Below are positions 1 to 64,000 of a DNA stretch of 64,000 nucleotides, one piece after another (position 1 is the first letter of the stretch; each line of letters starts with the position of its first letter). Made by a program: the position numbers and the translations under genes. The notes beneath the pieces are model-generated. The model made no database searches. It worked only from the letters and a program-made list of their open reading frames with translations, and was not told the origin of the DNA. Source of the stretch: Diplonema japonicum (lineage: Eukaryota > Protista > Euglenozoa: Diplonemea); assembly GCA_964019335.1 (NCBI GenBank), contig OZ025721.1:248001-312000 (forward strand). Direction: 5' to 3'.

Positions 1-111
1 TCTTCCCCCCCCCCTTTTTTTGACATCCTCGTTTTTCATCCCATTCGAAAAAAATCTACAATAGGAGAGGGTGCGGTGGGGGCGTGGGGGTGGGGTGGGG
101 GGGGGGAAACA

Positions 112-2976
112 ATGAAACGTACCACCCTGAGGTACGGGGGGGAAGAAGTTTCCAGCTCATGGTGGGAAATAGACTGCCTGGGGAACAAGGTGTTCAGCGC
201 GATCCTCGAAAAAGCGAGACGGGAGGGCGAGAGCTCCGACGAGGTGATCCGAAAAATGCTGCTGGTACCCCCTGCCATCATCATGTTCTGCGTGTTCGTC
301 TTGCTCCTCATATATGAAATCGTATTCTTCTCAACGTCGGGCCCCTTGAGGCTCACACTGTCATGTGTGGTGTGCACAACATTGCTGGCTGTCTGTATCA
401 ACGCCATAAGATTGAAGACACTAACAATGCGTCTTGTGGAGGTGGGCGTGTGTGTGCTGATGATAGCCACCATTCTATCTGACCTGGTCAACGTGGGCCT
501 GTATGAACAATGGTTTATTGCGGTGCTTTTAATGGACGTTCTGTTGTTGACCAACCCCGACCCACGTTTGGCGTGGACTTTGTACGGAATGACGATGTCG
601 TGGATTGTACTCCGGACTGCCGAGGATGCGTCCCGTTTTGGAATGTACGAACACATCCCGTACAACGAGGATAACCAACCCCGCCCTGCAGAAGGGTGGT
701 CCTGGGGTTTCCCCATTCTTGTTCTTCGTTGCGGTGTGTTCGGGTTGGACCACGCATTGACCCGCAGGTTCGCCGTCGGGATGAAAAAAGAACGCGAACG
801 CCTTGACACATCCGTCATTATGGCCGAAGAAGTTGCCGACGCGCTTATTCGGTTCGATTTAATAAGAGCGGAGTCTTTAATCTCATCGCAGGACGTTGCC
901 ATTAAAGACTCGTTCATCCGTCTTCTCGAAAACCTCAAAATGTACCGTCCGTACCTTCCGCCGACTATTTTTTGCGGCGGCGACGAGGATGCTTATCTCA
1001 GGAAGGAGGACAGCAATTCTTATTTCGTTCCCATACCCGGTGCGGTGATGCCCAATCAAGACCCGACGTCGCCTGCATCATTGACACAAACACAAACAGA
1101 AATCGAGCTTGAAGAGATCACAGTAACCGACGCAAAACTCCGTGAGAACCTCGAGGTTGGAGTCCGGGTTCGGAAAGGTTCTGTTTTGCGAACGGCATTC
1201 GACACGATCAGTCTGGAAGTCCAGGACACCTTTGCCCTGGTCGCACCTTTCGCAGAGGTGTGTCTCCAGGAAGTGAAGAACTGGGGCGGGGTGGTCCTGC
1301 ATCTAAACGGGTCGGTTTTGCTCGCAGGTTGGAACACGCATTTACCATGCCCGAGGCATTCTTTACATGCTGTTCGATGCAGTTTGATTTTGGGAAATTC
1401 CTTGACGTCATCTCCCACAGCGTTTCCTCATCATTGCTGTGTGACTGCTTGCGGGCGGCTGGCCGTCGGTTCGACAGGGACAGAATTCATCAGATCACCA
1501 TTTGTCCTGGGAAACCCTGTAGTGCAAGTCGAAGCCATGTCGATCCTGTGCCGCCCGCTTGACTGCACGCAAATCATAACAGAGGGCGTGTATGAAGCCA
1601 CACGGACACAGGTGAACGGCAGGCTGATAGATGTTATTCCTGAAATCCCGTGTCCCTACGCGGGCAATCTGGACTCCATTGGGTTGTACGAGTTGTGTGA
1701 TTTCTTTCCGTTTGAAAGGACGCAGTATATGAATGCGTTTATAGCTTTTTCGGTGAATAAACCGGAGTCGGTGGATCTGTTCCAAGAGTATCTCAAAGAA
1801 TGTCCCGGTGATGTGCAAGCAGCGAGGATTCTCAAGCTCGCGTTGGCCGCTCGAGACCGTCCCGAGTTCCTCCCCATCCCGTATGTGCGGAGCATGGTCG
1901 GGTGGAAGATGCTGGAACAGGAAGCGGAGGGAATCCTTCCCGAGGACGTGAAAGCGTTGTTCTCTTTCAAAAGAGAGGTGAAGAGGGTTCCCGAGCTACC
2001 GCCGCCCATGCTCGAACAAGACCAGCTTTTAAAAGCCCTCCACGCAGCAGCTTCCAAACGCAACTCTATGCACGACAATTTCGAATTCGTCGATCTCGAA
2101 GGATCACGGTGGTACCGATCAGGAAAATCCCTCGGTTCGGGTTCGTTCGGGGAGGTGTGGCTGGGCATGGGCGAAGACGGAGGATTAGTTGCGATGAAAT
2201 GGCTCGCCGTGTCCGGCCCGAAGGATTTCGACACAATAACAAACCTGTCAAAATGCAGCGGCGAATCCAGTAAGAAATCACCGTCGGTTCGAAGCATGAC
2301 CAGCTTCACAGACCAACGCCTAAAAGAACGCCTCGAGGAGGTCAAGAAAGAAGTCGAGCTCTTATCCAAACTAAAACACGAGAACATTGTCTGCTACCTC
2401 TCCGTCGCAGCCGTTCAAACCTCCATCGTCATCAACATGGAGTACGTTCCGGGGGGTTCGCTCCAAAACCTCTTGGAACAGTTTGGAATCTTGCCCCTGT
2501 CATCAGTACAGAGGTACGTAAAGGACATCTTGAAGGGGTTCAGATACCTCCATAAAACCAATGTCGCACATCGTGATTTCAAACCCGGCAATGTTTTGGT
2601 TCAAATCGATGGACAATGCAAACTATCCGATTTCGGTGCATCCGCAGCTTTAAGCGATGTAATGGGGCGAAATGTGGTGGGTACTTTGCTTTACATGTCA
2701 CCCGAAGCCTGTCGAGGTGAGGCTGACACAAGTTCCGACATATGGAGTCTAGGCATCACAACGGCGCAAATGCTCTCAGGGGAGCTACCTTACAATGTGT
2801 CTGAGATCGAGCCGCACACGTTTCTGTACCATCTCAGTAAAGAGAGGGAGGACTTCCTGCCTGTGATTCCCGATTTGATAGATGAGGACGCCAAGGAGTT
2901 TATAAAGAGCTGCGTGTTGTTGAACAACAGGCCTGCGGCGGACGAACTGCTTTACCACAAGTTCATTGTTGGGTAG
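112..2976 (+). CDS. Multi-TM protein with a degenerate class III nucleotide-cyclase-like region and a C-terminal STE11/MEKK-like Ser/Thr kinase
   Basis: First ATG at 112. About 6 hydrophobic segments, then LxxYRPYLP and a cyclase-like segment. Kinase motifs LGSGSFGEV, VAMK, HRDFKPGN, SDFG, GTLLYMSPE. Confidence 0.85.
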   Translation: MKRTTLRYGGEEVSSSWWEIDCLGNKVFSAILEKARREGESSDEVIRKMLLVPPAIIMFCVFVLLLIYEIVFFSTSGPLRLTLSCVVCTTLLAVCINAIRLKTLTMRLVEVGVCVLMIATILSDLVNVGLYEQWFIAVLLMDVLLLTNPDPRLAWTLYGMTMSWIVLRTAEDASRFGMYEHIPYNEDNQPRPAEGWSWGFPILVLRCGVFGLDHALTRRFAVGMKKERERLDTSVIMAEEVADALIRFDLIRAESLISSQDVAIKDSFIRLLENLKMYRPYLPPTIFCGGDEDAYLRKEDSNSYFVPIPGAVMPNQDPTSPASLTQTQTEIELEEITVTDAKLRENLEVGVRVRKGSVLRTAFDTISLEVQDTFALVAPFAEVCLQEVKNWGGVVLHLNGSVLLAGWNTHLPCPRHSLHAVRCSLILGNSLTSSPTAFPHHCCVTACGRLAVGSTGTEFIRSPFVLGNPVVQVEAMSILCRPLDCTQIITEGVYEATRTQVNGRLIDVIPEIPCPYAGNLDSIGLYELCDFFPFERTQYMNAFIAFSVNKPESVDLFQEYLKECPGDVQAARILKLALAARDRPEFLPIPYVRSMVGWKMLEQEAEGILPEDVKALFSFKREVKRVPELPPPMLEQDQLLKALHAAASKRNSMHDNFEFVDLEGSRWYRSGKSLGSGSFGEVWLGMGEDGGLVAMKWLAVSGPKDFDTITNLSKCSGESSKKSPSVRSMTSFTDQRLKERLEEVKKEVELLSKLKHENIVCYLSVAAVQTSIVINMEYVPGGSLQNLLEQFGILPLSSVQRYVKDILKGFRYLHKTNVAHRDFKPGNVLVQIDGQCKLSDFGASAALSDVMGRNVVGTLLYMSPEACRGEADTSSDIWSLGITTAQMLSGELPYNVSEIEPHTFLYHLSKEREDFLPVIPDLIDEDAKEFIKSCVLLNNRPAADELLYHKFIVG

Positions 2977-3217
2977 CGGGGGTGTGGGTTATGTTAATAT
3001 TTTAAAAAAAAAGGTTTTTTTTATTATTATTCCTCCTCTTATTTTCCCTTTCCGCACGGTGGGGGGGGGGGGGGGGGGGGGGGTTTGACCGCTACAAGAA
3101 GAAGAAGAAGAAGAAGAAGAAAAAAAAAAACTCCAGCCTGTGTTCTGGAAGACGAAAAAAAAAAGGGAGGGGAAAAGTTCCCACCTCATTTTTAATGGTT
3201 TTTTTTTTTCTCTCTCT

Positions 3218-3256
<39 letters not shown>

Positions 3257-4307
3257 CCGTCCTGTACCTTGCCTGCTTCGCCTCTTTCGTGCCCCCAGAA
3301 GAAAAAAAAAAACACAAAAGAGCGTTTCCACGCTGATACGCGCTGGCCTAAGAAGAGGGAGATGGAGAAGGGAGGGGATACCGCTTCATACCAACCGAAA
3401 GAAGAATGAGAAAACAACTATTCAGCACTTAAACCAGCTCAAAGAAATAGAGTAAATAGCTTCACACACCCCCCGCTGTCCCACTTTATTTCCCGCCCCT
3501 AAAGACTTGGCAAACGCCGAGAGACTTTTAAAAATCTTAGTTTTTCATAGTCTTGTATCTATATTTTCCGGTTTATAAAAAAGAAAAGAGAAAGAAAAAA
3601 AAAAGAACATGAAGTGTTATTGAACCTCCCCCTCCCCCCCCCACCGTGCACAGGCCAGTAAACTTTTTTTTTTTCTTTTTTATTCCATTCGAAATCTAAT
3701 TATTTTCAAACTCATTTCTTCTTTTCAAAAGAAAACAAAAACAAAAACAAAAAAAAAAAAAAAAAAACAAAAAAAAAAAGGAAATTGACTAAAACAGTGG
3801 CCAGAGTAAAAGAAAAGAAAGGGGGAGGGAATAAAAAAGAAAACCAAACTTTATCCCCTCCTCCCCCCTTTCCTGCATTCCTCCTTTGTACAATCAACAA
3901 CGACAGCAAGTCAAAAGGGTTGCTCTTTTCTTTTCTCTTCTTTTTTTTTTGATTTTTTTTTTTTTTGAAAGTAGAAAAAGTGAGCCAGCGCTATGCGCTT
4001 TAAAAAAAAAAAAAAGAATCTCTTTCTTTAATATTTGAAATCTGTACAAACCAAAAGCTGCCTCTCTTTTCTTCTTTTTTTTTTCGTCTTCTTTTTTTGC
4101 GGTGAAGATTTCTGATAAAAGACTTGGTAGAAGAAGAAAAAAGGGGAAAATGGTAGTTATTTTATTGTCTTGTTCCTGAAGGTGTGGTTTCTGTGGTTTT
4201 CTAATTACCGGAGTTGGACTTAATATGAAACGGAAAAGAATACAAATCCGAAAAATATTTCGCCGTTTGTTCCATATTTATTCTGTTCCAAATTATATTT
4301 CCGCTGT

Positions 4308-4346
<39 letters not shown>

Positions 4347-4347
<1 letters not shown>

Positions 4348-4870
4348 GGAAAAACACTGTTCACGGTAAGCAAATAACTTTTTTCCACCGTTTCCTTAAA
4401 CCTAAAAAAAAATTTTCCACCAGGTACGGTAACTACAACTTTTTTTCCACCGTTACTGTAACCACCAAGTTTTTCCCTTATGCAACTACAAACTTTTTTT
4501 CCACCAAACACGGTAACCTGTATCATTTTTATGCCTGATTAGGGTTTGGGAAAGAACTGGGACTGAACCCAACCAGTTGAGAAATGCAGGTTGCAGCATT
4601 ATGCCCAACCTTTCTCCAGTTGCTGCACATGTTCTTCCCCTCCCCCTCACTCCGCTTCCTCTTCGCCGGCCTGCCTATTTGTGACTGTCACGATTGGTGG
4701 CCTGAGACGTTTTCACAGGCAGAAGGGGGTGGACACGAAAAAAATCCAAAATTTCGAAAAACTAAAAATGAGAACAATAGGAAGGTTTCATGGGAGAGTG
4801 GAAAAAAAGTTATGGGTTACCGTACTTGGTGGAAAAAAGTTATTTGTTTACCGTGAAGGGTGTTTTTCTC
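4347..4870. mobile_element. MITE / non-autonomous TIR DNA element
   Basis: 43-bp TIRs with 4 mismatches: GGGAAAAACACTGTTCACGGTAAGCAAATAACTTTTTTCCACC versus the reverse complement of the right end, GAGAAAAACACCCTTCACGGTAAACAAATAACTTTTTTCCACC. Subterminal ACGGTAA..AACTTTTTTCCACC repeats; T-runs on both flanks. Confidence 0.85.
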
Positions 4871-4884
4871 TTTTTTTTTTTCCA

Positions 4885-4917
4885 AGGCGTCCTGTCACAT
4901 ACCGCAGGTACCCTTAA
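4885..4917 (+). repeat. Short dispersed intergenic repeat, copy 1
   Basis: AGGCGTCCTGTCACATACCGCAGGTACCCTTAA matches AGGCGATCCTGTCACATACTGCAGGTTCCCTTCAA at 16002; both copies lie between T-runs. Confidence 0.7.
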
Positions 4918-4928
4918 ATGTCTTTTTT

Positions 4929-4959
<31 letters not shown>

Positions 4960-5252
4960 GTCAAGATCAGAAATCGCACCAGGAAGAAGGAAAAAAAAAA
5001 AGAGAAAAAAAAGGGAACCAACTTACTTGTTTCCGGGAGGGAAACATCCAAAAAAAAGGGGGGGGGGTAAAATATTCTCTTGCCAACACCCACCCTTTAA
5101 AAAAAATAAAAGAAAAGCCTTTCTTCTGGAAGAGAAAAAAAAAAGAGAGAAACTTACTATATTTGTGTCGTACTTTTTCTTTTCTTTTTTCTTAGTTGTT
5201 GTTTGCTGTCTTTTCCCGCCTTATAAAAAAAAAAAAGAAGAAGGGAAAAAAC

Positions 5253-8200
5253 ATGGAAGAACCGATCCCGCAACATGCAGGTGGAGGGGTTTGCGCGAAG
5301 CTGCCTGCATTGCGGCAGGCTCCCGCTCAGCAAACGGACGTGTGGACGAAAGGAACGAACGGGAAAACAAAGTTTCTATCCTCACACAACACCGTCCAAG
5401 GCCGGGACCTGGTTGTGGGGAAGAAAAAAGGCAAAAACGGAAAGGGGTTATGGGTGGTAAGAGACCAGCCCATGGAAAAACAGCGGTTCCGGGAACGAAT
5501 CCCGAAACAGATCAACGCGTTTAACATGAAACAGTACGGACAGGGGAACACGAACCACTCGAAACAACAGGATCTGTTGGAGAAGTGGATGACAAACTAC
5601 CAAACCGAACAGGTTGCCTTTTCATCAGTAGCAACGTGGGCCGAGGTTGTCCTCCGCAGAGTCTTAGCAGACACTGCTCACCTCAACAGACCGAACCCCC
5701 TTCGAACTGCTGTGTGCTGCATGCTGCTCGACAGAGTTTCTGCTTTATTCGGCAGATACGAAGGCCTCCTGACACGCTTAACTGATGAGATATTCGCCTC
5801 TATCTATCACGACTGGCCGACAAACACGGAGTTTAAAAAGCCTGCTGACCAGCTTCCCACCTTGCTTCCATTGCCATCGCACCCAATAAAGCCTCACAGC
5901 CTCGCCCCTTTGAACCGTGCTGAGAGTTTTTCATCGTCTGTGGCTCCATCTGATCAACCCGAAGAGAGTTCGGTTCCGGGAGACGACGCTTTTTCAGAAC
6001 CCGAACCCGAGCAGCGCCACCTCAAAAGCCCTCGAAAAGCTGTTCATGAGCTCAACAACATGTCGAGTTATTTCCAGGTCTGCCGGCAGTTGGTTTTTTC
6101 GCAAGACAGTGCTTTAACGGTCGACAGGGGAGGTCAGAACAGCATGTCGATCACAGATGTGTTGAACGCTGCGATCAGCAGATGGCAACGCTCGATTTTG
6201 CGGATTTACTTTTTGAACTGGAGGATGGTCGGGCGCAAGGAACGGTCGCGGAAGGAGCGGGTTCGAGGCATTGCCGAGCGTCTTTTTCTGAAAAAGCTCC
6301 TTGTTTTGAAAAAGAAATGCTTCTCGGAGTGGAAGGAGGTCGCGCAAAACCGGAAGACAAGGGTGACCCGAGAATGCGAGGACATCCGCGCCAAAGCCAT
6401 CAACACAAAGATGGCGAAGAAGCTCCTTGAACTCGAAGCCTCTTGGCAGGAAACCCAAAGCAAAATGGAATATTTCCGAAGTGAGTACCACAAGTGCAAA
6501 TCGATCCTCCTCAAAATGTCCGGCCTCCTCCGGAAGTTCAGGGAGGCTTCTGGAAAAGAAGAAGCAACCGACGACCCCGAACCGGAAGAAAACGACGACA
6601 GCCAAAACGACACCACCCGACTCGGAGAAGCCAAAGAGGACCCCTTGGAGAAGTCATTCAACCCGCAAATAACGAATGATGACAAAGACCCCACGGAACA
6701 GAATGACGAACCGACGTCTAAAAACAGCACACATCCGTTAGACGCAAAGACTATAAAACAGTCCATAGATGCAATGGACGCAAGGATCACCGACGCTGTA
6801 AAGTCGAAGGGCCCCCCGTTGGACAAGGTAATGGATACTCTGCTGTCGAACGACGAAGCGATACGTAAAAAAGCCCACGGACACCAAACCAGTCCGACAA
6901 AGCTCTTCGATCAGCAGCAGCACGTCAAAGACGGCGAGACGGTAAAACAGCGAACCCCATTCACAGAGGTCTTGAGGTGGGTCAATACCCAAGTTCACTC
7001 CTTAATAACCCCGTACAAAAAAATCACGAATTTTGTAACGGACTTTAGGAACTGTCACAACTACGGGTACCTTTTGCAGTCCTTGATAGACGAAGACACG
7101 GAGGTTCCCGTCCGGCAAATCGCGGAACTATGCTTGGACGCGAGCTTGGAAGATTCAAAGAAAGCTGTGGCGGTCTTGCAGGTTGCGCAATCGTTGTTAG
7201 GGACAAGCTTGGAAGGTATCATGAAGCCTTCCGACATACTTAAAATGAAGGCATCGAAGAACAGCAGTCTGGTGTACAAGCTGTTCGAAAAATTTTCGAC
7301 TTCATCGAAAATCGCGCGTGCTTTGCAAAACCCAACGAGTACTATCGTGCAAAACAAACCCGATACTGACCCCGATGACGCGTCCTTGGATCTAGACGGC
7401 TTCGACTCGCAGGCAAGCGAACCGGTCTCCAAAGACAACAAAGGAAAAACTTCGAACATTGAACCCGAACCGACGAACGACGACTACGACAGATGGCTCA
7501 TGGAATACCCCGATGAAGATGACATTGCACCCGACACCCGTTCCCCAACTTCAGTGCAACTCGACAGAGAAAACACAATCTTATCACGATCCGTGACACC
7601 AATCGTAAACCCCGACGGCGACCAACCCAAAGAAAACACACCGCCTTTGGCACACAGCCTGAGACAACACAGACACGTGACGCTCGGTGATATTCTCCAG
7701 GGAACGGATCCCGGTTCGCTTGTTATTTTGAAGAATTCGGAGCCTTCGCCGAAGTCCAACGACGAGAGACACCCTTTGTTGAAGTGGTTCAATAAACAGC
7801 TTACTGAAGGAGGGTGCGGGGGTGTGAAGAATTTCGCGGACGATCTGAAAGACTTCAAGAAGTACGCAGAAGTCCTTGCATTGCAAAGCCCGAACCGATG
7901 CCCGTCCCTCTTGACAGTCACCGATGTAGCCGAACGACGCCGTCTCGTCGGGCAGGTTCTGGGAAGTTTTGGAGTCTTTCCCAAGCTTCCCGACACGGGA
8001 GAGACGGATTGCGACCTTCGCCGGGCTCACATGACGTTCATGGTTCTGTTCCATTCCGTGCTCACGACTGCTGTTCAGAACTCGCTTGTGATACTCGGTA
8101 CACAGGTCATCCCCACCGAAACAGAAATCTGCGAAGCTTTGAAGATCTCAAAAGACAATCCCAGCGACACTAAGGAAATCCTTGCAACGCTCGAGAGAAA

Positions 8201-8879
8201 CGCAGTCGTGCTGCAAAAGGTATTTCTCATCTATTCCTGCGCGCAAGGGTGCGACTTGGTCATGGGCAAGACAGAGTGGAACGCGTTCTGTAAAGGTTGC
8301 GGCCTTCATGACGCTGGTATTCGGTTCCCAGTCGGGGCGAAGAAACCTTTAGTAGAGGCCACGAAGGGAGTTCTTAGAGCTGCACAAAGTCGGATAGCGG
8401 CTTTCAACACAACAGCACTTGAAGCCGTCCGTGCGCTCATCGAGGATGTGATCATCCCCAAAGCTCCGCTCGAGGAGCTCATCGCCTTCCACGCGTCCTT
8501 AGATTTACCTGATATCTCTGGCACCCTGAAGCCCATTGCGCAAGAGCTCAAGAAAATATTTAGGTGTCATGCAACGCGTGACCGTAAGGGCGATTTCGTG
8601 GTCTCTTGGGCCGCTTTTTTGACGTTTCTCATCAACGCAAAGCTCCTCTCCCCAACACTGAACCCAAAGGCTGCTTTCGTGGTTTTCGCGTCGGTGCAAA
8701 CCGATCTGGCAGGGCTTACTTTTCTCGAATTTCTGAAAGCGTTGTGCAGCCTAGCAACCCTGCGGGTGTGTTTTTTTTTTTTTTTTAAAGGAAAAGTAAA
8801 ACAGGACCCGATGCCGTTCCATAGCTTGCGCTTCCAGGTAGAAAGGTTCATGAAAATGATTGTCGCCGAAGCAGCGTGA
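5253..8879 (+). CDS. Coiled-coil / calponin-homology (CH) domain protein, probably cytoskeletal or flagellar; in-frame intron 8766-8804
   Basis: CH-like segments VLRWVN..ITNFVTDFRN and LLKWFN..VKNFADDLKD; SFI1-like F..W repeats. Removing the 39-nt GT..AG intron gives LATLR|DPMPF, which aligns with the neighbouring paralog. Confidence 0.75.
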   Translation: MEEPIPQHAGGGVCAKLPALRQAPAQQTDVWTKGTNGKTKFLSSHNTVQGRDLVVGKKKGKNGKGLWVVRDQPMEKQRFRERIPKQINAFNMKQYGQGNTNHSKQQDLLEKWMTNYQTEQVAFSSVATWAEVVLRRVLADTAHLNRPNPLRTAVCCMLLDRVSALFGRYEGLLTRLTDEIFASIYHDWPTNTEFKKPADQLPTLLPLPSHPIKPHSLAPLNRAESFSSSVAPSDQPEESSVPGDDAFSEPEPEQRHLKSPRKAVHELNNMSSYFQVCRQLVFSQDSALTVDRGGQNSMSITDVLNAAISRWQRSILRIYFLNWRMVGRKERSRKERVRGIAERLFLKKLLVLKKKCFSEWKEVAQNRKTRVTRECEDIRAKAINTKMAKKLLELEASWQETQSKMEYFRSEYHKCKSILLKMSGLLRKFREASGKEEATDDPEPEENDDSQNDTTRLGEAKEDPLEKSFNPQITNDDKDPTEQNDEPTSKNSTHPLDAKTIKQSIDAMDARITDAVKSKGPPLDKVMDTLLSNDEAIRKKAHGHQTSPTKLFDQQQHVKDGETVKQRTPFTEVLRWVNTQVHSLITPYKKITNFVTDFRNCHNYGYLLQSLIDEDTEVPVRQIAELCLDASLEDSKKAVAVLQVAQSLLGTSLEGIMKPSDILKMKASKNSSLVYKLFEKFSTSSKIARALQNPTSTIVQNKPDTDPDDASLDLDGFDSQASEPVSKDNKGKTSNIEPEPTNDDYDRWLMEYPDEDDIAPDTRSPTSVQLDRENTILSRSVTPIVNPDGDQPKENTPPLAHSLRQHRHVTLGDILQGTDPGSLVILKNSEPSPKSNDERHPLLKWFNKQLTEGGCGGVKNFADDLKDFKKYAEVLALQSPNRCPSLLTVTDVAERRRLVGQVLGSFGVFPKLPDTGETDCDLRRAHMTFMVLFHSVLTTAVQNSLVILGTQVIPTETEICEALKISKDNPSDTKEILATLERNAVVLQKVFLIYSCAQGCDLVMGKTEWNAFCKGCGLHDAGIRFPVGAKKPLVEATKGVLRAAQSRIAAFNTTALEAVRALIEDVIIPKAPLEELIAFHASLDLPDISGTLKPIAQELKKIFRCHATRDRKGDFVVSWAAFLTFLINAKLLSPTLNPKAAFVVFASVQTDLAGLTFLEFLKALCSLATLRVCFFFFFKGKVKQDPMPFHSLRFQVERFMKMIVAEAA

Positions 8880-9089
8880 GCGTGGCCTTTCTCTTTTCTT
8901 TCCCTCCCTTCGATGATAAAGAAAGCAAGAAAGTAAAAGGAAAAGGGGCGGGGGGCAAGAAAGAAAAAAGAGAAAAGAAGGGATTTTCCAACCCCTATTC
9001 TTTTAATGGTTGCAAAAAAAAAAAAAAAAAGTTACTTTCCTTCCCTTTTTTTTTTTAAAGTTTTTTCCACCCATAAAAATAGGGTCACG

Positions 9090-11732
9090 ATGTTCCCTGC
9101 TGTTGAGCACAACCGAGGAGGGAGGAAAAAGTTGGCGATGATGAGATCGAGCGCAACGATTATCACGTCAGGATTGGAAAGCAGGCAGAAGAAAGGCCTT
9201 GACGATCTGGCTGGGGGTGGAGAAGGGTTTGAAAACTGGCTCGAAAGCGGGGACATCAGCGTTGAAATGAAAGACTGGGCAAGCGAGTGGTCAGCCGCTT
9301 ACCTTGACACCCTGCAAGACGATCGTGTGTCCTCTGTCACTGCTGCGTGGGAAGTACTTTCTCATGCAAGAACAGTGACCCGACATCTTGGGTCCCCAAA
9401 TCCTGTCCTGACCTCTGTTTGCTGCATGTTGCTTGAATATTTATCCCCGGTAGGCATACCGCCCCAGCTGTACGCCTCGGCTCGAAACCACCTTGTTTCG
9501 TCAGTTTATATTAACAACAATGAAATCCTTGAGATGCTCAAAACCGAGCGAGAGCTCCCCCTGAAGAAACAGACTTATAACTGTTCCTTGAAGTGGTACT
9601 ACCGAAAAGAGCAGCTCGCGAACCTAAAGGGCCTCCGCAGGGAGCCGTTCCGAAATATCTTCAACCCCGAACCGTCGGATTTCTTCCGGAAATACTTGAT
9701 CAGGGTGCCGTGCTTTGAGCAGTATTTCCGGACGGAATACCACTATGAGGATTTCGCAGAGAAGCGGCAAGCTGCACTGCTGTCGTTCAGGAACAAGCTT
9801 CAGATCTTGGACAGAGGTTGCAAAAAATGGCAGAAATTTTTGACCGGGATTTTTTTCAAAGCCTGGCAGCGTGCAGCGGTGAACATCAAACGAAAAGGGA
9901 ACGTGTTACTCCAGAAATATGCCCGAAAAAGGAACCAAAGGATAATGCGAACATATCTGTCTTCGTTGAGGATCCTGTGCATGAAGTTGAAAATGACCAG
10001 GCGGCAAGCAAAGGCGCGGGAAACAATCATGGAGCTGACCGAACTCTGCCACGGAAACGACCAGAAGCTGCATTTAACAGAAGAGCTGAACACAGAGCTT
10101 CAAGCGAAGGTTTCCCGTTCCGTGTCGGATTTCAACGACACAACGACTGAGAAGACACAGGAAATCGGCAGACTTGAAACGCTCATGTGCGAAAACTCTC
10201 GTTGGGAATCGACCATACAACGGTATATTTCCCGACTGGGCTCGCTTCCGTCTGACCTCTATTCTTCCGACAACGTACGAGACGGCCGGCATCAAGCTGA
10301 AACCACATTGCTCCCATGGGTGGCATCAGTCACACTTGGCAGGACCCCAAAGGATTTCTCCTCAGACTGGAGGGATGGGTCGATGTTTCTGGAACTTCTC
10401 AGTGCATTGGTGCAGCAACAGGTTCAGTTCCCGGACGACGAGGTTAAAGCTGTTGAGCTTGCTGGGGAGATGCTACGCGGGCTCTCCATCGACGTCTCGC
10501 CAAGGTTCATCCACGAAGGCAAGTCAGACATCATCGTCTGCGTTCTGTACAGATTGTGGTGCAGATTTTTTTCGCTGCCAAGGTTCACATTCAAATCAAA
10601 GGCGTCCGTGAAGTCTCCTCGAAAGAGGGAGTTTCCCGAAATTGAAGAAGAGCTGCAATATTACTACACCAGAGTCAAGACATGTCTGGTATCAAAGGAT
10701 GTTTTATCAGGGTACTGCACTGAGCTGTTGATCCGCCGTTCACATGGGACCCCCGGAGAGGTGCTCACTACGAAGGAAATCGATGCGATATCCACGACGA
10801 CAGGGAGTTTTTGCAGCTTCGGGTACGACAGCCTCGTGCCGTGGCCGTGCAGCGAAACCGATCTTCCTCTCAACGAGTTCTACACGGTGCAAAGCGTCAT
10901 CAAGAAATACTACAGCGAACTGGGTAAGATCTTCAGGGAATATTCTACAAAGCTGCCCACGTACTTGATGGGCTACGGGAAATACATGAGGTTTTTGATG
11001 GATTGCAAGCTCATAACGAACCAGTTCCGGAAGCAGCACGCCGCGAAGCTGTTTGCGAGGATCTCACACCATGCTCAAGACGGCACAGGGGGCGACGAAG
11101 TTATCACAAGTGAAATGAGGTTCACGGGGACCGAGTTCGTGCGGATGTTGATACATATTTCAGTCGGCAAGACGAAGGATGAGAAGAAGCTTCGGGGTAA
11201 ACGGATTTCCACCGTCCTCGATAACCTTATTGTCCACGATGTACTCCCACAGGCGGGGCTGGTGAAGGTGAACGATTTCCGAAAACTGATATGGGACGAC
11301 ACAGTACAGGATGTGTTGTCGGTGTTCCAGAAGGAGCTGACAACGATTTTCAAGATTTCAACCTGTCGCGATGCAGAAGCCCAGCAAGCTGCGAAGAAAA
11401 ACAGGAAACAACCGACTACCATGGACCCGAACACTCTCTCCCCAGAGGAATGGCGTCTCCTCCTCACCTCGTTCTCTCTCCTTGACACCACCTTTACTCC
11501 AAGACAAGCCGACGTAATTTTCCGTCATTTTCAGCAAGATGACTCTGCCAAGGATCCTTGCCTTGTCTACTGTGAGTTTGAAGATGCTATGTGCTGCGTG
11601 GCAATGTATAAGTACCCTAACCCGTACATTACGCTGCCCACCAAGGTCAAATCCTTTCTGACAACATTGAGCTGTCAGCTGCCAGCCTTTGTGGAAGAAG
11701 CTTCTGTCGTGCACAAAAGGAAACAGAAATGA
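9090..11732 (+). CDS. Diverged tandem paralog of the preceding CH-domain protein
   Basis: PNPVLTSVCCMLLE versus PNPLRTAVCCMLLD; CH-like LLPWV..KDFSSDWRDG; similar EF-hand-like helical C-terminus. Confidence 0.75.
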   Translation: MFPAVEHNRGGRKKLAMMRSSATIITSGLESRQKKGLDDLAGGGEGFENWLESGDISVEMKDWASEWSAAYLDTLQDDRVSSVTAAWEVLSHARTVTRHLGSPNPVLTSVCCMLLEYLSPVGIPPQLYASARNHLVSSVYINNNEILEMLKTERELPLKKQTYNCSLKWYYRKEQLANLKGLRREPFRNIFNPEPSDFFRKYLIRVPCFEQYFRTEYHYEDFAEKRQAALLSFRNKLQILDRGCKKWQKFLTGIFFKAWQRAAVNIKRKGNVLLQKYARKRNQRIMRTYLSSLRILCMKLKMTRRQAKARETIMELTELCHGNDQKLHLTEELNTELQAKVSRSVSDFNDTTTEKTQEIGRLETLMCENSRWESTIQRYISRLGSLPSDLYSSDNVRDGRHQAETTLLPWVASVTLGRTPKDFSSDWRDGSMFLELLSALVQQQVQFPDDEVKAVELAGEMLRGLSIDVSPRFIHEGKSDIIVCVLYRLWCRFFSLPRFTFKSKASVKSPRKREFPEIEEELQYYYTRVKTCLVSKDVLSGYCTELLIRRSHGTPGEVLTTKEIDAISTTTGSFCSFGYDSLVPWPCSETDLPLNEFYTVQSVIKKYYSELGKIFREYSTKLPTYLMGYGKYMRFLMDCKLITNQFRKQHAAKLFARISHHAQDGTGGDEVITSEMRFTGTEFVRMLIHISVGKTKDEKKLRGKRISTVLDNLIVHDVLPQAGLVKVNDFRKLIWDDTVQDVLSVFQKELTTIFKISTCRDAEAQQAAKKNRKQPTTMDPNTLSPEEWRLLLTSFSLLDTTFTPRQADVIFRHFQQDDSAKDPCLVYCEFEDAMCCVAMYKYPNPYITLPTKVKSFLTTLSCQLPAFVEEASVVHKRKQK

Positions 11733-12171
11733 GATGCGCCATTGTCCTTTTTCTAAGGGACACAATTTTTACTTTCTAGTACTCGGTTCGATTCCGATCT
11801 TTGATCTCTGCGTTTTCTTTTTAAAACATGCAACGGAAATTGGGTGCCAAACCAGCTTCGGCATTCCCATGTTTTTTTATTTCTCGGCTTAGCCCGTCAT
11901 CCGATCCGGCGGTATCGGTCTCTCTCCACATTTCTGCTTTTGCGTGTGTTGTTTGCTCGTATGGACAAACACCTTTGTCGCCGGACAACCAATAAAAATG
12001 CCAGTTGCCAATAAAAGACCGTGAAAATTTAAAGTTATGGAGGGTGTCTCCATGCACCTGTCTTTGCACGTTTCATGTGTGTCTCAACACTAATCTGGAT
12101 TAGAGAATTGGGGAAAAAAAAAAAGAAAGAAAAAACACTACAGGAACCGAAAGGGGAATAAAAAAAAAAAA

Positions 12172-15100
12172 ATGCAGGATATCGAGGAATCGAGCAAGAA
12201 TGGGTTCAAACCGATCTCGAGCCCAGTCTCCAAGATGCCTGACCACTCTGAAGTCGTGGTGATCGGGTCTGGGTACGGTGGTGGGGTTGCTGCCTCCAGA
12301 CTTGCAAGAGGCGGTAAAGAGGTCTGCCTGCTGGAGAGGGGGAAGGAGATTCTGCCCGGAGACTTCCCGAAGACTCTTGTCGAAGGAGCGGAACAAATGC
12401 AGGTGGACACCAACTGTGGGAAAGTGGGGAACACCACTGGCCTATACAACCTGCACACCGGAAACGGCCAAGACGTCATGGTGGGCTGTGGCCTTGGCGG
12501 GACTTCCCTCATCAACGCCAACGTGTCGCTGAAAGCAACGCCTGACGTCTTCCAGAACGGCAGCTGGCCAGCAGGGCTCCGCGGTGATTCTGACGATGGC
12601 CTCAAGAGAGGTTACGATCGCGCCCATGCGATGCTGAAGCCGAACGAATACCCTGACACATATCCCCCTCTTGCAAAAGCAGAGGCACACCTTAAGAGTG
12701 CTCGTTTCATGGGCCAGGAAGAGAACTACAAGAAGACCCCTATCAATGTGACCTTCGCGACTCCCTCTTCGGGTGTCAACCACGTCGGGGTCCCTCAGGT
12801 CGCATGCAACAACTGTGGCGACTGCTGCTCCGGTTGCAACGTGGGCGCCAAGAACACGACACAGATGAATTACTTGCCAGACGCCTTCAACCACGGCGCC
12901 CTCATCTTCTGCGAAGTGCACGTGGAGTACATTGAGAAGAACCCTGACACCTCAAAAGGGTGGCTCGTGCACTACACCCTAGCCCACACGGGGAGCGACA
13001 AGTTCTCGGCACCAACTATCACCATGTCCGCCGACATCATCGTTGTAGCAGCAGGGACCCTGGGCAGCAACGAGATCATGCTCCGCTCGAAGGAGAAGGG
13101 CCTCACCATGAGCAGCATGCTCGGCAAGCACTTCAGTGGGAACGGCGACGTCCTTGGATTCGGGTACAACTGCGAAGACGAGATCAACGGGATCGGGTAC
13201 GGCTCCCACGACCCCAAGGGGCTGAAGCCCTGTGGGCCATGCATTACCTCTGTCATCGACTCGCGTGTGCCGGGGGGGGACAACATGGTTCTCGAAGAAG
13301 GAAACATCCCCGGGCCCATTGGAATGATGATGGCTCCCACATTTGCCATCGCGAGCAAATTGCACGGCATAAACACCGTCGGTGGGATACGTGACTTCGC
13401 TCAGAAGTGGAGCCGGCAGAACCTGGCGATGCCGCCCTATCACGGTTCCATGAACCACACGCAGACATACCTCGTGATGAGCCACGACGACGGTGAGGGC
13501 GTGCTGAGCATGGAGGACAACCGTCTGCAGATCAACTACCCAAAGGTAGGGGAGCAGCAGAACTTCGTACAGGGCAAAGAGAACATGAGGAAGGCAACGG
13601 AGGGTTTGAAGGGGACCTTCGTGAACGACCCCTTGATGTTCAAGAACGACGTGATCTCGGTGCACCCCTTGGGCGGCTGCTGCATGTCCGACGATGCGTC
13701 GAAAGGTGTTGTCGACCACAAGGGAAGGGTCTTCTCGGGCACGAACGGCCAGGATGTGCACGAGGGGTTGTATGTGTGCGATGGCTCAGTCATCCCCACA
13801 TCACTTGCTGTGAACCCTCTGCTCACGATCACCGCCGTCGCTGAGCGTACCATGGAGCTGATGGCTAAGGACTACAAGTTCACGATTCCCTACGACCTGC
13901 CGTCTGCCACCATGCGCCCGCACTACACCCCAAAGCTGGGAGTTGAGTTCACTGAGACGATGAAGGGGAGGCTGCTGGCGTTGACCGACAAAAACACGAC
14001 AGCCGAGGCATTCGAGGAGGCAGAGAAGGAAGACACTGACCCTGTCGAGTTCACACTCACCATCAGAAGCGAAGACCTCGATGAGATGCTGACGTCCCCC
14101 GCCCACTGTGCCTCTATCATCGGAACAGTGACGTGCCATGCCATCGATTCCGAGCCTCTCACCGTCGTGCAAGGTGTCTTCAAGCTCTTTGTCGAGGATC
14201 CTTCGCAGCCCAACACCAAACTCATGGTCTACTCCATGCCCATGTACAGCATGTCCGGGAAGGCATACTACTTCTATGGGTACAAAGTGGTGAAGGACAA
14301 CCCCAACCCGCTGAAAATTTGGCACGACACATCGACCCTCTACGTCAGCGTCCATGCTGGTGCCTCCTCCGAAGGTGACACCCTCTTCAAGGGTGTAATG
14401 CACATCGAGAAGATGGACTTCGTGAAGCAGCTGACCACGATGAAAGCAATAAACTCCAAGAGCAAGTTTGAAAGCCTCAACGCCCTCGCTAGGTTCGGTG
14501 CCCACTTCGCAGGTGTTCTGTGGGACAGCTACGGTGGTGTGCTGGTCAGGTCGCAACTGCACAACCCGAACGCACCGGACAGGGAAATGAGGAATCTTAA
14601 GGTGTGCAAACCGCAGTTCTACCACTTCGACACGGAGGACCAGGTAACACTGCGCCTCACCCGCTACCAGGGCGGGAAGAAGGGCCCGGTGATGCTGGTG
14701 CACGGGCTGGGGGTGAGCTCCAAGATCTTCTCAACAGACCTTATCGACAAGAACATGCTGGAGTACCTCTACGAGAACCAGTACGACGTGTGGCTGATAG
14801 ACTTCAGGGTGAGCATCCTACTGCCCGCCTCGGAAAAACAGTCAACTGGCGACCAAGTGGCTAAGTACGACTACCCTGCAGCAGTGAAAGTGATACAAAA
14901 AGAAACCGGAGCGGAATCGATCCAAGCAGTCGTGCACTGCTGGGGCGCGTCGACATTCTTCATGTCGATGCTGTCCGGACTGAAGGGGATCAGGTCCATC
15001 GTGTGCTCGCAAATCGCGACGCAAATCGCCACAACATACACAACACTCCTGAAGAGCAAGCTACAGATGCCAAGATTGTTCGAAGCCGCGGGTGTGGAGT

Positions 15101-15624
15101 CTATGAACGTTTATGTAGACAGCACTGAAGGTGTTTTAGGCCGTGTTGCTGACAAAGGTCTGTCTGTGTACTCCATGTTTGAAGCGCAAGGGCAGTGCAA
15201 CAGCAGCGTGTGCCACCGTGTTACGTACACCTATGCCTCTTTGTACAATCATGAGAAGCTGAATCAACTTCTGCATGAAAACCTGCACGAGCTGTTTGCG
15301 GATGCGAATATTACGGCTTTTGAGCATCTTTCTATGTTGGTCCGCAAGGGCCACCTCGTCAGTGCTGGTGGGGAGGATAAATATATGATGGGTCTTCACC
15401 ACCTCGAGCATGTTCCCATCCTCTTCATCAGCGGTGAGGAGAACCAATGCTTCCTGCCAGAGTCCACCAAAAAGACGTATGACAGTTTGTGTGCAGCATA
15501 CAATCCGGGTTTGTACTCACGCAAAGTTATTCCTGGTTATGGTCACATTGATTGCATTTTTGGTAGGGATGCCGCTACTGATGTATTCCCTTATATTGTG
15601 GAGCATCTAGACAAGACTGCTTAG
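12172..15624 (+). CDS. GMC oxidoreductase (cholesterol oxidase-like) fused to a C-terminal alpha/beta hydrolase
   Basis: VVIGSGYGG FAD motif, LLERG, GCGLGGTSLINANV, CNNCGDCCSGC, VHPLGGC, VNPLLTITAVAER. Hydrolase motifs LVHGLG, HCWG, GYGHID. Intronless. Confidence 0.9.
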   Translation: MQDIEESSKNGFKPISSPVSKMPDHSEVVVIGSGYGGGVAASRLARGGKEVCLLERGKEILPGDFPKTLVEGAEQMQVDTNCGKVGNTTGLYNLHTGNGQDVMVGCGLGGTSLINANVSLKATPDVFQNGSWPAGLRGDSDDGLKRGYDRAHAMLKPNEYPDTYPPLAKAEAHLKSARFMGQEENYKKTPINVTFATPSSGVNHVGVPQVACNNCGDCCSGCNVGAKNTTQMNYLPDAFNHGALIFCEVHVEYIEKNPDTSKGWLVHYTLAHTGSDKFSAPTITMSADIIVVAAGTLGSNEIMLRSKEKGLTMSSMLGKHFSGNGDVLGFGYNCEDEINGIGYGSHDPKGLKPCGPCITSVIDSRVPGGDNMVLEEGNIPGPIGMMMAPTFAIASKLHGINTVGGIRDFAQKWSRQNLAMPPYHGSMNHTQTYLVMSHDDGEGVLSMEDNRLQINYPKVGEQQNFVQGKENMRKATEGLKGTFVNDPLMFKNDVISVHPLGGCCMSDDASKGVVDHKGRVFSGTNGQDVHEGLYVCDGSVIPTSLAVNPLLTITAVAERTMELMAKDYKFTIPYDLPSATMRPHYTPKLGVEFTETMKGRLLALTDKNTTAEAFEEAEKEDTDPVEFTLTIRSEDLDEMLTSPAHCASIIGTVTCHAIDSEPLTVVQGVFKLFVEDPSQPNTKLMVYSMPMYSMSGKAYYFYGYKVVKDNPNPLKIWHDTSTLYVSVHAGASSEGDTLFKGVMHIEKMDFVKQLTTMKAINSKSKFESLNALARFGAHFAGVLWDSYGGVLVRSQLHNPNAPDREMRNLKVCKPQFYHFDTEDQVTLRLTRYQGGKKGPVMLVHGLGVSSKIFSTDLIDKNMLEYLYENQYDVWLIDFRVSILLPASEKQSTGDQVAKYDYPAAVKVIQKETGAESIQAVVHCWGASTFFMSMLSGLKGIRSIVCSQIATQIATTYTTLLKSKLQMPRLFEAAGVESMNVYVDSTEGVLGRVADKGLSVYSMFEAQGQCNSSVCHRVTYTYASLYNHEKLNQLLHENLHELFADANITAFEHLSMLVRKGHLVSAGGEDKYMMGLHHLEHVPILFISGEENQCFLPESTKKTYDSLCAAYNPGLYSRKVIPGYGHIDCIFGRDAATDVFPYIVEHLDKTA

Positions 15625-16001
15625 GTTTTCTCTCTCTCTTTATGTTGAAAGCGAACGATATCTGTATAACAATACTTGGTTCTGTAACCCCCCTTCCTTT
15701 CTCTCCTCGGGGGGGAGGCTGACCTTTTAGTTATTTCATATTTCTTTCTTTTTTTTTTTTTTTAAGGCGGTTATCGCTCGCTTTTTCTCTCTCATTTCTT
15801 TTTTTTTTTTTTTTTTATATTATTTCTCCCCCCTTTCCCCCCGTTTCCAGGCTCTTTTTTTTCTTTTTTAAATTTGTATCCCTCTCTCAGTAAGCATTCT
15901 TTACGTCTTTAGCGTGGGCTTCAGACGGTTTACTTAAAAACTTCTTGGAAGAGAAACTTAAGAACAAGGCGATTACACCTTGTTCCTTTCTTTCTTTTTT
16001 T

Positions 16002-16036
16002 AGGCGATCCTGTCACATACTGCAGGTTCCCTTCAA
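16002..16036 (+). repeat. Short dispersed intergenic repeat, copy 2
   Basis: Matches 4885-4917. Confidence 0.7.
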
Positions 16037-16571
16037 AGATATCTTTTTTTTTTTTTTTTCCTTTTTTTCCCTCTTTTTTTCTTGTACCAAATATTCATTT
16101 TTAGAAGAAAAAAAAAAGACTTTGTAATTATATGTGCCGAGCAAATCAAAATTCGCAGCATTTTCAACATATTTTTTGCTCGTGCGAACGACAAAGACAT
16201 ATAGATACAAAGGATTAATTTTTTTTCCCCCTCCAGTTGGAGGACGAAAGAAAGAGAAGAAAATCTCGTAAAATAATTTAATTCTTACTCTTTTTTTCTT
16301 TTCTTTTTTCTTTTTTTTTTTTTTTTTTTTTTTGCTCTTTTTCTTTTGCTCTTTTTTCCCCCTCGCCTTTCACTTCTCTTTCTTTTCTTTTTTTTCCGTT
16401 TCTTTTTTTTTTTTTTTCTCCTAGAATACGAAAAAAAGAAAAATAAAACGCTCCCCCCAGATCTCGCCCCGTTGATTCCTTTTACTGCCGCTCTCTTTTT
16501 CCATTTTCTCTGTTTCTATTCTTCCCACAACACACACAAACACACACAGGTTTTTTTCTTCTTCTGTTCAA

Positions 16572-18290
16572 ATGATTCCAACGATTCAATCAGTACTCAT
16601 AATACTGGCGGGTCTGGCAAGCACAGCGTCAGCAGGTGCTGTGCTGGACCATGTCAGCTCCGTGTCTTTGGGACAGTCACACAGGAGCTTTGATGTCATA
16701 AAAGAAGGGAACTACGTTTACGTGTTGGACATCTCCCGCACAGTCCACATCTTCGACGTCGCCGACCTGCAGAACCCTGTCCTTGCCAATTTGTGGACCA
16801 TCGGGGGGGCCAACACCGAACCAGTCGTGGGCATGATGATCGATGGCGGGATGATGTACCTCGCCTTCCGTTCGAAGGTCGCCTCGTACTCTCTTGCGAA
16901 CCCGACGAACCCTACCCTGGTCAGCAGTGTGAACCACCCAGGGGGGCTCCTCAACAAGGCCCCTGGGGCGTACGCCCAGTCTCAGGGACACATCTTCGTC
17001 ATTGCCTTCGCTGGGGGGCAACGCAAGGTTTTCTCCTTCTCCAAGGGACCCACCCTTGCCTATGCCGGGCAGGTCAGCATCGGCCCTTACTGGTTCAACA
17101 TCCATCTTCTCCACCACAACGGTCTGCTGTACGCCATGACTCGTTACGACACGATCCATGTTGTCGATGTGTCGGACCCCACGAACCCCACGCTGAGCCT
17201 CTCCTTCCCCACCTTCACGAACGGTCAGCTCATCAACTGCAAAGGTGTCTACCACAATGGGTACTTGTACTACGTGGTCGGCGACTGGCAGAACTCGCAG
17301 ATTATGAAGTTCGACGCCGCCACTGGTGTGAGGCAGCCCCTCGTCCTTCCTTCGCCCCTTCGCATGCAGGACCAGACGTCGTGTGGTGATATCCTGTTCC
17401 ACAACTCCAAGATGTACCTGTCCTGCACCTCTCGGGGTATGATCACAGCGGAGGAGACCACCCCCAACACCATCACGATCCTTGACTACGAGACCACCAG
17501 CAGGCCGTGGAGGACAATTTATGAGAACGGGCACTTCTATGTCGGCGACCTTACAACCTCCCCTCCTGCCACCTTCCACATCTACGAGTGGGCGAACCCC
17601 GTTGTCCCTCCTGTTGCCACCCCCATGCTCCCGCCTGTGGAGCAGAAGATCGTGGAGCTGATTGGGGGAGTCGACCCTGTGGTCGATGAAACAGTGGGGG
17701 TGTCGGCAGAGGTGGGGGCAAACGGGCAGAAGTGGGTCGGGATCCCGGCATGGCTGCAAGGGGCGTCGCATGGGGTGCACATGGGAGCACACGGCAAGGC
17801 GGGGACCATGTCTCTTCGAATGACCTGCCCGTCTGGCAACGACCCGTGCACGTTCCACGTGGTGCTGCACAACTGCCCTCCCTGCAGCACGGGTTTGAAC
17901 GGCGGGCTCCCGAACGGGCTGCTTGCGGAGGGGTTCGAGGCGGGGAGCTGCGGGCCTCGGTACAGCCCGACCTTTGCAGGGGCAGGATCGAGGCTTGCGA
18001 CAGCGACGTTCAAGTTGGAGGTCGGGGCAGGGGCCCAGCCTGTGGACGTCCCCCTCACGAAGGACCTCCTCCACTTTGCGGTGTTCGTGCAGATCGGCGG
18101 GCAGTGCTCCACGAAGCAAGATGCGGCAGCATGCGCCCTCTCCCCTCAACAGTGCAGTTTTGACCCGGTCAAGGGCTGTGTCGATAAGCCCATGTGCCAC
18201 AGAGCAACAGGCCCCAATGCGGCCTCTCCCGTCGATCCAAGCGTCGGGTCTGGTGTCACCTGTCCTTGTTTTGTGGCGCCTTCCTTTTAG
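16572..18290 (+). CDS. Secreted LVIVD-repeat (beta-propeller) protein with a Cys-rich C-terminal domain
   Basis: N-terminal signal peptide; repeats HIFDVADLQNPVL, SYSLANPTNPTL, HVVDVSDPTNPTL; Pro-rich linker; Cys-rich tail. Confidence 0.75.
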   Translation: MIPTIQSVLIILAGLASTASAGAVLDHVSSVSLGQSHRSFDVIKEGNYVYVLDISRTVHIFDVADLQNPVLANLWTIGGANTEPVVGMMIDGGMMYLAFRSKVASYSLANPTNPTLVSSVNHPGGLLNKAPGAYAQSQGHIFVIAFAGGQRKVFSFSKGPTLAYAGQVSIGPYWFNIHLLHHNGLLYAMTRYDTIHVVDVSDPTNPTLSLSFPTFTNGQLINCKGVYHNGYLYYVVGDWQNSQIMKFDAATGVRQPLVLPSPLRMQDQTSCGDILFHNSKMYLSCTSRGMITAEETTPNTITILDYETTSRPWRTIYENGHFYVGDLTTSPPATFHIYEWANPVVPPVATPMLPPVEQKIVELIGGVDPVVDETVGVSAEVGANGQKWVGIPAWLQGASHGVHMGAHGKAGTMSLRMTCPSGNDPCTFHVVLHNCPPCSTGLNGGLPNGLLAEGFEAGSCGPRYSPTFAGAGSRLATATFKLEVGAGAQPVDVPLTKDLLHFAVFVQIGGQCSTKQDAAACALSPQQCSFDPVKGCVDKPMCHRATGPNAASPVDPSVGSGVTCPCFVAPSF

Positions 18291-19158
18291 ATGTTTCTTC
18301 TTTTTTTTTTCTTCTCTTTACTTAAATAGGTTTCCTCTCTTTTTATTTTTATTTTTTAAAAATACTTTTATCTTTATTATTATTATTATTCCTCGGGACC
18401 GTTAACTTTTGTTCTCCGTACCTTTGAAAAAGAAATTGGTATTATTACTGCGGGAGTGCCCAAGCAATGCTCCCGGCAAAGAAGCTTGTTGTTAGCAACA
18501 CCCTTGTCTTTTCTTTTCTTTTCTCTCTTTGTGTTTTCTATGCTTTTTTTATTTTTTTAGTGAATTTTTTTTTATTTTCCCGCTAGTTCAGTGGAAGTCG
18601 CTTTTATCATTTCATTTCCCCCTTTCATAGAATTCCTTTTCTGAAAGGGGAATAAAGAAAGACGCCTCTGAGATAGATGGTGTTATAAAAGTGAACAAGA
18701 AGAAGAGAAAAAAAGAAGAAAAGAGAAGAGAAAAAAAAAAGTCCCATCTTTTTTTTCTTCTCTTTCTCTCTCCCTCTCTCTTTTTTTTTCCTTCTTTTTT
18801 ACTACGAAACTTACTGAAACTGCGGGTGGGGGAAAAAAAAAATTAACTCTCCTATTTATGAAAACAACTTTTATGCAAAAAAAAAAAAAAAAAAAAAAAA
18901 ACCTCTGGGAAAGCAAGCGAGAGGGGCGAGGGAAATAAAACTTTTCCCCCGTTCCCCTTTTACTCCTCGCCCGTGGACGATTGCATAAAAAAAAAAAAAA
19001 AAAAAAAAGAAAAAACCCCCTCTACTTTTTTTTTTCTTTCTTTCTTGTTCTTCCCCCTTCTTACTCTCGGATATTCTTCTTTCTTTTTCTTTTTTCTTCA
19101 CTATTCTATCAACACAAAGAGGGGGAAGTGGGGAAAAAGAAAATTAGAAAAAAAAGAA

Positions 19159-19964
19159 ATGGAACGGAAAAGAGCCACCTTGGACAGCGAAGAAGAGAGT
19201 GCAGAAGAAAGCGAACCGACGCCAACACACGAGAGCGCAGCAGAACCGATAAACCAAGACAAGAGGTTTCTCACCATCGCCCTGCCGAAGCTGACCTTGG
19301 ACGAGGTGTGGGAACGAGAGCTGGACGATGTCCTAGGAAGCGGTCAGGGATCACGGATCCATTTCAACAATAGAAGAGGTACAGGCGGCACGATGCACTA
19401 CGCCACTGTGGCTTATGACCAAGAGGGCGTCGCAGGGAAAATCGCAAACAGAAGCGGGGAAATGAGCTACGGGGGGAAAAAAATGGTTCTCGCAACATGC
19501 ACAGATGCAAGCGATCCCACAGAGGTTGAGATTCTGAACCTCGACCTTCCCAAGCACGAGCTTCTCAGGCAGCTCTCCCTCCTCGGCTCCATTGTTGCGC
19601 ACCGTTTCGCCGAACGGCAGCTCAAAGCCACGCTCGTTTACGCCACCCGCTCCGGGGCGTTAAAATCCCTTCAGTTCAACGGGAAGGCTTTCAAAGGCCA
19701 AACAGTGTCCGTTCGCCTTCTCCCTAAACACAACGAGGCTGTGCCGCCAGTAGTAACGACACCACCCACACCACCACCCGTGCGGCCTGCGAAGCGAGCT
19801 GTGCAACGCAGAAAAGTCCCCAAACAGCTCATTTACCAGTACTTAACGGATGATATTAAGGACAAGGTGGTGTCCTTGAGGAAGAACAAGGAGAAGGTGA
19901 TGAGCAACCTGAAAATCATAAAGAGGGAAATAAAGGCGCAAGACATGTTGGGGAGCAAGCAGGT

Positions 19965-19995
<31 letters not shown>

Positions 19996-20001
19996 TTTTT
20001 T

Positions 20002-20041
<40 letters not shown>

Positions 20042-20109
20042 GCAAAGAAAATGGCTGTTCTGACCGAGGAAACAGAGCGACTTACACAAAAACGTGCTAA
20101 GGTAAAAAA

Positions 20110-20147
<38 letters not shown>

Positions 20148-20236
20148 CTCAGATCAGAAAAGCACTCATCAAATTATGCAAATCCAGCAGAGAAAAGGTA
20201 AAGGACGCCATGCAGGGAAAGATCCGAACGGAGTAA
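19159..20236 (+). CDS. Degenerate RRM protein with a C-terminal coiled coil; introns 19963-20038 and 20102-20152
   Basis: RRM-like ATLVYATRSGALKSLQFNGKAFKGQTVSV. The spliced frame GSKQ|DAKKMAV..KRAK|IRKAL..RTE* is continuous. Confidence 0.7.
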
Positions 20237-20353
20237 TAAAAAAAGGGGGAGGGGGAGGGGGGAAAAAAAAGAAAATCAAACAGGGGATGGATGTGTATTT
20301 CTCTCCCCCCCCCTTTTTTTTTCTTTAGTTCACCCCGCTCCAAAAACTTTTAG

Positions 20354-20840
20354 ATGAGTAACTATGTTTGGCACCCATTGATTCTTTTATACTGGTATGC
20401 TGTATCTGGCGCTGCGGATGTAGGTTGCTTGTTGGGGTTCGTGAAGAACGATGGGAAAATTGCGGCCGAGCTGAAGGTGGCTATGTGGGTCTTTGTGATG
20501 ATGTTCATGTTACTGTTCACCTGCTTCGTCGGGCCGCTGTTGTACCAGGCTGAGTTCTACTCACCAGACGCGGACAAGAAGCGGCATGCGGTCCACACAG
20601 CCATCACCACCTTGTGGCTTTTAACAGACACCCCGCTTGCTTTCATACACCTAACCCTTACGAACAACAGGGGCTTTGTGTCTGTGATCCAGGGAATATC
20701 TTTCGTGTTAAGAGTCATGTCGTGGGTGGTCTGTTTTGTATTCATGTGGTTGTTGGGGTTAAAAAGGGCAGCATTGTGGCTGCACGAACGAACTGGGTGC
20801 GACACAGAACTGATAGATGCGTTGAGGAGAAAGGCGAGAT

Positions 20841-20842
<2 letters not shown>
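20354..20842 (+). CDS. Small multi-pass membrane protein, function unknown
   Basis: 162-aa ATG-started ORF with 4 hydrophobic segments, flanked by homopolymer spacers. Confidence 0.7.
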
Positions 20843-20889
<47 letters not shown>

Positions 20890-20954
20890 CCAGTAAAAAA
20901 AAAATTAGGAAAAGGAGGGGGGAAAAAAAGAAGGAAAAAAAAAAAAAAAAAAAA

Positions 20955-21829
20955 ATGCGGCGGTGCACGAGGGTCCTTCTCGCGGCCCCCGAGGCCACTA
21001 CTTCTCAACAATGGCCGTTTGGTAAGCCGGAGGCAAAAGGTACCGCGCGGAAATATATCCCATACCCTAAGAAGATACTGGAAGGCGTCGCTGCCAAGAT
21101 GGCGGACAAGAAGCAAGATCCCCCCACACTGGTGTCGATCGCGAACCATCTGTCGAACCTTGGGAAGGGCTGGAAGATCGCGCGTAACCATTGGAACACA
21201 GGAAGGGAGGTCCGAACCTTCGCCACCATCACCCACATCTACAACCACCGCCCACCGTTCGAGCTGTCCAGTGCAGTAGGCTACATGACCGTGAACGGGG
21301 AAACGAGCAACTGCCCTATATACATCCCACAGCAGTCCTTCGCAGGGTGGACGGCCGTTGGTGCGCCAGAAGACGAACCAATAATCTCAAAATCCGATCG
21401 GAGAGGGAATACAGTTGAATTCAGCAACAAGCTCGTCGTCACCGGTGTGGACTACACCACTGACATACAAGATGTTAAAACACTGGCAAAAGGTAGGGAG
21501 GGGGAAAAAAAAAAAAAAAAAAAAAAAAAAAACCAGATTTCGGTTCTGTGGTGTATTGTGATTGGATCCCAGAAGCCTATGACAAGTCCACCAAGCAAGC
21601 GCTTATTATCTACGAAACAGTGGAAGAAGCCGAGGTGGCGTACGACTCCATGCATGACTATGAGTTAGATGGGCTGGTCATCGCTGTTGAACCGGTATGG
21701 GTTTTATGAAGGGGGGAAAATTATGCACAGGGTGTTCGGTTCGTCCCACGTCCCCCTAGTATCGGTGTCGAAGTTCCTGTCGACTATTCCTATGGTAAGA
21801 TGCCCACAGAGCCTTCCTTTAATTACTGA
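20955..21829 (+). CDS. Mitoribosomal mS34-like domain plus C-terminal RRM; introns 21493-21536 and 21695-21730
   Basis: Presequence-like MRRCTRVLLA. GKGWKIARNHW..FATITHI..AVGYMTVNG resembles mS34. Splicing restores the RRM KLVVTGVDY..LAK|DFGSV..ALIIYETVEEAEVAYDSMHDYELDG. Confidence 0.65.
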
Positions 21830-22272
21830 AGGGGAGAGAGAGAGAGAGAGAAAACAGGGAAGGAAGAAGAAGAAAAAGAATCAACCGAAGGCAGTGTGTG
21901 TATTATTTTATACCCCCCCCTTTTTTTTCCCTTAGCCCCTTGAAAGGAAACGATTCTGACCATTTTGAGCCCAGCCCGGGGGGGGGGGGGGGGGGGGGGA
22001 CCAGAATGATGGGTCTGGCCCTTGTAAATAAGCTGCGGGTGATGCAACTTATCTCCTGCTAGGGAGACCGCCGGTCGGCCTGTCATGGCCTTTATCGCCC
22101 AACCCGCGTATCTTGACAACTTTGGCACCCAGTCTGGTCTTTGTTTTGACCCACCGCCTGGAGCCTGGCTGCGCTGCCCAATCACTGGGCAAATCATGAA
22201 ACGCTTCAGATCTGGGTAGAAAATGTGCTCTTTTTTTTTTTTTTTTTTTTTTTTTGGTGATTTTCTTCAGGA

Positions 22273-24441
22273 ATGGCAAAAGGGGGAGGAAAATGGGGGA
22301 AAGGGGACGGTCATCGAGGGAAGGGAAGGAGGGGGGAGTGGTTTAGGAGTGAATGTGTGAACGGTGTCCAGAAGCTTTTCTGCTTCCACAACCTGAAGCT
22401 GACGGTCGACGGAACCATAGAGGCACTTCGACGCGTACCAAGCGAGGCTCAGAATACCAATGCACAGGTAGTGACACTCACGCTGCAGCAGAAGGGTTTA
22501 CCCGAAGGTTTCGTGAAGGAACACCTGGCACCGTGTTTAAAACTCCTAGGAAACTACGGTGTGCTGCTCGAGACGCTCTATCTCAGCGACAACACGCTGG
22601 GCGATGACGATCTGAAAGACTTGTGGTTTTTATGCATCGCGCCGCAATATGCGTACCAAGAACGGCACAACTATTTAGGCCGCCCCCTCCCGGCACATCT
22701 ATACCTTAATAGGAACAACTTCACACCACAGGCCATCGTCAGCTTCCTGAAGACAGTTCTCAAAAACTACCCCCAAACCCAAAGAGCCAGGCCCACATGG
22801 ATCAGTTTCGAGAAGGAACCCAGAAGCATGGACTGGGTCTTGCTCCTCAACGAACTACGAGAGGATATTGACACCCTGTATGATGACCTCTGCATCGTCA
22901 CAAAGCGAGAAGTTTCAGATGTATGCGGTGACAACTGCATGGCGAATGCAAAAGTACATTTGCAAGTATATGACAATGCTCCCTGGTTGAAGGGAATCAT
23001 CAAGATGTGGTCGCACGAATCCAAAAACTATGTAAAGCTGACTCATGGGTTCCGCAACTCCTTCGCCCGTCAGCAAGGCTGTCTCAGTGGTTGCCTTGCC
23101 AACAACATACGACTGGACGTTTCTGGCCACTGCAGCCTTGCCTTCCTCCCTGGCATGATCAAAGAGCTAAACAACACCCGAGAGCAGCACGGCGTCGTCG
23201 TCTCGTCGCTGAACATGAAGGGCAACAACATGACTGACACAGACCTCTTCGAACTGGTCAGAATGTGGCTTGTCCCGCAGCTTCGATGGTGGGAGAAGAA
23301 CCCCGGTTCGCCTCCGCTTCCGCATTTCTTTGACTTCTCGGAGAACCGTATCACAGAATCGGGTGTCAACTACTTCCATGAACGCGTAGAGAGCTTCTAC
23401 ACAGAAACACCGTGCGAGGTACGCTTCACCGCCAACAACATAACCGGCAGCCTTGTGAAGGACACTACCTTCCGTCAGTTAAACTCGCGTCTTTACGACT
23501 TTCATCGTAAAAACCCGGAATACCTCGGCACCAAGGATCTCATCATCTGTGTGGGTGACGAAGTGAAGTCTTTGATCTACGGGGATGCGAGCGTTCCGAA
23601 GTTCATGGATAGCAGGCACTACCCCCGGATCTGCAAGGAGCAAAAGGTGCTGTTTGTTTTCCTTGAGTCGTCGTGGGAGAGGTTCAAAGGACTGCCTACG
23701 ACAAACACGGCCGCTCAGACTTTAGAACATCTGGTGTCAGACGGATTGGCCTGCTTGGCCCCTATCCCCTGCGATGTGCAGGGCAAGTTCACTGCTGCAG
23801 AACTCACCAGCAAGCTATCGAACAGGCTTCACGTGGAGTGCGTGTTATGGTCCACTACGGTTAATCCCGACACGTTAGAAAAGTCACCTTCTTACATCCT
23901 AGAACGTTTGAGTACAGAGCAGCCAAGCAAGGTTGAATTTATAAACAAAGCCATCGAACTTCTGAGTGATTGCGCTACGACAGCGGGCGACAAGGAGGAG
24001 GTGCAGGTCCTCCAAGCTTCTCTGCGTCTCTTGCTGCACGAGAAGGATTCAAGACGAAGTGAAGTCGTTCCGGTACCCCCTGCTACTGTTACGTCAAAAC
24101 AGGAAGAAGATCGTAAAGAACAAGTGGAAGTGCCTGAAGCATGTGTGGCGGACTCCACAGGTCAAGAGGAAGAAAAACCAGATGAAGAGCAGATGGTTGA
24201 AACATGTGAAGACAAAAAGACGAACGAGCACGATGGAGATGGAGATGAGAAACTACCCGAAGAGAAAATAGAAAGAACCGAGAAGGGAGATGGAGAAATT
24301 GCTTCGGAAATTGACCATACAAATGGGACAATAGATGAAACAGAGGAATGTGAGAAAAAAGATGAATGTGAGAAGAAAGGTGAATGTGAGAAGAAGGACG
24401 ACGAGCGAAAAGAATTAGAACAAAGCGAGAAAGAAGAGTAA
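22273..24441 (+). CDS. Degenerate leucine-rich-repeat protein with an acidic tail
   Basis: LETLYLSDNTLGD, LYLNRNNFT, LNMKGNNMTD, FDFSENRITE; E/K-rich C-terminus. Confidence 0.7.
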   Translation: MAKGGGKWGKGDGHRGKGRRGEWFRSECVNGVQKLFCFHNLKLTVDGTIEALRRVPSEAQNTNAQVVTLTLQQKGLPEGFVKEHLAPCLKLLGNYGVLLETLYLSDNTLGDDDLKDLWFLCIAPQYAYQERHNYLGRPLPAHLYLNRNNFTPQAIVSFLKTVLKNYPQTQRARPTWISFEKEPRSMDWVLLLNELREDIDTLYDDLCIVTKREVSDVCGDNCMANAKVHLQVYDNAPWLKGIIKMWSHESKNYVKLTHGFRNSFARQQGCLSGCLANNIRLDVSGHCSLAFLPGMIKELNNTREQHGVVVSSLNMKGNNMTDTDLFELVRMWLVPQLRWWEKNPGSPPLPHFFDFSENRITESGVNYFHERVESFYTETPCEVRFTANNITGSLVKDTTFRQLNSRLYDFHRKNPEYLGTKDLIICVGDEVKSLIYGDASVPKFMDSRHYPRICKEQKVLFVFLESSWERFKGLPTTNTAAQTLEHLVSDGLACLAPIPCDVQGKFTAAELTSKLSNRLHVECVLWSTTVNPDTLEKSPSYILERLSTEQPSKVEFINKAIELLSDCATTAGDKEEVQVLQASLRLLLHEKDSRRSEVVPVPPATVTSKQEEDRKEQVEVPEACVADSTGQEEEKPDEEQMVETCEDKKTNEHDGDGDEKLPEEKIERTEKGDGEIASEIDHTNGTIDETEECEKKDECEKKGECEKKDDERKELEQSEKEE

Positions 24442-25056
24442 AAGGCGGTGGCCTTGTATTCCTATATAATTCAGGAAAGCGCCAAGAAGAAAAAAAGGAG
24501 AGGAAGGGGAAGGGAAGGTTTACAGTGGCGTCTTTCTAACTTTTTTTTTTACCCCTTACAAAAAAAAAAAAAGGACTTCTTATCCTTATGCAACCCTGTG
24601 CCGGTCAAATTAAAAAAAAAGTTTTTTCTTTTTTATTTATTCGCTCGTGGGAAACATAAGTCATAAAGAATTGCTTTCTTTCCATTCCCTACCCCCAACC
24701 TTAAAATCCAGGAAACCCTTTTCACGTGCGTTGGTTGTTCTCGGTTCCCTTTTGTAGTTGCTGAGTTTAACCCGGGAAGGAGTAAATTCAAGCGCCACAT
24801 TTAGTTTCGCTGTCCGAAAAATATTTTTTTCGTTTTCTTTTTTTGCAAAACTACCAAACTCAGCCTGCATTGTGTTCTACAATGGAACAAAAAGGTTCTC
24901 TTTTTTTTCTTTTTTTTTCTTCTTTTTTTTTCTTCTTTTTTTGTTTTGTTTCTCTTTGCCTTAATCGAGAGAGAGTGTTCCTCCTTTTTTTTTTTCTCAT
25001 TTTTCTCCTTCACCCATCAATGTCACCATCAGAAGGCCCTCCCCTGCAACAATGTC

Positions 25057-26592
25057 ATGACCAGGCTGAGCGTCAAGAGCGCGTGGCTTCTCCAACACAC
25101 GAAGTACGAGAAGAGTAAGAAATATGTCCAAGTGGTCATCGAAGCCTTTCGAGACAAAGCAGTGGATTATTGGGGGTTGGATGCGAATGGTTTGGTGCAG
25201 GTTGCGGGTTATGTGTACAAGCACGGTGGGCAGAAGGGATGCTGTGTTGTCCTTCAAAGCATGCTGTCTGGCAGGAAAAGAGTACGCGTTCTCAGAAACT
25301 CTTCCGACGCCTCTGCAGAAATTCTTACATGTGCAGCCCGGTCTCGTTATCGTGGATGTGGTCTTGCAGGCCTTGAAGATGCGGTGAAAAAATCGATTTC
25401 GAGAACAGGTTCGATTCAGACTCTCACAACTATTTTGTATCTCGTAGCGGTGGATAGTATGCAACTGGACCGGCACAGAACCGACAAAGTCATAAGATTT
25501 TTAACGAGAAACATCCAGCGTCTGAAAGACGCACAACGTGCAAGCTTTGTTTGGTCGCTGGCGAGGTTGAAGGGAGAATTTTCACCTCAGGTAGAGGAAG
25601 TCTTCAAACATCTCCAGATCCATCCCATGACAGACCCAGAGCACGGGTCTCGCGTGGCGAAGACCTGCCACCTGAGCATACCCGCAGCGTTGCTGAAGCA
25701 AATCTGCAAAAACGTTATTGAGAATGGGAACGCATCCCACGTCGTTCAAGTTCTCCACGCTGTTTCAGCATGTTTCACCGATATTTCCAATGAAGCGTCC
25801 CTGCTTTCCTTCACGGCTGCTCAGGACCCCTCCCTCACCCTCCCTCAGATCGCGAGGATCTTCTCCTTCCTTTCAGAGATAGGAGCTCGTTCCACCTACT
25901 TAAACATTGTCGCATGGACAAAACTGGAAAGAATGAGCGAGGAGGATTTGAAACGACTACGAAGAGTAGACCTGGCAAGATTGCTGACTGGTTGGACCAA
26001 AAAAAACACGGTTTTTTTCGACGAGGTTCACAAGAAGTTGCGGTCGATTTTGGAAGAAGAAAACCGACAGGAGGAATTGGTTCCGGTGGTGCCGTTGCCC
26101 AGAAGATTTTTCCAGCAAGCAGAAGCCATGCACGCGAAAGGTGTTTATTTGACAGTTGTAAGGGTTTACAATGAGAGGAACAGGTACACCAGGAAGTCTC
26201 TCGACAATTTTTTCTCAAAGTGCGGTTCGAAGTTGCTCTCGCTGCCCCCCACTGCGGAGAACATCACTCAGGTTCTGTTGCCCTACGCCACCTTGGCCTT
26301 CCACTATCCGCCTGTTGTTCGAAAAGCCACCAACTACCTTCCTACCACCACCCTGAGCCCACGAAACACTCTTCCCGAACACCTCGATGCCCCAATGGTC
26401 CTTTGGGCCTTGCTCCGACTTTCAGCCAATGACCTCACCACATTTACCCTCTTAGGACGCACGATAAGAACATACTTTCCGAAGCAAAAAGAATCATGGG
26501 CGTCCGGATTAGATCTTGTTCGAAAACAGTTGGAGGGCATGCCCCCCAGAAACCATGTGAAAAAAGCGGTCGGGCTTATACCGAGGGACTGA
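25057..26592 (+). CDS. Helical-repeat protein (FASTK/HPR-like), possibly mitochondrial RNA-binding
   Basis: Motifs ASFVWSLARL, TQVLLPYATL, MVLWALLRL; basic N-terminus. Family assignment is tentative. Confidence 0.55.
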   Translation: MTRLSVKSAWLLQHTKYEKSKKYVQVVIEAFRDKAVDYWGLDANGLVQVAGYVYKHGGQKGCCVVLQSMLSGRKRVRVLRNSSDASAEILTCAARSRYRGCGLAGLEDAVKKSISRTGSIQTLTTILYLVAVDSMQLDRHRTDKVIRFLTRNIQRLKDAQRASFVWSLARLKGEFSPQVEEVFKHLQIHPMTDPEHGSRVAKTCHLSIPAALLKQICKNVIENGNASHVVQVLHAVSACFTDISNEASLLSFTAAQDPSLTLPQIARIFSFLSEIGARSTYLNIVAWTKLERMSEEDLKRLRRVDLARLLTGWTKKNTVFFDEVHKKLRSILEEENRQEELVPVVPLPRRFFQQAEAMHAKGVYLTVVRVYNERNRYTRKSLDNFFSKCGSKLLSLPPTAENITQVLLPYATLAFHYPPVVRKATNYLPTTTLSPRNTLPEHLDAPMVLWALLRLSANDLTTFTLLGRTIRTYFPKQKESWASGLDLVRKQLEGMPPRNHVKKAVGLIPRD

Positions 26593-26651
26593 TGTCCTTT
26601 TTTTCTTCTTTTTTTCTTTTCGGAAAAAAAAATATATATATATATATATAT

Positions 26652-28234
26652 GTGGCATCGTTTCAAAACCCCCCCCCCCCAAAAATGAGGCCAATTGACA
26701 CTTTCAATATTTCTCTAAGTACTTTTTCCCAAAAAAAAAAAATTCTACAACTTTCCCGGCCCAGATTAGGAAAGAAAACACCCCAGAAAATGGGAAAGTG
26801 AGTGTTACTGGTACCCAGAAAATTCAGTCCTAGGGGCAAAAATGGGTTTTTTCACTTTGCACAAATTCAGTAAAAGAGGGGGTGACAAAAATGGATGCTT
26901 TTAAACTTGCTGTTGAGAAGCTAGGGGTAAAAAAAAATGGTATTCGGACCGAGAAAGGGTAAATGGGAACACCACGGTGATCAGGACACTCGCCACAGAG
27001 GTTTTTGAGAAGCTCAGTGGCAACGACTGTGCTGCACTAGTTTGTGGCGTAGTGTGTAAAGGGGAACTTCTAGCGGCACTTCTGCTATCATTTTCTGGTT
27101 GATTTAGTAGCCAACAAGACACCACACGGCGCCAATTGGTCAGAGGCATGAGGCTTGACCACATCACACATGATGAAATAAGGGCAGCTGGCCTTACTGT
27201 TGGAAAAGTCTTGTTCCACAGTAGCATGGGCACAGAAAAAAATAAAGAAAAAAATGGAGTGGATACTCTGGACTGACGGTGGGCGTCACTTTCGTGCAAA
27301 GGAATTTTGCTACTTTGTTCTTTTTGGTCTTCGTTATGTATATCCCGATCGGACGTTTTCCCTGTGGTTTCTGGGGGAGAAACACGGCAAAAACAACAGG
27401 GACAGCCACTTTGGTGTGCTCTCTCGTGTTTTTTGGTTTTGGGTGCCTCGTTCCACAACAATTAAAACTGTGGAACAAATAGGTAACATCACCAATACGA
27501 TACGGTGCGCCATGCATGTAGTTACTGATGTCTTTGGCCGTACAAAAAGAAAATTCTTGAGTTTCCGGATTTTACAGGTGCATATGAGCTCAGGAGCACA
27601 CCGGAGGGTGTATTTGCTACGTGTGCGTCCAGCTAGAAAGAACTAAAGTACATCATCAAAGAACTCGCTGCAGACAGGGCAGAGAAAAGGCCCCCAGTCT
27701 ATGAATCTTGTGATGAGTATGAGGACGTTCCTGATAGCCTTCCCAGACTTGAAAAACGAGAAAGAATAGTAACCAAATTACAAAAATACTCGACACCCCA
27801 TGACAAGCCCAAAGCACCAAGTACACCTACGAATGAGCCTCTTAAAACCCCCCAAAATGCGGTAGAAGGCCTAATAGTATGAAAAAGAAACGAGGTCGCC
27901 CACTCAGCAGCAGCACATCTCAGCCGCAGAAGACTAGGAAATGAAGGTTTCCACTTCCAACATCATTTCAGCCACCTTCTAGTAGTGAGTTCCGCTATTT
28001 CTTGCTATTGAAAGCATACTCTCTGACTTGACCAAAACCACTAAAACCCGATTTTGACCCTAAAACTGAATTTTTCATAGGTCAAAATAGCACTCTTGAG
28101 CGATTTCTGACCCGGGTTCTTTCCTAATATGGGCCGGGAAATATGGAGAATTTTTTTTAAAGGGGGCGGCATGCCCAAAGATGCAACGAAAGTGTCAATT
28201 GGCCTCATTTTGGGGGGGGTTTTGAAATCGACCC
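26652..28234 (+). mobile_element. Degenerate DNA transposon with long TIRs (Sola-like) inserted in a (TA)n tract
   Basis: About 200-bp imperfect TIRs (26652-26850 / 28043-28234; shared TTTCAAAACCCC..AAAATGAGGCCAATTGACACTTTC). (TA)n on both flanks. Internal transposase relic. Confidence 0.85.
27200..27646 (+). pseudogene. Transposase catalytic-core fragment
   Basis: WTDGGRHF (27269) and FLGEKHGKNNRDSHFG (His at 27383) resemble the D..HGKxxxD core of Sola-type transposases. The flanking frame is disrupted. Confidence 0.65.
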
Positions 28235-28273
28235 ATATATATATATATATAGGAGGGGAAAAAAAAAAGTCAG

Positions 28274-30111
28274 ATGCTGAGAAATGTCTTTGGGAAATCG
28301 GTGACGAGGAGGCACGTCGCACAGCTGAGAAAATGCATGACGCCCGCAGAGGAGGCGGAGCTGAAGCACGGCGGGGACAACGGGGAGACGATGAACCTCT
28401 TTACGGTACGCCGCTGGGAGAAAAAAAAGAGGGGGTAAAAAAACACACCACAGGCTGTCAACAGCGCACTGGACTGCGCGATGGCAGCAGACGACAAGGT
28501 CTCGCTCTTCGGTGAAGATGTGAACTTCGGTGGTGTGTTCAGATGCAGCTTAGGGTTGGCCGACAAATACGGAAAGGGTATGAAGTGGGGAGAACGGAAA
28601 CGAAACTAAATCAGATCGCGTGTTTAACACCCCCCTTTCTGAGCAGGGTATCGCTGGGTTCGCCATTGGGATGGCAGTCATGGTATCCTACATTTCCCCA
28701 CCATCTAAAAAAAAACAAAAACCAAGGGACACAAACCTGTTGCGGAAATCCAGTTCGCGGATTACATCTTCCCTGCATTTGACCAGATTGTGAACGAGGC
28801 AGCAAAGTACCGTTTCCGATCTGGTGGTCAGTTCAACTGTGGTGGGATTACCTTCCGGTCACCGTGCGGGGCTGTTGGTCACGGTGGGCTGTACCACTCC
28901 CAGTCTGTCGAAGCATACTTCGCACACTGTGCAGGTCTTAAAATCGTGGTGCCTAGCACACCCGCAGATGCCAAAGGGCTTCTGCTCGCTTGCATTGAAG
29001 ACCCCGACCCGTGCCTCTTCTTCGAACCCAAAATTCTTTACCGAACAGCTGAAGAAAAAGTCAACCGTGATGCATTCGTGCTCCCCATCGGCAAGGGCCG
29101 GATGATCAAGGAAGGTTCCGACGTCACAGTTGTCGGGTGGGGCACCCTCGTCTCGGAGAACGGCGCGCTCACCAAAGCCGTGCAGATGGCAGAGGAGGCG
29201 GGCATCAGCTGCGAGTTCATCGACCTGCGCAGTATCAGCCCCTGGGACCAGGAGATGGTCACCAACTCCGTTCAGAAAACAGGCCGCCTTGTCGTCTCGC
29301 ACGAAGCCAGCAAAACCAACGGCTTCGGTGCCGAAATCATCTCGACTGTGACCGCAGAATGCTTCTTGAGCCTGGAAGCACCTCCTACCCGAGTATGTTT
29401 TTTTTTCTTCTTTGGGATTTGTTCATCGGCAACGGCAAGCGAGAGCGATAGCGCCCAGGAGGTTCAAGTTGGCACTGCTTTGCCTTCGCGACGACTTCTT
29501 TTTGCACCTCCTCAGCCTCCGCCTTCCAGGCCTGTTCTATGGTGACAGCTTCCATGAGAGTTCCTGTTGCTTCGCCTTGTAATAATAATAATAAATGAAC
29601 GTATCTAACGAAAGGAGGAAAGGAATGAGATTACCTTGTAACTTCTGCTAAACTATCCATACGTACCGAGGACGGAGGTGGGGCCGGTTCGTGGGCTCCA
29701 GTGTTCGCGACTTCGCCCACCTCCGTGACCCCGGCAGCTCTCCACCGCTCCTCTGCTACGTTACCCTTTCTCTCTGGTGTCGCAGCGTGCTTTGGGCAGT
29801 CAGGGGTAAACTAAAGTCTTGAGAGAAATGGAACCATACAAATATTCGCCTTGTTATCATACGTTAACATAATTCTGACACGTGTAAATCACGCCCAGCA
29901 GAATTCCATGTCCGTGTGGCTCAATGGAAGAGCGCCTGACTACGAATCAGGCGGTTGCAGGTTCGAGTCCTGCCTCGGATGTTTTTTTAATCATACAAAA
30001 ATTTCACAGGTTTGTGGTTTGGACACTCCGTTCCCCCTCATCCACGAGAAGCTGTGGCTCCCCAACGAGCACAAGAATTTCGATGCCATCAAAGCAGCTG
30101 TTGGGTACTAG
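28274..30111 (+). CDS. BCKDHB: Branched-chain 2-oxo acid dehydrogenase E1 beta; introns 28406-28453, 28578-28614, 28683-28726, 29393-30009
   Basis: Spliced protein [17 protein letters not shown]|[59 protein letters not shown]|VCGLDTPFP. Confidence 0.95.
29581..29844 (-). mobile_element. RIME/NARTc-like short non-autonomous retroelement in BCKDHB intron 4
   Basis: 10-bp TSD TTCGCCTTGT (29571-29580 and 29845-29854); (TTA)n tail. 29581-29744 matches the LINE 3' end at 60739-60964 (with an internal deletion). The reverse complement of 29755-29806 matches the LINE 5' region 48299-48351. Confidence 0.9.
29910..29981 (+). tRNA. tRNA-Arg(ACG), intronic, same strand as host gene
   Basis: Cloverleaf GTCCGTG..CCTGA-CT-ACG-AA-TCAGG..GCAGG-TTCGAGT-CCTGC-CTCGGAT-G; T7 terminator. 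Confidence 0.95.
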
Positions 30112-30624
30112 GCCGGCAAATGTTTATGCTAATGAATAAGAACAGGCTTTGTTTTGCTTTCCCTTACTTCGCTTGCAGTATCAAGGTTTAATAGTTAAGA
30201 AGAAAAGAAAAAAAAAGCGCGAGGAAAGAAAGGGAGAAAAAGCTTTAAAAAAAAAAAAGAAAAAAAACGTGTGTGGCCGCTTCGCCTCAAGTAGGGCGGA
30301 ATGTGCCCATAAAACAAATCTGTACTTCCGACATTATATTCACAAAGTATAAATAAACAAAGCACACACCCCGAAATCCCATTCCCCAAATGTCTCTCCA
30401 CAATCAGATGTGCAATCCCCCTCTTTTTTCTCGTCCCCATCTTCTCCCTTTCCCCCCCCTTCTTTTTCCTTTTCATAAACCCCCCCAAAAAAAAAACGTG
30501 ACCCGCTACCACCACCACCATCCACAGGTCCTTTTTCCTCTAGTGAGAAGGGGATGCCTTCGGGTGGCGGTGCCTTAAAAGGGGTGTGCTTTATTATTCT
30601 TTTGACTCTTTTCCCCTTTGTCCA

Positions 30625-30678
<54 letters not shown>

Positions 30679-31127
30679 TTTTTTATTTCCTTTGCCATGG
30701 TTCGATTCTGGAATGTCAATGTTTTCATATATCTGAAACAAATCTGCGATGCCCCCCTGCAGTGGGATTAAGTCAGATGTGGGTGCCTAACCAGCATGCT
30801 CCTTCATATGTTAAACGTTAAACAAATGTTAACCTTAAACAAAGACTCATCAAGATGATCTCGGGATTTTCTTCTTTCAAAAGACTTTCTTCTTTCAAAA
30901 GATTTTCTTCTGACAGAATAGGAAATTTGAACTCTGAAAACCAAGGTTTCCAGCAGCGCAATTTTACTATATAAATATTAGGCCCCGTAGTCCTTTAGCA
31001 TGCGGTGCTACCACCCTCTATTTTTTCGTTCCCCCCCCCCCCCTTCACACAACAAAGGAACACATCTTGTTTGTTTTTTTGTTCCTCTTCACACGAAAAA
31101 AAAAAAAAAAAGAAATTGATCAGAATA

Positions 31128-34100
31128 ATGGCAAAGGCAATTCCAGCGAAAAAGGATGTGGCGAAGAAAAAGAAACCGGTGAAGAAAACACTGGAGGATG
31201 AAAAAGTTGAAAAATCAAAGAAGCGAAGGGAGAGAAGACAGAGCCGATCCACCGCGAGCAAAAGAAGGGAGCGACAGGAAAAACGCAAGTCCGATGGTCT
31301 GGAGGGAAAAGGAAAGGGGAAAGGAAAGCAAGTCCACACTATCCAAGGAGGTGTTGTGGTTGTGACGAAGGACAAGGAGTTCAAAATGGCCTTCAACAAG
31401 GCAGCGATGGACATGATCAACGCAAGGAAGCGCAATAAGGTTCAGCCGAAGCAGCTGACACCGTCCGTTGCATTCCTCGACAATGCCGTATCGATGCTTT
31501 CTTCCACGGGGTACTTTGGCGACCTTCCTGTGCAAGGCCCCCCTGGTCAGTTCATCAATGTTTCCGAGACTCTTGAAATCCTCTCCAAAATCGAGAAGAA
31601 AACCACAACTAAAAAGTCCAAAGACACAGAAGTTGACAAGCCTGAACAGACCGAAGAACTCGCCGAGCAAGACAAGCCCAACAAGGGTGCCCTGGACAGA
31701 GCCAGGAAGCTCCTTCAAGAACGAAGCAGCACCCTCCCCATCTTCGACCTCCTCCGCGACCAGTCTCAAGCCAAGCGCGACGAGGGGATCTCTAAAATAA
31801 CCGCTCTTCTTAAAACGCACCTCAAAGACAAAGAACTCCCCGCCGACGCAAAGCCTTCCAAGCTGGACAAGATCATGGGTTCCATTCCCTCCTACATCCT
31901 GACTCGTCTCATCAAGGGTCTGTCCTCTTCAGCTGGTGGTGCACGTCTTGGGTTCACGCAGGCCCTGTCTGCAATCCTTGTCAAGACTCAAATCCCCACC
32001 GACTACTTCCTCACTCAGCTTGACAATTTTCTCCCGACCCCTCCCAAGAATGAGCTTGGTCCTGAACAGAAACAGACCGCATGGGGTGTTGCCTTCGGTT
32101 GCCTGGCGGTGATGTCCAGCGGCAGGAAGATGGAAAGGGTCGTTATCATGACACTCGTTGAGAAGCTCACCTCCATCTCCGAGATGCTCGCACCTGTAAG
32201 GGAGCTTTGTGCCTCACTTCTTGCGCACCTCATCGACACGTGCGACGCGGCCATCACTCAAAAGGCCATCCTCCCAAAGGTGAGCGAGAGATACTTCTCC
32301 AGCAAGATCGAGGCCTGGTCCGCGGAGGCTGTATTCCTGTACGTTAAGCTGTACCGATCTGAGGTGTCGATCCCAGAGTCATTGAGCACGGTTTTCACGC
32401 ATTCCATGGCCAGCGAAGAGGTTGCTGCAAAATTCAGTAAGGTGTTGCTGGAAGGGAAGCAGTCTGCGTTTGCGTTCTATCCCAGAATGCACATGGTGTG
32501 GGACGAGTGGATGGGTTACATCTCGAAAGGGTCTGTCAAGGATAAGACGAAGGGATCGCACAAGATGGCTGAAAGGCTGCGAGTCATGTGGAACGCTATC
32601 ATCGTCGAGAAGTTGTCCACAGTGGACGACAGGAAGTACAAGGCACTCTCCGAGTACTTGGTGTCTAAGGTTGTTGACATTATTATTAAGTCCTCAGTGG
32701 CTCACCTCCCCGACCGCACTGCTCTGCTAGCCGATCTTGGGCGCACCCACCCGGGTATCACAACAGAACTTCTCAGGAGATGCTCCAGCAGCGAAACCGC
32801 ACCGCTGAAAGGCAGAGATCCCAAGGCAGAAGCTGAGGGTCTCATGAAGCAGCTGTTCGAGCTGAACTCAACAAATATCAAAGAGAAGCTGCAGGTTGGA
32901 GATGAGGAGATGAAGGTGCAGGACGAGTCAGAGTCGGACAGCAACGAGGACGAGGATATGAAGTCAGGTGACGAAGAGGAAGAGGAGGAACCCGTCATGG
33001 AGGAAGAGGGGGACAGAGAGGGGTACAACAGATTCGCTTTCAACATGAGGAAGGTAATCCTCTCAGAGATGAAGAAACTGGCCCTGACGGAGGGGCTTCT
33101 ACAGGAACATCCCGGGGCCTTCCAGACAATCGGACAGTTCTTCCTCACCCACGCATTCTTCACCGTCCCCGAGGGTGCCGTCGATGGTGACGGCTTCATG
33201 TCAATGGAGACCTTCACATCTGTTCTGCGCAATGAGTGCGCCGATCATCTCTACAGCCTCATCAAGCACTACCACTCGCAAGCGTCGGGAACACGCACGG
33301 AAGCAGCAGCTGTCCGCAAGGTGTGTTCAAACGTACTTCCGAACTTCGTGAAGCACTACCAGAGGCTCACAGCCGATGTGGGGAGCCAGGCATTGTATGA
33401 GCAGATCCCTGAGACAGAGAAGATCCTCAAGAAGATCGGGAAGTTCGTTTCAACAGGGTCTGGGAAGTGTGCGCAGTCCGTTAAGGGCAGCAACGTTGTC
33501 GATGCGCACCACAAGCCACACGTCGAGGCGCTTCTGTGCTTGCAGTTCTTCACTGTCGTCGTCGAGGGCCCCGAGCTGGCTGACAGCGAGGACATCCTTG
33601 AGAGCATTTCCACCGCCGTTGCCGACGTCGGGAAAATCTTCACCTCTGGCCAGTACGTCGCTAAAGACCTGCTCGACACCATGCTGTCGATGAACATCAG
33701 AATGCCGAGCGAGGCCGCACAGCACCTTGCCGCCGTCACCAACAAGTATGACAATCATCACATAAAACACATCACAGGGTGTCCCTGGCCATCATGGAAC
33801 ACATGGTCTCTGACCACCTGAAGTCCGCTAGCGACATCGAGGTACTGATGAGCCCTCTGAACGACGAGAGCTTTACAGTGGTGGAAGATGGTGTGGACCC
33901 TGAAGCGATGGGGATAGATGACGAAGAGGAGGAGGAAGATGAAGATGAAGAGATCGACGCCGAGGACCCGAAGGCGAACAAGGCAGCCATCGAGAAACAG
34001 ATGAAGCACGTATGTTGTTCTATCCACATGACATTGTTCTACAGGCAAGGATGAGGTGCCTGCAGTTCTTGCAAGCGTACCTGAATAAGACAAAATCGGC

Positions 34101-35796
34101 AACACCTTACGTGGGTGCCATCGCCGGGCCTATCGCCAGGATTGCCGAGCTGTCCCTTCCAAGGATCACGAAGTCGAAAGGGCAAAATCAGGCCTGGGGT
34201 GAAAAGGACGTGTCGCAGCTGCAGAACGCATCACCCGTTCTGTCGGGGTGCTGTGCTGTCCTGCTGCTGCTGTCAAAGTGTCCTTTGTCAGGGCAGGTGA
34301 AGGAGTGGAAGAAGGCATACCCCGAGCTTGCAAAAGAAGCCTTGGCAGCTTTGGAATCTCTTTCCGCAATTTACTGCAAAGATAAGGAGAAGATGCAAGA
34401 GAAGGAAGGGAAACATCTGAAGGTGCTGTTGATAAAAACTATCATGACCTTGGTGGGCATTGTGCACCTTGCGGAAGGCGACATTATTATTGTGCACTCG
34501 AGCATTGAGAACATTCTGAAGACAAGGTCCCTCTCGTCGCAGTTTACGGAGGCTGTGCTGGGACTGTACGGGAGGTGCCCCTCGGCAGTTGGGTTGGGGG
34601 TCCTGCCTCCTCTTGCGTCTGTTCTCTCAGATCAGTCAGGGAGGCCATTCCACAGAAAGGTGCTTTTCGAGATTGCAAGCACTCTTTCGTCCAAGTGGAC
34701 CTTCCTTGAGCAGCTCAAAGCTTCTAGCCCCACCTCCCATGCCAGCACTGTCCTGTCTCTTACCAATTGTGCTCGAGCTTTCAACCCCGCTTCGGTGTGA
34801 CTTTCTTTCGAATGAGTGAAAATACAAATACAATCAACAGGACACCGACAGCTGGCGCAGTCGTGTTGCGCACCCTCCCGCCATCCAACTTCTTGTCACC
34901 GTTTCCAGGTACCTTGAAAAAACAAACGACGAGTGCAAGAAGAGCTTCTTCAAGAAAGCGAAACAGGTGTGATTTTCAAAAAACCGTTTTATTTCTTACC
35001 ACTCCTTTACAGACCATCGAAACTTTCGTAAACAACGCAACTGTTATCGATGTCGACACCAAGGCCGCACTCAGGAAGGCGTGGGAGCACATCAAACCTG
35101 CTCTTGACTACAGTGACACTGTCCAGGTGTGAAAATTGGGTTTAAAAAAATAAGCGGCTTCCGAGAATCGAACTCGGGTTTCTTCGGCCACAACGAAGTG
35201 TACTAACCACTATACGAAAACCGCTACGAAATGTTTTTGCGTCGATAATGACAAAAACATTCTATCACCAGTCGTAGTGAAGACTTCACCGCTCAGCCAA
35301 CTTGCAGTTCAGTCTATTGACGTCCTTTAAGTCCTTCTTGAGGACAACTGGCTCTTGATAAACATTTGTATTGGGCATAATCCCAACCCTAGGACTGACA
35401 TTTCTCTGCGTCAAGAACCAAAAAATATTCAGTCTATTTCACACTATTTCTCTTTGTAAACGGAGTAAATTTAAACATCCCTTTTTTTCTCTCTAGGTCA
35501 AGCCAAGGAAGCCTGTAGTGGAAGTAGAGAAACAAGAAGTGGATACAGAAGCATCGAGGAAAAGAAAGAGAGAGTCGGATGAAAAGGCTGTGGAAGCGGA
35601 GAAGCGAGCGGCAGAGCAGAAGCATTCTATAAAGAAGGCGAGGAAGGAAAAAAAGAAGGCAGAAATAGAAAAGGAGAAGGCAAAGTTCCAGGACGAAAAA
35701 AAGAAGTTCAAGAAGGACAAACCTGCTGAAGAACCTAAAAAGGCGAAGAAGGAAAGAAAGGAAAAGAAGGGCAAGAAAGAAGGGGAAAAGCAGTAG
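31128..35796 (+). CDS. POL5: DNA polymerase phi / MYBBP1A-like nucleolar protein; introns 33746-33777, 34010-34044, 34795-34840, 34967-35012, 35127-35496
   Basis: Signature YILTRLIKGLSSSAGGARLGFTQAL; K-rich termini. Five GT-AG introns join the ORF pieces in frame. Confidence 0.85.
35153..35224 (-). tRNA. tRNA-His(GTG), intronic, antisense to host gene
   Basis: Reverse complement GCGGTTT..CTTCG-TT-GTG-GC-CGAAG..CCGAG-TTCGATT-CTCGG-AAGCCGC-T; T7 terminator 2 nt further on. Confidence 0.95.
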
Positions 35797-36143
35797 GTCT
35801 TTTTTTTATATTTTATTTTAAACAATCATTTATAGTTTCCCCTCCCCTCCTTTCTGCATCAGAAGAGCTACATCCGCCCCTCTACCTGTCCCTACCCCTT
35901 CCTTCTTACCCTACGGTTAGGTTTGCAACATTAAAACATGACAGAAGTTCGTATATCATTTCCCTCTCCCCCCTTCCCCCCCTTTTTTTTCCAGCAACAT
36001 CATGAAACTTTTTTTCCTTCTTTTTTTTTTATTTTGTGTTTCAAAGTTTTTTTTTCTTCGAACTTTTTTCCTCATTTTGGAAGAATTGCACCGCAAAAAA
36101 TATCAAAAAGAAAAAAAAAGAGAAAAAGAAAACATAAGGAGAG

Positions 36144-38194
36144 ATGAAACGAGGATATGAAGACCGGCCGAACAACCCAGAGTGGGAAGCAAGGAAAAAA
36201 AAGAGCAGGGAGTTGAGAAGGGTTGCCAGGGAGCTGCCTGTCGCAGAGGCGGAGGAAGGGATTTTGGAGATGATTAGGGCGAACCAGGCAGTGGTGTTGA
36301 TCGGCGAGACGGGGTCGGGGAAAACGACGCAAGTGCCGCAGTTTTTGTTGAAGGAGTTGGACTTGAACGGGAAAAGGATAGGGGTGACACAGCCGAGAAG
36401 GATCGCCGCCGTGACCATTGCAAGACGTGTGGCGGAAGAGGTAGGCACAAAGGTAGGGGGCACAGTGGGGTACGCGGTTCGATTCGACGACACGACAAGT
36501 CCGAAGACAAAAATAAAATACATGACTGACGGTATTCTCATGAGAGAGCTTTTAACCTCCAAAAACCTCGATCAGTACAGTGTTCTCATCCTCGACGAGG
36601 CCCACGAAAGAACCGTGAACAGTGACGTGCTGCTCGGCCTCATCAAGGACCTGACAAGACGGCGCTCCGATCTCAAGATCATCGTCATGTCCGCAACGTT
36701 GAACGCCAGCACCTTCTCCGCCTTCTGGGGAAACTGCCCTGTTGGATACGTCCAGGGTCGAACCTACCCAGTTGAAATCTTTTATTCCGCAGAACCAATC
36801 AAAGATATCGTGGATGGTGCGGTGACCACCATCCTACAGGTTCACCTCGACCACCCCAACACCGATGGTGATATCCTTGTCTTTCTAACAGGGCAGGACA
36901 CTATCGAAGACTGTGCCCGCTGTCTTGAGGACAAAGTGTCTCTGTTTACATCTGAGAAACGATTGCTCATCGTCCCTCTCTACGCCAACCTCCCGCCGGA
37001 AAGACAAGCCCGTGCCTTTGTACCGCCGCCTGAGGGTGCTCGCAAGGTCATTCTCTCCACAAACGTTGCCGAGACCTCCCTCACAATCCCGAACATTCGG
37101 TACGTGGTAGACTCTGGTTTGGTGAAGGAGAACAGATACAACCCACGAACGGGGATGGAGAGTCTTATCGAAGTCGAGGTATCGCAAGCGCAGGCAAAGC
37201 AACGTTCTGGCCGAGCAGGACGTGTTCAAGAAGGAGAATGCTACAGGATGTACACTGAAGAGGCGTACCTTGGGTTGAACATCACCACGGAGCCTGAGAT
37301 TAAACGTGTGAACCTTGCCGGGGTGATCCTGGAACTGAAGCTGCTTGGGGTGGATGACCCGATGGCCTTCGACTTCATCGACCCCCCAAACAGACAGCAT
37401 CTTGTGGCTGCTTTGCATTTACTGTACCTTCTAGGAGCGCTTGGGAACGATGGAAAGGTGACAGAATGCGGTGCGCTGATCGGTTCGTTTCCCATTACCC
37501 CTACCCATGCGAAGGCACTGCTGCGTGGGCACGAACTTGGTGTGTTGGACTCTGTCGTGTCGATTCTTGCGATGCTCTCGGTGGACAATGTGCTGACAAA
37601 CCCGTCCAGGAGCGAAAGGGAGGTGGCTGATAAGAGGCGGTCTGCTTTCTCTTCGCCCCACGGGGACCATTTGTCTTTGCTGAATATGTTTTCCGATTTC
37701 AGGAAGCAGAAAAAAGTCGGGGAAAGGAAGGAATGGTGCAGGCAACTCTTCATCAACGAGAGAAAGATGCTGCAGGTCGCGGACGTCCGAAAGCAGCTGA
37801 TGGAAGTCTTCAAAACAAAGGTGAAAGGAAACGTTGAAGCGGACGAGATCGGTCCCGGGATGGACGCAGCTACCCAGATCAGGAAGGCCTTCTGCTCAGG
37901 GTTCTTCCTAAACGTGGCGCAGTACGATTTCGATAAAAAGATCTACGTTACCTCCGAGTCGCGACAGGAAGTAGGCATCCACCCAACCTCGGTTCTATTC
38001 AGACAAAGGACACGTCCTCCGCTCCTTATCTACAACGAGCTTGTTTACACGAAGAAGCGGTACGTCAGAGAAGTGATGTCAGGTACGTTAAGAGGAGGGG
38101 AAGAAAAAAAGAAAAAAAAAAAAAAACAGTTGAAGAGCAGTGGCTGATCGAAGCAGCTCCCGGAAAGTGGAGGAAAAAAGTCATGCAATCATAG
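36144..38194 (+). CDS. DEAH-box RNA helicase (DHX33/Dhr2-like); intron 38083-38129
   Basis: GETGSGKTTQ, TQPRRIAA, DEAHER, MSAT, STNVAETSLT, QRSGRAGR. Spliced end VREVMS|VEEQWLIEAAP. Confidence 0.92.
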
Positions 38195-38456
38195 AAAGGG
38201 GGGGAGAGAAATGAAAAGAAAAAAAAAAAAAAAAAAAAAAAAAACAAGGAAGCTTCTCTCTCCTTCTTTTTCTTCATTATCAATATCCACATCTATTTCT
38301 TTGTATGCCTGTCCCCCCCTCCCACCTTCTGATTCGTCTCCTTCAGCTTTCAACTGGTCACACCGGGCAAGCTCCTGCAAACGAAACTTCTGGCTGTCTC
38401 TTTTTTGCAATATCACAAAATGAAGGGAAGGAGGGGTGGGTTGTGAGAGATTAAAG

Positions 38457-39221
38457 ATGGAAGAGATGGAAGAAGACGAGCTGTTTGAAAGCTGGCTAAG
38501 AGAAGGAAAGGGCAGAATTCGAGAAGTGACCCCCGAGCCTCACAGCAGCTTCAAGTTGGGAAATGTCGTCATAAATGTGGGCGTCAGCAAGCTGATCGAT
38601 GACACGAACCTTTTTAACAACAACGCAGCCGATCAGGTACCGTACCAGGTCGCCCCTGAGAGGATTGGTGAAGACGGTTCGCTTGTTTTCGACGTAGTTG
38701 TTCATCCAAGCGTTCTCACTCCAAGTGGGAGCCGAGAATATTTAGAACGGTTGGTCAAGACTTTGAGAGTCGGGATCGAATCCCAGTGGCCAGGTTCCTT
38801 CTCCACCGACACTATCACACGGATCGAACCGCAGCCCTTGGAACCCCTCTTGATAGAGATCACCCGCAACCAGATGGACAGGGGGAAAACCGTGCTCAAG
38901 GCGGCCCTCCGACAGCAGCGAAAACCATACGAGATCGAACCGATGTCGAAAACAACCCTCAACATCCCCAAAGAAACAGACCCCGAATCTATCTCTGTTT
39001 CATACACCGAAGGGTCGCTCGAGATACGAATTAAGAACGGCGCAGACACAGTTTTAACGGAATACCACCACCTGCCTGAGAACACCAAAATGGAGCAAAT
39101 AAAAGTAGCACACCGATGTCGAACCGGGGTGCTGTGCGTACGAGTGTATGCTGACGAGGTGGATGCGAGGGCGGTGGTGTTGAGAAGGCAGCTTTTGAAA
39201 GCGAAGAAATGTCGACAGTAA
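38457..39221 (+). CDS. PIH1-like domain plus CS/HSP20-like domain protein
   Basis: VFDVVVHPSVL resembles PIH1; C-terminal beta-rich TLNIP..ISVSY..LEIRI. Confidence 0.5.
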   Translation: MEEMEEDELFESWLREGKGRIREVTPEPHSSFKLGNVVINVGVSKLIDDTNLFNNNAADQVPYQVAPERIGEDGSLVFDVVVHPSVLTPSGSREYLERLVKTLRVGIESQWPGSFSTDTITRIEPQPLEPLLIEITRNQMDRGKTVLKAALRQQRKPYEIEPMSKTTLNIPKETDPESISVSYTEGSLEIRIKNGADTVLTEYHHLPENTKMEQIKVAHRCRTGVLCVRVYADEVDARAVVLRRQLLKAKKCRQ

Positions 39222-39284
39222 AAGCCTTTTTTTTTTTTTTTTTAGCCCCGCCTCCCACATTGTTCAGCACTGCCCCCCCAGTTA

Positions 39285-40130
39285 ATGGCCTTCACATGCC
39301 CACTTACGTATTGCAACACTTGCTCTGATGTTGTCACGGAGTTGGAGGAAGACTACGAACCGAGCGAGACTGTTGGGGGTCTGTTTCGAAAAGGGTACCA
39401 CCGTGCTGTTGGGATGCAGTGTGCGAAGTGCTTTTCGAAAAAGGTTCAAAAGGAGAGCGTGCCTACAAAGTGTATGCTCCCGTCTGTGCGCCCGATGCCG
39501 CTGTCAGCCTTGAATAAGGCAACACGAGCGTCTATCCTCTCCGTGTGCGAAGGGAAGCTGCTGACAAAGCTTATTGAAAAGGGATGGAACCTGGACAAGA
39601 AGCATGGCCCCCACAGAGTACAGTCAGCTGACGAGACACGCACTCTTATCGACTGCATTGCAAAAGAGCTGGAGAAGGCCGTCCAGGAGTGCTTTGTCGT
39701 CTCGCAAAGAACGGAATGCCGTGGACAGCACTTCGTCACGAGTTCGAAAGAATGCAAAGGACTAGCTTCAAAGGAGGATTCTCATCTGTCTACTTGTTGC
39801 CGGGTTCAGTGCCCTGTTTGCTTGAAAAGTCTGTGCTACTACTGTGGATATCCTTTAGTTGACAGACATGCTCAGTGCCCTGATTTCCTTTCTGACCACT
39901 CCTCATTCCCCCTTGACCCCCTTCCTGCTTTCGCCCTTTTTCATCATCTCAGGCTACTCAGGCTGCTCTGTGCGATCCGTGCCTCTTCAGGTCCCGTCTT
40001 CGATTTCGTTGCCGTGCACAAACCGCATCTCCTTTCCTCTGTGAACGTCACGTTCCAAGAGCTGCAAGCTTACCCGCCCCCTCCTGGGCACAGCAGGGAC
40101 AATCCGGCTCACACTTATGCATGGCCGTGA
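39285..40130 (+). CDS. Cys-rich IBR/RBR-like zinc-finger protein
   Basis: C..C..CPVCLKSLCYYCG..H..C spacing. Confidence 0.55.
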   Translation: MAFTCPLTYCNTCSDVVTELEEDYEPSETVGGLFRKGYHRAVGMQCAKCFSKKVQKESVPTKCMLPSVRPMPLSALNKATRASILSVCEGKLLTKLIEKGWNLDKKHGPHRVQSADETRTLIDCIAKELEKAVQECFVVSQRTECRGQHFVTSSKECKGLASKEDSHLSTCCRVQCPVCLKSLCYYCGYPLVDRHAQCPDFLSDHSSFPLDPLPAFALFHHLRLLRLLCAIRASSGPVFDFVAVHKPHLLSSVNVTFQELQAYPPPPGHSRDNPAHTYAWP

Positions 40131-40255
40131 TTTCTTTTCAGGAATCACTTTTACACATTGCTTCTTTTTCTTTTTTTTTTTTGCGCATTTCTTTTTCTTC
40201 ATCGGTTTAAGTTAAACAAAGCGTAAACAGAGAGGGGAAAAAAAAAGAAAAAAAG

Positions 40256-42211
40256 ATGGACGAAAAAAGAACAGACCCTGGAGACAACCAGCTCAAAACG
40301 CGGAAAGAGTTTATCGTGAGATATGGAGGGCTCACGGAGTGGGAGAAGGCAGCACTGGTAAAGGTGGAAAAGCGGGTGGACCCCGCAGACGGGAACTGGT
40401 ACACAAAGGAAGAGTTTATAGCGTGTTACAAAGGAACAACGCAGTGGGACCGTGCCGCGGAAGAGTACAGGATTGACAAGAGCGACGGGAAGGCCTACAC
40501 AAAGAAAGACTTCATAATCTGCTACGGGGGAACCGCAGAATGGGACAAAGCAAGAGCTGTAGGGAGTAAAGAAGCAGAACCCGAACCTAAACCAGAAGAG
40601 GATTTGACCGAGCCTGACGCTGTCGAGGTGCCTTCACCCACACCGGAACAACCACCTGTGACATCCGAACCTGCACCCGTGAAGCCCAGCATTCCTGGAC
40701 GCAAGGCAGAACGCAAGGTAATCTCGCTGACACCCGAACAGTTGAAGGAGTTTACAAAACGGCAAGCGAGCGAAAAACCGTCCCCGAGAGCGCCCCCGAA
40801 GGCAGCCCTTCCCCGCGTCGACTCGAGCAGGAGCTCGGGACCCGACAGCAGGCCGTCGCCTAGCCCCGTGATACAAAAAGTGCTGAGAGGGTACAGCGCA
40901 ACCGAAGGTATCCCCGACGCCAAGCTAACAATGGTGACGGACAAGAACGGACTGTCTCAAATGGGTATGGTGGTGGTGGGGCATGTTGACGCTGGTAAGA
41001 GCACACTAATGGGCCACCTTCTGTGCGACTTGGAGGTTGTGTCAAAGAGAATGCTGCACAAGTACGAGAAAGAGTCAAAGGCGATCGGGAAGCAGTCGTT
41101 CCAGTACGCATGGGTGCTGGACGAGACAGAAGAGGAGAGGGAGAGAGGGGTCACGATGGATGTCGCCACCGCGAACTTCCAAACTCCGACAAAACAAGTC
41201 ACACTGCTCGATGCCCCAGGACACTCCGCCTTTGTGGGGAACACGTGCAACGGAGTGACACAGGCCGACATGGCGGTCATCGTCATCAACGCAGTGCAAG
41301 GCGAGTTCGAAGCGGGGCTCGAGCGCGGACAGACGCGCGAGCACATCTTCATCCTCCGCGGGTCGGGCATCAAGCACATCATCATCGCCGTCAACAAGAT
41401 CGACACGGTGCCCAAGAGCCAGGAACGGTTCGAAGAGATCCGTGCAAAGCTCTCCACATTTCTCGACGATACCGGTTTCCGTAAGGAAAACCTCACTTGG
41501 GTCCCTGTCTCCGGGCTGCACGGCTACAACCTGACCACAAAACCAAACGATGCCATACCATGGTGGGAAGGCCCGACTCTGCTCGAAGCCATAAATCAAA
41601 TCCCGCAGATGACGCGTGCGACGAACCTGCCCCTTAGGATGAGCATCTCGGACGTTGCGAAAAACGCGGTGGGAGGCAGGATCGAAACCGGGTCTCTGAA
41701 AAAAGGCGATAAAGTGGGGATTCAGCCTGGCGGCGAGGTGGGCGTTGTGAAGCAGATCGAGAGGAACCACACTGCGGTGGACGAGGCCTTTGCAGGAGAC
41801 CATGTCGAGCTCCTCCTCACCGGGACGGATCCGGCCAATGTGCTCATTGGCATGGCCGTGTCCTCCCTCTCCCTCCCTGTCAGGGTCAGCAACATCTTTG
41901 AAGCCCAGGTGATGGTGGTCTCACCGGGGGTCATGATCACCAAGAGCTACAAGTGCGTAGTGCACATCCAGTCCGCAGTCATCGACGCTACTATTTCTAA
42001 GATGCTCCCCTTGAATGGGAAGACTACCCGCTTCCTCACTCAAGGCAAGACCGGGCTTGTGAAATTTACCCTCTCTCGTGCCATCCCTGTCGAGGTCCTC
42101 TCTGAGTTCAAGGGCTTTGGCAGGATCGTCGTGAGGTCGGAGGGCCTCACCGTGGCAATGGGGGCAGTCACCAAGATTTATATCGAAGAGACACAGAAGT
42201 GCTTGGGGTGA
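40256..42211 (+). CDS. HBS1: HBS1-like translational GTPase with three N-terminal repeats
   Basis: GHVDAGKSTLMGHLL, KQSFQYAWVLDETEEERERGVT, LDAPGH, NKID, PVSG; EF-Tu-like domains II/III. Confidence 0.9.
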   Translation: MDEKRTDPGDNQLKTRKEFIVRYGGLTEWEKAALVKVEKRVDPADGNWYTKEEFIACYKGTTQWDRAAEEYRIDKSDGKAYTKKDFIICYGGTAEWDKARAVGSKEAEPEPKPEEDLTEPDAVEVPSPTPEQPPVTSEPAPVKPSIPGRKAERKVISLTPEQLKEFTKRQASEKPSPRAPPKAALPRVDSSRSSGPDSRPSPSPVIQKVLRGYSATEGIPDAKLTMVTDKNGLSQMGMVVVGHVDAGKSTLMGHLLCDLEVVSKRMLHKYEKESKAIGKQSFQYAWVLDETEEERERGVTMDVATANFQTPTKQVTLLDAPGHSAFVGNTCNGVTQADMAVIVINAVQGEFEAGLERGQTREHIFILRGSGIKHIIIAVNKIDTVPKSQERFEEIRAKLSTFLDDTGFRKENLTWVPVSGLHGYNLTTKPNDAIPWWEGPTLLEAINQIPQMTRATNLPLRMSISDVAKNAVGGRIETGSLKKGDKVGIQPGGEVGVVKQIERNHTAVDEAFAGDHVELLLTGTDPANVLIGMAVSSLSLPVRVSNIFEAQVMVVSPGVMITKSYKCVVHIQSAVIDATISKMLPLNGKTTRFLTQGKTGLVKFTLSRAIPVEVLSEFKGFGRIVVRSEGLTVAMGAVTKIYIEETQKCLG

Positions 42212-42530
42212 GGAATATCTTAAGTGTTTGTGTGTCCCCCTTCTTCTTATTCAAAGTTTTTTTCTTTTTTCTTTTTTTTTTTTTTTGTTCTTCCTCTTTT
42301 TTTCCCCCTAACTAAAACCAAGAGAAGAGAAGAATAGAATGGAAAAAAAAAAGAAAGAAAAAAGAGAAAAAAATCAAAAAAAAGAGAAGATGACAGTAAA
42401 CGAGAGAACACAAAATACAAGAAGAAAAAAAAAAAACATATTTCCCCCCCTCCCCATTTCCTTCTATTCTGTTCTTTCCTCCCCCCCCCCCTTTTTTTTC
42501 TGTTCTCCGTTTCCGGAAATCTTGAAAAGA

Positions 42531-43433
42531 ATGGATGGGTTCACAAAAAAATGGACGGAGCTCACGGAAAGCGATGTAGCCAGGACACAGTATGGGGAGT
42601 GGGAAGAACGGGAAGTGGGAGGGCCGCATAGATTCATCGTGAAACACAACGAGGGCCACTGGGGGAAAAAGCGGGGCGGACGGCATGCACCGCAAAAAGC
42701 AGAAGTAGTCTCCGGGTTCAACTCCGACGCCTTCAACTTCCTAAAGATAACCCCACAGGAAATCATAGGTTCCGTGGATAAGGAAGGCACTCTGACACTA
42801 GACAGCACCGATTCTACAGAAGGTCTTTTAATCTTCAACGTGAGCCCTATGTTCGCTGGCCACTCGCTCATCACACCCTATCCTCAGAGGAAATACCCCC
42901 AGGTTATGGTGAAACCCGGACTAGAGATGGCTTTAAATTTCATACAAAAAGTTTCAGACCCCTTGGGGAGACTCGTCTTTAATTCACTTGGTGCTTTTGC
43001 CTCTGTTAATCACCTTCACTTCCACTACCTCTGTCAACGGTTCCCTGTTGAAAACTGCTCGGTTTTTGGATCCGTTCCGGGAAGAAACCACCTTTTCAAG
43101 ATGTTCACTGACTACCCCACCGTAGTCTTGGTGGTGCAGACCTCTCCTGTTGACCCGCTGATGGGGTTCTTGGAGTTTCTTACTGCACGATCGATTCCTT
43201 TTAACCTGCTTTTTACACCCAAAACCGTGTATATCTTCCCCCGCAAGAACCAAGTGCACAATGTAGGGGTTTACAGGATGGCGGTGGCGGAGGTCTCCGG
43301 CTGCCCCATTGTACAAAATCGTGAGGAGTACACAAACATCACAGACGAGGCCTACAGCCGCTCTATGGCCGAGGAAATCTGCCCAGAGGACGACACTTTG
43401 AGGGAGATATGGAACTACTTTGAAGGATTGTGA
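42531..43433 (+). CDS. GDP-D-glucose / GDP-L-galactose phosphorylase family (GDPGP1/VTC2-like)
   Basis: FNSDAFNFLK, NVSPMFAGHSL, FNSLGAFASVNHLHFH (HIT-like), IPFNL, YIFPR. Confidence 0.88.
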   Translation: MDGFTKKWTELTESDVARTQYGEWEEREVGGPHRFIVKHNEGHWGKKRGGRHAPQKAEVVSGFNSDAFNFLKITPQEIIGSVDKEGTLTLDSTDSTEGLLIFNVSPMFAGHSLITPYPQRKYPQVMVKPGLEMALNFIQKVSDPLGRLVFNSLGAFASVNHLHFHYLCQRFPVENCSVFGSVPGRNHLFKMFTDYPTVVLVVQTSPVDPLMGFLEFLTARSIPFNLLFTPKTVYIFPRKNQVHNVGVYRMAVAEVSGCPIVQNREEYTNITDEAYSRSMAEEICPEDDTLREIWNYFEGL

Positions 43434-43607
43434 CCGCTCTTGGGTGTCTTTTTTTTCTTCTTTTTTTAAACTAAATTCTCCTTTAAAAAAAAAAAAAAAA
43501 AGCTCTTCTCCCAAAAAAAAAAAAAAAAACAAAACAAAACAAAAAATTCAGGAAACGGGCAACTGAACAAAAAAGGGGACCTTCAATGCGGTAAACGAAG
43601 AAGGAAA

Positions 43608-43641
<34 letters not shown>

Positions 43642-43701
43642 CGTGTTCTAAGTCAGAAAAAAAAAAAGAAAAAAAAGGGGGGGAAAGAGAGAGAACAAAA
43701 A

Positions 43702-44664
43702 ATGCAGCCCATGGACCATTACGCCGTCCTGGGTTTGGAGATGGGTGCGGTTGCGGGGGACATCAAGAAAGCATATCACAGGCTGGCTTTGGAGACCCAC
43801 CCTGACAGGGCAGGCGAGAGTGCTGACATTGAGAGGTTCAAGAAGGTCTCTGAAGCATATGAGGTGCTGGGCGACCCGAAAAAAAAATGGGAGTACGACG
43901 CCGTCCTGGCACAGGAAAGCTCTTCCGACGAGAGTATAGAGGAACGGCCGAGGGAAAACGAGATGAGACGGAAATCGTTCTCAAGAACGTGCAAGAGGAC
44001 CCCTAGTATGACCCCCCACCGGTCACCATCGTTCTCCCCTAGGGGTTCGGCTCAACCCCTTCCCCAGCAAAAGTTTTGCCGGGCAGAAGTGGTGATTATT
44101 TCGCTTCTAGCAACTCTTTTCATCCTTCTGGCTTCTTCGCGTGGAGGTTATATCCGCAGCCCTGCGCTACAAACCACCATCTCTCACCAACCTGGAAGTC
44201 ACCTATCGCCTACCCGACCAGGGGTCACCATCACAGGTGCCTGCCCTGCGTCAAAAAGAGTCATTGAAGGTGAATATATTGCAATAGGGACGTTACTTGG
44301 CCGGCCGTGGTACCGGCAGAAAACATATGGTTCAATGTTGTATTACGATTCTGCCTGCGATGGGACCTCGCGGTCCCCCTCGGGGTGGTTCATCATGGAC
44401 GCAGAGAAGGCGGACCAGGTGGTCCCGGCACCTACCTTCGGTACCGGTTGCGGAACTACCGCCAGGATCGCTTGGGTATGGCTTGGGGGGGAGGGAAAAA
44501 AATGCAGGACGGATCACAACTCCCCTTTGGAACTGAAACCTGGGAGATGGCCTGTGCTGACAGCACGCCGACCAAGGTTAACCTCACTATAACTAAGGTA
44601 TTTTTTTTTGGGGGGGGGAAGAAGAAAAAAAAAATAGATTGGTGGCTATACGCAATGGGGGTAA
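43702..44664 (+). CDS. DnaJ-domain single-pass membrane protein; introns 44476-44507 and 44598-44637
   Basis: DHYAVLGL..IKKAYHRLALETHPDR..AYEVLGDP; one TM helix. Spliced ARIAW|DGSQLPFGTETWEMAC. Confidence 0.85.
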
Positions 44665-45604
44665 TACGATATACACTTTTCTTTTTGTTTCCCTGCAATT
44701 TAAAAAAAAAAAGTCAATAATTGTTTTCAAAAAAAAAAAAAAAAAAAGAATAAATCAAAAAAAAAAAAAAAAAAAAAGAAAAAGGACTGATATTTATTAC
44801 CTTTTTGCAACTTCGTGCCAAGCAAAAAAGAAAAAAAAGAAAAAAAAAAAGAAGAAGAAGACGAAAAAGAAAAAAAACCCCCCTTTTTTGTGTATCCTCC
44901 CTTGCAACCCCCCTTTTTTTTGTTAATGTTAACATGAACGAAATAAATGAAGAAGAAGGGGGGGGGGGGGGGGGGGGGAAGGGGGGGGGGGGACGAAGAA
45001 AACAGAAGAATTAGAGAAAGGGGGGGAAGGGGAACGGACAAAGGAGAACTTTTCTTTGTCCCCGGAATCTGTGGGTCTGGTCTCACCAGTAGATTAAAGG
45101 GATTAAAAGAGAACCAATCTTTTTTTTTTCTTTTCTTTTTTTTTTCTCTACCCCTTATTGACAATTTCCCGCCCTTTTTTCTTCTTTTCAACCCCAAGTG
45201 CGGCTATACACGTGACCCCCCCGGAAGAGAAGAAGAAAAAAGTGATCAGCTCGACTCGGTATGTGTCGTATGTCTCCAGCTTTACTTTTTCTGTTTTTTC
45301 TTCTTCTTTCTTCTCTTTTTTTTTTTTCCCCCTTCCCTTTCTTCTTCTTTTCTTTTCTGACCCTTGCTAAAGGAAAAATAAGAAAGAGTTTTCAGTAGTC
45401 CCCTTCCCCCCTCCCTCCCCCCCCCCCCCGTTGTACGCACATTTGCCCCTCCCAGTGGAATGCAAAGAAGCTCCCCCGTATCTTTTTTCTTCTTCTTCTT
45501 TTTTTTTTTTCTTGTACTATGACACTTGGAGCGTTGTTCGACTTGTCACCTTGACGTTAAAAGATCGATTTTAAAAGAGCTGGGAGGGGGGGAGCGAGCG
45601 AACC

Positions 45605-45940
45605 ATGTATCGTGCATTACACAGTGGCGTCAGGCGATTGACTGCAGGGCAGGGGCAGAGGAGGCTGGTGGTTCAGAAGGAGTTCCGACCGGAATATGAA
45701 GGGGAAATGCTGCGGGGCGTTCGGACGGCGGAAGTGACCACCCCATTGAGGTACAGGGGCATGTTCGCTTTCTCAGTCTTGGGCTTTTTAGGGTGTTGGA
45801 AAATAATGTTTGTGAAAAACGAGGGGGGAGGGAAGAAGAAAAAGAAAAAAAAAAAAAAATCTCACAGTTTTGAAGCAGTGCACGACGCTCACTCTGATCC
45901 TTATTACGGAGAAGAGGACGATGAAGAAGATGATGAGTGA
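45605..45940 (+). CDS. Small single-TM protein, probably mitochondrial; probable intron 45808-45867
   Basis: Presequence-like MYRALHSGVRRL, one TM, acidic tail; A-rich in-frame GT..CACAG segment. Confidence 0.55.
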   Translation: MYRALHSGVRRLTAGQGQRRLVVQKEFRPEYEGEMLRGVRTAEVTTPLRYRGMFAFSVLGFLGCWKIMFVKNEGGGKKKKKKKKKSHSFEAVHDAHSDPYYGEEDDEEDDE

Positions 45941-46207
45941 ACCCCAGAGGAGAAAGGGGCAAAGTGTTTTCTTTTTTGTTTTACCCCCCCCCTTTTTTAT
46001 GTACCATCCTTTATCTTTTTCCCCCTTCGGGTTTCTTTTTTTTTTTTTTTTTTTTTTTTAATCCCGTTTTCGGTCTCGAATTTTTTTTTTTTTTTTCTCA
46101 GGCGGTCTTGAAAAAAAAGAAAAGAGAAAGAGGAGGGGGAAAAAAATTAAGGAAAAGATGCGGTAAAGAAGAAGAAGAAGAAAAAAAAAAAGTCAAGAGA
46201 GGTAGGA

Positions 46208-49200
46208 ATGCAGCCCCCGACGGAAATCCATGGCAACGATGACATCCATCGTAGGACCCTCGACTGGGTTATATTGGGCATTGGTTGTGCTGTGTACATT
46301 GTGGCGCTGCCGTTCATGGTGTTGACTTGGAAGCTGAGGCGGAAGTTCTACCCAATTCGGCTGAGGTATTCGGGTCTGACCCTCACGGGTTGCTGCGGGG
46401 GGTTTTGGTGGTTTGCGGCTCAAGTTTCAGAACGGCAACTTTTGCTACAAGTAGACGTTCTGGAACCCTCAGCGGTGAACTGTTGGGTCTACAGTGTGTT
46501 CAGGTACCTTGGGATGTCGCTCTATTTCAACGCACTGCTGTGCAAACAGTACAAACAACACAAAAAGTACGTTCAGGTGGAACCGAGCCACCAGTCCGCA
46601 TTGATCGTTTTGGTGATGTCGATACCGTTTTTGGTATTTATGTCTGTCCCCGCCTCAGGCATGTATGATAATAGTGAGGTTAACACCAATGGTCTTTGCG
46701 GAACACCAAATGTTATGTGGCGTGTGACAAGTTGTTACACGGCATTTTTGTTCATCCCATTTGCGGTGCTCCTCCGGTCGCTGTCCGATCCTTGCTCTTA
46801 CTTCCCTAACTTCAAACTATCTTGCAATGATTTTGCGGGGTTCGTGGTTTCGTCGTCCACCTTCCTCGCGATGTCGTGGGGCTGCGACAGTTCCTCCACG
46901 TCGCCTCCGTCCATCCTTGTCACCCTCCATACGGTTCTTGGAACAGTTTTCACTCCAATCTATCTTTTCACCTCCACCATGGCGGTACCACTATACAAAT
47001 GGTACATTGACGACGAAGATTATGTTTCTGAATTCGAACGGAGAATGCGTGCGAACATACAGCTCCCGATAGGACCGGGACCGTTGATGTACACTACACA
47101 GTCAGTCGGAGGCACCGAGTTTTTTGAGGTGGAGAAGCTTGCGATGCATGTCGAGTCCGGTGACCCAGAGCAGGTGAAAAAATGGCTTGCACAGACTAAC
47201 CTCTCGAATGTCAATGTTCCTGACAAAGAAGGTCTTACCCCTTTGCACCGCGCTGTGAAGAACTGCAACATTGCAGTCACGGAGCTTCTTCTTGACATGG
47301 ATGCGGATCCGAATGTCATGTCTTCTGATGGGTTGTACCCGTTGCAGGTAGCATCGAAGCGTGGCAGTGCGGAGTGTATTTTCTTGCTGCACAGGTACGG
47401 TGCGAACATCAACGCAAAGAATTGTAAAGGTGTCACCCCGCTTCATGTTGCCATAGAGTACAAGCAGATGGGTGTGCTTTCCTTGCTTCTCCGTTTGGGA
47501 GGATCCTGCAATGATGCGTCCCCTTCCGGTGACGGGAAGCAGTGCGATGTCACGTCCACCTTGCCTTCCGGCTGGAACTGGGACGACGTGCACTGCTCCA
47601 GTCGCGGCTGGATGCGCGATTACCGTAAAAACCCCCTCACCCTCGCTTGCGAACTGGGGTACAAAGACATCGTCTCCTTCCTCATCGAGACCACCGACAT
47701 CAGAGCGGACACTTGCTGCGTCCACGGTTGGAATCCTCTCCAGTTATGTTGTGTCCTGGGACACACACATCTCATCGACTACTTCTGCACGCTCCCTGAA
47801 TCATGTGTCAAACCGTGCTATGAAAACCCCAGAGATAGAAGGAATGTTTTCCACTACTGCTGCTTTTTGGGGCAAGACAAGGTTTGTCCCCTCCCCTTTC
47901 CCCTTCCTTTTGGCCATCTGGCGCCCCAGCAGGACCCTTTCATTGGCAGAGGCAGCGCCCTTTTGTCCCAACCTGGCTTTCGACAAGCCATGCTGCCCAT
48001 CATCCCGGCAGCAGCATGCCCATCGTCTTTCGACGCTTCTTTTTCCTGGTCAGGAAACTGTGGGGACCCGCTCCCACCTCTTGGGCACTCCTCCTCACTC
48101 TCGCCTTAAAGCCACACTTTTGAATAGTGTTTAGTGAAAAGGATCAATCATCGTTTCCCCCTTTACAACTCAGTGGATTAAACACCGATAGGTCAGCGAT
48201 AGGAGCCCCCCCACCAGGAACCTCCGAGGAGGCAGACGGGTCCCCAGAACAGAGGGGACACGTGCCGTCCACCGATGGCGCTGACGAGGGGACTGACACC
48301 CCAGACTGCCCCAGGCACGCTGCGACACCGGAGAGAAAGGGTACCGTAGCACCTTTATGCTACGACACCCCCCCACCAGCCGAAAGGCTCGTAGGAGTTG
48401 CCACAACTAGGCAGACAACCCTACACACCACCCCCTCGCAGACAACGCCCCTGCACAAGGTGAACCCTCCCGTAAAAAGGAAGGTAGAAGGCCAGTACTA
48501 AGGGCCGTGCAATCTCATTCAACACCCCTTTCACCCCCTTTCCCACACCGTCTCTCACTCCCTACCCCTACTCCCAAACCCCCAACACTTCACCCCATCT
48601 AAACGAAGATGAAGTACTACCCAGCTTCTCAAGCCCTGGAAGCTGGGGTGACCGCAAAGGCAGCACATCATCACCACATCACCCTCATCTTTCCCTCTCT
48701 CCACGCACAATTCCTCCCCAAACAAGCACTCACAAACTCCCGTCACCGGTGACGAAGTATTACCCAGTATCCAAAGGCCTGGACCTAGGGGTGACCACAC
48801 AGGCAATCTTCACATTCGCAGAAATCCCGCAGCCAGCGGTCCGCACGGAAAACACTTACTGAGCTGCGGGGACATAGAAGCGAACCCCGGTCCAACCACC
48901 GAAAAGACAACAAGAGTTGAACACTCTCTCCCTCCCGTCCCCTCTACTTCCTCTCTCTCACAGGCACACTCCAACACAACACCACCACCTAACAACATCA
49001 ACGTACTGTCTCTCAATGTCAGATCCCTAACGGTGAGCACCACAGCGCAGCTGCTGAAGGGCATTGAGACACACAACATCGACGTGCTCCTACTCCAAGA
49101 GACTTTCCTGAGGCCGTCGAAAGATATAACCGGAGTCTTCACTGGGTTCAAGGCATACCGCCGAGACCGAACACGACCGGTGAAAAGAGGAAAGCAAATC

Positions 49201-52200
49201 AGCGGAGGGGGTCTCGTCACACTGGTCAGAGAATCGATACCGTCGAAACAGATCGAAGTTCTTCAGAAACCCAGCGACGTGACGGAAAGACTCGACGTAG
49301 AGATCTCGCTGCCCAACCGGAAGCCGTACAGACTCGTCAACCTGTACCTGCCTCCGACAACGGGTAGAGACGGCGACGACAGACCACCCCCCGAGAAATA
49401 TTTCCGCCCGGCAGAGCTGCCTCATGACAGTCACACCATCATCGCCGGTGACATGAACGCCCACCACACGATGTGGGACAAAAGGGGCACACCGAATAAG
49501 CTGGGAGAAATACTGCACAGCTGGATGCTGCGATGGGGCTACAGCACATGGAACAAGAGCAGCGAAGCCACGATCCTGAACCCGTCAGGAAACCCAACCT
49601 CTCCGGACATGGTAATGAGCGGCGCAGAGTTCGACAAATCTTCTTGGAGGACGTTGCCAGCAATGGGCTCAGACCACGTTCCGATGTTCTTCAGTCTGAG
49701 AGGGGGAGTCAGCCAACCGACCAGAAGAGTACTCTACTCTTGGGGGAGGGAGGCAAGGAGCGTGTACAGGGAGACGATGGAAGAAAAGTGCAGCAGGCTG
49801 CTCAGGGCCAGAGACCCGATAAGGCTAAACGCTGAGTTTCGCACGCTTCTTCTATCGGCAACCGAATCGTGCGTCCCCAGGAAAGGACAGAAGAAAGGGA
49901 AGGTTTGGTGGAACGACGAGATTGACGCACTCGCAAGGCGACGAAGCACACTGAAGGCGAAGCTGTTGTCCGAGGATCACGACGGGAACGACGAAGACCT
50001 GGCACGTCTAGCGGCGATGGAGGCAGAGCTGGACAGGGCGATAACGAGCGGGAAGCAGGCTGCCTGGGGCGACTACACCAAGAAGTTGTCCAAGGACGGA
50101 AACCTGTCGCAAGCCTTCTCGGTCATCCGCAGATTCGACGGTCGCAGCGAGAAGCCACCAGTAGCCCCGCTCCGACGAGGAAACGGTATCGCCACCACCG
50201 ACAGGGAGAAGGCCAGTGTACTCGTCGAGCACTACGCGAGGGCCTGCTCCCCAAGGACGACTGCCAAGTCGGAGGAAGTGATCACCACCATCAAGAAGGA
50301 CGCGAAGCCCGGGACAGACAACGACTTCCCCCTGGTAACGAAGGACGAGCTGGACTCGGTGCTGCGAAGGCTGAAGAAGGGCAAGGCTCCGGGCCCAGAC
50401 GGCATCTACAACGAAATGCTGAAGTACCTGGGACCTGTGGCCAGGGAAGTTCTACTCCTCCTCTACAACTCATCCCTCCAGACCGGTGTCGTCCCTGCCG
50501 AATGGAGGCGGTCTTCCATCATCCCCCTCATGAAAAAGGGCAAACCAATCCGAACCCGCCTCGTACAGGCCGATCGCGCTGACGTCAAACATCGTGAAGA
50601 CGTTAGAGCGTATAGTCAAGGACAGGATGTGCTTCCTGCAGGACACAGAACGGGTAAGGCAATTGCACACATCGCAGGCGGGTTTCCGGAAAGGGAGGTC
50701 CACGGAGGAAAACGTGCTGTACGCCGCCTCAAAGCTCAAAAGTGTCAGACTGAGCCAAGGTCTGGGGGGTCTCCTGCTGTTCGACTTCAAAGGAGCCTTC
50801 GACACAGTCTGGCACAAGGGAGTGATCGCAAAGCTGATAGGCGACGGTTACCCTCCCAAGATCGTGAAATGGATCACCTCTTTCCTCGACCAACGTAAAG
50901 CCTCCGTCTGTGTGAACGGGGAACACGGCTGCGTGAAGACAATGACAGGGGGCGTACCCCAAGGCACCATCCTGGCCCCGCAGCTCTTTTCCATCTACGT
51001 CAACGACCTGGCCAGGTTGTACAGGAAGGCTGGAATCGACGCGGTAGTGTACGCAGACGACATAGCGATAGTGCTGGAGGCGGGGAGTCCTGCCGAGCTG
51101 AACAAGAAGGTGCAACGCGCGGTGAGCCTCACGGAGCGATGGTGCGAGACGTTCTCGATGAAACTGTCCCAGGAAAAGACAGAGTTCATGCCGGTAGAGG
51201 GACAGTTCTGGAACTCGCACGACAGTCTCGCAAACCTCATCAACGCCCGCTTCCCCTCGAGTGGGGCGAAAGTCAAGGTGGTACGCGAGGCTAAATATCT
51301 TGGAGTCACCTTCGACGAAAGCATGAACTTCCACGAGCATGTGCAGAAGGTGAAGGGAAAGATCAACAGCCGTCTTCGCCTGCTGCGCAAACTCGCCGGA
51401 ACAAGTGGGGATGCCGCAAGCACACCCTAAGGACGCTGTACCTGACGTACGTCCAACCGGTTCTGCGCTACTGTCTCGGTGCTTACGGCAACTTCGTGGG
51501 ACATGCTGCTCTGGCCGAGTTCGACTCGCTACAATACACAGCAGCGAGGTTGATAACGGGATGCTTCGACAAGACTTCCGCGACGGTGACCAGGTCAGAG
51601 GCGGGCATCTGGGAGATTGAATCCTTGCTGGAACACGACACCCTGGTGCTCTACGAGAAGGCACAGCGTCAACCAGGGACGACAGCGGAGAAGGCAACAA
51701 AGATATCCGGGGGTCAGATGTGGTACGGGAAAAGCTGGCGAAACACCGCGCTCGACTTGGCGAAGAGTCACGGGATGCCGGAACGCGAAGACCTACCACA
51801 CCACTCAGTCACTCAGAGCGCAGACCTGCAGCTCCCTCCATGGGTACAGCTCCATCTGATTGCAGAAGAACTGGTCTTCGCCCTCCCTGTAATATTTCCA
51901 TGCTTCCCTTCACCTTTCCCCTTCCCAGGTGTTGCTCCCCATGGTGGCACCTATTGGTATTTTGAAAAAAAAAAAAAAAAGCGATTTTAAGGGGTCGAAT
52001 ACACACACACATGAAAATGTAAGCCCGACCCGAGTGTGTGTGGTGGCTGCTCACCTCCCAGTGGTGGCCCTGGGCAACGTGTACGCAAGGTGCACGGCTA
52101 AGAGGCAGCTTCCCTCTTGTTGTGTGGGGTGAGTCGTGTGGTGACGCGGACCCCTGGCCGAGCAAAACGAGGGGTGCTGGAGCGAAGACGGTCAGTTTGG

Positions 52201-55200
52201 CACAAGCCGCTATCGGGGCACCGGTAGCGGGGGTGTAAGACCAACAGACTCGTTCCGAGCGAAGGCATCTCTCGAGGGGAGCGGAGCCGGGGGGGCGTTT
52301 TTCGTGCTGATCCGGATCCCGACCGGCCCTCTACATCAACTATCCCTCTCCCAACCCCTACCTTCCTCTCACGAGTTGGCCCTGCCGCTCCATCGCGCTG
52401 GTTGCCTGACGCCAGCGCCGACGACGACGACGACCGGGGCCCTCGACATGGGCAACTTAGAAGAGTAGAGTCATCTTTCCCCCCCTTTTTAGTTTCCCTC
52501 AAAACCTCACCCGATGTCTCCTGTTCTGCTGCCAGGTCTTTTCTGTTGCTATTCCTCTCTCTTCCCCTTTTCTTTTCATTTTATGTTTTAATTATCTAGT
52601 GCCCCACCGACCCAACAAATCCAGCAAGGGGGGTCTCGTGCTGGTTTAAGCAATGGTCGCCCCGAAATCCTTAAGACGATCCTACCTTTTGAGGAGGATG
52701 CGCTGTTGGCGGGGAATGTGCGGAGTTGGCCAAGGACGCCCAGTCAAAGGAATTTATTAGGGGGCGAGAACCAGACTGGGTGGGCCCTCGGCGTTCAATA
52801 AAAAGGGGTGAAACAATAAGGAAAGGGGTAATATTAATAAGGGTGGGAGGGAATGAAGAGGGAGAGAAAAAAGAAATGATAAAAGGATCTTGAAGGACAG
52901 TGTCCCAGTACTCACCGCTCCTCTCTGTTGGTAATTGGCCACACAGAAGCTTTTTTTTTTTAAAGAAAAAAAAAAGACCAGAAGGAGGGAGCTAAACCCC
53001 CTACCTATGGTGCTGTTTGTTCTCTTCTTGGGCGAAAGGCTCATGATACCTTCACTTTGATTTTTGATTTCTCGAGCTCTGCTTTTCAACTCAGCTTTGT
53101 TGATTTTTTCTTCCTTTCCCCATTTTCGTTTTATCCTTTTCAAACCTTCTCTGATGCTCCCGACCCGGCAGTGGAACAGATATTATTATTATTATTATTA
53201 TTATTATTAAAAGCGATTTGGAAATCCTTAAGACGATCCTTCCTATTGAGGGGGATGCGCTACCAGGGGAAAGGAAAAAAGGTGGCCATGGGCAGGACAG
53301 TCGAAGGAATGTACTAGGGGGCCAAGAGGCAGACTGACTGCGCCATAGGCGATACAAAAGGAGAAGATTTTGACCAGGAAAGAATGGAACAATGGAATAT
53401 CTGAAAGGAAGTATACACACACTCCCCTTACTGAATACCGTCTTGCTTCACCCTGTGATTTGCCAGGCACAATTATGTCACCCTGTGCAACACAGACTTT
53501 TGATGTTTCAAACCTCTTTATCTTCTCTCCACCTTTTGTCTCCCCCACTGGCAGTGGAACAAATATTATTATTATTATTAAAAGCGATAGCCAGTTTTCC
53601 GTTACTGTCTGGGGGCGTACGGACCTTTCGTGATAGGCGGGAGGGGCACGTACCACGAAGGAATCCAGAAGCTGCAGTACCGGGCAGCTTTAACGATCAC
53701 AGGATGCTGGCTTGTGGACACTCGATGCGCTGATCGAACACGACAGTTTACTGCTGTACGAGTCCATCATTAGGAAGGAGAACACAGCTGCCTTTCAAGC
53801 TACACAACCCCTGAAGGATCTGACCAGATACGAGGTACTGTTCCCGAAGAAAACATGGTCAGATCGACAAAGGGAAGCAGCCAGGGCCTACAAGCTCCCA
53901 GAGAGAGCGGCAACACCATTCTCAGGTTATGCCTTTGAGAAGAAGTACAGAGTTACACCTTGGCAGAGATTCGAGGGTAAACTGATACTGGCCCCCTTCC
54001 TCGACATACATGTGAAGAGATCGGACACCAGTGAAGTCAGAAGGAAAGCAACAGAGGACACTCTGAACCGGCTTATCGAGAAGCACGGAAAAGCCTTCTG
54101 CATGATCTTCACAGACGGGTCATTGAAGGACGGCAGGAACGGAGGAGCTGCTGCGATACTGTTGCGAGGGGAGAGAAAAGCTTCGTATGGGGTCAGCGGT
54201 GGATCCTATACGTCATCCTACAGGTGCGAGCAAAGGGCCATAGAGCTGGGGCTGCACCTCGCGACAAACCTCTCGAAGAGAGTGGGCACGAGCCAAGAGA
54301 TGGTCCTTATTTGCACTGATTCGCAGTCGGTAATAAGGAGGATGTGCCAGGGGCACCTGTCCGCTGTCTCTGCAGACGAGTACAAACTGTGGCACGAGGT
54401 AGCGGGACTTGTAAAGAGAGGCCACAAAGTGGTCATACAGTACGTACCAAGTCACTGCGGATTCAAATGGAACGAGATGGCGGACAAGAAGGCGAAGGAG
54501 ACCTGCCGGGCAGTTGCCCACGAACAGAAGACCAGCATAGACATCGTGAAGTCACTGGTGAGAAAAAAGGTACTGGCGAGCCACCTCCTCTTCTGGAAAA
54601 AAACGGGTGTCAAGGAGACATACCGAGAGCTTTTCGCAGGGAATTTCGAGAAGTTTGAAGAGCTAAACAGGGAACAAGAAGTTGCGATCATGAGGCTGAG
54701 AGTGGGGAAGAGCCCCCTCATAAGCGGGTATCTACTCAATCCCCCGGCCGATGTGGTCACATGCCACCTTTGTTCGATGCCTCAGACGCTGAGCCACCTC
54801 CTGAAAGAATGCCAGGACGATGGTAGAGCTGACCAGAGAAGTCAGATCTTCGGTTCCTCCCTTCCTTCGCTCAAGGCCCTACTGTCAACTGACGCCGGGA
54901 AAACCGTACAATTCCTGGAACAGCAGGGCCTGTTGTGACCGACCGTGAGATATAATCCCCTTTATAAATTATATTATAAACTAAACTTTACTTATATACT
55001 TTTCTCTCAAATTATCCTGAGTTTGAAGCTGTACTGTTGTTATACGACTTCAGACAGCAATTGTTTCTAACTCAATCTCTCGACTCTGGCTTCACTCCTA
55101 TCCTTTCTTTTCACCTCCCTCCCCAGTGTCTTCCCTTATTTTCCATTACCAGGCCCCTGACCCCCGCCCCCAGTGTTATTCAAATTTTTCACTCACCTTT

Positions 55201-56457
55201 CATATAGAAAGAAAAAAGAAAAAAAAAAAGAAAAAAAGAAGGACAGATGATTCAAGCTTCGGTGTACACGATCGAGCTTGATTTGAATTCCTTTATTTTT
55301 GAGAAAAAAAAAAAAAGAAAAAAAAAAAAAAAAAAGAAGAATATATAAAAAAAAAAAAAAAACTGTAGAACGAAACTTAATTGAATTGAATTTATTGGCT
55401 CCCGAAAGCCCAACAAGTCCAGCAGACGGTGGAGTTTCACAGTCAGCTGGTTAATTTTTCACAATTGAAACTCCTCCAAAGTTCTTAAAATCTGGGAGGT
55501 CGTCTCTTGTTACTAGAGGCGGCTAATGCCTCGAGACCCAGGTGCTGCCTGGTGGGTGGGATCGGTTTTATTTTATTATGAAAAGAGCGTGGTGAGGGGG
55601 TCCAAGTAATTTACAACAGGGAGCAGCGGACCAGGACCCCTCGACCAATGGCTCAGTAACAGAGACTGCTTTTCACGAATCACTTTCAAACACCTCTCTT
55701 GGTTTGAAGTGATGTCCCATTCCCTTTGGTTTTCTCTACTCCCCTTCGATCCTCCCGCCTGATAGTGGAATATTTATAAAAAAAGCGATTTGTAAGCGTA
55801 AATGGTCTAGTGGTAGAATGGCTCCCTGCCACGGAGTCGGCCCGGGTTCGATTCCCGGTTTACGCATTTTTTAAATCACTAAATTGACAGTGTGCTGCGA
55901 CTCTGATAAAGTACTTTTATGATGAAGGGGCCGCACCGCCGAGGCGAGGCAGGGGAAGCCCACAGAACAGAGTCAATATTGGCACACCTGAGATTTACAC
56001 AGAGACACTGAATTGCGAAGAAGGCGACGGACTGCTGAGCTGTAGTGCGTCAAGTGCTGCGGTAAATATGTCGGGACAACCCAGCAGAAGGAGGGCACAG
56101 CTTGACAGCATGCTCAATGCACAGGTGTGTATTGATATCATTTCTTAGTGAAAAGAATCCTCACAGGACTATCTGGGAAGAACCCCTCTGCACTATGCAG
56201 TACTTGGCAACCACATTAAAATAACGCAAGAGCTTCTTAGTGAAAAAGTCGACACCCGGCTTGCAGACCACAAAGACTCAAGGGTCGACGACACAAGCCC
56301 TCACATACAGCCTTGCAAAGGTTACACAGTACTGGAGTATGCCACAGAAGCGAAAAACACGCAGATGGTCAAGGTGTGAGATAATCATTCTTTTACCAAC
56401 AACACACAGATCTTGCAAGCGTACTTCGACTTGCCGCCGAGCCCTTGTACACCATGA
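46208..56457 (+). CDS. 7TM-like membrane protein with ankyrin repeats; exons 46208-47881, 55891-56124, 56167-56373, 56410-56457
   Basis: Splicing across the 8009-nt intron restores the ankyrin repeat FHYCCFLGQDK|CAATLIKY. The next junction gives LNAQ|DYLGRTPLHYAVLGNH. All exon lengths keep frame. Confidence 0.88.
48190..51980 (+). mobile_element. Ingi-like LINE copy (2A-APE-RT), frameshifted, RNase H missing; 5' boundary approximate
   Basis: APE motifs LSLNVRS, LLQET, AGDMNAH, GSDHVP. RT motifs KAPGPDGI, QAGFR, GVPQG, YADD. Compared with the intact copy it has a 2-nt deletion near 50545 and a 1-nt deletion near 51405, and identity stops at about 51846. A-tail followed by GCGATTTTAA. Confidence 0.93.
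48856..48894 (+). other. 2A-like ribosomal skip peptide LLSCGDIEANPGP, in frame with the APE domain
   Basis: Exact D(V/I)ExNPGP consensus in the 49033 reading frame, which is open from about 48652. Confidence 0.9.
51991..52110 (+). ncRNA. HDV-like self-cleaving ribozyme
   Basis: P1 GGGGTC/GGCCCT; P2 GGCTGCTC/GAG(G)CAGCT; P3 ACC/GGT; L3 TCCCAGT; P1.1 CC/GG; GCAA; P4 CGTGTAC/GTGCACG; J4/2 GCTAA with catalytic C at 52098. Confidence 0.8.
51991..53208 (+). mobile_element. Non-autonomous retroelement (about 1.2 kb) with a 5' ribozyme and (TTA)n tail
   Basis: Bounded by AAAAGCGATTT copies (51977 and 53209). Ends GGCAGTGGAACAGA(TAT)n. No recognisable ORF. Confidence 0.8.
53221..53579 (+). mobile_element. 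5'-truncated short retroelement related to 51991-53208
   Basis: Starts GAAATCCTTAAGACGATCCT (matches 52664). Ends GGCAGTGGAACAAA(TAT)n. Flanked by AAAAGCGAT copies. Confidence 0.8.
53589..55778 (+). mobile_element. 5'-truncated LINE of a second Ingi-like subfamily (RT tail, RNase H, CCHC; ORF 53712-54938) with a long 3' UTR
   Basis: Begins directly after AAAAGCGAT with PVFRYCLGAYG. RNase H motifs IFTDGS, YRCE, CTDSQS, YVPSHCG..NEMAD; CHLC..H..C. Ends TAGTGGAATATTTAT just before the tRNA leader. Confidence 0.88.
55796..55866 (+). tRNA. tRNA-Gly(GCC), intronic, same strand as host gene
   Basis: GCGTAAA..GCTCC-CT-GCC-AC-GGAGT..CCGGG-TTCGATT-CCCGG-TTTACGC-A; T6 terminator. Confidence 0.96.
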
Positions 56458-56513
56458 GAATGGGATCTCTATGCATTTATTTTGCTCTCTCTTTTTTCTT
56501 TTTCTTTTTTCTA

Positions 56514-56610
56514 AGAAAAACCACCGTCGTACGGTAACCAAAATAACTTTTTTTCTTTTCTCCCCGCAAAGAGTCTGCAAGCAGAATATTTGCCACAAGT
56601 TACGGTAACT
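56514..56610 (+). repeat. Degenerate solo end of the 4347-4870 MITE family
   Basis: AGAAAAACCACCGTCGTACGGTAACCAAAATAACTTTTTTT resembles the MITE TIR; second TACGGTAAC near 56601. Confidence 0.55.
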
Positions 56611-57148
56611 CAGATCCCCCCCCTATTTTTCTTTTCCATGTTTTCACTTTCTTATTTCGTTCTTGTTTCGCTCGCTACATCAAGAGGAAGGGCAGGGCTG
56701 GGGGGGGGGGGGGGGGGAGAGTAAGCACGGCCCACGTTAAGGACAAACACACTTCGTTGTCACTCCAGGCATCGAAATAATTGACCCAGAAAAAAAAATC
56801 AAGAATACTGTACTTTTGGAGACAAAGAAAAGAAGGTGGTGAATAGGTTGGTAAGAAAAAAAAATCAGTTAGTTCCCCAGTGTGTTGGCCGTACTCTGTT
56901 CCAATTGTCTTTCCCCCCCATTCTTTTTTTATTCTTTTCAAACCAAATGTAGGTTCAACTAACCTTTTTTTTTCTTGCATTGCGCCTTCTTATATTTTGT
57001 ACCTTACCACCTTCTCTCTCTTCCTTAACAACTTTTATCCGAGATAACCAGTTCATTTTTTTCCTTCTCCCCCCCCCCCCCCCCATTGATATCCGCCCTC
57101 TAGTTTCAAAACCCTTAAAAAAAAGGATTAAAAAAAAAAAGAAAGAAA

Positions 57149-58256
57149 ATGCCAGACAGAAGACGGCGTCGGAGGAGGTATGTTTTCCTCTATCCCCCTT
57201 TTTTGCCCTCATCTACTCTTCACTTCACAGCACGTCAACCAGCAGTAGTTCTGCGAGCAGCAGGAGGGCGAAAAGGAGGGCGAAGCGAACCGCAGGATCT
57301 TCCCTATGGGGCTCAATGGAAGAACCTGGCCTCAAAGGGGCACCCGTACCCGAGGGTGCTGTTAAGGGACACGCACAGGGCGTCACATTTGTGGCAAACC
57401 CTGGTAGTGACGCAGCTCTGCAGGCAGCGGCCATGCGGCAAGCAGTAGAAAACAGCAACCTAACCCTTGACGATGAAGCCATGGCTCTCTCAGGCTCCCA
57501 GGCAAAAATCGCCCTCATGCACAAGCTCCAACAAAGCCGTGGAGTAGGCGGCAATACAGCCGCTGCGCTCCCTGTCCCCACAAGGCCTGTGGAGCGCTCA
57601 AAACGCGCGAAACCAGAACTTTTAAACCCATTGATGGCAGGGCCTGGGAGACGGAACATGGCAGGGGGTCGGAAGGAGTCCGAGAAGCCGAAAGAAGACC
57701 TTGAAGTGAACACCTTCGCAAAACGAACGGCAGAGCTCGATGTCCCGCAGGACAAACGGGAGCTGATAAGAGGGCTAGGGGAACGACACAACTGTGTCGT
57801 GACACTGAAAGAAGGAGACTGGGTGAAAATCAAAGGCCCTCCCCAGGGCGTGGAGGCTGCGCTACGGGACTTCGCAGGGTCCCTCGGGTCCGCACCAGCA
57901 CTGGTGTCTGACGGGACAGCCAGCTCAAGGGTCATGGCACTGTCCAACATGGTCGCACGGCCAGAGGACATCGACGACGACCTCGTCAACAGCATCAAAC
58001 AAGAGTGTCAGAAGTTCGGGCCCGTCTCCAACCTGCTGGTATACGACGAGCACCAGCACGACGGCAGCATCGTCTCTAAAGTACTTGTGCAGTTCCAATT
58101 CCCCACCAGTATCGTGAGATGCCTTTCTGTTATGGGTGGCAGGTATGTGGGAAAGAAAAGGAGGGGGAAACAAAAAAATGCAGGCTCTTCGATGGCCGAC
58201 GCCTCAAAGCTGAGTACTTTTGTGAAGATGCGTTCGATGGCATTCTTGCGTCTTAA
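57149..58256 (+). CDS. PUF60/SPF45-like UHM splicing factor with a KH-like insert; introns 57178-57230 and 58143-58183
   Basis: MALSGSQAKIALMHKL; VMALSNMV..DIDDDL..IKQECQKFGPV. The spliced UHM motif reads MGG|RLFDGRRLKAEYF. Arg/Ser-rich N-terminus. Confidence 0.8.
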
Positions 58257-58373
58257 ACAGGGAAAATAAAAGAACGAAACCAAATTAGGAGGGGGGGGGG
58301 GGGGGGGGGGAAAGTGTAATCTTTGTTTGTTCTCTTCTTCTTTGCAACAATCGACACAGGGGTGAGGGGCACG

Positions 58374-60626
58374 ATGATTATAGGCCGAAGGACCCTGAGG
58401 TACCCTGCCGAGGTGCTTGCGCGGCGCCAGAGGCGAAGGAACCAAGGCATGGACATACCAGAGCTCGACCTTGATGAACTGGTGCCTCAAAAGGGCAAGT
58501 CGGATGAAAAGGGGTTCTTTGAGCTAGCTGGTGAGTTTGATCCTGTTGTTCCTACTCCGCCCCCTCCTCCTACAACCCCTGAAGCTCCACAGGGTGTGGC
58601 AGGTAAGCCGCCCCCAAAGACGAGTAAGAAAGTAGTCCCGAACAGACCCGTGCACACTAAAGTAGATGCACCGGTGCCTCCTCTACCTCCTAAGCATCCA
58701 CAGCCACACAAAGACAAGAAGCGCACAGCGGCTGAGCACAAGCCGCCCCCGGTTTCTCAGCAGGCACCCCCACCGCGCAGCGCGAAACAAGGACATAACC
58801 CCCCCCCTCCTCAAGGTGTCGAAGCTCCGTCACCGCCGCCTCTGCAGCACGGACCTCTCCCACCGCGTGCTGCACATGCAGTGCCACCTCCATCTAAAAC
58901 ACAGTTGCATGCAGCACCGCCGCCACCGCAGGCATCTCATGCAGCACCGCCACCGCCGCAAGCTTCTCGTGCAACATCGCCGCCACCGCAAGCGTCTCAT
59001 GCGGCACCGCCACCGCCTCAGGCTTCTCGTGTAGCACCGCCGCCACCGCAGGCATCTCACGCAGCACCGCCGCCACCACAACCGTCTCATACACCGCCGC
59101 CACCACAACCGTCTCATACACCGCCGCCGCCGCAAGCGTCTCATGCAGCACCGCAGGCATCTCACGCAGTACCGCCACCACAAACGTCTCATTCGGCACC
59201 GCCGCCACCGCAAGCTTCTCATGTGGCACCGCCGCCACCACAACCGTCTCATGTGGCACCGCCGCCGCCGCAGGCATCTCATGCAACACCTCCACCGCCG
59301 GAAGCACAGTTACATGTGACACCGCCACCGCCGCCGGAAGCACGGTTGCATGCAACACCCCTTCCGCCTTCTACGCCTCACGGGCCAACACATGCTGTAC
59401 CGCCGCCTCCTCAGGCGTCTCATGCCCCACTTCCTCCGCCGCCGCCGCAGGCACCGTTTCATGCACCTCCGCAGGGAGTGCATGTCCCGCCACCTTCTGC
59501 AGGCGCCCCTCCGCCTCCGTCAAGCGCTCTTTCTGCAAGCAGTCCACCACCTCCAACGGGAGCCCCACCTCCCCCTCTTGCGAAAGAAGAGATGACACCA
59601 AAAGCAACGAAGGTAGAAGAGAAACCACACCCGCCTCATGCAGAACCTGTGGAAGAAAAGATGGTGCCTCCTCCACCAGCATCCGTTGAAAAAGGGGCAG
59701 GGGTGGAAACACAGGAGTCCGAAAACCCGAAGAAGAAAAGTACATGGTCAAAGTTTAAGGAAATGAAGCGGAATAAAAAGGAACAAACGCGGACAGAGAC
59801 TTATAAACCACAGGCAGAAGTGCTTGAGGATAAACTGAAGGAAGTGGTGCGTGATGAGCTGGAACCTGAGCAAATGAAAGTGGTGCCAGAGAAAAAAGCA
59901 GGCAGTGATGAGAAGCCACGGAACGAGGCACTGCCTCCTCCACCTCCACCACAGCTTTCCGTACAAGCCACACAAGAAACTATGCCGCCCCCTCCACCTC
60001 CTTCGTCCCCTGAGGCAGCAAAAGAAGATGCACCACCACCACCACCGTCACCGTCTCCACGGTTGCAACAACAGATGGAGTCTACTTCGCCGATGCCACC
60101 ACCACCACCACCACCACCACCACCGTCACCGTCTCCACGGTTGCAACAACAGATGGAGTCTACTTCGCCTCTGCCGCCACCGCCACCGCCACCGCCACCA
60201 CCACCACCGCAGGGTATGGTGTCCGATTCGGCCGGTACATCTCAACCGCCTCCACCCCCTCCATCTGCGCCAAAGGAAGCAAGCTCTGAAGCGCTCCCTC
60301 CTCCACCCCCTCCAACTGCACCGGAATCAATGACAGAACTTGGCAAAGAGGAACCGAAAGAACCTGTCAGTGAGCCTTCAGACGACACAAAGGGGTGGAG
60401 GACTATCTCCAGGCCAGCACGGAAAGTCGCAAAGAACACGGAACAAAACGAGGAAATAGAAAAATCGCCAACAGTGGATCCAGTATCCCCTACGCGAGTC
60501 CTAATGGACCCGGACGAACTCGAGAAGTGCAGAACCGATCTTGCCGCTGCACAGGCTTCTCTTAAAAAAGTCAAAGACATCATCACGATGGCACTTGCAA
60601 TTGCCTTGGTTTTTGTTGGATTGTCG
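58374..60626 (+). CDS. Proline-rich repeat protein with a TM segment; first exon, probably continues beyond the window
   Basis: ATG at 58374. Hydrophobic IITMALAIALVFVGLS is followed by GTATG, a donor-consensus site at 60627. The acceptor is not in the window. Confidence 0.7.
58905..59345 (+). repeat. Coding minisatellite, about 30-nt units (QASHAAPPPP)
   Basis: About 14 degenerate units; a further duplicated SPSPRLQQQMESTSP block at about 60045-60175. Confidence 0.9.
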
Positions 60627-60650
60627 GTATGAAAATCGGGGTAAAAAAAA

Positions 60651-60722
60651 TGCGCTCGCCGGGAGTCGAACCCGGGCCGCTCGCTTGGAAGGCGGGAATA
60701 CTGACCGTTATACCACGAGCGC
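60651..60722 (-). tRNA. tRNA-Gly(TCC), antisense, in a probable intron
   Basis: Reverse complement GCGCTCG..CCCGC-CT-TCC-AA-GCGAG..CCGGG-TTCGACT-CCCGG-CGAGCGC-A; T8 terminator. Confidence 0.94.
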
Positions 60723-60738
60723 TTATGATTTATTTTTT

Positions 60739-61261
60739 AATAATAATAATAATAAATGAACCACTGACGTGCGAAGCAAAGGCTGGGGGGGGACAGAACA
60801 GGTGGACCAAGGGTCTCCCTGTATCTAACGAAAGGGGGAAAGGAATGTGATAACCTTGAAACTTCCGCTAAACTATCCATACGTACCGAGGACGGAGGTG
60901 GGGCCGGTTCGTGGGCTCCAGTGTTCGCGACTTCGCCCACCTCCGTGACCCCGGCAGCTCTCCAGCCCGCTTCCCAAGCCAGCACCCTTCGGGCGAACCT
61001 CCGGGTTTTTGAGGAGTGGGGTACCTCGTCCGTGCTCGCCCTCACGAGCGGCACACTGGCACGGAGGCATCCCCTTCAGCCAGCTTTGTTGGGCGGCGGA
61101 GCCTTAGAAAATTCAAAACAAAGGGAAATGATACGGGGGGATGTGTGAAGGGGCGGGGAAAGGTGAAGACAGAAGTTGGGGTGCACGACAGGGTAATAAT
61201 GGGAAACACAGGGGGAGGGGGAGAGGGTTCACTAGTACTTTTTGGTTCACTTTTTTCTGTT

Positions 61262-61297
<36 letters not shown>

Positions 61298-64000
61298 CTA
61301 CGTCCTGCGATTGCGGTCAGCGGCTCGGCGGTCGTGAGAGTCTCAGATGAGGTCCATCCTCTTCAGGTAGGAGGCGGTTTCACTCACCCTCATTGTGAGC
61401 ATCTCCTTCGTGGTCGTGGGGATGTCATCCCCGAAGATCTCTTCGCGGACCTTGTCTCCAGCTGGGCACCCGATCAGCAGATGGTGTCTGTCCTGGATCG
61501 AATGGCACGAGAGGCAACGTATGTCATTCTGGACGGGTTTCGACAGGAAACCGCAAGTCAGGTGGCTCCTGCCCGTTCGCAGTCTCGTTATCTGTACCTC
61601 ATCGTGTCTGCAGGACAGTTCCTTCAAGGGGAGGTACCTCGCGCCGATCTCCTCTCGGTACTTCTTGTCCCGACCCGTCTTCTCCCACGAGGCTGCCCAG
61701 TCGCGGTTCACCGACCTCTTGATGAGGCTCTTTGTGGTCATCAGGTCCGTCGGTCCGTCCGGTGTCGACTCCTTTGCGGCGCGTTTGGCGTGTCGGTCGG
61801 CTTGCTCGTTACCTGGTAGGCCGCAGTGTCCGGGAACGTACTGGATGATGGTGGAGAGGCCTTGGCGGTCAAGCGCGTCCAGCCATTTCCAAGCCAGCAG
61901 TTCCTCCATCTGCCTCATCTCTCTGTGGCCCTGCATCAGTCTTCTGATCACCGACTGGGAGTCCGAGCACAGCAGCACTACTCCGGTCGTCACACCTTGT
62001 CTCCGGGTATGGTACAGTGTCAATTGCAGCCCCAGGTTCAGCGCTTTCAGTTCGCATCGGTAGGCCGAAGTCACTGCTCCTCCGCTCTTGCGTGCCTGCT
62101 TCGGTGTGTCAGACCCGATCCTTATCACAGCTGCCGAACCGCCGTTCCTGTGTCCGGTGACTGACCCGTCGGTGTAGACGATCACATCTGGGATGCCGTG
62201 CCTCCTGATCGATTCGAAGGCCGCTCGGAGTTTGAGACTTTTTTCGTCCTTCTTGTGTACCTTGCGGACTAGGTCGGGGTGGAACAGGACTTTGGGTTGG
62301 ACCCATGGAGGGAGCTGCAGGTCTGCGCTCTGAGTGACTGAGTGGTGTGGTAGGTCTTCGCGTTCCGGCATCCCGTGACTCTTCGCCAAGTCGAGCGCGG
62401 TGTTTCGCCAGCTTTTCCCGTACCACATCTGACCCCCGGATATCTTTGTTGCCTTCTCCGCTGTCGTCCCTGGTTGACGCTGTGCCTTCTCGTAGAGCAC
62501 CAGGGTGTCGTGTTCCAGCAAGGATTCAATCTCCCAGATGCCCGCCTCTGACCTGGTCACCGTCGCGGAAGTCTTGTCGAAGCATCCCGTTATCAACCTC
62601 GCTGCTGTGTATTGTAGCGAGTCGAACTCGGCCAGAGCAGCATGTCCCACGAAGTTGCCGTAAGCACCGAGACAGTAGCGCAGAACCGGTTGGACGTACG
62701 TCAGGTACAGCGTCCTTAGGGTGTGCTTGCGGCAGCCCCACCTTGTTCCGGCGAGTTTGCGCAGCAGGCGAAGACGGCTGTTGATCTTTCCCTTCACCTT
62801 CTGCACATGCTCGTGGAAGTTCATGCTTTCGTCGAAGGTGACGCCAAGATATTTAGCCTCGCGTACCACCTTGACTTTCGCCCCACTCGAGGGGAAGCGG
62901 GCGTTGATGAGGTTTGCGAGACTGTCGTGCGAGTTCCAGAACTGTCCCTCTACCGGCATGAACTCTGTCTTTTCCTGGGACAGTTTCATCGAGAACGTCT
63001 CGCACCATCGCTCCGTGAGGCTCACCGCGCGTTGCACCTTCTTGTTCAGCTCGGCAGGACTCCCCGCCTCCAGCACTATCGCTATGTCGTCTGCGTACAC
63101 TACCGCGTCGATTCCAGCCTTCCTGTACAACCTGGCCAGGTCGTTGACGTAGATGGAAAAGAGCTGCGGGGCCAGGATGGTGCCTTGGGGTACGCCCCCT
63201 GTCATTGTCTTCACGCAGCCGTGTTCCCCGTTCACACAGACGGAGGCTTTACGTTGGTCGAGGAAAGAGGTGATCCATTTCACGAGCTTGGGAGGGTAAC
63301 CGTCGCCTATCAGCTTTGCGATCACTCCCTTGTGCCAGACTGTGTCGAAGGCTCCTTTGAAGTCGAACAGCAGGAGACCCCCCAGACCTTGGCTCAGCCT
63401 GACACTTTTGAGCTTTGAGGCGGCGTACAGCACGTTTTCCTCCGTGGACCTCCCTTTCCGGAAACCCGCCTGCGATGTGTGCAATTGCCTTACCCGTCCT
63501 GTGTCCTGCAGGAAGCACATCCTGTCCTTGACTATTCGCTCCAACGTCTTCACGATGTTTGACGTCAGCGCGATCGGCCTGTACGAGGCGGGTTCGGATT
63601 GGTCTTTGCCCTTTTTCATGAGGGGGATGATGGAAGACCGCCTCCATTCGGCAGGGACGACACCGGTCTGGAGGGATGAGTTGTAGAGGAGGAGTAGAAC
63701 TTCCCTGGCCACCGGTCCCAGGTACTTCAGCATTTCGTTGTAGATGCCGTCTGGGCCCGGAGCCTTGCCCTTCTTCAGCCTTCGCAGCACCGAGTCCAGC
63801 TCGTCCTTCGTTACCAGGGGGAAGTCGTTGTCTGTCCCGGGCTTCGCGTCCTTCTTGATGGTGGTGATCACTTCCTCCGACTTGGCAGTCGTCCTTGGGG
63901 AGCAGGCCCTCGCGTAGTGTTCGACGAGTACACTGGCCTTCTCCCTGTCGGTGGTGGCGATACCGTTTCCTCGTCGGAGCGGGGCTATTGGTGGCTTCTC
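60739..64000 (-). mobile_element. Ingi-like LINE, uninterrupted ORF (RT-RNase H-CCHC, stop at 61343), about 600-nt 3' UTR ending in (TTA)n; 5' part outside the window
   Basis: YRPIALTS, GVPQG, YADD, VYTDGS, CSDSQS, YVPGHCGLPGNEQAD, CLSC..HH..C. Near-identical to 50151-51846. The tail ends 16 nt upstream of tRNA-Gly(TCC). Confidence 0.95.

What the first reader, a model, noticed from the sequence alone, without database searches (positions are those of the whole stretch)
47882..55890. tRNA-targeted Ingi-like retrotransposon array stacked at the tRNA-Gly leader inside an 8-kb intron
Seen: four retroelements (about 48190-51980, 51991-53208, 53221-53579, 53589-55778) lie head-to-tail. Each tail is followed by a copy of the sequence directly upstream of tRNA-Gly(GCC): A16-GCGATTTTAA (51981), AAAAGCGATTTG (53209), AAAAGCGAT (53580), and the native AAAAGCGATTTGTAA|GCGTAAA (55781). 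These behave as target-site duplications with a fixed left end (about -15) and a variable right end (-8 to -1), as expected for target-primed reverse transcription. Known: tRNA targeting occurs in Dictyostelium TRE, yeast Ty1/Ty3 and some Tx1 elements, whereas the site-specific euglenozoan elements I know (SLACS/CZAR/CRE) target SL RNA genes. Inference: this is an Ingi-clade family, with two LINE subfamilies plus non-autonomous partners, that repeatedly inserts near the Pol III start site and is tolerated because the tRNA sits in an intron. I do not know of a prior description.
Basis: partly seen in the sequence, partly recalled or inferred. Interest (0 to 1): 0.92.

Follow-up and report, generated by a model that had tools for sequence, protein, structure and literature searches.

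The report
LINE retrotransposons stacked before tRNA genes
In this diplonemid protist genome several related LINE retrotransposon families insert, again and again, within the 15 bases in front of tRNA (and at least one 5S rRNA) genes, and the 8-kb intron in this window holds a four-layer stack of such insertions; this is a new lineage and variant of a targeting strategy so far known mainly from slime moulds and yeast.

Summary
Four retroelement units lie head-to-tail between 48201 and 55784. Each is followed by a copy of the tRNA-Gly(GCC) leader GCGAT(TTGTAA), and a fifth copy (GCGAT, 48196-48200) lies in front of the first unit. Unit 1 is a 5'-truncated LINE-A body fused to the last ~135 nt of a poly(A)-tailed family, LINE-P. 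Unit 2 is a full-length 1.2-kb non-autonomous element. Unit 3 is a 5'-truncated LINE-C and unit 4 a 5'-truncated LINE-B.

Targeting holds genome-wide. Of 60 tRNA genes chosen only by Rfam score, 22 (9 isoacceptors) have such a tail ending 1-15 nt upstream, always in the tRNA's orientation. Only 10 other tails occur in the remaining ~174 kb of those loci. One 5S rRNA gene has a LINE-P tail 8 nt upstream.

The intron is supported by exon-by-exon orthology to a diplonemid transcript.

"Ingi-like" is not supported. The nearest relatives are Diplonema transcripts. LINE-A has no room for a Pr77-type 5' end. The C-terminal motif is CCHC.

The closest precedent is Dictyostelium purpureum NLTR-A, which inserts 2-6 bp upstream of tRNA genes, so this is a new variant of a known kind. 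Full-length LINE-A copies carry a retro-copied spliced leader.

The scan's first readers noted the same pattern at other tRNA genes of this genome.

The parts
46208..47881 (+). Exon 1 of the host ankyrin-repeat membrane protein gene (558 codons), ending at donor AAG|GT
   Evidence: ORF and ankyrin domains. Aligns to Flectonema neradi transcript P0104 residues 8-557 at 53% identity.
47882..55890 (+). Intron of 8009 nt (GT..AG) holding the tRNA gene and the retroelement stack. About 7.6 kb of it is inserted retroelement DNA.
   Evidence: Exon 2 continues the ortholog at residue 558. A contig of run X8 matches from 55889 rightwards and carries 1699 unlike letters on its left, about the length of exon 1.
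47882..48195 (+). Native, unique intron sequence upstream of the original tRNA leader
   Evidence: Single copy in the genome apart from a 72-nt piece.
48196..48200 (+). GCGAT, left target-site duplication of unit 1. The original leader read ...GGTCA|GCGATTTGTAA|tRNA.
   Evidence: Junction ...GGTCAGCGAT|AGGAGCC, where other LINE-A copies continue with shared 5' sequence.
48201..51845 (+). Unit 1a: LINE-A body, 5'-truncated by about 1 kb. It holds the end of ORF1, a 2A motif at 48859-48897, and APE and RT domains. It is frameshifted and lacks the RNase H part and its own tail.
   Evidence: About 0.8% diverged from other copies.
51846..51980 (+). Unit 1b: last ~119 nt of the LINE-P 3' end plus A16, fused directly to the LINE-A body. 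This is a chimera, from template switching or a later deletion.
   Evidence: All other copies of this module continue upstream with a different shared sequence. Loose ends at 51845/51846 in runs X4, X7 and X8.
51981..51990 (+). GCGATTTTAA, left duplication of unit 2 (leader -11..-1 with one G missing)
51991..53212 (+). Unit 2: full-length 1.2-kb non-autonomous element with no ORF. It has a LINE-C-like 3' end, GGCAGTGGAACAG-(ATT/TTA)n, then AAA.
   Evidence: Full-length copies in L008, L019 and L022. ORF list. Weak HDV-like hit at 52043-52110.
53213..53220 (+). GCGATTTG, left duplication of unit 3 (leader -11..-4)
53221..53583 (+). Unit 3: 5'-truncated 3' end of autonomous LINE-C, with a (TTA)n tail then AAA
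   Evidence: Other copies share upstream sequence and lie about 2.4 kb downstream of the RT hits of the 46%-identity family.
53584..53588 (+). GCGAT, left duplication of unit 4 (leader -11..-7)
53589..55784 (+). Unit 4: 5'-truncated LINE-B with the end of RT, RNase H, a CX2CX7HX4C motif, a 3' UTR and the tail TAGTGGAATATTTAT+A7. It is the youngest unit, nearly identical to other copies, with a 37-nt deletion at 53706.
55785..55795 (+). GCGATTTGTAA, the resident tRNA leader (-11..-1) and right-hand copy of all the duplications
55796..55866 (+). tRNA-Gly(GCC) gene, followed by a T6 terminator at 55867-55872. The intron acceptor AG is at 55889-55890.
   Evidence: ARAGORN and Rfam, 60.8 bits.
55891..56127 (+). 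Exon 2 of the host gene
   Evidence: Aligns to P0104 residues 558-627, E 3e-14.
60651..60722 (-). tRNA-Gly(TCC), the second targeted tRNA gene in the window
60739..64000 (-). Full-length LINE-A running off the window end. Its CAGTGGTTCATTTA(TTA)n tail ends 16 nt upstream of tRNA-Gly(TCC). Its 5' end, outside the window in L098, is preceded by another LINE-A tail plus AAAAAATAAA, which matches the leader AAAAAATAAATCATAA.
29571..29807 (-). Exception: an internally deleted LINE-A mini-element (5' piece plus 3' end) lying divergently about 100-340 nt upstream of tRNA-Arg(ACG), with no tRNA after its tail

Best explanation
What it is: a set of related APE-RT-RNase H non-LTR retrotransposons, here called LINE-A, -B, -C and -P. 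LINE-A has an ORF1 followed by an ORF2 that begins with a 2A motif. They have non-autonomous passengers, the 1.2-kb element of unit 2 and a family called S2. They live in a diplonemid genome.

How it works:
- The elements insert by target-primed reverse transcription into the 1-15 bp in front of genes transcribed by RNA polymerase III. These are many different tRNA genes and at least one 5S rRNA gene. The element always has the orientation of the gene.
- The first (bottom-strand) nick falls at a locally reused spot, -11 at tRNA-Gly(GCC). The second nick falls 2-11 nt nearer the gene. Short pieces of the leader are therefore duplicated and the gene stays intact.
- Each new insertion lands next to the gene and pushes older copies outward. 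This builds head-to-tail stacks with the oldest copy outermost. In this window the order is unit 1, then 2, 3 and 4.
- 5' truncation and one template-switch or deletion chimera are by-products.

Shown here: the anatomy, the duplications, the genome-wide association with its orientation and distance, the order by divergence, and the intron.

Inferred: the endonuclease is positioned by the Pol III initiation complex (TFIIIB/Pol III, as for Ty3 and TRE5-A) rather than by DNA sequence. The reasons are that leaders differ between targets and that a 5S gene is hit at the same distance.

Also inferred: the RNAs are ordinary mRNAs, SL-trans-spliced at the element's own GGTAG|GG acceptor and polyadenylated after the (UUA)n tail. 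They would be made from read-through Pol II transcripts such as the host gene's intron.
For: Anatomy and five leader copies in the window.

Same logic at four other loci:
- tRNA-Thr in L011: A8-TCCAAG | A20-TC | A9-TCCGAAG|tRNA.
- tRNA-Lys in L050.
- tRNA-Ile in L062.
- tRNA-Gly(TCC) with L098.

tRNA-centred sample: 22 of 60 genes have a tail ending 1-15 nt upstream, all co-oriented. Ten other tails occur in the remaining ~174 kb of those loci, so about 0.14 would be expected in the 2.4 kb of 40-nt upstream windows. The 22 genes are 9 isoacceptors, all with T-run terminators and mostly unique downstream flanks.

Element-centred: 10 of 139 RT-bearing copies have one of only 66 listed tRNA genes within 3 kb downstream in the same orientation, against 1 in the opposite orientation and 2 on the upstream side. 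Tails not next to a tRNA are followed by the 5' end of another, often truncated, LINE, which means they sit in stacks.

5S rRNA gene: a LINE-P tail lies 8 nt upstream, same orientation.

Domains and the 2A motif.

Order of insertion: unit 1 is about 0.8% diverged and unit 4 about 0%.

Many copies with 1430-1445-aa open frames at 98-99% identity point to recent activity.

SL-bearing 5' ends, joined at alternative AGs.
Against: - No experiment or Pol III occupancy data. The tether is inferred.
- The tRNA sample is the 60 best-scoring of about 1600 candidates and covers only 13 isoacceptors.
- Only one 5S case could be read, and the U6 case rests on coordinates only.
- Most individual copies are not next to a Pol III gene.
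- A-runs after the tails make the exact nick positions ambiguous by a few bases.
- One mini-element lies divergently upstream of tRNA-Arg with no tRNA at its tail.
- No empty-site allele was seen.
Confidence: 0.85

Rival explanations
1. Tail homing. The endonuclease prefers A-rich DNA or the tails of resident elements. A chance founder near a tRNA gene then attracts all later insertions, and the tRNA itself is not recognised.
For: Nearly every (TTA)n tail is followed by an A-run. Full-length LINE-A 5' ends are always preceded by another element's tail. An earlier first-reader note describes stacking 'in one A-rich target word'.
Against: The founder insertion here went into non-A-rich GGTCA|GCGAT. 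Twenty-two of 60 tRNA genes of 9 isoacceptors are hit within 15 nt and always co-oriented, which founder chance cannot give. The duplicated pieces are leader sequence, not tail sequence. The A-runs are equally explained as short poly(A) tails of the RNA.
Confidence: 0.08
2. Survivorship only. Insertions are random, and copies persist just upstream of tRNA genes because that is harmless (safe-haven selection without targeting).
For: Upstream regions of tRNA genes are known safe havens (PMC5006619).
Against: A 15-nt window, strict co-orientation (22 to 0), reuse of the same nick site by different families at one locus, and near-identical young copies are not expected from selection on random insertions. 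The genome has ample other non-coding DNA.
Confidence: 0.03
3. Reversed causality. The tRNA or 5S sequences are the mobile part (retroposed Pol III transcripts or tRNA-headed SINEs) and land next to LINE tails.
For: tRNA-derived SINEs are common in eukaryotes, and tails plus A-runs could attract them.
Against: The tRNAs score as canonical genes with T-run terminators and unique downstream flanks. The duplications flank the LINEs, not the tRNA. tRNA-Gly(GCC) is followed by unique intron sequence and the host exon.
Confidence: 0.02

Closest known systems
Dictyostelium purpureum NLTR-A (and Polysphondylium pallidum NLTR-B), PMC5006619
   Same: [quoted passage not shown] It could not be placed in any known RNH-bearing clade.
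   Different: An amoebozoan host with a compact genome, a single family and low copy number. Here the host is a diplonemid (Discoba) with four diverged autonomous families plus passengers. About a third of the sampled tRNA genes are occupied, stacks are long, a 5S gene is also hit, the tails are (TTA)n, the RNA is SL-trans-spliced and there is a 2A motif. No sequence comparison was possible.
Dictyostelium TRE5-A / TRE3 elements
   Same: APE-type LINEs that target tRNA genes through the Pol III complex. They are orientation-specific, often 5'-truncated, and also hit the 5S gene on the rDNA element.
   Different: TRE5 inserts about 50 bp upstream and TRE3 about 100 bp downstream. They have no RNase H domain. 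Here the distance is 1-15 bp.
Yeast Ty3 and dictyostelid DGLT-A
   Same: Insertion at or near the Pol III start site, about 12-15 bp before the mature tRNA 5' end. All Pol III genes are targets. For Ty3, TFIIIB is the tether.
   Different: These are LTR retrotransposons that use an integrase, whereas these LINEs use endonuclease-primed reverse transcription.
Trypanosomatid ingi/L1Tc clade
   Same: Euglenozoan host, APE-RT-RNase H order, an N-terminal 2A-like motif (2A in L1Tc is from my own knowledge), and non-autonomous partners. A weak HDV-like ribozyme signal sits in the 5' part of the non-autonomous element.
   Different: Ingi/L1Tc elements carry the 77-nt Pr77 promoter/ribozyme at the 5' end and give unspliced transcripts (PMC8190864). 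L1Tc has two C2H2 fingers. Neither targets tRNA genes. Here LINE-A starts with 13 nt plus an A-run before the ATG, is SL-trans-spliced and has a CCHC motif. The nearest relatives are Diplonema transcripts.
SLACS/CZAR/CRE (SL-gene-specific elements)
   Same: Euglenozoan site-specific non-LTR elements associated with SL sequence.
   Different: Those use a restriction-like endonuclease and insert inside SL RNA genes. Here the SL at element 5' ends is copied from trans-spliced mRNA: no SL intron follows it and the junctions sit at alternative AGs. The endonuclease is APE-type.
Drosophila I factor (I clade)
   Same: APE-RT-RNase H-CCHC layout and a (TAA)n 3' tail (from my own knowledge).
   Different: The I factor has no Pol III-gene targeting. 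The phylogenetic relation was not tested.

Membership tests
tRNA/Pol III-gene-targeting non-LTR retrotransposons (functional class: TRE5, NLTR-A/B) | Copies lie at a narrow, fixed distance from many different tRNA genes | tested here: met
   22 of 60 sampled tRNA genes (9 isoacceptors) have a tail ending 1-15 nt upstream. There are two more in the window and one in L011.
tRNA/Pol III-gene-targeting non-LTR retrotransposons (functional class: TRE5, NLTR-A/B) | Fixed orientation relative to the target gene | tested here: met
   All 22 are co-oriented. Only 4 opposite-strand tails occur anywhere in the 60 loci.
tRNA/Pol III-gene-targeting non-LTR retrotransposons (functional class: TRE5, NLTR-A/B) | Target-site duplications made of tRNA-flanking sequence, with the gene left intact | tested here: met
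   Five loci. The tRNA scores 60.8 bits and keeps its terminator.
tRNA/Pol III-gene-targeting non-LTR retrotransposons (functional class: TRE5, NLTR-A/B) | Other Pol III genes are also hit, as expected for a Pol III-complex tether | tested here: inconclusive
   One 5S rRNA gene has a LINE-P tail 8 nt upstream. One U6 gene has a LINE-P RT 2.3 kb upstream, known by coordinates only. The other 5S and U6 genes could not be read.
tRNA/Pol III-gene-targeting non-LTR retrotransposons (functional class: TRE5, NLTR-A/B) | Physical interaction of an element protein with TFIIIB/TFIIIC/Pol III | not testable with these tools
   ORF1 shows only a coiled coil and no known domain.
Ingi/L1Tc clade | RT groups with ingi/L1Tc in a phylogeny of LINE clades | not testable with these tools
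   No reference sequences of named clades could be fetched. The best hits are Diplonema japonicum and D. ambulator transcripts at 38-46%, then unnamed marine and arthropod LINEs at about 30%. No trypanosomatid is among the 20 top hits whose names I looked up.
Ingi/L1Tc clade | Conserved 77-nt Pr77 promoter/HDV-like ribozyme at the 5' end, giving unspliced transcripts (PMC8190864) | tested here: not met
   Full-length LINE-A starts GGTAGGGAAGGCT, then an A-run, then the ORF1 ATG, and many copies carry a retro-copied SL. No HDV-like hit at LINE-A 5' ends. The Pr77 sequence itself was not compared. The non-autonomous unit-2 family gives only a sub-threshold HDV-like hit, 26-27 bits against a cut-off of 44.
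Ingi/L1Tc clade | Two C2H2 zinc fingers at the C-terminus (L1Tc; reference title cited in PMC8190864) | tested here: not met
   LINE-A and LINE-B both end with CX2CX7HX4C.
Ingi/L1Tc clade | APE-RT-RNase H domain order | tested here: met
   Pfam hits on a full LINE-A ORF2. This order is shared with the I, Tad, LOA and NLTR-A groups, so it is not diagnostic.
CRE/SLACS/CZAR | Restriction-enzyme-like endonuclease and insertion inside SL RNA genes | tested here: not met
   The endonuclease is APE-type. The SL sequences are followed by element sequence, not by the SL intron.

The most novel reading that the evidence does not exclude
The stacks may be expression units as well as graveyards. Each element's pyrimidine-rich 3' end plus A-tail would supply the polypyrimidine/AG context for SL trans-splicing of the next element, at GGTAG|GG or A(n)G|GTAGG, together with the coupled polyadenylation of the upstream element. 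Read-through Pol II transcripts, here a host intron in sense orientation, would then be cut into capped, polyadenylated LINE mRNAs. Insertion at the Pol III start site would thus join a Pol III-guided landing site to a Euglenozoa-specific, promoter-free way of making transposition-competent RNA. The AT-rich tails might also serve as the new TFIIIB platform for the displaced tRNA gene.
Probability: 0.25. Interest if true: 0.85.

Novelty: new variant of a known kind. Interest (0 to 1): 0.7.

Why it matters
Targeting of tRNA genes by retrotransposons has been treated as an adaptation to compact genomes, evolved convergently in yeasts and dictyostelids. This finding adds a third, very distant lineage: diplonemids in Discoba, among the most abundant marine heterotrophs. 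In it a whole radiation of LINE families shares a landing zone at the Pol III start site and occupies about a third of the sampled tRNA genes.

It gives a natural system to ask how an APE endonuclease is positioned within a few base pairs of a Pol III gene. It also lets one ask whether tRNA expression survives replacement of its upstream region, and how retrotransposons are expressed in organisms with polycistronic transcription and SL trans-splicing. At least one diplonemid is genetically tractable (PMC12621601), so retrotransposition assays are feasible.

For annotation, the pattern explains large repeat arrays, giant introns and SL-like sequences scattered in diplonemid assemblies.

Tried and rejected
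- **A fifth, older element at 48173 (CAGTGGATTAAAC).** Region 47884-48190 is single copy apart from a 72-nt piece, so there is no family evidence.
- **SL RNA genes as a second target.** The SL is followed by different element sequences, not an SL intron, so it was copied from mRNA.
- **RT clade placement.** The word-indexed search, the full HMMER search, the ESM Atlas and two cluster look-ups gave no named Ingi, I or Tx1 references. No phylogeny against named clades was possible.
- **RNA or DNA reads across the 47881/55891 junction.** The 6,000-letter limit is shorter than the 8,009-nt intron. I laid 50100-56090 instead. All runs were contigs broken at the repeats, and no empty-site allele and no displayed loose end at 55889 were obtained.
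- **Defining the 5' end and duplications of the S2 family by alignment.** One copy, in L041, holds a withheld run of N. I did not pursue that stretch.
- **ORF1 domains.** Only sub-threshold coiled-coil hits.
- **HDV-like ribozyme.** Only sub-threshold hits in the unit-2 family, none at LINE-A 5' ends.

Full report
**The observation**

tRNA-Gly(GCC) lies at 55796-55866 (ARAGORN; Rfam 60.8 bits) and is followed by T6. Its leader is GCGATTTGTAA (55785-55795).

The same word, cut to different lengths on its right side, follows each of three further retroelement tails:
- A16-GCGATTTTAA at 51965-51990
- (TTA)n-AAA-GCGATTTG at 53210-53220
- (TTA)n-AAA-GCGAT at 53581-53588

AAAGCGAT occurs five times in the 64-kb window, and four of these sit exactly at these junctions. 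The word is not part of the elements. Elsewhere the same tails are followed by unrelated sequence.

**What the four units are**

Pfam finds APE endonuclease and RT in unit 1 and RNase H in unit 4 (frames broken by stops were searched as separate pieces).

Unit 1:
- Other copies in the genome match it only from 48201 onward and continue further 5' with shared sequence. Unit 1 is therefore a 5'-truncated LINE-A that starts at 48201.
- The five bases before it are GCGAT, a fifth copy of the leader and its left target-site duplication. The ancestral sequence was therefore ...GGTCA|GCGATTTGTAA|tRNA.
- Unit 1 is also chimeric. At 51845/51846 the LINE-A body, which in full copies continues into an RNase H domain and a CAGTGGTTCATTTA(TTA)n tail, is joined to the last ~135 nt of a different, poly(A)-tailed family. 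There is no tail or duplication in between.
- All other copies of that module have their own shared upstream sequence. Contigs of three public runs leave the window sequence at exactly this point.
- That module is the 3' end of the most abundant LINE here, which I call LINE-P. Its RT is 42% identical to LINE-A and its open frames are about 1430 aa. Its RT hits lie about 2.35 kb from tRNA genes that carry this tail.

Units 2 to 4:
- Unit 2 (1.2 kb, no ORF) recurs full length elsewhere. It shares only its 3' end with unit 3's family, so it is non-autonomous.
- Unit 3 is the truncated 3' end of a third autonomous family, LINE-C (RT 46% identical to LINE-A). It is not a passenger element.
- Unit 4 is a 5'-truncated LINE-B that lacks 37 nt at 53706.

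**Order of events**

In a stack made by repeated insertion next to the gene, the outermost unit is the oldest. Unit 1 differs from the multicopy sequence at about 0.8% of positions, and unit 4 at almost none.

The A's in front of GCGAT in the later junctions have two possible origins. They may come from unit 1's poly(A) tail through nicks at about -14. Or they may be short poly(A) tails of the incoming RNAs, with all four nicks at -11. Either way the left end is fixed within about 4 nt. The right ends are at -7, -1, -4 and -7. This fits target-primed reverse transcription with a precise first nick and a loose second nick.

**Is targeting general?**

I took the 63 tRNA genes that an Rfam scan of the whole assembly scored highest. 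That choice is blind to repeats. I fetched 60 of them with 700-nt flanks.

- Twenty-two have a tail of one of these families ending 1-15 nt (median 5) before tRNA position +1, all in the tRNA's orientation. The families are LINE-P 11, S2 4, LINE-A 3, LINE-B 3 and LINE-C/unit-2 type 1.
- The whole remainder of those loci, about 174 kb over both strands, holds only ten more tails. Five of these are further upstream on the same strand, as expected in stacks.
- The 22 genes belong to nine isoacceptors. All have T-run terminators and nearly all have unrelated downstream flanks, so they are real genes and independent events.

Duplicated leader pieces are seen at four more loci:
- tRNA-Thr in L011: A8-TCCAAG | A20-TC | A9-TCCGAAG|tRNA, three families at one nick site
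- tRNA-Lys in L050
- tRNA-Ile in L062
- tRNA-Gly(TCC) in this window. A full-length LINE-A ends 16 nt from the gene, and its 5' end is preceded by another LINE-A tail plus AAAAAATAAA, the start of the leader AAAAAATAAATCATAA.

Seen from the elements:
- 10 of 139 RT-bearing copies have one of only 66 listed tRNA genes within 3 kb downstream in the same orientation.
- Tails that are not next to a tRNA are followed by the 5' end of another LINE, often truncated. Most copies therefore sit inside stacks.
- RT hits spaced about 7.65 kb apart on contig C52 suggest long tandem stacks.

Within this window every copy of these families is tied to a tRNA gene. The one exception in geometry is a small internally deleted LINE-A lying divergently upstream of tRNA-Arg.

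**Not only tRNA genes**

5S rRNA genes are dispersed in this genome. One of them lay inside a locus already fetched. There a LINE-P tail reads ...GGTATTTTGA(17)-TCAAGGAA|GGATACGGCC, which puts it 8 nt before a 102.6-bit 5S gene in the same orientation. A U6 gene has a co-oriented LINE-P RT about 2.3 kb upstream, but I could not read the sequence.

Leaders differ between targets, while 5S and tRNA genes share only the Pol III machinery. The most economical reading is therefore that the insertion complex is positioned by TFIIIB/Pol III at the start site, as for Ty3 and TRE5-A. This is inference.

**The intron**

Exon 1 (46208-47881) aligns end to end with residues 8-557 of a transcript-derived protein of Flectonema neradi. 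The translation of 55891-56127 continues at residue 558 (E 3e-14). I searched the exons separately and did not submit a joined model.

A contig of run X8 matches the window from 55889 onward. That is the expected boundary for the spliced form, because exon 1 and the intron both end in AG. The contig carries 1699 unlike letters on the other side, close to the length of exon 1, but those letters were not shown.

The 8009-nt intron is therefore real, and about 7.6 kb of it is retroelement DNA in sense orientation. The intron location is not needed to explain tolerance, because the same insertions occur at many other Pol III genes.

**Host and relatives**

Element 5' ends carry AACCAACGATTCTAAAGCTACAGTTTCTGTACTTTATTG-type leaders. 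These differ at two positions from the 'Euglenozoa 14' SL listed in PMC3795323, which I recall is the Diplonema SL.

The host gene's orthologs are from Flectonema, Lacrimia and Namystynia. The closest RT relatives are Diplonema japonicum and D. ambulator transcripts at 38-46% identity. The host is therefore a diplonemid, and the LINE group is expressed in other diplonemids.

**Ingi-like?**

- The APE-RT-RNase H order and the 2A motif LLSCGDIEANPGP fit.
- LINE-A's 5' end is 13 nt plus an A-run before the ORF1 ATG, and many copies carry an SL. Ingi/L1Tc elements carry the 77-nt Pr77 promoter/ribozyme and give unspliced RNA (PMC8190864).
- Both LINE-A and LINE-B end in CX2CX7HX4C rather than two C2H2 fingers.
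- No trypanosomatid protein was among the 20 top hits whose names I could look up.
- A phylogeny against named clades could not be built.

I therefore do not file these elements under Ingi.

**Known or new?**

The Diplonema papillatum genome paper lists LINE-like ORFs but postpones transposon analysis (PMC10161547). A 2025 paper on six diplonemid draft genomes does not treat them (PMC12621601). Full-text searches found no description in Euglenozoa.

The phenomenon itself has precedents. These are TRE5 and TRE3, Ty3, DGLT-A and, closest, D. purpureum NLTR-A. NLTR-A is an RNH-bearing LINE found 2-6 bp upstream of tRNA genes (PMC5006619). Hence my rating: a new variant of a known kind.

**Extra biology seen on the way**

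- Full-length LINE-A copies begin either with GGTAGGGAAGGCT or with the 39-nt SL joined at GGTAG|GGAAGG, G|GTAGGG or further upstream. The template RNAs were therefore trans-spliced at alternative AGs, and the SL was copied into DNA.
- Together with A-runs after the (TTA)n tails, this suggests ordinary capped, polyadenylated mRNAs cut out of read-through transcripts.
- Because each 5' end sits behind the pyrimidine-rich 3' end and A-tail of the preceding element, a stack could act as a polycistronic unit. This is a hypothesis.

**Limits**

- Read laying was limited to 6,000 letters and returned only contigs.
- One withheld N-run in an S2 copy was left alone.

Noticed in passing
L099, L100, L104, L106, L020 and L010 (5' ends of full-length LINE copies); not in the window itself: Full-length LINE-A copies start with the 39-nt spliced leader, joined at alternative AG sites (GGTAG|GGAAGG, G|GTAGGG, or further upstream). 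Other copies start at GGTAGGGAAGGCT. The LINE RNA was therefore SL-trans-spliced and the SL was retro-copied. L099 also has an extra partial SL in front of the full one.
   Followed up: partly
L111:2217-2360 (G000:C52:246942-247110, minus strand): A LINE-P poly(A) tail ends 8 nt upstream of a 5S rRNA gene (102.6 bits), in the same orientation. The targeting is therefore not restricted to tRNA genes.
   Followed up: yes
window 48859-48897: A 2A 'StopGo' motif, LLSCGDIEANPGP|T, sits at the start of the AUG-less ORF2 frame of LINE-A, about 360 nt after the ORF1 stop at 48499-48501.
   Followed up: partly
window 52043-52110; also L008:1928-1995, L019:2191-2258 and L022:2110-2177: Every copy of the non-autonomous unit-2 family gives the same sub-threshold match to an HDV-like ribozyme model (26-27 bits, cut-off 44), starting about 50 nt from the element's 5' end. 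The first 7 nt, GGGGTCG, could pair with CGACCC at 52027-52032.
   Followed up: partly
window 51845/51846: A LINE-A body is fused to the 3' module of LINE-P with at most 1-2 nt of shared sequence at the joint and no tail or duplication between them. This could be a template-switch chimera or a deletion between stacked elements.
   Followed up: partly
window 29571-29807 (minus strand): A mini-element made of a LINE-A 5' piece plus a LINE-A 3' end with a (TTA)n tail lies divergently 100-340 nt upstream of tRNA-Arg(ACG). No tRNA follows its tail, so it is an exception to the rule.
   Followed up: partly
L009 (G000:C15, just downstream of the LINE-C tail): The sequence reads A10-TAGTGGGGCGTAT-A12-TAGTCGGGCGTAT. 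It looks like an insertion of a bare poly(A) flanked by a 13-nt duplication, followed by a 5'-truncated LINE.
   Followed up: no
runs X4 and X7 against run X8 over window 50100-56090: In X4 and X7 the LINE bodies have about 20-35 times the depth of the unique flank. In X8 (another study, about 0.8% diverged) the LINE-A and LINE-B bodies have the same depth as unique sequence, while the short elements are 30-250 times deeper. X8 is either RNA-derived or from a strain with far fewer full-length LINEs.
   Followed up: no
G000:C52:152082, 159728 and 167392 (RT hits): LINE-P RT hits are spaced 7.65 kb apart on one strand, which suggests tandem head-to-tail stacks of full-length copies. Contigs C52, C61 and C51 hold 40 of the 139 RT hits.
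   Followed up: no
L041 (upstream of a tRNA-Arg(TCG) gene, G000:C57): A run of N, letters withheld by the operators, lies inside an S2-family copy. I did not search or compare that stretch.
   Followed up: no
window 48034-48107: A 72-nt piece of the otherwise unique intron start recurs at six other loci at 85-88% identity. It is an unidentified short repeat.
   Followed up: no
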